Shown: in pieces, positions 1 through 64,000 of the stretch
Layout of the letters: the number at the start of each line of letters is the position of its first letter
How positions within the stretch are numbered: position 1 is the first letter of the stretch
Origin: Macrostomum lignano
Lineage: Eukaryota
NCBI GenBank assembly: GCA_002269645.1
Contig: NIVC01003771.1
Coordinates: 1-64,000 of the forward strand
Length of the DNA: 64,000 nt
Direction: 5' to 3'
Translations under genes and position numbers: made by a program
Notes under the pieces: generated by a model
Database searches by the model: none
Told to the model about the DNA's origin: nothing
The model's input: the letters and a program-made list of their open reading frames with translations, nothing else

Positions 1-96
<96 letters not shown>

Positions 97-130
97 TGTA
101 GTAGTAGTAGTTGTAGTAGTAGTAGTAGTA

Positions 131-166
<36 letters not shown>

Positions 167-177
167 AAGTAGTATAG
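1..177 (+). repeat. (TAG)n microsatellite, truncated at the window start
   Basis: Near-perfect TAG triplets from base 1 with a few TTG/TAT variants. Confidence 0.98.
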
Positions 178-3100
178 TTTGGCTCAGGCAAATAGCTTGC
201 TGTTTGGCCAGTATAAGCCAATGTTTAATAATAATTAAAAAATGAAGGGACTTTTTGATGTGTAAGTATATGCATGTGTTACGATCGTTTTGTAAAAAAT
301 GTAAAAAAAATTTTTGAAAGAGTGCCAAACTTTTTTCTACGAATTATTCGAACTGTATATCCTTTTAATAAGTTTCGAAATCCGAACTATCTTTGTGTAT
401 TTGTATCTTTGATTAGTTCGAGCGACCAGAGATCCCAACTTATGACTCGAAAAATATCAAAATCGTCATGCAATTGAAGTTATAACAGCCGCAGACTAAT
501 AATTAATGCGGCGATCGTATATTGATCCATAGTAGTTCAGACCGATAAGATGTGCTTGACACGAGGAGAATCGTATATTAAGCGTATATTAGTAGTGATA
601 GCAACTCAACGCAGCAGTTATAGCTCTTAGAATTCCTGGTTTTTGCTACCGTACGTTTTGCATGGTGTTTCTAATAGACTCCGGGGTGTGCGGGGAGAAG
701 TGTCTATATTCATTGAACACCGTCATATCTGGAGAGAGCGTAGTATTACATTTATATTTATGTACATGCACAATCAATTTTTAAGAATGCATATATCCGC
801 GGCTGATACTTTAATCAATTTAGTCAATCTATTTTTTCTAGGATCCACGCCTAAGAGAAAACAATATGCAATAAAAATGAAATGAAGTTCTCTTTGTTGC
901 GCTTTTTTTATGGTCTGAAATGGTAAACTTACACATGCTGTTAAAATTAAGCTAAAATTCAAATTCAGACCGGACGCCAGAATCGTAATCTAAATATACT
1001 AAATCTTCCATATACTAAAAATGATGTTTGTTTGTACCAAATCGATTATTTGCTTACTCTAGTTTTGCTGTAGCTCCGCTGTATATGCAACAAACAAGCC
1101 TTATATATTATAGATGCATTGAAGCTTTTTAGGGTTTTTTAGTAAGGAATAGATATTTTGTAAAGGACAATAAGATATTATACTGCCTTCGCTATTTAAT
1201 TTTTATTTTGTCCCCTTATTCACTCAATATCATTAGGGCCTGGCCTACCCATCCCAGTTAGTCTATAGGGCGATCTTCCAGTTTGTTTCACGATATTATT
1301 CGCTTGTTTATTTTAGTTTGAAATTGTGCGTCAATGTAGTGAAACATCTGAAGACGATACCTACGGCCAAAAGGGATGTGAAATAGAAGCAGACGAGTAA
1401 CAGTAACAGATGGGGGGGGGCGGAAAACAGAGGAACTGTTTACAGAGGATAATAATGCAACACCCAATACAGCACAGCGCCAAATGCTGTGCCAGGGTAT
1501 ATGCGGCGCCACAGAAATTCCTCAGACAGCCAGTGAAATCAGAATGTCTTTAACAGTGCTATTTTGCATCCCTTTTGGCCATAGAGATTATTTTCTGACG
1601 TGTCATTACGTTGCAGCACCAATTCAAACTTGAGAATAGACTCATAGACAGAGTACTCTACTGAGTCTACTCTAGGCTTGCATGCAATGTGGTACCACTG
1701 GTATGGAGCTATTTCTACTGACACTTAGGGCCTAGTATCAGTATGTATAACAAATTGCATGTTGCTACATAGCATACAAGATTGTGCAGCTCATAAAACA
1801 TAACCAAATTGAAAATTCACTAAACCAAATGAACACTTTTGTTAATGAAAACAAGTTTCTGTTTTTTTAATAAAAGTAATATTTTATGTTTGAGCAAATT
1901 TATATCAATGTTTATAATGTAATAAACAAACAAATACTAGACCTAACAAGTATTTTTTTAATATATTAATCTTTTGACAAAGTTTTTTAAGTTTGTCAAT
2001 CTTAACAAAACCATAGTTTGGATTGTGTATTAGTGTACACCAGGTCTAATAGGGGAAATATGGGACTATATTTGTATGGTGAGACTAAAAAATATTTTTT
2101 ATTATGTATACTATGTTATACCCTTTTTCATTTTTTAATTCATTATTCATGCAAATAACAAACTTAAAAATTATATACTTTTGAAACATGCACTAAGAAA
2201 AAATAATAAAAAAATACTTGAAATACTTTTAATTTTCTAAAAATAAGAAAAACATTTTTAGGGCATACAGTTTAAAATTGTTTTATTATTATTCATAATT
2301 GTTCCATGTTGATGACATTGTATATAGCATATTTTATATAAAGTTGCTTCATATATACATTAAGTGATCCTAATATATGCAGTTATGTCATAGTCATAGA
2401 AATATATAAGCTGATAATTTTCCACTGTCATGTATGCTAGGATGTATACTAATGTATACTGAATAATGGCAAGCACTCTTGTATGCCAAGAAATCCTAGT
2501 ATACATGTTGCCTTCTAAACTATGATAATAAAATAACTACAAACTGATATTATAAAATGCTTCTTGTTTCAAATGATTATATTTTTACCTAATCTTTAAT
2601 TTTTTTCACCAAAGAATAGTGTGTCTATTGCAAAAGCAATTTGTTACCAAAACAACTGGCATGCAACTGCAAAAAGGTCCTTTATTATTGCAATGCCTCT
2701 AGGCCATACATATAAAGTTGACTACTGCCTACACACCATGGACAACTTCTGTAGCAGTTAAAAGGTGTTCTGCATGGCTGGCATATCCACGAGACAATGG
2801 TATCTAGAATACCTAGAAGATAAAATAGATTTTATTTTAAATAATTCTAATAATTTCAATATTCCTAAACAATTAAGGCAGAGAAGAATATCTGCTTAGT
2901 ATTTTTATAAAGAGGCTTATAGAAAGGAACCAATCAGATACAATGTTTATTTTCCTTGCTAGTAGCTCATGTATTTAGGTTTATCATTTATAGTTTTTTG
3001 CATCAATCTAAATCTCCTAAAGTATACAAAAACATGTCTGAATTATTTTTGTCTTTTATTTCTAAAAAGCTTTCTTTCTAAATGCATTTTTGTAGGAAAT

Positions 3101-3706
3101 TAATTAATATATATATAATGTTATTCTAATTTGTTACTAAAGTGGCTGTTACCAAAAATGGTTATCATTTTTTACCAAAGGGACTATTATTAAATTGGAC
3201 TGTTTTTTCATTTTCTAATTTTTTTTCCTTTAAAAAAAAGTCTCCTAAGTTTTGCTATCTTGCTGTGGCTACATCTATCAAAAATAATCTTGTTTTTTAA
3301 TTATTGTTGTTTTTATGCTTTTGAACTTTGATTAGACATTTAATAATAATATATTAGAGCATTTCAAGAAGATAAGTTTTGCAATAAGGCTTAAATTGTC
3401 AAAATGTTTAGATATTGCTTTGCATTCTTAGTAAATTGTAGTAATATCTTCTTAGTAAAACAAAATTCTATAGTTTTGAGACTGCCTAGATAGAAATTTA
3501 TTGCTTAAGACACTATTATGTAGAAGTTGTATGAAATGAATGAGCTTCATTATATGAATTATATGAATTAGACTACAAGAAAATGTAGATATGGCTACAG
3601 ATATAGATATGGGAAAATTTTGCTATTAATTTCAAGTTAATTATGCATGTATTAATCTTTCATATTCGATGCCATAAAATTTTGTCATACATTTCACTGG
3701 CTGCAG

Positions 3707-5978
3707 GCTCCACCAAAGCGCCAAGCAAAGCAGACAGCTCAGAACAGACTGGGCATTTCAGCAGCCAATGGCGGCATTTCCAAGCCCGCTTCGTCGCCTC
3801 TAGCAGCAAAGGCTGATGTGCAAAACCGGCGACCACCATCAAGGCGACAGGCTGCGGTTCAGGCAATTGCTGCGTTGCCTGGATTGGCTAGCCAGGACCG
3901 CAGAAGGCAGTCTGCGCCCCTGTTGCCAAGTTTCTCTGCTACCAAGGATGCTGCCACCAAGAGTTCTGCCACCAAAGTTGATGCCACCAAGAGTTCTGTT
4001 ACCAAGGATGCTGCCACCAAGAGTTCTGCTACCAAAGATGCTGCCACCAAGAGTTCTGCTACCAAAGATGCTGCCACCAAGAGTTCTGCCACCAAAGTTG
4101 ATGGAGTTAAAAAGGCAGCACAGGTGTCGAACAAGGCTTCAGGTGAGTGACGTGCCATAATACACATTGGGAAGAGGTGCCTAACCTACACGGGGCGGGT
4201 AGTTGCTCAGCCTACAGTAGGGGGTGGGTAGGTGGCCAGCCTACAGTAGGGAGTGGGTAGGTGGCCAGTCTACAGTAGGGAGTGTGTAGGTGGTCAGCCT
4301 ACAGTAGGGGGTGGGTGGGTAGGTGCCCAGCCTACAGTAGGGGGTGAGTAGGTGGCCAGCCTACAGTAGGGGGTGGGTAGGTGCCCAGCCTACAGTAGGG
4401 GGTGGGTAGGTGCCCAGCCTACAGTAGGGAGTGGGTAGGTGGCCAGCCTACAGTAGGCGGTGGGTAGGTGCCCAGCCTACAGTAGGGGGTGGGTAGGTGC
4501 CCAGCCTACAGTAGGGGGTGGGTAGGTGCCCAGCCTACAGTAGAGAGTGGGTAGGTGGCCAGCCTACAGTAGGCGGTGGGTAGGTGGCCAGCCTACAGTA
4601 GGCGGTGGGTAGGTCCCCAGCCTACAGTAGGGGGTGGGTAGGTGGCCAGCCTACAGTAGGGAGTGTGTAGGTTGCCAGCCTACAGTAGGGAGTGTGTAGG
4701 TTGCCAGCCTACAGTAGGGGGTGGGTAGGTGCCCAGCCTACAGTAGAGGGTGGGTAGGTGCCCAGCCTACAGTAGGGGGTGAGTAGGTGGCCAGCCTACA
4801 GTAGGGGGTGGGTAGGTGCCCAGCCTACAGTAGGGGGTGGGTAGGTGCCCAGCCTACAGTAGGGGGTGGGTAGGTGCCCAGCCTACAGTAGGGAGTGTGT
4901 AGGTTGCCAGCCTACAGTAGGGAGTGTGTAGGTGGCCAGCCTACAGTAGGGAGTGGGTAGGTGGCTAGCCTACAGTAGGGAGTGGGTAGGTGGCCAGCCT
5001 ACAGTAGGGAGTGGGTAGGTGGCCAGCCTACAGTAGGGGGTGGGTAGGTGGCCAGCCTACAGTAGGGAGTGGGTAGGTGGCCAGCCTACAGTAGGGAGTG
5101 GGTAGGTGCCCAGCCTACAGTAGAGGGTGGGTAGGTGCCCAGCCTAAAGTAGGGGGTGGGTAGGTGGCCAGCCTACAGTAGGGGGTGGGTAGGTGCCCAG
5201 CCTACAGTAGGGGGTGGGTAGGTGGCCAGCCTACAGTAGGGGGTGGGTAGGTGCCCAGCCTACAGTAGGGGGTGGGTAGGTGCCCAGCCTACAGTAGGGG
5301 GTGGGTAGGTGGCCAGCCTACAGTAGGGAGTGGGTAGGTGCCCAGCCTACAGTAGGGGGTGGGTAGGTGGCCAGCCTACAGTACAGAGGGGGGTATCGGC
5401 CCAGCCTGCAGAGCCTGACCTTCCTCCGTTTGATTTCTCAATGTTCCACAGGCGCCAAGCGGCAGCCGAGGAAGCCAGAAGCGGAAAAGAAGCAGAGCAA
5501 AATGGCGCCAAAGCAGAAAAGAAGCGGCGCCGGCGGCGGCAGCAGGAAGTCGGCAGCGCCCCGAGACCCATTCGACATCAGCGGCCTGGATGTCGATGTC
5601 GACGAGGACGATAGTGTCGCGACCAGCGTTCGACCGAAGTCGAAAGGTCGCAAATCTTCAACAACGCCAGCTCCAGCGCCAGCATCGGCGCCAGCGACTA
5701 GCGCTGTCGGGCATTCCCAGCGCCAACTGCTGCTGTGCCACAGGCACGCCTATCAGTTTTTTACACCGGCGCGCCGGCGCCAACAGAGCGGCGCTGGCAG
5801 ACAGTTGGTCAAGTCGGCTAAGGAGAACCAATCCGCCGCGTCTGGCGCCAGCGGTAGCGGCGCCGATTCTGACGTAGACAGCGCCGAAGAGGAGGAGACC
5901 GCGCCGGCGTCGCCGCGTTTTGACCGACAACGACAGTCGGCGTCGGCAACTGCACCCGCGACGGATGCGTGGCGTTAG
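3707..5978 (+). CDS. Last two coding exons, join(3707..4142,5452..5978), of an unidentified low-complexity Ala/Ser/Lys/Arg-rich protein; 5' exons not identified
   Basis: Acceptor ctgcag|3707 with an open frame (APPKRQAK...VSNKAS). Donor G|GTGAGT at 4143. Acceptor ttccacag|5452 is phase-compatible with the ORF ending TAG at 5978. AATAAA lies near 6324. Contains a 30-bp coding repeat (DAATKSSATK). No family recognised. Confidence 0.72.
4190..5385 (+). repeat. 29-bp G-rich intronic minisatellite (CAGCCTACAGTAGGGGGTGGGTAGGTGCC, ~40 copies)
   Basis: Tandem units read directly; the array fills almost the whole intron 4143-5451. Confidence 0.97.
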
Positions 5979-5999
5979 GGGAGGAGGACATCTGGTGTA

Positions 6000-6255
6000 T
6001 CTAATGCTTATCCAATAGGAAAGTACATATCTGAGGGGAGATAGTGCGTATCCAAGGGAAAAGTACATATCTGAGCTGAGAAAGTGCTTATCCAAGGGAA
6101 AGTACATATCTGAGGGTAGAAAGTGCTTTTACAAGGGAAAGTACATAGCTAAGAGAAAAAAGTTCTTATCCAAAGGAAAAGTACATATCTAAGAGGAGAA
6201 AGTGCTTATCAAAGGTAAAAGTACACATCTAAGGGGGCAACTGCGTATCCAAGGT
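6000..6255 (+). repeat. ~44-bp degenerate tandem repeat (TGCTTATCCAAGGGAAAAGTACATATCTGAG..., ~6 copies) in the 3' UTR region
   Basis: Repeated TATCCAAGGGAAAAGTACATATCT core. Confidence 0.85.
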
Positions 6256-6639
6256 TGCATTTTGCGGGTCATTTGTTCGGCTTATATTTAACTCATGGTG
6301 CTAAGAACCTTAATCCTTTGCCCAATAAAAAAGTGTTCTTCATTTTTACCCTGTAATTCCAGTCTTTGTACATGCTAAAAATAATTTGTACATAAAAATT
6401 ATACTTTAAGTGTGGATATTAACAAATTTTACTATTTTTGCTTGACTCAGTCTAATAATCAATGTAAGCTTTGTGCCATGTGTTTTAATTTCTAACAGTT
6501 TTATAAATATACGAGTGTGTACCTGTACTGTCAGGTCGGCCTGGCTAGATTACTAACAATTTTGTTAAAATAATTGATGCTCATTTTTCACTTCTGTGTT
6601 TGCCGGATATTTGTTGGGGTTCAGACCTTCTCTAAGTAT

Positions 6640-6845
6640 GTTAGATCAGTGGCATCATGGGTTAGATCAGTGACATATCAGTGGGTTAGATCAGTGACAT
6701 ATCAGTGGGTTAGATCAGTGACATATCAGAGGGTTAGATCAGTGACATATCAGAGGGTTAGATCAGTGACATATCAGAGGGTTAGATCAGTGACATATCA
6801 GAGGGTTAGATCAGTGACATATCAGTGGGTTAGATCAGTGACATA
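6640..6845 (+). repeat. 24-bp minisatellite (GTTAGATCAGTGACATATCAGWGG, ~8 copies)
   Basis: Direct tandem units; they explain the WVRSVTYQ ORF. Confidence 0.95.
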
Positions 6846-7285
6846 AATGCATTAGGTCAGTGTAAACTAACCACATGTATTTATAATGAACAACTACATG
6901 TGGTGCCTAACAGAGTTTAAATACTGGAGCATTGTGATTCGGTAACTTCGGAATTATTGTATAAAAGATGCTTGAAGTATATTAATATTAGAAAGTCCAG
7001 TAGGAGTGTCAACTATCAAAGAAGAACATGTATATTTGTATCCACTCAGTAATGTTAAAATTTGTTTTGCGATTTGGTCGGTGTACAAGCGTACAAAATA
7101 CATGTACACTAATAAGTATCAGAATAATAATAGTAAAAGGAAAACTGATATTAACTAATTTGATTAACTGTAGTGCTTAGCGATAGTTTTCTGTTAGCAG
7201 CGTTATAACAATATTCATGTGATGAAGGTTGAAACTGGCATGTAATTTTTAGATAGAGAAGTCACCAGAGCACTCAGTAAACCTC

Positions 7286-8938
7286 CTACTCAGCGCTGTA
7301 GTCGTTGACAGCCTCTTCCACTGCCTCGGGCGACCGAGACTCAGCCTCAATCGGAGCCGTTGAGTTCTTCCGCGGCAGCAGGAAGGGCTTCAGCCGGCGG
7401 GCCCAGCGGCCCAGACTGCGGCGCTGGCTCTCGTCGACGGTGCTGCAGCCGACGGTGGTCCGGTTCAGGCCGTCCAGCAGGTCTGCCAGACTGCGCAGAC
7501 GGCGGATCAGCCGACCACGGAAGCGACGTCCGCGGCGGCGACGCCACTCGGCGGCGGAGTCCGACATTGCAGTCGACTTGCTGCCGCTACCGCGGCGGCT
7601 TCTCCAGCTGGCGCGTCGAAAGAAGCTCCGGATGCGGCGCAAGCGACTCGACCTCACTCTGCGCTTCGGGCTGGCAGTCGGCTCTCGATCTGGGGCAGGA
7701 CTCCGCTTGGTTTCGAGCTCCTCCGATTCCTTCAAATACAAAAAATACTAGAAATACAAAAAGGCGCTTCGATTGTGGAAATCTTTCATTTGCAGTAGTA
7801 ACGTTTGTGCATTCTATGAGAGATTGACTACTGAAGAGTAGCAAGAAAAGAATTTCAAGCGAATCTCTTATAGGACACAAGTATAGCTCACAATTCCTAT
7901 TTGTACATGATTTATTTGCCCAACAATCCGTTCGCCCTCTACTCAAACACGCATACGAGCTACGTACGGGCGCGTATTCGCTCTTCTCCAGCTCATCGGG
8001 ATTGTCGACGCTTTCAAGTTCGTTGGCGATCTCTTCTGTAGCTTCAGAATCCTCAACGGGAGCAGCTGGTGAGGCGGCCGAGTTACTCGGCTTCACTCTC
8101 CGCTGCGGGCGGGCGATCGGCTCTCGATCTGGAGCAGGACTCCGTTTGGCTTCGAGCTCCTCCGATTCCTTCAATAGAAACACAATAAGCGCTCCGATTG
8201 TGGAAATCTTGAAATTGCAATACTAATTCGTGTGTGTGCATTCTATCGAAATCAACTACTGAAGAGTAGCATGACAAGACTCTCTCATGAAAGCGAATCT
8301 CTTATTGTACATGTGGAGGCTCACAATTCATATTTGTACATGTATATAGCGTATTAAACACGCATACTTACGGGCGCGTACTCGCTCTCCTCCAGCTCAT
8401 TGGGCTTATCGACGCTGCCAAGGTCGTTGCCGATCTCCTCCGTAGCTGCAGAGTCCTCAGCGGCAGCAGGTGAGGCGTCCAATATGCGTTGAAGGAATCG
8501 CCGGGTACGGCGCGATCGACTCGAACTCTCGATTCTGCGCTGCCGGCTGGCGGTTGGCTCTAGATCTGGAGCAGGACTCCGTTTGGTTTCGAGCTCCTCC
8601 TCCGATTCCTTCAATAGAAATCCAGAAGCGTCAACTTTGTTAGTTTTACAATTAGCTCGTAGTAAGTCACGTGTGTGCATTCTATAGGAGATTGGCTACT
8701 GAAGAAGAGTAGCAAGAAAAGAATACACAACATGTATTAGCGTATTTCCCTAAAAATAATTGCTTACGGGCGCGTACTCGCTCTTCTCCAGCTCGTCGGG
8801 ATTGTCAACGCTTTCAAGATCGTTGGCGATCTCCTCCGTAGCTGCAGAGCCCTCAGCGTCAGCAGGTGAGGCGGCGAATGCGGAGGCGGCCGCCGCGAGG
8901 CCCAGCAAGAGGAGCGCAGTCAGCAGCAGAGGTTTCAT
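7286..8938 (-). CDS. Secreted modular prepropeptide (~350 aa): signal peptide, three acidic pro-modules with KR sites, and Arg-rich amphipathic peptides (antimicrobial/host-defence-precursor-like); join(8768..8938,8372..8608,7968..8168,7286..7729)
   Basis: ATG at 8938 gives MKPLLLTALLLLGLAAAASAFA. All three introns are phase 0, with donors CCC|GTAAGC, CCC|GTAAGT, CCC|GTACGT and acceptors TTGAAG|GAA. Exon lengths 171/237/201/444 are all multiples of 3. Repeated EEIANDLESVDNPDELEKSEYAP-ESEELETKR-SPAPD motif. Confidence 0.88.
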
Positions 8939-9015
8939 GTTTGCAAGAACAGATTTTAGACCTTAGGCTTATATGGAGATACTGGATTCTGTAATAAGCT
9001 AATACTGACGCTGTC

Positions 9016-9021
9016 TTTATA
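9016..9021 (-). promoter_or_regulatory. Candidate TATA box (TATAAA) of the secreted precursor gene
   Basis: TATAAAGA on the minus strand ~80 nt upstream of the ATG, with an Inr-like CCAGT ~35 nt downstream of it. Confidence 0.45.
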
Positions 9022-9905
9022 GACGATGGAATATCCTAGATAAGGCCTCTCAAATCCGGGCTAAGAGTTGCAATGCCATATCCGCAGCGGCGCAGCACAG
9101 GGCCGTAAGGCAGTTTTGAATAGAATGAAAACAATGCAGAATAGAGACACTTCATGGATTCTCGAGACACAGCGAGTCCGCGTCTTTGCCAGAGAGAACT
9201 AAAACGAGAGTCTGGATAGAGTTTCTTGGATGCGTGGCTTGCAAAGCTATGCATAGTCTTTTGGTTGAAGATCTCCTTGGCTTTGCCCGCTAATAAACAG
9301 GTCTATAAATACATTTGCACTGCCGTGGTTAAAGTTTAACAACAATAAGAGCGGAGAATGATAAATCCGGATTTCAACAAAATTCAAAGGCAAAACCTTT
9401 ATAAAATATAGTTAATGGTAGGTAAAGATGTGAATTATATTTTATAACATTGCACAAATACGTCCAATTTTGTTCTTTCGCGCTCGAAAATACTAATGAA
9501 GTTAGTCTATACGAAGAATTAGTATTGCAATTCATAGGAAATAGTAAATATATAGTAGTTTTGTGTAATATTATAGAGCATTGAATTGCAGGCAGTATCG
9601 AGGATTTGACCAGAACTTTATATACGAGTATAGCAAATCTAAAACTAGAAAAACGCACAACAAAGCAGGCAAGCGTGGATTTAATAAATACTTTGAAAAG
9701 TCTCGACATCTTGAACTAGATTTAAGCCTGATAAAGCCAGTTTAAGCCAGTTGACAGGTAAATATGGCGTCTCAATCATTAGTAAACTGAAAGCTATATA
9801 AAACGAATTTGCACATGCAGCAGAGTATTGCGGTACAGTTGGGGACATGCAGAATGTTTGATGTCAAGGGTTTTTCAGACAAGGTTCTGAGATGTAGGAG
9901 AGAGC

Positions 9906-9945
9906 CAGTGGCGTACTCAGGGGGGGGGGCCCCCCCCCCCCCCAA
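9906..9945 (+). mobile_element. Possible terminal inverted repeat end of a DNA transposon/MITE (CAGTGGCGTA followed by G-run/C-run)
   Basis: CAGTGGCGTA plus GGGG..CCCC resembles common animal MITE termini; no matching second end was found. Confidence 0.3.
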
Positions 9946-10009
9946 TTGCCCATACATAAAAAAGGTGACTAAGCTCGACGAATGACAGGAGCTGACCAAC
10001 TTTTGCCAA

Positions 10010-10330
10010 GGAGACAGGGCGCCTATATCTAGGAGACAGGGCGCCTATATCTAGGAGACAGGGGCGCCTATATCAAGGAGACAGGGGCGCCTATATCTAG
10101 GAGACAGGGGCGCCTATATCTAGGAGACAGGGGCGCCTATATCTAGGAGACAGGGGCACCTATATCTAGGAGACAGGGGCACCTATATCTAGGAGACAGG
10201 GGCACCCATCTAGGAGACAGGGGCGCCTATATCTAGGAGACAGGGGCGCCTATATCTAGGAGACAGGGGCGCCTATATCTAGGAGACAGGGGCGCCTATA
10301 TCTAGGAGACAGGGGCGCCCATCTAGAAGA
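10010..10330 (+). repeat. 23-bp minisatellite (GGAGACAGGGGCGCCTATATCTA, ~14 copies)
   Basis: Direct tandem units. Confidence 0.96.
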
Positions 10331-10856
10331 CAGAGGCGCCACCATTGGAGACAGCATTTAGGCCAGATACTAAGATAGACGCTAACACAGACAGAAGTGA
10401 AAAGAAAGACGATGATACTTAAAGCACACAAAAAACTACAAACACAGTTGGATCGATAATACAAAACCACGAAGAGGTCCAAGAAAATGACTTTTTATGA
10501 GGAGGGTTGCTTGATAAAATCGGGATGCAGGATCGGGATCGGGATCATTTTAACATTTATTAAGTAATAACAAACGCTTGCATTTGAAATACACCAGCTG
10601 CAGTTCGATAAATTTTTCACAAAACATAACTTAAAAATATAGAAACAATTTCCTAACACTATCCAATGACGAATGCAAAATGAGTAAAATGGCAAAACCT
10701 AAAAATTGACACGAAAAAATAATTGACATACTTACAGCAGAAAATAAATTTAAGCAACTGAAATAGGGGGGTGTTAACTGCTTTTTGCAGGCGTTAAAAG
10801 TAATCTGAAAAAACCACACGTTTGGAAGTAAAGTTAACTGGGTAGTTACCTACGGG

Positions 10857-11430
10857 CTACCCAGGTAGCTCAGGTTTCCAGGTAGCCCAGGTTCCCAGGT
10901 TTTCCTGGTAGCCCAGGTTCCCAGGTTTTCCTGGTAGCCCAGGTTCCCAGGTTTTCCTGGTAGCCCAAGTTCCCTGGGTTTCCCGGTAGCCCAGGTTTCC
11001 TGGTAGCCCAAGTTCCCTGGGTTTCCCGGTAGCCCAGGTTTCCTGGTAGCCCAAGTTCCCTGGGTTTCCCGGTAGCCCAGGTTTCCCGGTAGTCCAGGTT
11101 CCCAGGTTTTCCCGGTAGCCCAGGTTAACAGGGTTTCCCGGTAGCCCAAATTCCAGGGTTTCCCGGTAGTCGAGGTTCCCAGGTTTTCCCGGTAGCCCAG
11201 GTTAACAGGGTTTCCCGGTAGCCCAAATTCCCAGGGTTTCCCGGTAGTCCAGGTTCCCAGGTTTTCCCGGTAGCCCAGGTTAACAGGGTTTCCCGGTAGC
11301 CCAAATTCCCAGGGTTTCCCGGTAGTCCAGGTTCCCAGGTTTTCCCGGTAGTCCAGGTTCCCAGGTTTTCCCGGTAGCCCAGGTTAACAGGGTTTCCCGG
11401 TAGCCTAGGTTTCCAGTTTTTCCCGGTAGC
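10857..11430 (+). repeat. Compound minisatellite built from CCCGGTAGCCCAGGTT / CCCAGGTTTT subunits
   Basis: Direct tandem units of varying length, with a repeated ~58-bp higher-order block in the right half. Confidence 0.93.
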
Positions 11431-11579
11431 ATTCAGGCTTCTTAGATCCTTAGATATCCCAGATTATCCATTTGGAAAATGATAAATTCAACCACTGTTA
11501 TAGTTTGTCTCAGAGCAGCCAGGCCCAGCAACAGTTGTTTCCCCTAACAGACTCAGCCGAAATAGGCCAGCTGAAGCCC

Positions 11580-14500
11580 TCAAAGCCGGGTCTCTTGGCC
11601 GCCAGCCGGAAATCCGTCGGGCAACGGCAGTGCTGAGTACTGGCTGCGCCGCCGCCTGTCGGCCCGGCCGCCGCCGACTCCGCACAGGCAGCAAATGCAC
11701 AGCGACATCACTATTGTGAGCAGCTGCGGGCGCGGTCATTGGGGGGCGGGCAATCTGTCAGTACTTGAATTGTTACACTTTATTATACGCTATTAGATAT
11801 ATATTCGTATTTTAGGGCAAAAGTCGTTTTATTAACCCTCTTACACCTCCCCCAGCTGAACCCTCCGACCGCTTCTTGCCGCACAAAACCTCTACCCTGC
11901 CCGCCTCCATTTAATTGCCTTTCTCGGTGTTCTATATCTAAAGCTGCTATGTACATTAAAAAGACTCATTTATTGGCCCTCTTAACTCCCCCGGTTGAAT
12001 TCCCCGACCGCGTCTTGCCGCACGAAACGTCTACCCCCCCCGCCGGCCTCCATTTAATTGCCTTTCTCGGTGTTCTATATCTAAAGCTGCTATGTACATT
12101 AAAAAGACTCATTTATTGGCCCTCTTAACCCCCCCCCCCGGTTGACTTCCCCGACCGCGTCTTGCCGCACGAAACGTCTACCCCCCCCCGCCCGCCTCCA
12201 TTTAATTGCCTTTCTCGGTGTTTCAGCCAAATGCTGACTGCCATGTACATTATCAGTGGCGCTGGCAAATGTACATTATGCCTTATAAGTCACTCTCAAC
12301 TACCTTTCGTGTCGTGAAATAGCTTACGCATGCTTCCTTACTACTGAACTGAAAGTAGAAAAACTGTCAAGAAAACTGATAAAAAATCCACAGCCACAAT
12401 TATTATGGTTCTGAGAACTGGCAGAGACTATTCAAATATGCTTTGCCAATTAGCCTACTTATTATATAGTAGCGTGAAATGTTGCTCATTATGTGATACC
12501 AGTTCTAATTAAAGTCGTCCCTGGATATGGCTAATAATATTATAAATTAATTACAATCTGCCCTATTTGGGCCAGATGTGCAACCGACAGCTCAGCCGCA
12601 GCTATTGCGCGGCGCATCTGAAGGCTGCGTACGGCTGTTCAGTCCAAGGACTGGGGGGGGGGGTCGCCACACCCTCAATTACCCCCCATCTAATGCTGGC
12701 ACCCATTTTACAGCTGGGTGAACTGAAGCAATGCAGAGTTAGGCGTCTTGCTCAAGGACACAAATTGTTCCGAGTGGGTCACGAATCAAACCCTCGACCT
12801 CGTCGTGAGTCTGACGCTCTAAGTCAAACCACTAGGCTACAACCCGCCCTTACTTGGCTATCAAACACACCGCTAAAACATTTTACATTACTATAAGTAG
12901 AATAATCGGAAAACTAGCGAATTAATTCACCTCTAGCGCTGTCAGGCCAACAGAAACGAATAGGCCGATGCGGATCGCGCGCCAGGTAGTTTCCATGACA
13001 ACGGAACGGCAGCCCTGGAATAAAGCGATTGAGGATAGCCATGTCGCATCTGAGCTTATATACTATTTAAGCTCGCGTCTACAACCCCATTTGAAGTTTA
13101 GCAATTGCCACAGGTTTTGGATAAAAAATCTACTATTAGCAACAAGTGGCGATTCACACCATGAGGGCCAACCCCCAAGGCACAGAGTGTACATGGCCTT
13201 ACGATTAGAAAGTCAGGGGGCTGCTGTACACCATGTGGGAGCGAGTGCGCGCCTGCGTACAGCATTGGCGCGCTTGTGTGCCCAGGAGTCAGATGAGGAA
13301 TAGGCAGAATCAGCGCCAGTTGTGGGACAATGTCATCTACAGCACCTTAAGCTAATGCTCACCCTATCATAGGCCAGCTCAAACGGCAGCGAGTACGGCT
13401 TGGGCTCGCACTCTGTAGGGCCCAGCTTCTCTGAGTTGCAGCAGGACCAAGGAATCTGCAGGGTATCGCCGCCTGCGGCACCTCTGTAGTCCCTGTAGGA
13501 CTGACCGCCGCAGCAGTAAAACTGAAAAATAAGAGATTTTCTTGATTGTCAAACTTTTGACCCCGTGTGCAGAAATCAGAATAAGAAACAAGAAATAACA
13601 GAACCAACCCGCTTGTGAAGGATGTCCATTAGGCCAGCATTGCCATCATTACTATACTGATAGTTGCGCTGCCAGGTATCGAAGGACTCGCCAATCGTCT
13701 CTTTAACCTGAATTTGTATTTTTAGTATGATAGAAGATAAGCTACTTACACTGTTCAGTAGTATTTTCTGTGTGTTAAATTAAATAAAAACATTTGTCCA
13801 GAAAAAATATGACCCGTAGAAGGGAATTTTCTAACGTCAGATACTAGCATCCCCTTTGACCCTTGGCATCTCAGCAACTTCACCCGTGAGCATTGGCATC
13901 GCAGTAACTCCAGCCGTGAGCATTGGCATCAGCAACTTCACCCGTGAGCCTTGGCATCTCAGCAACTCCAGCCGTGAGCATTGGCATCTCAGCAACTTCA
14001 CCCGTGAGCATTGGCATCTCAGCAACTTCACCCGTGAGCATTGGCATCTCAGCAACTCCAGCCGTGAGCATTGGCATCTCAGCAACTCCAGCCGTGAGCA
14101 TTGGCATCTCAGCAACTTCACCTGTGAGCATTGGCATCTCAGCAACTTCACCTGGGAGCATTGGCATCTCAGCAACTCCAGCCGTGAGCATTGGCATCTC
14201 AGCAACTTCACCCGTGAGCATTGGCATCTCAGCAACTTCACCTGTGAGCATTGGCATCTCAGTAACTTCACCTGTGAGCATTGGCATCTCAGCAACTCCA
14301 CCTGTGAGCATTGGCATCTCAGCAACTTCACCTGTGAGCATTGGCATCTCAGCAACTTCACCTGTGAGCATTGGCATCTCAGCAACTCCACCTGTGAGCA
14401 TTGGCATCTCAGCAACTCCACCTGTGAGCATTGGCATCTCAGCAACTTCACCTGTGAGCATTGGCATCTCAGCAACTCCACCTGTGAGCATTGGCATCTC

Positions 14501-16002
14501 AGCAACTCCACCTGTGAGCATTGGCATCTCAGCAACTCCACCTGTGAGCATTGGCATCTCAGCAACTCCACCTGTGAGCAGTGCTAAAAAGCTCAGCAAG
14601 AAGCCACTGGGTAATGTCCCCAGCTATTTTCCCAGGCACAGACAGAAAAGACAAATGCTAATAAATTAATAATAATAATAATAATAATAATAATTAATAA
14701 TAATAGACAAATGCATTACCAGAGCAGAATTGACTATCAGGGAAGCGGCCAGTGCCAGGTGGCTGGCATAGGTGGCGATCATGATTGGCACAAAGCTTGC
14801 CAGCATGCATTTCTTAGGCCAGACAGCAGTGCAGACTCCCAACAGGCCAGCCAGTCCAAGGCAGCCGTGCAGGCCAATGCACACATACTTGGCTATAGCT
14901 GGCACCTCTTTGCTGAATGGTGGTTCAGCCAGCACCACATAGATTGCTGCACCACACAGGCCACTGCTGATTACCTATGAATAGAGGTTAGGGTTTAACA
15001 AATTAAAACCAATGATATTAAAGCAAATAAAAAACATAATTTCATTTTTAATTATGCTCATGTATGTAAAATTATTTTACTATACAAGAATTTGTACTTA
15101 TTATATTATATTTCCAATTTTTCTATGGGTTTCTACGACTTTTTATATAATATACTAAAAAATAAAATATAGAAATCATTAAAATAAAAAATATTAGATT
15201 TTTTATAATATAAAGTATAATATATAAATAGGTAGATAAAAATTTATTAAAAATAAACTATTTAAAAGTTTAAAATTAAAATGAAATGTTATATTTTGCA
15301 TGACTATGAGGTATCTTAATTACAAACTAATTGCATAATCTATATTCTAGCCTTTGACTTTTGCCAAAAATTTTATAGATTACAAAACTATAAATATAAC
15401 CAAATATTAGGCATTTATCAATTTTTAAAACAAATTTATTTTTATTTTTAATTTATATTGAAGATAAAAATACTGTTTAATTAGCAACAGTTCCTAAGTC
15501 ACTAAAATCTTTATAAATGTGTTGCAAATTTTTTGTAAAGAAAACATCAGAAAAAAGAAAATAATAATTTTGAACTTTTATTTATTATATTAACTAGAAA
15601 TGGCTAAAAATTGTAAATGGAAAAAAATAAAAAAACAAACTATTAAACAAATAAGTTTTTGTTTTTATGCAATTATTTAGTAGCAAAATAACATTTCATA
15701 TTATAAAAATGAGTTAAAGTATAAACAAAAACTTAAATTTGTATACAAATTATTAAAATACACCCAAAAAGTATTTAATCAGTTAATGACTACCACTAGA
15801 TCTCCTTTAAATAATTCCAGCCGTGAGCCTTGGCATCTCAGCAACAATTATGTAAAAAGATTCACACATTGGATCTTAAAACAAAACACTAGGAATAGTA
15901 TAGGACAAGTTAAAGTTACAGGTTAAAATTGTTACTTACCACGAAAATTACATTGAAAATTACTAGAAGAATGCGAGTAAGCTTTAAACAACTTTCTTTC
16001 AT
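11580..16002 (-). CDS. Tetraspanin (~267 aa); join(15940..16002,14720..14974,13609..13707,13363..13521,12931..13014,11580..11723)
   Basis: N-terminus MKESCLKLTRILLVIFNVIFV. TM2/TM3 region GLLGVCTAVWPKKCMLASF. EC2 carries the diagnostic CCG (HKRFYCCG), PWSCC and GC before TM4. TM4 is followed by the tail YSALPLPDGFPAGGQETRL*. All five introns are GT-AG and phase 0. Confidence 0.93.
11836..12225 (+). repeat. ~142-bp tandem repeat (~2.7 copies) in the last tetraspanin intron
   Basis: CCCTCTTAAC...CCGACCGCGTCTTGCCGCACGAAAC...CTCCATTTAATTGCCTTTCTCGGTGTT repeated at ~11836, 11977 and 12120. Confidence 0.92.
12535..12846 (-). mobile_element. tRNA-derived SINE with CORE/Meta-like central domain, copy 1
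   Basis: Minus strand has A-box TAGCCTAGTGG, B-box-like GGTTTGATTC, then GTGTCCTTGAGCAAGAC...CTTCAGTTCACCCAGCTGTAAAATGGG and an AT-rich tail. Homologous to 41740-42020 and 58315-58650. Confidence 0.88.
13158..13335 (+). mobile_element. Dispersed repeat family 2 (GAGGGCCAACCCCCAAGGC...GTGTACA...TGTACAC), near-full copy
   Basis: Clear homology to 56990-57172, with partial copies at ~31128-31200, 32765-32825 and (reverse) ~58205-58295. Confidence 0.75.
13860..14580 (+). repeat. 30-bp intronic minisatellite (GTGAGCATTGGCATCTCAGCAACTYCACCT, ~24 copies)
   Basis: Lies within tetraspanin intron 13708-14719. It has no stop codon in several frames, which explains four overlapping ORFs. Confidence 0.96.
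14666..14705 (+). repeat. (TAA)n microsatellite next to a tetraspanin splice donor
   Basis: TAA run ending ~14 nt from donor 14719. Confidence 0.9.
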
Positions 16003-19000
16003 TTTACTGCTGCTGTTACTGTTGTAGCAGTAGCAGGCTAGAATTATTTGTTATTGTTACCTTGGGCTTGACTTATCACTTGCCACTTGCTTTCTATACA
16101 CTTTATGAATAAAAAATATATCTATATTTTCAATCGAAATCTAAGCAATATATGTAAGAAAAAGTCATTCAGATTCAAGACTATATTTATCTGTTTGGCC
16201 TTATCAAAACTTCAAAACGATAAAAGCAATGGTGCTCAGAATGTATGATTTGCCGAAAGGGTCGACCCGAGTCCAGCCGCGATTTCTAAATATTTTCATA
16301 AGTTAAATTGTTGCCATTTTATTACTGCAATGACGCCGGTGATATTACGCTTTTTGTTAAGGTTCACTTATACCACTACGAGGCTCTTCATATGATTAAG
16401 GCCGGGAGGCCCATTATGTGTGATCGACTTGCACATCTCTCTCTCTCTCTCTCTCACTTCCTTGTACTTCAGTTTGGGTTGGGAATTAGTGGCTGAGCCT
16501 TTACGGTGTTTTTTTAGAGAATAGACAAAAATAGAATTTAAAGGCAATTTTAAAACTGCGAACAAAATCCAAAGCCAAGTTCGACTCTAGCTGCTGGCCA
16601 GCGATCGCAGATCATGGTCCAAAAATAATACTAGCTGTAGCTGTCAAATGTTAAAACTCTTGCCTATTGTAATTAACAGCCAAGTTTTTTCCTGTTATAG
16701 ATCTTCTGCTTGAGACTTACAAGCATACTTGCCTCCAAAAGGCCCTGGCATGAGCGTAAGGCTCAAATATCAGAATTCTCCGTGCCGAATATTATTCAAG
16801 GCAGTGTATTTAATATTCAACGAGAACGCATAGACACAATGCAGAACAAAAAATAGCTTGAGCATGGCAGGGCAGTTTCTCTCCCCCAAACCCCCAAAGC
16901 ATTTGCTGCGAGTCTTCTGTGCCACGCGCCCGCAGGCTGCTGGCGCGGCCCTCAAAACTTAGCTTCGCTATTGTCCCCCCTGGGCCTTGAGGCCAATTAA
17001 CCAGTCTAGAGCTGATTTGCTCGGGCAGCCCCGGTCGAGACTCGACAGAGGTCGCAGGGTCGCTGCGATGTAAGCTGCACTTTTCCAGTGCTTACAATAA
17101 GTGTGGGTGGAGTGTTAGCATTCCTCTACTGACAAAGTAGAGAGTAGAGGAGGTAAACGCAAAAATAGCCCAGTGTCGCATTGGCGAAGCATCCAATAAA
17201 AAAGTAGGGGCTACTACTTCTTACGCATATAGTTCTGATCAGGGAATACAGCATGGAGGCGTCGTTTCTTGTACAGGTGTACGCGTACATGTAGATCTTT
17301 GATACCTGTAAAACGTTTATGGATTTCTGATCTGGCGCAATTGCTTTTGATGGGAAAGATTTAGCTCGATTTTTAGCAATTACACATGCATGTACATGTA
17401 CAATGTATTATTTAGATACTGTATTTAGTTTTTAGTAAATAGCATTAAATTAGCTTTCAAAAAGAGAATTGAAAAGTAAAGTAAAACTCGAATGCCCATA
17501 CATGTACTTCTGGATCAGGGGCATGTTGCTCTTATAGTTTTATTTGAATTCTGAAAATCAAATCCAGCTCCGAGGTAATTAGTAAGAAGCTGTTTTTCTT
17601 TTCAAGCGTTTTTTTTCCTTGTAATTAGATTGAGCTACTGCATGCGTTCCATTTTTGCGAAGAAAAAGGAATTGTAGCTGTATAAAGCCTTCTTATACTC
17701 AGAGTGCTGTAGTTAAGGCTAAGTCAGTGCATTTGCGTAAAAAAGCGAGTTAAATGCGGAAATGAAATAAAATTCTGTAAAAAACGTAAAGCAATTAAGA
17801 TGATTAACATTGAAACTAACAAAATATTTTTCGCCCAATAACGGCGAATAATGCAAAGAAATGTTATATAAAACAATAAAGTCTAATCCTTCCCTGATCA
17901 GGTGTCGGAACGTTTTAAAAGTGGCGGACCAGGTACCATGATGCCCCCCACTTGGCCATGGCCCCCGCCCCCCGTCTAGAATGTCCATCCAGATTGATAA
18001 TTGAAATCGAAATCCAGCAAGGACAGGGTTGGTGACCTGGCCATACATAACCATACTGTACGAATGTATTTAAATCTGCTAAACTGCATGATCTGACTGG
18101 ATTTGACGATCTGACGATGTTGAGAAAAAAATTTTTTTGTCCAGTATCAAATTATACTTTAAAACAAATCATAGATTTAAATTTTAGCAATTTCATCCGC
18201 TTATAGCGGAATAGAACAAGCGAGAATTTTGCGTGTTTCTTGTTTCTATTTTTTACAGCTTCTATCTAGAAATACTGTACATGTGAATCTACTCCGGACA
18301 AAAAGACATCCTTGCAAAACGGACGGTCTAGTACATTTAGGTGCAGAGAGAATGGTCAGTTAAAGTACTAGAAACTGAAAATTTCTTACCATGCAAAAAT
18401 CCTACATGTTGTATATATGTATGCCTAAGAAGTTTCCAGTTTTCTATACTGCCTTTAGTGACGGATTTTATTATTTGCTTTTTCTGAAAGCGCGCCCTAC
18501 ATCCAGGTGCAGGTGCGGAGTCCTGCATCTCTGCATGGCTTTACTAAGAACTACTCAGACCTACGAACCCCGTCGCACGCTGCTACTGCCAATCAATAGC
18601 ACGACCCGTCAGTGCAGCACTCCAGCGCCTCCTTTGGGTCCGGATTTAAATTGCTTTTATGTTTGTTTTAATCAAGCTGCATGCATTCCTAACACGCGCG
18701 CCGCCGACTTCGAGATATCGCATGACGTCACACTGTGAGTACAAGAGCCTGCCAGGCGGCGGTGACTTTGGGTGAAATTGGACTAGCTCCAAGTGTTGAG
18801 CACGATTCGACCGTGCCGCAATTGTAATTGTAATTTGAGCCAGGGAGTCGCGTCTGTTTGCCAACACGCAGAGATGGAGGTTGCTTGACCCTTGGTCAGG
18901 TCGAGAGTATTTGGCGTCTGTTTTAAAATTTGGGCCGCAATCTCAGCCTTGGACTACTGAGAAATTACAATCAGAACTTGTAAGATGAACCAACAAATAG

Positions 19001-21499
19001 TGTAATTCCCTGTTAAGTCTAAATTCCCATATACTTGCACAGGAGTCAGTCTCCACTCGTATATTGCATCGCAGTTCGGCAAGACGTTTCTTTTACACAT
19101 TCGCCACTGCTCAGACGCTTGAACGGTGCTTGCTTCCTTAGAAATTTATCAAAGGGCATGCACGGTCGGATGCAGACAGTGCCGTGTGCTTTTGCGCTGT
19201 TAGTTCAAAGACTAGAAAGACGAATGCGGCACAACACCGTATAAAGGACATGCGAGAAGACAGCAACACCAACACACAACGTAAACCAGCAGAGACAACA
19301 CATGAGCTCAAAAATACAAAACCAAGAGAGCAGCAAGCGAGAACTCCGGCCGAGAACTATAGCGGCAATAAATATGGCGAGACACAGAATGTGCAAGTCA
19401 CGAAAATCACCAAGGTTCCACGTCTCGCGGAGACAAAAGGGAAGACAGGAAGTTCAGTTCAAAGCTTGTTCGTATTTTTTATATTCAGTTCAGACTTATG
19501 GCAGCTTGCACTGTAGACTAGAATGCTATGCTGAATAACCTGTAATGATTTTAGACAAGAAAAAATGGCTTGCTTTGATGCAAACAATCGGCAGCCCATA
19601 TCTTGAAGCAATATCGTTGAACGCGGTCTGTTAAATTACAAGCATCAGCCTTTGAAAATGCTATTCGTCAAGATCTTATTGCTTGATTTCTGCTTTATAA
19701 GCAGCCAAATCTGGACAGCAAACGATCCCCAATTATCTAATATATATTACTACTATAAAGATTGAGCTCTCTAGTTAAAGCCTCGTAATCCTGTAATCGG
19801 ACCCTAAAGATCTCACGTACACAAGTTTGCGCGTGTCATTCTTAAGATCGAAGCGAATAGATGATAGACACCAAACTCACCGAGTAACATAAGTGGGCAA
19901 GATAGAACGAAATAATATACCTGAGTGGCACACGGGAGGCAGGTACGATAAATTGAGTCCACTAAATTAATTTGCAAGCCAATTAGTTGCTAAAGGAAGG
20001 AACTGCAGCAAAATACTCAACGACTAATGGCAAAGTGTCCCCGTGTACTTTGCTTTGTTCTTACTGACAGTGCATGCTGGAGAATATCCACCGCTATTAC
20101 TGTGGTAAATACGACGTGCACTTTTACAAGTAGAAGTGCGCGCAACCATAGACAAAACGGACAAACATTACATCAGACCCAATGGGTCAAGGGAGGTCAG
20201 CTGCTGGCTGAGCCTGTTTACGCTTAGTCACCAACAAATCCAAATCCAAATCGTTTCCAGAATCAAAACTGCCTTGATGAGCTGCTGTTTCACTCTGTAC
20301 TTTTACGCAACTGCCGTCGGCTTCGGGTCTTGAAATCTTATTCGCTCATTAACTCGTATTTTTGAAGCGCGATGACCTTGTGAACAATTTTTAGCTGATT
20401 ATCGAAAATTTAAGCAGACTAGCGTTTTTTTAGGAAGCTTTCTAGTCGATTTCTGCTTCGTCTGCAGGGGAGAGTTATCGATTTTTAGTTCATTTCCAGG
20501 CATTGGCGCAGAGAAGCTGACCCCTTCCCGCTAGCTGCTATGCCGACTCAGATGAATCGGACAGGCCGAGGAGAAACGAAAGGAGCATAGCGACCGAATA
20601 ATTGAATGGCTGGAAAGACAGACAGAGGGACGGGCAGACGGACAGACAATAAGACATGCAGGTAGACATTGAAGACGGGTAGGTACTGAGAAAAACATAC
20701 TCGAGGCAGCGAGACGGCATGTAATGAAATGACGCAGGGGATTGCAGCAAACGGACTTTCGACATGAAGTTAGTTACCATGCAGCTGTTGCAGATGCTGT
20801 TCAGAGGTTAACTGTAGCAGACTCCACTGTTTGCACCATCGTTCTGGCTTAGCTTAAAGCTTCTTTTCTACGAGCTATTCAGAATTTGCATCCGGCCTGG
20901 CCAAGCCAGACGAAAAAGGGATCGTATTTCACGCCGAAGAGGATTCTGTTCTGTCAGACTGCTTTCCCCTGGCCTCCCGTCGGCGCGCTGGGCAAGACAA
21001 GGACGCGGTTTGGAATTCGTCTTACACGAAGCGTCGCCTTTCAACTCCTGTACTCAATAGTCGATGACGAAGCGGCCCGAGGCGGGTTCTGTTCTGAACT
21101 GCTTCTCAACAGCTCCGCTACATGTAGATGACTGTTTTTTCTTCACTTACTGCTGCTAGACCTCGGGTAGCGATTCGTGAACGGGTTTTAAGACAGTTTT
21201 TTTAAAGTAAACCGCCTCCGCTGCACCAGTAAAAAGCTGCTGGTGAAAGAAATGAAAGGAAATATAAGTAAAAACTGCTTTGCCTGCGGCTCTGGGTTTA
21301 CGGACTAACGAGCCATTGTATATTTGCGAGTTGAAATGCCTGTCTCCAGGAAATTGTAACACTTTCTGGTACAGAATTTCCTTTTCATGCTTGGGGTGTC
21401 ATCTCGGTTTCAATTTGCCATGCGAAAGTTACAATCGAATTGGGGTGACTTCTGTTTGATCAGCTGAGAATGCTTGACTGCGTGTTTTCAAACTGAAAG

Positions 21500-22092
21500 T
21501 CAGTCATCATTGCTGAAAAACCGCTTGCCCATGCGGATGTAGCTCGCTCGTTTGTCGGCTTCATCAAAGGGACGTTTGCCCATGCGGATGTAGCTTGCTC
21601 GCTTGCCCATGCGGATGTAGCTTGCTCGTTTGTCGGCTTCATCAAAGGGACGCTTGCCCATGCGGATGTAGCTCGCTCGCTTGTCAGCTTCATCAAAGGG
21701 ACGTTTGCCCATGCGGATGTAGCTTGCTCGCTTGCCCATGCGGATGTAGCTTGCTCGTTTGTCGGCTTCATCAAAGGGACGCTTGCCCATGCGGATGTAG
21801 CTCGCTCGCTTGTCAGCTTCATCAAAGGGACGTTTGCCCATGCGGATGTAGCTTGCTCGCTTGCCCATGCGGATGTAGCTTGCTCGCTTGTCTACATCCT
21901 GATTCGATGGCTTGTCGCAGTTATCACAGGCGAAACCGAAACCCACCAAGGATGCGGCAATTAGTAGGAGAATCTTAGCCAGCTTTACCTGAAAGTTAAC
22001 GATAGGTATTTGCAATTGGAACCTAGCCGAGACCAAAAAAGTCCCTGGTCACTATGTCAAATCTTATTGCACGATTGCGAGTTTCTTACCAT
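21500..22092 (-). CDS. Neuropeptide precursor (163 aa) encoding 9 copies of ASYIRM-amide (YIRFamide/FLP-like) plus 5 PFDEAD spacers; join(22090..22092,21500..21988)
   Basis: The ATG is the last codon of exon 1 (AAAATG|GTAAGA). Acceptor TTTCAG|GTA. Signal peptide MVKLAKILLLIAASLVGFGFA. KR-ASYIRMG-KR cassettes show dibasic cleavage plus a Gly amide donor. Confidence 0.95.
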
Positions 22093-23269
22093 TTTTGAGA
22101 GCTTCTCGCTGCGCTTTCCACCAGGTTCACTGGAAGTCTTGACTCTACAGAGAGCTGTGTCTTAAAGTTCCTTCGGGTGGGGGAAGACTGACATGGTACG
22201 GATAACCCCTGTTTCTCCGCATCGCTTCCAGCCAATCAGCATGCGAGCCAAGAAGCCAATCAACCGCGAGTGAAAATCTGGCTGACACGCACTCAGGTAC
22301 TCCTCATAGCATTCCTAGCAACATACCTGGGTTCCCCTACCACCAAAACAGCTGGTGAAAAATAACTAGCCAAGACTTTCTTTGGAGCAAATATCCGTAT
22401 TTAGAAACACTCAGTCTAACTGCAGCTGCAGTTTGTCAGCTGCCACTCCAGCAGCTCCTCGGGTTTTGTTCTCATCAATTTCTTGCTGCAGCCTTGAGTC
22501 TTCTTAAACAAAAGACCCTCTCACTGTTTACCTGCTAGCTAGAGAAGAGAGACAAATGTCGCCAAGTTTAGAGACACTTGGAGTAGCGACAAAATTATCT
22601 CATTGCGAACAGAAAAAATTTGATGGGAAAGGCAAACTAAAAGACAAATTAGCTTGCCTTTCCCGCACAGCAGAGCAGGTCCAGGCTTGAGTCATTATTC
22701 TCATAATAAAACTTCTAAATAAGGTAGGAAACAAAAGCCAAAATTTTTGTGAGCCAAGAAAATTCATGCAGAAAAATAAATTCGCTCAGAAAAGTTCTGC
22801 GAGAGAAAAGTTTCAGATTGAAGTTCTTCAACCGCAAGCCGATCTCCCTTTCTTCCCCTTTACTCCCTCCCCTTCATTCAAGCACAAATCCATCTTCTAT
22901 CGCCGTCTTCGGTATTTGGGCCAAAACTTGACAAGGCATGATGAATGCGGCTGCAAAACGCTGCGTGCCACCTCACTTCTGAGCGCTTTGCCCGAATATG
23001 CTGATCAAATTCTGAGCTTAGTCTCACTCTGGCCTGGACGCTCCGATGAACTGAGCGCTTTAAGCGTGCGCCATATTTTTTTAATTCAATACTAACGAAA
23101 CCGCTAGTGAAGGAGTCGGAGTTTCACTCTTTAGTGCAGGCTCAGAACTGATCGGCTGTTGCAGGCAACAATAACAAAACTTGAATAAATTTTCGAATGC
23201 ATTCTCCCGGCATACACAGTTATGGTTGCAATAAATCATCAACGCAAATGATGCGATGTGAGCATCCCT

Positions 23270-25485
23270 CTTGCCAATCAGTCAGTCCCAACCAAGCATC
23301 CCTCAGTCCCAACAAAGCATCCGTTAGTCCCAAACAAGCATCCGTCAGTCCCAACCAAGCATCCGTCAGTCCCAAACAATAATCCGCCAGTCCAAACCAA
23401 CTATCCGTCAGTGCCAACAATCCGTCAGTTCAAACAAAGCATCCGTCAGTCCCAACAAAGCATCCGTCAGTCCCAACAATCCGTCAGTCCCAAATAAGCA
23501 TCCGTCAGTCCCAACAAAGCATCCGTCAGTCCCAACAACCCGTCAGTCCCAACAAAGCATCCGTCAGTCCCAACAATCCGTCAGTCCCAACCAACAATCC
23601 GCCAGTCCCAACCAAGCATCCGTCAGTCCCAAGCATCCGTCAGTCCCAACAATCCGTCAGTCCCAACCAACTATCCGTCAGTCCCAACAATCCGTCAGTC
23701 CCAACCAACTATCCGTCAGTCCCAACAATCCGTCAGTCCCAACAATCCGTCAGTCCCAACAATCCGTCAGTCCCAACCAAGCATCCGTCAGTCCCAACAA
23801 TCCGTCAGTCCCAACCAAGCATCCGTCAGTCCCAAACAATAATCCGTCTGTCCCAACCAAGCATCCGTCAGTCCCAATCAATAATCCGTCAGTCCCAACC
23901 AAGCATCCGTCAGTCCCAACAATCCGTCAGTCCCAACCAAGCATCCGTCAGTCCCAACAATCCGTCAGTCCCAACCAAGCATCCGTCAGTCCCAACCAAG
24001 CATCCGTCAGTCCCAAACAATAATCCGTCAGTCCCGACCAAGCATCCGTCAGTCCCAACCAAGCATCCGTCAGTCCCAACCAAGCATCCGTCAGTCCCAA
24101 CAATCCGTCAGTCCCAAACAATAATCCGCCAGTCCCAACCAAGCATCCGTCAGTCCCAAACAATAATCCGTCAGTCCCAACAATCCGTCAGTCCCAAACA
24201 ATAATCCGTCAGTCCCAACCAAGCATCCGTCAGTCCCAAACAATAATCCGTCAGTCCCAACCAAGCATCCGTCAGTCCCAAACAATAATCCGTCAGTCCC
24301 AACCAAGCATCCGTCAGTCCCAAACAATAATCCGTCAGTCCCAACAATCCGTCAGTCCCAAACAATAATCCGTCAGTCCCAAACAAGCATCCGTCAGTCC
24401 CAAACAATAATCCGTCAGTCCCAACCAAGCATCCGTCAGTCCCAAACAATAATCCGTCAGTCCCAACCAAGCATCCGTCAGTCCCAACCAAGCATCCGTC
24501 AGTCCCAACCAAGCATCCGTCAGTCCCAACCAAGCATCCGTCAGTCCCAAACAATAATCCGTCAGTCCCAACCAAGCATCCGTCAGTCCCAAACAATAAT
24601 CCGTCAGTCCCAACCAAGCATCCGTCAGTCCCAGCAATCCGTCAGTCCCAAATAAGCATCCGTCAGTTCAAACAAAGCATCCGGCAGTCCCAGCCAAGCA
24701 TCCGTCAGACACAAACAATAATCCGTCAGTCGCAACAAAGCATCCGTCAGTCCCAAACAATAATCCGTCAGTCCCAACCAAGCATCCGTCAGTCCCAAAC
24801 AATAATCCGTCAGTCCCAACCAAGCATCCGTCAGTCCCAGCAATCCGTCAGTCCCAACCAAGCATCCGTCAGTCCCAGCAATCCGTCAGTCCCAAATAAG
24901 CATCCGTCAGTTCAAACAAAGCATCCGGCAGTCCCAGCCAAGCATCCGTCAGACACAAACAATAATCCGTCAGTCGCAACAAAGCATCCGTCAGTCCCAA
25001 ACAATAATCCGTCAGTCCCAACCAAGCATCCGTCAGTCCCAAACAATAATCCGTCAGTCCCAACCAAGCATCCGTCAGTCCCAGCAATCCGTCAGTCCCA
25101 ACCAAGCATCCGTCAGTTCAAACAAAGCATCCGGCAGTCCCAGCCAAGCATCCGTCAGACACAATCAATAATCCGTCAGTCCCAGCCAAGCATCCGTCAG
25201 TACCAACAAAGCATCCGTCAGTCCCAACCAAGCATCCGTCAGTACCAACAAAGCATCCGTCAGTCCCAACCAAGCATCCGTCAGTACCAACAAAGCATCC
25301 GTCAGTCCCAACCAAGCATCCGTCAGTACCAACAAAGCATCCGTCAGTCCCAACCAAGAATCCGTCAGTCCCAACAAAGTATCCGTCAGTCCCAACCAAG
25401 AATCCGTCAGTCCCAACAAAGAATCCGTCAGTCCCAACAAAGCATCCGTCAGTCCCAACAAAGCATCCGTCAGTCATAAACAAGC
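23270..25485 (+). repeat. ~2.2-kb minisatellite of 21-bp (CATCCGTCAGTCCCAACCAAG) and 17-bp variant units
   Basis: Direct tandem units; includes a 244-bp exact higher-order duplication (24625-24861 / 24869-25105). Confidence 0.97.
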
Positions 25486-25617
25486 ATACGCAAGAAGTTC
25501 CTCTGTCCCACTTTTCAGCTCAGTATTAGATACATTCAATGTATTCCAGTCGCAGCAGTTTATTGCAGCAGAGGCTGGGCCAAGTTCAAATAAAGCTCAT
25601 AATTATTCATCTCACTT

Positions 25618-25680
25618 GTTAGCGCAGTTGGTAGGCAGGGCACGATCACCGGAAAGAAACTTTCGATCTCGAGTGCTAAG
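25618..25680 (+). other. Degenerate tRNA-like fragment (A-box TAGCGCAGTTGGTAG), possible SINE head or pseudo-tRNA
   Basis: The D-arm/A-box motif is clear; only a weak B-box (TTCGATC) follows and no cloverleaf can be built. Confidence 0.25.
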
Positions 25681-26642
25681 AAGCAAAGGGAGCTTTGCAT
25701 CTAAACTACTCTCATAAAATCCCCAGTGCCCGCCATTTTAGGCTTGCTCAGCCTTCTCCCATCTGGGTCAACTTGCCACCGGAAAGACTTAAGCTTTGGC
25801 TTTAGGATAAGTTCTAGCCTCCGGGATGTCGCATTTTTGTGCAACTCCGCTGAGCGCAACTCTGAGCGCGAAGCTGCAGTAAAAGCATTAAAATTGCTAC
25901 TTTTGCTCGTTGCTCATTGATTACTGGCAGCAGAGGCAACGCCCTGTCAGTCTTTGGGGCCGCTTTGTCCCGGCTTGAGGCTGCTGCTGCCAGTCAGACG
26001 AATTAGAAGAGAAATTTGGCTGAATTCGTCAAGCCTAGAAGGGCGGACAGCAGCAGCAGCTGCTGCAGAGTTTGGAGAGGCCCTCCGCAAGGCTAACAAT
26101 GTGCAAACATCAGCGAACCTGCACCCCCCTCTCTAACCTGCTGCTGGCGCTCCCACAGGACTGTCTCCGTGGGATAACTCCCGCCAGGCAGCATTCGGAA
26201 ACAAAGGACTTGAAAAAAAAGTACGAAGATAAGCATGAAATTCTAAGAAACCAAAGGAAGTGAATACAACAGAGGCAAAAAGCTGCATGGGATGCAGCCC
26301 CCTGTTGTATACGCTGTATACTTAGCCTCCTTTATTATTTGCTAGAAAGAGTTGCAACAAAAATTCGTTTGCAAAGAAATGGGGTAGCGGGGAGAGTTTA
26401 CCGACTGTGGGCCGACCAAATGGACGAAATCTTCTGGCGAAACTGCCGAAACGCATATTATCTACATGAATATTAAACAGTAAATTAGATTATAGTATGC
26501 AGAAATGAAAATAATATACAAAATACGAGGCTATTCAGTAAATAGAGAGTTTTAAATACGGATTGAGAACCAGCCTTTATTTGATAGTCACTCTTTAGTC
26601 ATTCATCGATCACTCTTTAGTTACTCGACCCGCGAGCTCAGG

Positions 26643-27130
26643 CTAGCAGTCCAGGCCAGCCAGGCCAAGCCGGTCGGTCACGCGGGCTCGCAGCAGGTTG
26701 CCGTCAACCAGGTAGACGCTGTGCAACCGACGCGGGTCCCCGCCATCTCGGGCCGTCCGTTGTCCGGCCGCATCGAGGACGTCGCGCAGTGCGGCGCCGA
26801 AGGCCGGGCATGCCGCCGCCAGTGCGTCAAGCGGCGTAGGCAGCGGAGATTCGCGACCGGCCTGTCGAAACAGCCGCCGACCGCATCGCCGGATGAATTT
26901 CTTGGCCAGTCGGATCGAGCTCAGGTACCGCCTCGGGTCCGTCCGGCGTCTGAGCTGGGCAAAGAATGGGCTCAGGGGGCCCACGGTGGCCAGGGTGACT
27001 CCCCGGTCTGGCACCTCGCACATGTAGGAATAGAAATATTTCTCGCTGTCGGGCACTGTGGCGCAATCGGTCGGGCCGAGGGCCAGGTACAGGCAGGTGT
27101 GCTCATAACCCGGCGGCTGCGGCTGCAAAT
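26643..27130 (-). CDS. Probable terminal exon of an unidentified gene (the ORF may extend to ~27370)
   Basis: GC-rich, host-like codon usage from ~27130 to TAG at 26643 (…EHTCLYLALGPTDCATVPDSEKYFYSYMCEVPDRGVTLATVGPL…). Candidate acceptor TTCATTTGCAG near 27125. No family recognised. Confidence 0.55.
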
Positions 27131-29794
27131 GAACTCTACAGTTGTCTGCACTGCTTCTGCGTCGATTGAGTAAGCGAAGAGTGGTTTGCATCAATCCTTG
27201 AAGATTACTCCTGTTTGGGATTATTAGCCTTGCAAGAAAATAACTGTTGCTCTGGCTACTGTGGCGCAATCTTGGTTGGAATATTCTGCTCAACACGGCT
27301 CTCTGATATATGAGATACTCCGGCCCGCATACATTCGTGTCCGATAAGATAACAGCAACCTTTGCCGGTTTAATAACTGCCCCAAGCATGACAGAGAGAG
27401 AGAGAGAGATAAACAACTGACGTCAATGGTTTGCAGAGAGAGCCGTTTGCATGGCTTACCTGTGCAGCTGTGAACTCTAGAAACGCTTGACAGACAAACC
27501 TTCGCTTTGTAGGTTCCAAGAAAATGCACAGTTTTTCTGCGTTTCTGTGTTTTGTTTTTGTTTCCGAGCACTTTTATTCACAGATTTCAGAACTGACGTC
27601 AGCTGAATAGTTAATCAGCTGCAGGTAAAAATCTTAAAAAACAATCTGGAGGCCTCTGAGTAATGACATTGTTATCAACCCCATTTAAGGCGTTGAAGTA
27701 TAGTCAAGGCGTGATGTTTTCAAGGTATTGAAGTGGCTTGCTGAGTGACAAGGTGAGTCAGTATTTGAAAGTGGGTCAGCAGAGGTCATCTAGTTGACAA
27801 GGTGGGTCTTTAGGGTGATAAGTGTGCCATCAGTATGTGCTAAAACAATGTATAGCGAGTGCCACCAGCTAGAATAACAAAAATGTAATTTAGTGATTTA
27901 AAACGAAAGCAACCGAACGCTTTGTATTAGGAATACCGGTTGGCTCAACTATCAGCTTGGCTGATAAAAGCAACATTATGGCTTTTTGCAGTCAGTTTGA
28001 GCTTAGGAGCAGTTGACTTAATCCAGAGTGGCAGAACGCTACTCTCAAGACAATTGCTGCGCCAAGTCTATGGCCCAACCTATAAATCAGCAACAAGATG
28101 AGCTTGGAAGCTAAGATAGCGACACTATGAAACGGCCCCAGACGAGCAGGGTGACGGCCCGCAACCAAGAACCTGGACAAAGATCAGTGATGGAAGTTTT
28201 GGACAGAGATTAGTGACCGATCGATATTGCGAAATGGACTAAGATTAATGTCTAGTTGCTATACGATACGAGGGAGGAAAATAAACTAAGTTGAATGCTC
28301 CAAAGATGAAGTAGATAACACCCCCAGATTTGTTTCTTTGGCGTATAGAATGGCTGAGAATGGCGCAGTCCGAATGGGATTCAGCCAGGCGATCCCAAAT
28401 CTCAAGCAGCTAATCAATTCGCAATCGTAATTTCTGGCAAGTCCAATTCGACATGGAAGACGGTTTACCTTCCGATCCTGGCGATTTTGAGACCCCAAGA
28501 TATGGATATTTCTCCGGATTTACTGGACTTTCTGATACAAACAGAAAATGCGTCACAGTTGGCGCGCTCTAGTGAAAATAAGGGCCGATTCCAGACACTC
28601 ACAGAAGCAGACGTTTAGCGAGAGATTGAAGAGAGCTCGCCCTCGACAACAAGAAGGAAGGCAGAATGGTCAATCCGGTGGTGGTGGTCCAGCTCTACTG
28701 GTTTTAAACGACGTGGACGAAATGTCAAAAAGTGAGCTGAACTTTCTATTGAAACTCTTTGTCCTGTTGGACGAACTGACTGGCTTTTTAACTTTGTTAT
28801 TTTTCTTCTCTTGTTCTAAATTTTTCGCTGTTCTGCACTAGCTGATTTCACGGCCCGGCCATTAAATAAAATGCGTTACATACCATAGACATTGGATTGA
28901 GCCAGACTGGGGCCGGTTTAAGTTTTTTTCACCAGTCAAACTTCACCAGTCAAACCAGTCACCAGTCAGACTGGTGACTGGCAGCAAAGAATAATAGCTC
29001 AGTATTCTTTGGGCGGCAGTTGTCTTGAGTGTAGCGCTCTGCCGCTCTGAATGCTCCTAAGCTCGCTAGGAGCCTCGGTAAAAGCAATAAAAGGCGGCGG
29101 AAACGCCTCATAGCTACCTGGGAGCTTCAGCTTCTGATCGTGCACTTCTGAAAGGCACTTCTAGCTCTGCTGCTAAGAACAGCATTCCTAAATAGATAGA
29201 AGCTGCAGACGAGCTGATAGAATTGCTAATCAATCACGCTGCCGTGTCTTCTCCAGCCAAGCATGGTCAGCATGCAGCTGCTGCGAGGGAAAATCGATTG
29301 AGTTATTGCAGTCAATAATTTCATAATTAATTTATAGCCTATTTCATTCCGGAGAGATATACTAGAGAAAAAGGCCAATTGATTTTTCTCAGTTCCAAGC
29401 TAAACTGTTGACATAAATATTGTCGCGTACCACTCGGGTGCAGACAACCTGGGCAAGGATTATCTTGTCAGCAGATGACATTAAAGCTATTTCATTAATA
29501 CAATTCTTCTACTATACTTACAGTGTAGTTGTCATAGCCAACAGCCCCAAGATATTAATTTGAAATATTGGATTGCAGTAGTCGAAATACTCCGTATAAT
29601 TGGGAGGCTGAGTTTGGCGTGGGATCTGTAGTTAAGTCGTCGGGCAGCTGTTGCATTTCGGGTGAGCAGATTGGCCTTCTGCTCGCTAGACGGCCAGTAG
29701 AGATTGATGAAGTGAAGGCCACTAGATGGGCAAGAAAACATTTGGGGGCAGTGAGGGCAGTAAAGAACGCTGAGACACCGTGTGGGTGTGGGAA

Positions 29795-30560
29795 TTCTGA
29801 GACTACACGGGGGAAGCTGAGACTACACGGGGAAGCTGAGATATCACGGGGAAGCTGAGACTACACTACACGGGGGAAGTTGAGATATCACGGAGGAAGC
29901 TGAGACTAAATTGAGGAAGCTGAGATATCACGGAGGAAGCTGAGACTGCACGGGGGAAGCTGAGATATCACGGAGGAAGCTGAGACTGCACGGGGGAAGC
30001 TGAGATATCACGGAGGAAGCTGAGATATCACGGAGGAAACTGAGATATCACGGAGGAAGCTGAGATATCACGTGGGGAGCTGAGATATCACGGAGGAAGC
30101 TGAGACTACATGGGGGAAGCTGAGACTACACGGAAAAAACTGAGATATCACGGAAGAAGCTGAGACTACATGGGGGAAGCTGAGATATCACGGAGGAAGC
30201 TGAGATATCACGGAGGAAGCTGAGACTAAACTGAGGAAGCTGAGATATCACGGAGGAAGCTGAGACTGCACGGGGGAAGCTGAGATATCACGGAGGAAGC
30301 TGAGATATCACGGAGGAAGCTGAGACTAAACTGAGGAAGCTGAGATATCACGGGGGAGCTGAGATATCACGGAGGAAGCTGAGATATCACGGAGGAAGCT
30401 GAGACTGCACGGGGGAAGCTGAGATATCACGGAGGAAGCTGAGACTGCACGGGGGAAGCTGAGATATCACGGAGGAAGCTGAGACTGCACGGGGGAAGCT
30501 GAGATATCACAGAGGAAGCTTAGAAATCACGGGGGAGCTGAGGTAGCATGGATGAAGCTG
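29795..30560 (+). repeat. 20-bp minisatellite (GCTGAGATATCACGGAGGAA, ~38 copies)
   Basis: Direct tandem units with GACTGC/GACTAC variants. Confidence 0.96.
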
Positions 30561-32059
30561 AGAAGTTGAGACAGCTTGTGATGCAGCAATTTTCAAGCGT
30601 CACAATCTAAAAAACGCTCACTACTACCCAAAACTCACTTACTACTGATGGTGTCTTACTACTGACAAAAGTAATATCGTGCAAAAACATTTCTCATGAA
30701 CTTGTCCGCAATTCGGCTGAGCCTGCGACGCAATAAAAATTGGCGAATATTTATAAAGAGCACCAGATCCCGTCTGGTCTGTTTGGCTCGGCCAGTGCGC
30801 AGTGTGTAATGCGACTCGACTAAAACGGACAGACAGACAGCTGCTGCGCAAGACAGATGGCGGACGGTTGCAGACGGCTGGGGCTTCAAAGCTCTTTTTG
30901 ATCTGGAGGGTTTGCCCCCGCTATTCCCCGTCCTGCAGGCGGAAATGGAGACAGGGGAGAGCTAGAATGATGGGGGCAGATGCAACACCAGTTGGTAGTT
31001 GCAGACGCGGCTGTGGGTTGTGCTTGGGCCATGATGATTTCGAGTTCTAGAATCTGGAATGAGAAACATCCCCTGTTCTAATACTAGGGCTAGGGAGATT
31101 GAAGCAAAAAATCTGCCTGACGATTTTTGACGTACATGCCTGACGATTAGAAAGTAGGGGCCGCTGTACACCTGCGTACAGTATCGGCGCGCTTGTATGT
31201 GCCTTATTATCATTATTATATTATAAGGTTGCATGGGTTCTTCGCGTGTATTTAGAACGTATTAATTACTATCAAGTAAACAAACACTAAGTGAAATTAG
31301 TGAAATTCCATGTTCTAGCTATATCGATCTCCTTGGCCGGCTGGGCCGCCGTTGTGTGCGAGACCGAGCGTGTGTGCGTGTGCAGTGTAGCCGATGCCAG
31401 ACCCCTCCGTCGCTCTCCCGCACCACCCTTGCACCCACCCCGGCCCGCTTTGGGTCTTCTTTCCAGTTTCCCGGAGCCAACTGGAGGCGGCAGCAGCAAA
31501 CTGGGGCGGTGCAGAGACAGCTGCAGCTACAGAAAGGAGAGAGCGGTACACTGCGGGTCAGGAAAGCAATGTTTGCGCTTTGGTTCCGCTGGCCTGTTGG
31601 CGGGCTGAGCGCAGGCAGATACGCAATACTGCACGATAGGCATTATAAAGATTCGGCCGCTGTCTGGCATGGAATCTGCACTGTCATTTAGCTGCTAGTT
31701 GCTCCGCTGTCTCCTCTCCCTCTTTCCCTTTCCTCTCTCAGCGATCATCGGCATTAACGAGCCTGGCAGAGCGGCAATGGTCTCTCAGTTCGACCAGCCA
31801 GCTTCATCAGCACTCTATTAACGCAGCTATCTATAGCTTAAGCTACCAGAATAGAACTAGTTGATCGCTAGATTAGAATCCGACAAGCTAAATTTTTTTC
31901 TAAATTGGTAAGTTGTATTTTTTAACATCTTGGTTAAAAATATTGTCAAGCCAACTTGGTTTTGAGGCTGAATTTATTTTCCTTGTTACAGTTACGAAAG
32001 CAACACGAAATTTCATCGCTTTTAGACCAGAGATCGAAGGCTGATTTTGAGATAGAGGG

Positions 32060-32250
32060 GGAGAGGAGAGGGGAAGGAGAGGATAGAGGAAGGGAGATGA
32101 GTCGAGAGGGAGAGAGACAGAAGGGGAGAGATGAGAAGAGACACAAACCTTGAGCGGGCCGGATTGCTATAATTCTGAAGTTTCAAAAGACCCGAGGGCC
32201 GGATAGAGTGACGTCGCGGGCTGCATGTTGCCCGCGGGCCGGAGTTCGCT
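32060..32250 (-). mobile_element. hAT (Charlie/Buster-type) non-autonomous element end with GA-rich tract, copy 1
   Basis: GGGCCGGAT...GCCCGCGGGCCG subterminal motifs typical of hAT ends; homologous in the opposite orientation to 43182-43300. Confidence 0.6.
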
Positions 32251-33454
32251 TCAGACTATAGATATCAAAATGTTTTGATGCAGAGAAACTGAATACTTGG
32301 CAGTCAGACTTATTGTATGAAGATGAGGATTTGGAGAGAGATATTACTTCAGATTCTGGTTCAGAATCACCTAGTATAAGGTCAAGAGGAGGGTTCACTA
32401 GATCAGACAAGCAGGTGCAGGTTACGCCAGTTGACTGTTTTGCCAAAGCAATCCATTAGCATTTCTCCTGCAGTGCCACCCCTGGAGCCTTCAATCGTTT
32501 AATGTATACAAACAGGTGAAACCTGACCCAGGGTTGAAGATACACGGAAAGAAACCCTGCTGCATAGACAGAAAAAAATCTTTGGCCTTAGACACGGGAT
32601 GCGCTGTGGAGGGATGCGCGCACCAAATTTGAAAAGATTGGACGGGTCAGCGAAAATGATGCGCTTAAGCAGTGTCGGTACTGGAGTAACTAGGCCGAAT
32701 CTTTGAAACCTGGTGTTTGTGTACGAAAATTAGCCTTGAGGCTTGTGGTCTGCATGGGGGATTCACACCCGTGGCCGTGAGGGCCAACCCCCAAGGCACA
32801 GTTTAATTACTTGTAGAAAGTCAGGACTACTTCTTTAATAAGTTTCTAAATTCTTTTGGAACTCGAAATAAGCATATTGGATAAGAGCAGTGTGGAGCAG
32901 AACACCCTGGAATCGTTCATAACTTTTTAATTGTTTCTTTAACCCGATGGCTAAACTCTGAGGCTAGTAATAAACAGGGTGGAAAGCTAGTCCATCAAGT
33001 GACCATAATTTAAGCTCGATAAGAACTAGGTGCCCCCCCCCACGCATTTAACAGCACCTCCTCTCTACTCGCGCCTATTACGTGAGAATTTGCTTTTAAA
33101 ACGCAGTTCTCGTTTCTATAGCTTTGGCTTAAATAGTGACTCACGCTATCACAAAGCCTTTTGCTCTCGCTCTTTTCCTCCGCCCCCCTCTGTTTACTTC
33201 TTCAATACTCGACCTACTTGTGCGCCCAGTCACATGCCAACTAGCGAGCCCGGTCAGCTCGGAAAGATAAAGCAGCACTTTGAAACACGCAGTGACGCAA
33301 CAGTTGGCTGCGTGTTGCCCAGGCCATTCTTAAGCTTGAAACCTGTCAGTCAGCTCACTGCAGTGATATAATAATTAGCTCGTATTTACTGTGCTCACAA
33401 GCCAGCCACTCGTTGAGGTAGGATAATCTAAGGCTAAATTCCTTCCTAACCTTC

Positions 33455-33522
33455 CCTTCCTTCCTCCCTTCCATCCTTCCTTCCTTCCTTCCTTCCATCC
33501 TTCCTTCCTTCCTTCCTTCGCT

Positions 33523-33553
<31 letters not shown>

Positions 33554-33705
33554 TCGTTCGTTCGTTCGTTCGTTCGTTCGTTCGTTCGTTCGTTCGTTCG
33601 TTCATTCGTTCGTTCGTTCGTTCGTTCGTTCGTTCGTTCGTTCGTTCGTTCGTTCGTTCGTTCGTTCGTTCGTTCGTTCGTTCGTTCGTTCGTTCGTTCG
33701 TCCCT
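33455..33705 (+). repeat. Compound (TCCT)n/(TCGT)n microsatellite ~80 bp upstream of the Rac-like ATG
   Basis: Direct reading. Confidence 0.97.
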
Positions 33706-33782
33706 CCCTTTAATCATTCAGCCATTAATTAATTCATTTCATCACTCCTTCAGGGGCTCACTGCACAGCCTATATCGCAGCA

Positions 33783-34662
33783 ATGCCCCAGCAGCAGCAT
33801 CAACAGCAGCACCTGCACCCTCACCTGCCGGCTCGCATCAAGTGCGTAGTGGTCGGCGACGGAGGCGCCGGCAAGACCTGCCTCCTGTCCTCTTACTCAC
33901 GCGGAGTCTTCCCAACTGACTACATACCCACGGTGTTCGACAACTACGACGCAGCCGTGATGGTGTGCGGGGCCCAGGTGCATCTCAGCCTGTGGGACAG
34001 CGCCGGCCAAGAGGACTACGACAAGCTGCGGCCGCTGTCCTACCCAGAAACCGACGTCTTTCTCGTCTGCTTCAGCGTCGGCAACAAGCCGTCGTTTGCC
34101 AACGTGCTGGACAAATGGAGCCCCGAGCTGAGGCAGCACGCACCGCAGGCCCCACTGCTCCTAGTCGGCACCAAGGCCGACCTGCGCGATGACGCCGAGT
34201 TCACGGCGCACCTGGCGCTGCACAACGACTGCCCGATCGGGCGCGATGAGGCCGCCGATATGGCGCGCGAAATTGGCGCCGTCAAGTACATCGAGTGCTC
34301 GGCGCTCAAGGGGATCAACGTGTCGCTGGTAATTCGCATGGCAACTAATTGGTTTTTGCAAATCTGTTTTGAGACTAGCTCGTTTCACACCGCCATCAAG
34401 TAAGGCCAAAGGGCCTGTCAACTTAAGCTCATAAAGTAGAGTCCCTAATTATCCTCTTGCTTGTTTTCCCCCATCCTAAGTCCGATTCTCGTCAATTTTT
34501 TTGCTAAACCCTGCTTTCTGGTGTTTCTCAGAACCTCTTGTTTCACCAACAATCCAGGTGTTCGAGGAGGCGGTGAAGTCCGTGCTCTGGCCCGAGTGCA
34601 GCGCCAGTGGCAAGCGCACGACCAGCAAGAAGCACCGGAAGCGGTCGTGCGCACTTCAGTGA
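33783..34662 (+). CDS. Rho-family small GTPase, Rac-like (216 aa); join(33783..34328,34558..34662)
   Basis: G1 GDGGAGKT, switch [11 protein letters not shown]3 [10 protein letters not shown]4 TKAD, G5 ECSAL. Rac-type W56 and [15 protein letters not shown]. Intron CTG|GTAATT...ATCCAG|GTG restores [10 protein letters not shown], a polybasic region and a CAAX box (CALQ*). Confidence 0.96.
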
Positions 34663-34859
34663 AGCGAGGTGGCAGCAGTCAGATGCGCTAACGAAGCCAC
34701 GCTAGTCCGCAAGGGTGCAGGGGCGAGAGAAAATAATTACTTTGTATGGTTGTGCCACTTGGACTTGAACCATATAGCCGACACCCGGGCATAAAGACGG
34801 ACGTTCTCATCCCCCCAGCTTTCAAATTTTGTTACTCGTCAATTTGTCACCTCAAATAC

Positions 34860-35195
34860 ACACCCTGACGATCTGAGCTGCTCACCTCCACGCCCTGACG
34901 ATCTGAGCTGCTCACCTCCACACCCTGACGATCTCAGCTGCTCACCTCCACACCCTGACGATCTGAGCTGCTCACCTCCACACCCTGACGATCTGAACTG
35001 CTCACCTCCACACCCTGACGATCTGAACTGCTCACCTCCACACCCTGGCGATCTCAGCTGCTCACCTCCACACCCTGGCGATCTCAGCTGCTCACCTCCA
35101 CACCCTGACGATCTCAGCTGCTCACCTCCACACCCTGACGATCTCAGCTGCTCACCTCCACACCCTGACGATCTCAGCTGCTCACCTCCACATCT
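34860..35195 (+). repeat. 30-bp minisatellite (CACCCTGACGATCTCAGCTGCTCACCTCCA, ~11 copies)
   Basis: Direct tandem units. Confidence 0.96.
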
Positions 35196-36069
35196 CAGCG
35201 AAAGGTTCACAAACCATGAATGTGGGAATGATGACTCGCAACAGTGCAACTGAGTAAAAGCCTAATACTATTTTATCATAGCCTTTTTGAAGCCGCGCTT
35301 GCACGAGAGTCCAGGAATATTTACGGATAATATTTTAGCTTGAAAACCTTTTACGAAGCAAAACTCAAGAGAGGTTTTAACACACCCGGACCAGCCAATA
35401 TGCCTATAATAGCTTTTTACTGCAGGCGTGCTGTACATAGCCGTAAACCTATCCCTTAATATTGGGATCAACCTGCAAGGAATCCTTAGAGCCTTTGACA
35501 TTTTCGCTTTAATTCCAAAAGGAGCTTCCGCAAATGAAAGCCTTGTAAAATATTGATTTCTTATGCTTTTTTAGCTGTCACAATTAATTATTTCAAACAA
35601 GCGCTTTTCACGCGCTTTGGCCCTGTCGTAAATATACCTGTTGTACCGTTCCCGGCGCAATAACTTCGGTGTAACATGGAAAATATATGAAATTCCTGCA
35701 ATAATAAATGTTGCTAAATAGTCAGAAGTTAAATATGACCAGTGAACTTTCTTAATTTTTGAAGAAAAATTGTGAAATTAACTTTTCAGTGAAGTGAGGA
35801 CAGCGACTTGAGCCTGAGCACCGAATTTCACCATGCAGTTTAAAATAAAAAAACGCAATGGGATTGAATTATCTCTTGCTGGCTACTACAAGTAGAGGTC
35901 TTAGAAAAGTTTTGTAAATATATACATGGCAGAAAGAAATGCATAGACTTTTTATATTTGCCAAAATTGCACAGATTAGATAAAGGTAGTCATGATTTAA
36001 GCAGGATGAGCAACTTTCCACGAGTCAATTATATAAGGTAGAAAACTGCAATCACATTGACTTGAAATA

Positions 36070-37100
36070 TTGGTGCGTGCTTGTGCTGTTACAGAGGTTT
36101 ATGCGCGCTTGTGTCATTACGGAGCTTTATGCGCGCTTGTGTCATTACGGAGCTTTATGCGCGCTTGTGTCATTATGGAGCTTTATGCGCGCTTGTGTCA
36201 TTATGGAGCTTTATGCGCGCTTGTGTCATTACGGAGCTTTATGCGCGCTTGTGTCATTATGGAGATTTATGCGCGCTTGTGTCATTATGGAGCTTTATGC
36301 GCGCTTGTGTCATTACGGAGCTTTATGCGCGCTTGTGTCATTATGGAGATTTATGCGCGCTTGTGTCATTACGGAGCTTTATGCGCGCTTGTGTCATTAT
36401 GGAGCTTTATGCGCGCTTGTGTCATTATGGAGATTTATGCGCGCTTGTGTCATTACGGAGCTTTATGCGCGCTTGTGTCATTATGGAGATTTATGCGCGC
36501 TTGTGTCATTACGGAGCTTTATGCGCGCTTGTGTCATTATGGAGATTTATGCGCGCTTGTGTCATTACGGAGCTTTATGCGCGCTTGTGCTGTTACAGAG
36601 CTTTATGCGCGCTTGTGTCATTACGGAGCTTTATGCGCGCTTGTGTCATTATGGAGATTTATGCGCGCTTGTGTCATTACGGAGCTTTATGCGCGCTTGT
36701 GTCATTATGGAGATTTATGCGCGCTTGTGTCATTACGGAGCTTTATGCGCGCTTGTGTCATTATGGAGATTTATGCGCGCTTGTGTCATTACGGAGCTTT
36801 ATGCGCGCTTGTGCTGTTACGGAGGTTTATGCGCGCTTGTGTCATTACGGAGCTTTATGCGCGCTTGTGCTGTTACGGAGGTTTATGCGCGCTTGTGTCA
36901 TTACGGAGATTTATGCGCGCTTGTGTCATTACGGAGATTTATACGCTCTTGTGTCATTACGGAGATTTATGCGCGCTTGTGTCATTATGGAGCTTTATGC
37001 GCGCTTGTGTCATTACGGAGATTTATGCGCGCTTGTGTCATTACGGAGATTTATGCGCGCTTGTGTCATTAGGCAGCTTTATGCGCGCTTGTGTCATTAC
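36070..37100 (+). repeat. 28-bp CpG-rich minisatellite (GGAGCTTTATGCGCGCTTGTGTCATTAC, ~37 copies) abutting the ankyrin gene stop codon
   Basis: Direct tandem units; explains three long overlapping pseudo-ORFs. Confidence 0.97.
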
Positions 37101-37110
37101 GGCGCGCAGG

Positions 37111-38199
37111 TCACCACAAGTCGCAGTCGTCTCCAAAGTCTGTGAAGCCCTGCTCGCCAGGCAAATCGTTGCAGGCGAATTCGGCCTCACCGCCAGCCAT
37201 CGAAGCCGACAGCTCACTCGGTCGCCGGGGCCCGTCCAGCTGCTCGCGCTGCTGCAACAGGGACGCCTCGGTCTCCAGGCCCAGCAGGCGCTGGTGCAGC
37301 TCCGAGTGTCCTCCGGCCAAGGCGCAGTCGGCCGGCAGGCGTCCGGACGAGTCCTGAGCCACCGGGCTGGCGCCGGCCGCCAGCAGCACCTCCGCCGTGT
37401 CCGAGTGGCCGAACAGCGCCGCCGCGTGGAGGCTGGCGCCGAAGTGGCCAGCTGGGAATGGCCGGCCGCCGCAATTCAGGATGGCGCGCACCGCCTCCGT
37501 GTGGCCGGCGCGGCAGGCGCGGAGCAGGGCGGCGCCAACGGCGGCTAAGTCGGCGGGGCTGGCGGCGCTAGAAAACTCTGGCGCCGCGGACAGCAGGGCG
37601 CGGCACAGGTCGGCGCTGCCTCGCTGAGCAGCAGCCGACAGCGGAGTGGCGCCATCTCGGCGCGCCAGTAGTGGCCTGGCGCCGGCCGCCAACAGGAGCT
37701 GCGCGCACTGGCGCCGGTCGTGCCAGCAGGCCAGCTGCAGCGCCGTGGCGCCATCAGCGCCGGCACCGCGCCAATCAACGGGCGCCCCAGCCGACAGCAG
37801 CAGCCGCAGGCAGTCGGCGTGGCCGTTCTGAGCGGCCGCCATCAGCGGGGAGCCGCCGAGCCGGCCGCTGACAGGCAGGCTGGGATCGGCGCCGTTGCTT
37901 AGCAACAACTCGGCCAGGTCGGCGCGGCCCGCCTGGCAGGCGTAGAAAAGCGCCGTGGCACCGCTTCGCCGGCGCTGATTGACGGGGGCGCCGCGGCGGA
38001 GCAGGTCGCGCGCGATGGCAGCGTCACCAGCAGCGGCGGCCAGCATCAGCGGGCTGGTGCCCTCCGGGTCGGCGCAGGAAGCCCTGGCGCGCCCGGTGTC
38101 CAGCAGGAGGGCGACGCGGTCGCGGCGGCCAGCCAGGGCGGCTGCTAGCAGCTGGCGGGATTGACGGTCAAAGCTGGACTGCGGCTCCATTGTTGCCAT
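37111..38199 (-). CDS. ANKRD29: Ankyrin-repeat protein, ANKRD29-like (362 aa, single coding exon)
   Basis: About 8 ankyrin repeats (GTSPLMLAA, GATALFYAC, GGSPLMAAA, GATALQLAC, GATPLSAAA, GASLHAAA). N-terminus LLLDTGRARASCADPEGTSPLMLAA resembles ANKRD29 LLLNSGRVDVDCRDSHGTTLLMVAA as recalled. Orthology is not tested. Confidence 0.8.
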   Translation of the reverse strand: MATMEPQSSFDRQSRQLLAAALAGRRDRVALLLDTGRARASCADPEGTSPLMLAAAAGDAAIARDLLRRGAPVNQRRRSGATALFYACQAGRADLAELLLSNGADPSLPVSGRLGGSPLMAAAQNGHADCLRLLLSAGAPVDWRGAGADGATALQLACWHDRRQCAQLLLAAGARPLLARRDGATPLSAAAQRGSADLCRALLSAAPEFSSAASPADLAAVGAALLRACRAGHTEAVRAILNCGGRPFPAGHFGASLHAAALFGHSDTAEVLLAAGASPVAQDSSGRLPADCALAGGHSELHQRLLGLETEASLLQQREQLDGPRRPSELSASMAGGEAEFACNDLPGEQGFTDFGDDCDLW

Positions 38200-39019
38200 G
38201 GTTACTCCGGTGTTGACTCGTTGGACACTAGCTTAAAATAGGAGACAGCAGACACAATAAGATTGCAAGCTCATTTTGGATTTTCAAGTTGTTACATAAG
38301 AACATTTGAACACTGTTCTACCTAGTGTCCACCTAGGTAGGCACACCTCGGTACACCTAGGTTCACGTCGTTTCTAGGTAGTGTCTACCTGGGTGTCTAC
38401 CTGGTACCGATCACTCGCGTCGCCCTAGAGTCTAGACGACTCTAAAAAAACAACAAGATGTCACGGTACAAGTTGCCAGAAAGTCATCAAAGAGTCGCAC
38501 AAGAGTCAAATTGAGGCATTTTCATTGTCTGCAACTGTGCGGCTGTGCTAGATTGGCTGTAGAGTCACTGAGCTTAAGTTGCGTCTAAAGTGCCTATGCG
38601 TCACTTAATGAATCACCTACTGGGGTAGTAGAAATCTAAGCGCTAACGCAACAACTCTTACAATTCTACAACTCTGGTGATGCACTTTTCAATCAACAGT
38701 TGCCTCTCCATCGCATTACAGTTGTTTGAAGTCATTAAAAAGTTTATTCTCCAAAGTCCCTAAACTCACTAGACAGTTGTTTCTATGACTCTTTATTGAT
38801 TCTTGCCATAGTAATGTTTTCAACAAGCTGGGTCCAAATTGGGGATGCCAAATCAAAAACCAGAATGCCAGCTGGCATGAGTCAAGATTTTCAAAATCAA
38901 CTAAATTACTGTCTCTATCATACCCTTCACACTACTGAGCCTCTGACCCACAGAAATTGTAGAAGTCTGCAGACTGCACATTTATAGATTACTCAAACTT
39001 GGCAATTGATAGATAGTCT

Positions 39020-39745
39020 TAAAATCAGAAGAATCCCAAAATTGATAAAACTGCTAATGCTTCAAATGAAATATAAATTGCAAAAAAACCTAAATAAAAT
39101 TATATCTATCTTGAAAAAACCAGGTGCCAATTTGTAATTTAGAGTCTAAAGATAATGTAAAAATATATTAATCAGATGATTTAGTAAATCAGAAGAATCC
39201 CAAAATAGATAATTTTTGAGATACCCAAAATTCCATGCAAGTTAAAAGCTAGTCCAAAATATTTTTTTATTACTTAGTTGGGCTTTAAATATATTCAGTC
39301 ATGAATTTCAATGTATTATATTAATAATGCACTAGTTATCAACTTTTTGATAGTATTTTTTAATGTAAAAATACATTAATCAGATGATTCAGTAAATCAG
39401 AAGAATCCCAAAATTGATAAAACTGCTAATGCTTCAAATGAAATATAAATTGCAAAAAAACCTAAATAAAATTATATCTATCTTGAAAAAACCAGGTGCC
39501 AATTTGGAATTTAGAGTCCAAAGATAATATATCTCTATGATATAACTTAGGCAAGACTAAGAATAAAATGCATTTTCAAAGCTTGAAGCCATCCAACATA
39601 TAAAGGGTAATTCCATGCAAGTTAAAAGCTAGTCCAAAATATTTTTTTTATTTTTTATTGCTTAGTTAGATAAATTCAGTCATGAATTTCAAAGTATTAT
39701 ATTAATAATGCACTAGTTATCAACTTTTTGGTGGTATTTTTATAG
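39020..39745 (+). repeat. ~370-bp imperfect tandem duplication in an AT-rich block
   Basis: AAATCAGAAGAATCCCAAAATTGATAAAACTGC at ~39023 and ~39393; TTCCATGCAAGTTAAAAGCTAGTCC at ~39231 and ~39611. Confidence 0.85.
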
Positions 39746-41739
39746 TTTTGTAGTCAGTCATAAACCTTTTAAGGATTTTTAAGCCATATTCTCAACCATG
39801 ATTATTTTAATTTAGTCCCTATAACTTTATAAGTATATAGTATATGGATGTTTATAGGAAGAAAGTACTATAGGCAAATAGAATATGATCAAAATAAAAA
39901 TTTAAATGATAGATAGAACTTAGTAATAGAATATAATTTATTATAATATATTAATTTATATTATGACTATGATGATGAATTTATGAATACAATTATAAAA
40001 TTTAATGAAAACTTAAAACCCCAGGCTATGATGAGACCACAAATAGGATGACTTTAAAACATTTGGCCTGTAGACAAAATATCGAAATCCGAGTTTTACG
40101 CTAGTAAATCTAAAAATCTAAAATCTAAAAAACACTGGCAACTAACAAACTAGAATTCTTATCTTACTAGCTTGCTAGAGGTAGAGGCGAGACTAAAGAC
40201 AAAGTATTAAGTTACCCTGATGTTTTAGTTGTAAATATTTTTTCAATTCGCTTGCTTTTCATCGAAATATTTATAAATTAATAAGCTGCTTTTTTGCTCT
40301 TTAATCTCTTTCCTTATATCATGCTTATTTCATGTTCGAATTACGGTCAAGCCAAAGGCTTGATCCACTCAATTGAGTTTCTTATAAACTTCACAGTTCA
40401 AATAGTTGACGGGGAGAAACGTGCTTTGTAGACCTTCCGGGTTCTTGAAGTTCAACAAAAGTATTATCAGCTTTTTCAAATAAATTCTGCATAAAACAAG
40501 CTTTTAATCCGAGAGGGACTAAGAAGCATTATTTATTCACCATTTCTGTAGAAATCAGCTTCAATTGGAGAATCATAAATGAATTGGATTTGTCTCAGGG
40601 ACGTTCCTGCGACCTTAAAAAATACCATGCGTACTGGAGGCGATTAACTTTTTATTGCATACGTAGATTTTTTAAACGGGGTAATTAGGCAGCTGGGTTC
40701 ACTTCATGGATTACTATACCGTATAACGCCATCGACTGAAGACTATAACGATCACTTTGCTTCCACCTTTGTTTGTTTCACAATTATAATGTGTGTTGCT
40801 ACATGTACGTATATGTACCTTGTCCACGCATAACAATAGCTCTGTAAAGTACTAAAAACATTTCTCTTGTCTCAACAGTGCTTCGCCGCTGATGTGACAG
40901 ATTTATAAGTAATGTAATATATCTAAATAGTGCACCCGATTGAGCAGGGCAAGAATTATAACGCTTCTCGCCCAACCAATTAGGTTGCCAAGATGCTTGG
41001 TTACCAGGAAGTTCGCAGTGACCAATACAACCAGATGTGTGCTGCTGTTGTTCTTAGTCGATGACTGCTGCTGCTGTGGTGTAGATCTGGGGGAATATTA
41101 TTGTGCCCGTTAGCTCATTTGACGGTTGCAAGCAAGGCCTGGCCTGGAGTCTAGTACATGGAGAGGGCGTTTCAACGACGTTAATCAGGCGTTTTTGAGG
41201 GGCGGGCCATGCCGCCGCCTTTAAATGGTCTTCCCCAGCGGCTGATTTTTGTTATAACAAGCGTCTCGAATTTTTTGTTTGGACGAGCCCGAGATGACCA
41301 GCTCGATTCTGATTGGCTGAGCTCCAGACCCCGAAATCCTTTCCACCGGGCAACCTCTCAAACCCTTTGACAGGTGAGGTTATAGATCATAAAAACAGGG
41401 GGAAAGCTAGGCTAAAATGGCTCTACCAGACATCCTGGCACTAAAAAGTGACAGCTAGACTAGCATAAATAATTGTAAAATAATGTCAAAAACTGTCAAA
41501 TTTGGGAGAAGATATCAGAACTTCTCCAGACTCATTAGCGTCAAGTGACAGGTAGTTAATCGTAAATCAGAATCAAAATAAAGAAGAAAAATCCAGAAAT
41601 ACAGTCTACTAGGAGTTGAGAAGAGAAAATGAGAACTCAAAGCGCGATGCTAAGATTGAAAAAGTGATTATTTTGTTATACATTGCATGCTCTACATGTA
41701 TTGCTTCTTTTATTTTGGAAAAAGTTGAATATCTGAATA

Positions 41740-42020
41740 ATATAATAATGATAATTGATTACACCGCCCCAGTTGTGCAACCGACAGCTCAGCCGCAGCT
41801 ATTGCACCGCGCATCTGAAGGCTGCGTACGGCTGTTCAGTCCAAGGACTGGGGGGTCGTCACGCACACCCTCAATTACCCCAGCTAATGCTGGGTGAACT
41901 GAAGCAATGTAGAATTAAGTGTCTTGCTCAAGGACAAAAATAGTTCCAGTGGGATCGGGAATCGAACCCCCGATCTTCAAGTCATGAGTCCGACAACCTA
42001 GCCGCTATAGGCTACAACCC
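41740..42020 (-). mobile_element. tRNA-derived CORE/Meta-like SINE, copy 2
   Basis: Minus strand has B-box GGTTCGATTCC, the GTCCTTGAGCAAGAC...CAGTTCACCCAG domain and an ATT-rich tail; homologous to copies 1 and 3. Confidence 0.87.
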
Positions 42021-42906
42021 CCTTTTAGTCTAGACAGTCCAGGTGCACCAGTACAGGCTGAGCGCATCTATTGCTAGTTCCTAACCAGAAAGTAATCTGA
42101 AGTACTCGCAGTAAAAATACAGGAAATTAAAAACAGGGTGTTCTGGGTACTTTCACATAATTAATTAATTAAAAACAGTAGAAACATATTTAATTATTTT
42201 AAAGAATTTTGATCTAATGCCGGCGTTTTCAGTTTTTAATTTTAGCTAGCAACATGGATTTATTAAAGAAGATAGCAGTTATTGTTTTTCACACCCAGTG
42301 AGCATCAAAAATCAATAAGCGATTGCATCCGCTTAAAAATGTGGCCCGAAAATGTGGCATCATGCAGCTGGTTTTCCTGATAAGAGCGCTATTCAAATAT
42401 TAAAGTTAACAGATTAGTATAGTGCCCATAAAGTTTTCCGAATCAGATCGAATAAGTGTATAAACATCGCATTTTTGTTGCTTTTTTCTACCACACATTC
42501 TAAAGTACATAGACAGGGCTAATCCAGCGTCTTTTTGGTCGCAGCGCAGCGCGAAAACCACCCGGGTATGACCATAGACTGTAGCTTCTGCTGCTCTCAA
42601 GACATTAGCAGCAGCTATAGTGTCTGTGGCCCTAACCCCGTGGTTTTCGGGGCCTTCGATCGGGGACGGCCGCTAGATACATTGACAAATGCTGGAGTGA
42701 TACATCTATCTAGGTACATAGAATCTGTCGTTTCCACACTGATGAAGTCTTGCTTTTGTCAGCCAAAAAGCAACATTGAACTAGCTAGAGAAGTGAAGCG
42801 GGTTAATATATTAAAGGCGTGCACACACTATTAGCTAAAAGTTAATACGCAGTAACAGTTTCACCAATCCATTGTCTTGGATAAAGTTTCTAGTCATCAA
42901 TTGTCT

Positions 42907-43008
42907 CTATAACGCACTGCTGCCCATGTCCTCATCCAGGCTCATGCCGTACTGCATACGGCGTCTCCGTCGGCTCATGAAGCCACTCTGAGCTCCAGAT
43001 TGCTGCTC

Positions 43009-43040
<32 letters not shown>

Positions 43041-46000
43041 CCTGTTGCTGGCCATTGACTGTTTCTGCTCGTCGATTTCGCCTGCCAGCTTCGCCGCCTT
43101 CTGCTTGCGCTCGGCTGGGGCTGCCAGTGGGTAATTGGAAAAGTGATAATTGCGCGAAACGGAGAGTCGCTGTGTTCAGTTCAGGGTCGGCAAGCTCGGG
43201 CCCGCGGGGCGCATGCTTCCTGCCAAGCCTCTCTAACCGGCCCTCGGGTCCTTGGAAACTTCACAATAGCAATCCGGCCGCTAAAGGTTTGCGTCTCTTC
43301 TCTCCTCTCTACTCCTCTCCTCTCTCCCCTCTCCTCTTCCCTCCCTTTTCCTCTCCTCTCCTCTCCTCTCCTCTCCTCTCTTTCTCCTCTCCTCTCCTCT
43401 CCTCTCCTCTCCTCTCCTCTCCTCTCCTCTCCTCTCCTCTCCTCTCCTCTCCTCTCCTCTCCTCTCCTCTCCTCTCCTCTCCTCTCCTCTCCTCTCCTCT
43501 CCTCTCCTCTCCTCTCCTCTCCTCTCCTCTCCTCTCCTCTCCTCTCCTCTCAACTCCTCTCCTCTCCTCTCAACTCCTCTCCTCTCCTCTCCTCTCCTCT
43601 CAACTCCTCTCCTCTCCTCTCCTCTCCTCTCCTCTCCTCTCCTCTCCTCTCAACTCCTCTCCTCTCCTCTCCTCTCAACTCCTCTCCTCTCCTCTCCTCT
43701 CCTCTCCTCTCCTCTCAACTCCTCTCCTCTCCTCTCAACTCCTCTCCTCTCCTCTCCTCTCCTCTCCTCTCCTCTCCTCTCCTCTCCTATCCTCTCAACT
43801 CCTCTCCTCTCCTCTCCTCTCCCCTCCTTTCCCCACTTCCCACTTTACTACAGCTTGAATATTCAAGCAGTTCAACCTAATATTTTTAATTGTTGTGCTT
43901 CGAGTGGCCGAAAGATGACAGAGGCGCCCAAAAGTCTACCTAATATTTAGCATCCCTCCTGCAATTTAGAACAGCCAGTCAGTAACCCTACCGAGTGGTG
44001 TTCACAGCCTTGTCCTCCATCTGCAGCTCCTCCGTGGCCGTCTGTTGATCCCGACCGCTGCGGTATTGAGCCTCGAACTCAGTTTGAGTCGATGCGGACT
44101 CCATCTGAGCAGCTGCTGGGCAACTCCCGGAGGAAAACTGGCCAACATCTCTGGTCGGGGTGAAGTCAACAGACTCGAGCAGGAACTCAACCGGTTCTGT
44201 TTGAGTCTCGGTGCTCTGCAGCTCAGGTTGCTCCTCCTGACCAACCGTGTCAATGCTGTTCAGGCTGGAGAAGCTGCGGGCGGGTTACGGGAGGTGGCGA
44301 CTCGCCCTGGGACTATGCAGCTTGCAACCTGTGCACTAAAGTAATGGCTAAAGTAAAATCAGACAGTCACGGGGGCAATCAGCTCAAGCAAGTGACTCAA
44401 CTGTTGGCATCTATTTCAGCATACCAGTTTGCTGTTTGGGCGTGAGTTTCATAGAATTGTCACCACTTTGACTACATACTCGCTGTTACACGTCTCCTTT
44501 AAACGCTAAGTTCTTCCCACTTGTGTTGCGGTTGTGTTAGTGCACACGCTCGACAATAGCAGGCTGCAGTACATTACAAAGGCAAGGCACATTTAGCAAG
44601 CAAGCGAGTGATAAGACAAAATTTCCACTTTTCTCATTCTTTTTCAGTCGGCTGTCAGGAGTACATTTGTGGTACATGTATCTTTTCTTTATTGAAGAAT
44701 TCAGGAACTTGAAACTTAGGTCCAAGTTCCAAGTTGCAGATGAAGAGTTTGCTTTTGTTGCACATAACTGGCTATGCATCTCAAAACCAAAATCAAGGAA
44801 ACTTTACCTTTCATTCCTGGAACGCCTGAAATTGCAGTTTGATTTCAAAGGTGGGAAAATTTTTCGAAAATGCGGGTATGTTTTTGAAAAGCTTAAGTTT
44901 TCCACAACCTGCAGTGCTTTGCTAACAACAAAACTCTTAAGCGAAGCAGTAAGCACGGTTTCTCAAATTACGAGTAGGAATTAGTGGCGGAACAAAAGTG
45001 ATTATTTGCGTTCTTTAGCGACTAAAAATCTACTGAAGCCATAGCCAAACAAATGTCAAGCAATTTACTTTAACTTTGGGTCACCAGAGTAACAGAGTTT
45101 TCGGGAAGACCATCAGCTCTAGCTACTATACTAGGACTAATTCGTTCCTGTGTTTATTTACAAAGACAACCCTGCCAACTTCGTAAACCTGTCAGTTTAG
45201 CATCTGAATCCATCTTTAATTTAATTTTCAGCAGTTGCACAGTGCAATCAAACTGTGGAGATTTTTCCACCGGATAAGATATAAAAAACTTGTAAAGTTA
45301 GGTCAGGGCGATTTACTACAGCCGCTGACATCAGAAAAGATTCCCTTGATCGGCAAACCGACTTGTTGTAATTATAATTTCTGAACAGCAAACCGAGAAT
45401 CCTATAGGCTGTGGAACTGCAAAATAAGAAACCTTAAAGCTGCGGATCTGGATGCGCTACTCATTCTAACACAGATCCCATAAGCTGCTCGTGTGCTGTT
45501 TGGTCACAACATGAGCTCATGTAAGACTGATGTACGTAAAATCAAAATATAATAATCAGGCATTTGTACCTGGAATTGGAGATAATGCAAGACCGAAATT
45601 TGCTAGCATTTGGCTTGTCCATGTCCTGTATGGAGCCCAGCTCGATGTGGCCAGGTAGGAAACGAATCTCCTTGCTCATGGTCTTGGGCAGGTCTATTTG
45701 CATGGCCATGGACAGGGAGGAAAGTTTATCCTGAACCTCGCGCTTCAGCAGCAGCAGCTCGATATCCTTGCCTTGCAGAACAATCTCAGTTAGAGCGCAG
45801 GTGCTCTTCAAGGTCTCCAGGGCCGACTGCAGTTCAGCCTTCCGACCGATCACCTCCATGGTCTGCTTGCCGTACAGATTGTGCACCTCGTCAATCAGCT
45901 GCTTCTCTCGATTACGAATCTGTTGACGGAGTGAGGGAAACGATTGAGGCGGCAATGATTGGCTGGACTGGGACAGACTCTGAGGGGTTCTGCTAGGCAT

Positions 46001-46985
46001 CACGTGACGAAAAATTATGAGTTACTAAGCACTGATTGGCTGGCTTGGAATGCAAAGTCTATGGTTGGGTCTGTCATCACTTGTCGTTTGCTTCTATTGA
46101 AAACAAGGAGTAAAAGTAGGTAGAGAAAATTTGCATCCTCATATGCATTATTGCAACATTTACATTACGAGCTACTGAAAGGTCATGCAGCTTCAATGTC
46201 GAGTTAGCACAAGCTCTTACATCAGCGACAAACTCGATCGCAAGCTCGCGAATTTTCTTCTCCGCCTCGGTGATCTGTCTCTCCGTGCTGTTCACTCGCT
46301 CCATGTACTTTTCGTAGACGCCAATCTTCGACTTGCAGTCAGCGAGCACAGCTTCAATGTCGGCCTTGTACTTGACCACCGCTTCGCTGAAGTTGGACAC
46401 CTCGTGCTCTTTGTGCTCGTTGAAGGCGCAGATGATGCACACACAGGCTTGGCATGGCTCGCAGTAGAAGCGGACGACCTCATCCGGGTGGTCCTTGCAG
46501 ATGATGTCCTTCTCTGTTTCGACGTCAAATATCGCATGGTCGCGTGTCACCTTTGTCTCCTTGTGCTGCTCAACGCAGGCCCGGCAGAGCAGCTTGTTGC
46601 AGTCCAGGCACTTGCTGCTGGCCTGCTCCTTGGCCCGCCGGCCGACCATCTTGCAGATGTCGCAGCTGGCCGAACTCGTGCCAGACTTCTGCTGCCTGTC
46701 CATCGTGTCGGACAGGTTGGAGATGAGGAAATTGTCCGGCAGCTTCTTGGCGCCGCCGACCGGCAGCTGAGTTCGCTTCCGGCACAGCGGACAGGTGAAC
46801 TCTCGATAGTCTGAGTACTTCTTGTAGGCCGCCTCGGAGGCGATATGGTTCTCGATACAGACCTCGCAAAATGTGTGCAGACAGGACAGACACTTAGGTG
46901 TCTTGAACGGGCTCATGCAGATCTTGCAAACCAGAAATTCGTCGTGAATCTCCTGCACAAGCTTGCCGGCTTGAGTTGTTGCCAT
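42907..46985 (-). CDS. TRIM protein (RING, B-box1, B-box2, coiled coil, disordered TQT-motif/poly-Q tail; ~536 aa), N-terminus TRIM2/3/56/NHL-1-like; join(46221..46985,45570..45919,43992..44273,42907..43120)
   Basis: RING CKIC..CLHTFCEVC..CPLC; B1 CDIC..CLDC..LCRAC..H..H; B2 CKDH..C..C..C..C..H..H. Junction phases 0/2/2 are all consistent with GT-AG sites. Stop TAG at 42907. Confidence 0.88.
43182..43300 (+). mobile_element. hAT-type element terminus (CAGGGTCGGCAAGCTCGGGCCCGCGGG), copy 2, in the last TRIM intron
   Basis: Classic CAGGG..GGCAA terminus plus GGCCCGCGGG; matches 32135-32250 in reverse complement. Confidence 0.65.
43300..43830 (+). repeat. (CTCCT)n pentanucleotide microsatellite with CAACT variants
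   Basis: Direct reading; continuous with the hAT end. Confidence 0.98.
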
Positions 46986-49599
46986 GACGACCGGACTGAC
47001 TCGCGGAAGTACCGTGGCGGAAGTGGCCGTAGAAGAGGTCGGCGATAGACAGGCAGATTCTAGGCGGCTGCTTCTGGAGCGGGATTTGTCATCCCCGGTG
47101 GCTGTGGGTCAGTTGAAGGGTGGTTTGCTTTTATTTTTCTTAATTTTATCTGCAAGGAATATGCAAAAATATGGAACAGCGCAAGGATACGAAACACGGA
47201 TACCAGATCATCTGTATCAGTTGAAAGACGTCCTTAGCCTTCTAGAGTATCGATCTGCCTGCCCTTTGTCTGAATATTCGATAGTTAGTTGCAAAGCTCA
47301 CCCGGTTTGACTGATCCTAGGTGTGCTGTTGATTGAAATTTTTCGACATACGATACTGAAGGCGATGAAGCTGCGTCAGAGCTGCAGTTTGGGGCCAAAG
47401 TGCACTCAGATCCGCTGAAAATGCTTCTAAGCGTCTAACACATTCCCTTTCACTGCGTTCAGGCAAGTCGTTCAGGCAGACAGGCGGGGACAGGGCCAAG
47501 TCACCATTGGGTCTCGTCTCGCGGTGCAGCGGCGCAAATGGTCGAGGAACATTCGGAAAGCTGGAACATCAGCCCCTCATCCCCAAAATGCAGGTCAGAC
47601 TTTCGAGAGAAGGACGGGGAGCCTGGGAGGAAAACTACTGGGGTGCAGGGCGGGGTTTAGAATCATTTTTAGATTTCGCCATCCTGGAATTTTCCTTGCC
47701 CCACAGACAGAGGACATTTCTGCGTAATTTCTACCGCTTGCCATTTTGCTTGGCCCAGGTGTACAGTCCATGTGTACAGTTACAGCAACACGTACAGGTT
47801 GGTGAATCAGAGAGAGGGGCAGTACGACAGGCCGAAGCTGATCGTTGCTATATCGATGCAGTGAAACACCGAAGAGAGGGAAGAAGTGGAGAAAGGGCTT
47901 AGCTGTGGCCTAGCAGCGGAGCTTTAGATTGTGCAACAGACTACTTCAGAAGGATTAAGACACAAGTTGCAATGCTGTGGATACCATGCTTTAGAAAACT
48001 TTCAAGACTTCGTCTGACACATTCGTGTGCTATTTTTAAGCAAATTTATTTAGTTTAAAATGGCCCATGACGATGAAAACTAGGAATGTTGCCAACAAAA
48101 GTTTTATGTTATAATCGTTGTTTTGATTAAGTTGATGCACCGACGAGCGAGTCACCAACGCGGCACTGTATCGCCGACCTGGTCCATCCAAGCGACCTGT
48201 TGCTCGGTCGACGACTTCAACTTCCAGGCCTCATCATCCTAGAAAAGGATGTTGCTCCCAAAGCTTCAAACTTACTAATAGTTTCAAAGCCCACCACACT
48301 TTGGCTGACATCAAAGACTTTTTAGGCCTTTTAAAGATGAAAACCATTTCAGATCTGCTAATGCATTCATGCTTAAACAAAAATCTCTCTGTATCCTGTC
48401 ACGCCGTCCTCAGGGTGTGCCAAGCTGGCATGATAAAACTAGAGCCCATTTCCCCAGCTAGACTGGTTGCTCCTTAGACCTTATCTGGCTCGAAATAAAA
48501 CCAAAAACAGTTGTACAAACAGGCATTTAAGCGTAACAACACGCGGCTGCTTACTCTGCGTCCGGTAAGAGTACCGGCCCGAGACTCCGCTGGACATGCC
48601 AATCTGCGCGCCGTTGATCTGAGGGCTTCCGAAGTTGCGGCGAAAACTCTACCAGCTACGTACTGGGTCGTGAAGATTCTCCGCCTTTTATTTCCTAGCC
48701 ACATGCTTTCCAGTCGATTTCAAGCTGGCGTACGCGAGCGAACTGCTTTTTCCCCAACGATCAGAAGTTAGGGAAAGGTAAAGTGTGTGCCCCCTACCTG
48801 CGCCGCTGGATAATGAGGCTGTGAGGAATGCTGCACCTTGCAGTGGAACAGAGCGACGGGGTAGTTGGAGAAAAGGAGGCATTGGTACTTGCACAATACA
48901 GTAATACTGTATTGTGTATTTTTGTTGTTGTTGTTGTTGTTGTTGCTGCTGCTTTTGTAAGAAAGATGTTTTCTAGCCGGTTTCTAGCTGGTATATTAAT
49001 ATATTAACACCAATGATAATGCCAATATTAATACCAATGATTTGCGCCCGTTAACGGCGCCTTTTGAGTAGTACGAGCTACATTAAAGCTCTTAAAGCAT
49101 TTTCCATGAGTACATTGAACCCTTTCTAATTGAGTGAGCCACAGCTCTATTAAGCGCCCAAAAATTTTAGAAAACAAAAAATATTCAATGGTGGTGGCTC
49201 ACCCTCACGTTCTAAACCCCCGTGCTTCACTCTTGGAATTTAGCCATATAAGTTCTAGATTTCTATGTGTAGCTTAGGCAAAGTGCCTGTAGTACAATAT
49301 ACTCTCTCATTATAATGAAAGATGCCTGCTGCCTATGGACAAAACTTAGAGCAGAGTGATGCTATGTGCTATGGTAGGTAGTAGCGAAAAAAGGTCAGTC
49401 AAAAAGAAAGTCTAGTAGCAGTCTAGGGGTTAAGGCATATTTTGGCAATCAACTTGTTCAGAAGAGTGCAGCACAGCAAGGCGGCATGCAGAAGCGGTTT
49501 ATGGCTCAAGGCTAGCTTTGTGGCGGCTCATTGTGTATTTAATAGAAGCGTAACTTATATGGCTAAATATATAATTTATGATGAATGTTCAGTGCGAAC

Positions 49600-63791
<14,192 letters not shown>

Positions 63792-64000
63792 CTGCGGGAA
63801 TTCCGTGAGCCTGTGAAGTCTGTGAGCACAGTTGGAGTACACGGCAATAAAAAATCTAAATAACTGAAGTATTAGAGGAAGAATACTGTCAATGGCAGAA
63901 AGGCTATTCGAGTACGAAATCCTATGCGGTATAAATGATTCAAGTCATTTGGAAAGACAATATTGGTTAGTGCAGTGAATATGCATTGGTTAGTGGGTCT

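Follow-up and report, generated by a model that had tools for sequence, protein, structure and literature searches.

The Macrostomum lignano gene BOX15_Mlig021339 (hereafter Mlig021339) is a real, transcribed gene that has grown by tandem duplication of a coding unit, and its predicted product is a secreted-type, mostly disordered, blocky polyampholyte. Homologous sequences were found only in M. lignano, and on this basis we classify it as an orphan gene. Our tentative preference, which we hold at somewhat less than even confidence, is that the protein is a convertase-processed secretory pro-protein, charge-segregated and disordered, that neutralises its own charge. Three rival explanations are weighed below at the points where the evidence bears on them.

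Gene structure and protein layout

Mlig021339 lies on the minus strand of the window, by which we mean the whole 64,000-nucleotide stretch of genomic DNA that was analysed. Conceptual splicing of four phase-0 GT-AG exons (171+237+201+444 = 1053 nt) yields a protein of 350 aa that ends at a TAG stop codon (7288-7286). The donors read CCC/GTAAG or CCC/GTACG and the acceptors TTGAAG/GAA, and the exons are 64% GC versus 36% for the introns. GenBank entries PAA47760.1 and PAA49876.1 ("hypothetical protein BOX15_Mlig021339g3/g4", Macrostomum lignano) carry the identical 350-aa product, so the four-exon splice and protein text proposed by an earlier, sequence-only reading of this DNA are reproduced by an existing model. 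Because the GenBank model was built on a genome-guided RNA-seq transcriptome (PMC5730564), a spliced transcript exists, as the same reading had required. Plus-strand antisense ORFs (7302-7827) were rejected as by-products of GC-rich codon composition. The features are as follows.

9016..9021, minus strand: TATAAA box read from the sequence; a putative core promoter located 83 nt 5' of the ATG
8938-8768, 8608-8372, 8168-7968 and 7729-7286, minus strand: exons 1-4 (conceptual splice)
8609..8767, minus strand: intron 1, 159 nt, GT-AG, phase 0 (from the splice); homologous to introns 2 and 3
8169..8371, minus strand: intron 2, 203 nt (conceptual splice)
7730..7967, minus strand: intron 3, 238 nt (conceptual splice)
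8873..8938, minus strand: start codon and predicted signal peptide MKPLLLTALLLLGLAAAASAFA, residues 1-22, in exon 1
8768..8872, minus strand: acidic module 1, first half, ASPADAEGSAATEEIANDLESVDNPDELEKSEYAP, at the end of exon 1; coil in the AF2 model
8579..8608, minus strand: acidic module 1, second half, and first conserved dibasic site, ESEEELET-KR
8534..8578, minus strand: Pro-rich spacer peptide 1 and RR site, SPAPDLEPTASRQ-RR
8474..8533, minus strand: variable segment ('cargo') 1, IESSSRSRRTRRFLQRILDA, net +4; AF2 helix 87-101
8372..8473, minus strand: acidic module 2, first half, SPAAAEDS...ESEYAP, adjoining cargo 1 with no basic site between
8097..8168, minus strand: ESEELEA-KR, spacer peptide 2 and RR, SPAPDREPIARPQ-RR
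8073..8096, minus strand: variable segment 2, VKPSNSAA, net +1
7968..8072, minus strand: acidic module 3, first half, SPAAPVEDSEATEEIANELESVDNPDELEKSEYAP
7658..7729, minus strand: ESEELET-KR, spacer peptide 3 and KRR, SPAPDREPTASP-KRR
7367..7657, minus strand: Arg-rich domain ('cargo 3'), 97 aa, net +25
7286..7366, minus strand: acidic C-terminal tail NSTAPIEAESRSPEAVEEAVNDYSAE, net -6, and TAG stop

The protein thus consists of a signal peptide (MKPLLLTALLLLGLAAAASAFA), three repeat units and a 97-aa Arg-rich region, with a single Cys. Residues 1-22 begin with a basic n-region (Lys at position 2), continue with a hydrophobic core of 16 residues and end in a c-region that has small residues at -3/-1 (ASA/AFA); AF2 predicts a helix at 2-21. 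Each of the three repeat units has the form (S-P-A..EEIANDLESVDNPDELEKSEYAP/ESEELET)-KR-(SPAPD(R/L)EP(T/I)A..)-RR followed by a variable segment; in acidic module 1, the two halves (ASPADAEGSAATEEIANDLESVDNPDELEKSEYAP and the exon-2 ESEEELET) together carry a net charge of -15. The three near-identical short peptides between dibasic sites, SPAPDLEPTASRQ, SPAPDREPIARPQ and SPAPDREPTASP(K), are the only type of element with conserved dibasic sites on both sides. The sequence SEYAPESEE, present three times, places a Tyr in an acidic context and is a candidate sulfation site. The Arg-rich domain holds 10 internal di- or tetrabasic sites (RR/RRRR/RK), the single Cys and two N-x-S/T sequons, and by local alignment the C-terminal tail resembles a degenerate acidic module. 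All the elements that the sequence-only reading had named are in the spliced protein: the signal peptide, the repeats of an acidic module, KR, SPAPD(R/L)EP(T/I)A and RR, the IESSSRSRRTRRFLQRILDA and VKPSNSAA cargoes and the single Cys. It left out the fact that cargoes 1 and 2 run directly into the next acidic module.

Charge, disorder and processing sites

Over its whole length the protein has 67 acidic versus 60 basic residues (FCR 0.38, NCPR -0.02), and these charges are strongly segregated (kappa 0.35 versus 0.157 +/- 0.026 for shuffles, z = 7.5). The acidic module and the segment following it carry -15/+4, -13/+1 and -15/+25 in the successive units, the acidic modules summing to -43 and the acidic tail adding -6. 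The balance of acidic and basic charge proposed earlier therefore holds for the whole protein but not unit by unit, cargo 2 being only +1. The AF2 (AlphaFold) model, of low confidence (pLDDT 54), renders the acidic modules as coil and assigns helices to the Arg-rich segments, those of the Arg-rich domain lying at 231-245, 260-295 and 303-320; the helices of the basic segments have pLDDT values of about 58-73. The description of the cargoes as amphipathic is not statistically supported against composition-matched shuffles, a fraction of 0.05-0.12 of which reached the observed muH values of 0.56-0.71 (0.40 for SLGRWARRLKPFLLPRK). The hydrophobic fraction is only 30-41%. Enrichment of the S-x-E secreted-kinase motif was considered and rejected (5 observed versus 6.4 expected).

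Strong charge segregation at a net charge near zero, predicted disorder and a signal peptide would all suit a gland secretion that undergoes little or no processing, in which the whole blocky polyampholyte is itself a functional granule-condensing or coacervating matrix material. Such a product, which might come from prostate (seminal fluid), rhabdite, pharyngeal, cement or shell, or adhesive or releasing glands, would be condensed by acid-base pairing within or between molecules and swollen or dissolved by sea water. It would also be in familiar company as an orphan, since M. lignano has many secreted gland transcripts that are specific to its lineage (PMC5977470, PMC7336406): 76 transcripts are limited to the prostate, most of them unannotated (PMC5977470), and tail-region genes are signal-peptide enriched and fast-evolving (PMC7336406). 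However, the KR and RR pairs conserved around a conserved short peptide in 3/3 units point to proteolysis, and the protein is small (350 aa) and lacks the Cys, DOPA-type or glycan-rich features of structural secretions. Furthermore, Mlig021339 is missing from Table S11 of PMC7336406, which maps all transcripts screened by in situ hybridisation (ISH) to Mlig_37v3 IDs; if the ID numbering is the same across annotation versions, this weakly suggests that the gene is not among the prostate and tail genes already screened. Full-text literature searches for Mlig021339 and its UniProt and GenBank accessions returned nothing, nor did the gene turn up in the supplementary files searched for M. lignano papers, of which Tables S6 and S8 of PMC7336406 were covered in part. 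On balance, we regard an unprocessed matrix protein as a rather unlikely alternative.

The three KR and three RR sites are invariant over the three units and all four copies of the gene in the genome. Inspection of the sequence reveals no C-terminal dibasic site on cargo 1 or cargo 2, which run straight on (...DA-SPAAAED and ...AA-SPAAPVED), so that cleavage at KR and RR would leave each of them fused to an acidic module of 41-42 aa. In the Arg-rich cargo, the 10 internal RR/RRRR/RK sites mean that the same processing logic would shred it. Thus, the idea of cationic cargo peptides bounded by processing sites or the C-terminus fails for cargoes 1 and 2 at their C-terminal boundary and for cargo 3 in its interior. 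Trimming by a dipeptidyl peptidase, another earlier suggestion, fares no better. The Pro-rich peptide has the register SP-AP-D(R/L)-EP-(T/I)A-(S/R)(P/R)-(K/Q)R-R, in which D-R or D-L interrupts the X-Pro/X-Ala run as its third dipeptide and RR closes it, and such trimming would therefore be neither sufficient nor needed. The P1' residue at the RR sites is Ile or Val, either of which is uncommon at this position among convertase substrates. The M. lignano genome contains both DPP-IV-like genes and proprotein-convertase P-domain genes, and its PC2 homologue has a severe RNAi phenotype and is expressed in the nervous system (PMC4490696).

A multi-copy flatworm neuropeptide precursor gene (ASYIRMG-KR x9) is present in the same window at 21,500-22,094, 13 kb from Mlig021339. 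Both genes encode a signal peptide, acidic spacers and repeated short peptides between KR and RR sites. In contrast to its neighbour, Mlig021339 has no amidation Gly, its spacers are long (41-43 aa) and conserved, and it ends in a large Arg-rich C-terminal domain.

Mlig021339 might itself be a neuropeptide or peptide-hormone precursor, with the three copies of SPAPD(R/L)EP(T/I)A(S/R)(P/R)(K/Q) as the bioactive products, the acidic modules as spacers and the Arg-rich region cut to short fragments. The signal peptide, the acidic spacers, cleavage sites of the PC1/2 type (KR/RR) rather than furin R-x-x-R, nervous-system expression of PC2 and a short peptide repeated three-fold with 9/13 positions invariant are all consistent with this. 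We nevertheless consider it quite unlikely, given that an amidation Gly precedes RR in 0/3 copies, that the supposed spacers match the repeated peptide in degree of conservation, that this peptide varies most at its C-terminus, usually the conserved end in neuropeptides, and that such precursors do not typically end in a long Arg-rich domain of +25 charge.

Homology, repeat origin and constraint

Searches of protein sets of 5.8e9 sequences and 1.84e9 representative sequences returned only the M. lignano copies of Mlig021339, with no relatives outside the species, and a PDB sequence search with the protein gave no match. Pfam produced only sub-threshold hits to SLX9 and BNIP2 (E of 0.14 or more), which were rejected, as was an old UniRef name, 'Retinitis pigmentosa 1-like 1', which is a low-complexity artefact. 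The earlier remark that the protein was not recognised as a described family thus holds for Pfam, PDB sequences and both large protein sets.

The repeat units, including their introns, are homologous tandem duplicates, and hence the repeats cannot be due to chance; introns 1-3 are far more diverged than the exons. The opening 15 codons of cargo 3 are homologous to cargo 1 (78% of nucleotides, 8/15 amino acids). By hand count, cargo 2 has 15/24 nucleotides the same as cargo 3 and looks like a truncated, non-cationic remnant of a common ancestral segment. Large indels account for most of the difference between the cargo segments, which are 20, 8 and 97 aa long. A microsatellite origin of the Arg-rich exon was rejected, as TRF shows no array within the exons. 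Between internal repeats the scaffold has a pN/pS of 0.25-0.60 at a pS of 0.16-0.27, and the comparison of units 1 and 3 gives a pN/pS of 0.25 for scaffold versus 0.88 for cargo at equal pS. The repeat scaffold is constrained; the cargo segments change at roughly three times its rate.

The M. lignano genome carries four homeologous copies of the 350-aa gene, intact and near-identical, of which the present locus is one; all of them keep the reading frame and every splice site. Six-frame searches of the 764-Mb genome with scaffold and exon 4 queries revealed no other paralogue, and weak extra matches in the same genome (E 4-10) proved on inspection to be unrelated ORFs. The sequence-only reading had forecast that tBLASTn would recover paralogues in which the pro-module is conserved and the cargo diverges; only the four homeologs are there. 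Its picture of a conserved scaffold with hypervariable cargo is correct in that cargo diverges faster between units, but there is no family of genes with such cargo. Between homeologs, exons are 6-12 times less diverged than introns (3/1053 versus 20/600, p = 7e-7), introns 2 and 3 carrying most of the divergence. Spacer peptide 2 varies at one residue, I154, which is Thr in copies C185 and C2482. Because 5/7 coding changes between homeologs are non-synonymous (pN/pS 0.84), recent constraint at the protein level is not demonstrated by these 7 changes.

A young, lineage-specific transcribed ORF that is effectively neutral and has no specific function, its modularity a by-product of tandem duplication, would accord with the failure to find a homologue anywhere, the homeolog pN/pS of 0.84 (from 7 changes only) and the degenerate look of the cargo 2 unit, but is very improbable in view of the 350-aa frame and splice sites kept in 4/4 copies, the scaffold pN/pS of 0.25-0.6 at pS 0.16-0.27 with every dibasic site kept, repeat-unit introns far more diverged than exons, a canonical predicted signal peptide and a TATA box.

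A proposed self-neutralised precursor and its possible roles

Behind the precursor that we tentatively favour is a gene that has grown as a symmetrical (phase 0-0) exon was duplicated in tandem along with its intron. Each unit encodes half of an acidic coil, KR, a conserved Pro-rich 12-13-mer, RR and a rapidly evolving basic segment, and closes with the opening half of the next coil; the basic segment of the last exon has expanded into the 97-residue, +25, helix-prone Arg-rich domain. Judging from its signal-peptide features, the product probably enters the secretory pathway. Inside the cell and the granule, the acidic modules (-43) and the tail (-6) may neutralise the Arg-rich parts in cis, so that a strongly polycationic domain able to bind membranes or polyanions would do no harm and could be packed. 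Cleavage by a convertase-type enzyme at KR and RR, dilution at release, or both, might then part the acidic from the basic pieces. We infer that the active products would be Arg-rich helical fragments of exon 4.

Several known systems combine some of these properties. The arminins of Hydra are taxonomically restricted antimicrobial-peptide precursors of demonstrated antimicrobial activity. Their signal peptide leads into a pro-region of strongly negative charge, and the C-terminal region, which is strongly cationic, is presumably freed by proteolysis. Like the arminins, Mlig021339 is an orphan with a signal peptide and with anionic and cationic regions whose charge is neutralised within one polypeptide. 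Arminins are single-module proteins, whereas Mlig021339 has repeated exon units and a Pro-rich peptide between two dibasic sites. Charge-neutralising pro-pieces are also found in precursors of the frog-skin preprodermaseptin type and of the defensin and proMBP type, where each precursor yields a single peptide and belongs to a large family of paralogues. As in these precursors, an acidic pro-piece ends in KR before a cationic segment, and conservation is higher in the scaffold than in the cationic part. However, the mature peptides of those families vary by substitution and the Mlig021339 segments by large indels; furthermore, Mlig021339 is a single gene with four homeologous copies, and 2/3 of its segments have no C-terminal boundary.

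Honeybee apidaecin and promelittin depend on dibasic cleavage plus trimming by dipeptidyl peptidase. Mlig021339 shares with them tandem units, a dibasic site and Pro or Ala at even positions (SP-AP-..-EP-TA-SP), but its register is broken at D-R or D-L and RR directly precedes the cargo. The repeated conserved peptide of apidaecin is itself a cationic Pro-rich antimicrobial, whereas that of Mlig021339 is neutral or acidic. The granins (chromogranins and secretogranins) are acidic, disordered proteins that travel the regulated secretory pathway; they contain many dibasic sites and have Tyr in acidic surroundings, and some of their fragments, such as catestatin, are Arg-rich and antimicrobial. 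Disorder, acidic parts, dibasic sites and Tyr in an acidic context recur in Mlig021339, which is much smaller than the granins, has equal acidic and basic content in blocks rather than a net acidic composition, and shares no sequence homology with them.

The sequence-only reading had proposed an antimicrobial or cytolytic peptide precursor. What stands of this is a modular, charge-balanced protein of secreted type in which the KR and RR sites are kept; what is contradicted or unsupported concerns the boundaries of the cargoes, the charge of cargo 2, the amphipathicity and the gene family. A host-defence (antimicrobial) role for the product is plausible, although we would give it a distinctly minor share of confidence, and a reproductive or other gland-secretion role is about as likely. 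In its most ambitious form, this proposal would make Mlig021339 the first system of its kind to be described from a free-living flatworm, one of gene-encoded, linear cationic host-defence peptides with a lineage-specific precursor built by exon duplication. Until a convertase cut this precursor, its three conserved acidic 'safety' modules would keep a +25 Arg-rich helical effector inactive, and the units would serve as a platform for new peptides. Taken as a whole, we think this improbable.

Little is known of the innate-immunity effectors and gland secretions of flatworms, and M. lignano is a model open to transgenesis and RNAi. Should Mlig021339 turn out to be no more than a matrix protein of a gland, or a young gene that is neutral, it would be another uncharacterised lineage-specific secreted protein of a kind common in the M. 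lignano genome. If instead the Arg-rich domain is a host-defence or partner-manipulating effector, the gene would offer a tractable case of an orphan secreted peptide system built via exon duplication, as well as an example of how charge neutralisation in cis can make a polycation safe to produce.

Gene structure and layout of the predicted protein

Conceptual splicing of the four exons of Mlig021339 yields a 1053-nt coding sequence for 350 aa, an exact match to the translation proposed in the sequence-only reading.

8938-8768, minus strand: exon 1
8608-8372, minus strand: exon 2
8168-7968, minus strand: exon 3
7729-7286, minus strand: exon 4
83 nt upstream of the ATG, minus strand: TATAAA box (sequence inspection)
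7968-8872, minus strand: tyrosine contexts in the acidic modules (sequence inspection)
7298-7300, minus strand: remaining tyrosine context (sequence inspection)

Every intron is in phase 0 (lengths 159, 203 and 238 nt), with donors CCC/GTAAG or CCC/GTACG and acceptors TTGAAG/GAA, and GC content is 64% in exons versus 36% in introns. Internal exons start inside one acidic module and end inside the next, and because they are symmetrical (phase 0-0), units can be duplicated or skipped with the frame intact. GenBank already lists the identical protein under the name 'hypothetical protein BOX15_Mlig021339g3/g4' (PAA47760.1, PAA49876.1). The gene models deposited there for this assembly derive from an RNA-seq transcriptome reconstructed with genome guidance (StringTie/TACO/TransDecoder) (PMC5730564), so the concern raised with the original proposal, that a spliced transcript might not exist, does not apply. 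The analysis bears out the sequence observation and shows a genuine gene confined to one lineage.

Segments of the protein from N- to C-terminus, with the variable segments called cargoes
Residues 1-22: signal peptide, preceding the mature protein
Acidic module 1: net -15, first segment of the mature protein
KR - SPAPDLEPTASRQ - RR: between acidic module 1 and cargo 1
Cargo 1: net +4, between the first RR and acidic module 2
Acidic module 2: net -13, directly after cargo 1
KR - SPAPDREPIARPQ - RR: between acidic module 2 and cargo 2
Cargo 2: net +1, between the second RR and acidic module 3
Acidic module 3: net -15, directly after cargo 2
KR - SPAPDREPTASP - KRR: between acidic module 3 and cargo 3
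Cargo 3: 97 aa, net +25, between KRR and the acidic tail
Acidic tail: net -6, C-terminal end

An AlphaFold2 model made from the single sequence (mean pLDDT 54) has coil in the acidic modules and Pro-rich spacers. Its helices are confined to the signal peptide, cargo 1 (87-101), cargo 3 (231-245, 260-295, 303-320) and the tail (337-347), plus a short turn (residues 80-83) that immediately precedes cargo 1. All four tyrosines are preceded by an acidic residue, three in SEYAPESEE (at the same position in each acidic module) and one in NDYSAE. These contexts resemble tyrosine-sulfation sites of secretory proteins and are candidate sites; Sulfotransfer_3-family genes are present in the M. lignano genome, and the C-terminal tyrosine is replaced by Asp in two homeologs.

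Proposed processing and possible activities of the product

We tentatively favour, as the best-supported reading, a self-neutralised secretory pro-protein that a convertase would process and whose Arg-rich helical C-terminal domain would be the active part. The acid/base balance of the whole protein agrees with the earlier suggestion that acidic pro-pieces neutralise the cargo, but cargo 2 is not cationic. The suggested dibasic processing fares similarly: the KR and RR sites are invariant, but cargoes 1 and 2 lack a C-terminal basic site, and predicted cleavage at KR/RR would leave them joined to 41-42 acidic residues, in products whose net charges come to about -9 and -14. Ten RR/RRRR/RK sites lie inside cargo 3, and a convertase acting there would release pieces of 5-25 residues unless helices protect them. 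Trimming of the spacers by dipeptidyl peptidase, also proposed, finds no support in their X-Pro/X-Ala register (SP-AP-DR-EP-TA-SP), which is broken at the third dipeptide and then meets an RR site; promelittin-style trimming is therefore neither sufficient nor necessary. In favour of the earlier proposal, the genome encodes several proteins with a convertase P-domain as well as DPP-IV-like ones, and a PC2 homologue of M. lignano has been published (PMC4490696).

The Arg/Phe/Leu/Trp segments are helix-prone. Their supposed amphipathicity does not stand out clearly from that of shuffles: hydrophobic moments are high (0.56-0.71), yet 5-12% of composition-matched shuffles reach that value, and for SLGRWARRLKPFLLPRK 40% equal or exceed it. 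Hydrophobic content is just 30-41%, and such values would suit a peptide that binds polyanions or penetrates cells no less well than a lytic peptide. A specifically antimicrobial role, one sub-case of the favoured pro-protein reading, is plausible but less likely than not. Searches of full texts and of M. lignano supplements, whose key tables were available incompletely, by gene ID, accession and peptide string returned no tissue, induction or peptidomic record. Mlig021339 is missing from the one complete table that links all transcripts screened by ISH to their Mlig_37v3 IDs (format Mlig016310.g1), which weakly suggests that the prostate and tail genes screened so far do not include it.

The mature protein is a strong polyampholyte (fraction of charged residues 0.38, net charge per residue -0.02) with marked charge segregation (kappa ~0.35 versus 0.157 +/- 0.026 in 1000 shuffles, z = 7.5). 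That the whole protein serves unprocessed as a gland-matrix or coacervating polyampholyte is unlikely. More improbable is a neuropeptide-type or peptide-hormone precursor whose product would be the Pro-rich 12-13-mer: this reading stays alive because the 12-13-mer is the sole element with conserved dibasic sites on both sides, but no amidation Gly is present in the peptide, whose C-terminus is the variable end. By contrast, the repeats of a precursor 13 kb away in the window do carry that Gly.

21,500-22,094, minus strand: multi-copy peptide-precursor gene with two exons (ATG at 22,092, short intron, ORF to 21,500; sequence reading)
33,729-34,403, plus strand: Ras/Rho-type small GTPase domain in a single open frame (Pfam Ras, E = 1.4e-43)
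37,111-38,232, minus strand: ankyrin-repeat protein exon
46,077-47,108, minus strand: RING plus B-box (TRIM-like) protein exon
6640-6845 and 10,009-10,340: minisatellites flanking Mlig021339 (24 bp x 8.7 copies; 23 bp x 14.7 copies)
13.8-14.7, 23.3-25.7, 36.0-37.1, 43.2-43.9, 49.6-50.4, 52.0-53.2 and 54.2-56.4 kb: long minisatellite arrays

In that neighbouring gene, a signal peptide is followed by nine ASYIRMG-KR repeats with PFDEAD-KR between them. On this pattern it is a classic amidated neuropeptide precursor of the multi-copy type, and its predicted product, ASYIRM-amide, is reminiscent of flatworm (G)YIRFamide peptides; the gene has no Pfam match, and the peptide string is absent from the relevant literature searched. 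The TRIM-like and ankyrin-repeat exons are unremarkable neighbours, and nothing obvious connects them with Mlig021339. In the kilobase-scale arrays several frames are open on both strands, giving long spurious 'ORFs' with repeated peptide motifs.

Copies, divergence and affinities

Six-frame searches of the assembly (764 Mb, 5269 contigs) with the scaffold and with exon 4 found four loci only: the window's contig C3771 and contigs C4342, C185 and C2482. The other three copies are 100%, 99.6% and 97.2% identical to the window over the 2-kb gene region, with collinear flanks, and the 350-aa frame is intact in all four. The set consists of homeologs or alleles in a neopolyploid genome rather than of a diversified family, and the anticipated paralogues with a conserved pro-module and divergent cargo did not appear. 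Two weak extra matches (loci L023 and L024) proved on inspection to be unrelated ORFs. The homeologous contigs have the same two flanking minisatellites, across which BLAST alignments break and shift register.

The three units align through their introns as well, and therefore stem from tandem duplication of DNA that comprised an exon and its intron; divergence in the introns far exceeds that in the exonic scaffold. Between units the scaffold (acidic module plus spacer) has pS 0.16-0.27 and pN/pS 0.25-0.60 with every dibasic site kept, which indicates moderate purifying selection. The first 15 codons of cargoes 1 and 3 have 78% nucleotide identity and 8/15 residues in common, with pS 0.24 (as in the scaffold) and pN/pS 0.88; on this alignment the cargo segments are evidently related to one another. 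Cargo 2 has 15/24 nucleotides in common with the start of cargo 3 in a hand count without a statistical test, and on that count looks like a truncated 8-codon remnant that lost its arginines. The idea of a conserved scaffold with hypervariable cargo therefore survives in part: the scaffold is conserved and the cargo evolves faster (pN/pS 0.25-0.60 versus 0.88), but most of the variation is due to indels and relaxed constraint inside a single gene, and not to hypervariability among family members.

Between C2482 and C185, substitutions number 3/1053 in exons and 20/600 in introns (p = 7e-7). Five of the seven coding differences among homeologs are non-synonymous (T154I, P163S, L237R, P334S, D347Y), none of the five in an acidic module; with pN/pS at 0.84, recent protein-level constraint is not demonstrated. 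An effectively neutral young gene is nonetheless very improbable, given the between-unit conservation of the scaffold. The copies diverge in a mosaic fashion. Across the 5' flank, exons 1-2 and intron 1, a synonymous change found only in C185 is the single difference among the four; heavy divergence of C2482 is limited to introns 2 and 3; and C185 combines introns like the window's with exon-3/4 and 3'-flank variants common to C2482. This pattern suggests recombination or gene conversion between homeologs.

Word-indexed searching of 5.8e9 proteins and an exhaustive phmmer run against 1.84e9 representative proteins returned only this gene's versions from older M. lignano assemblies, and Pfam and PDB sequences gave no match, in keeping with the initial view that this is not a described family. 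An old UniRef name for the protein, 'Retinitis pigmentosa 1-like 1', was rejected as a low-complexity artefact. Closest in architecture are anionic-propiece/cationic-peptide precursors, for example Hydra arminins and frog preprodermaseptins, and likewise granin-like proteins; none has sequence homology to the Mlig021339 protein, which lacks several of their defining features. We therefore place it, as a new and uncharacterised member, in the broad class of dibasic-site secretory precursors.
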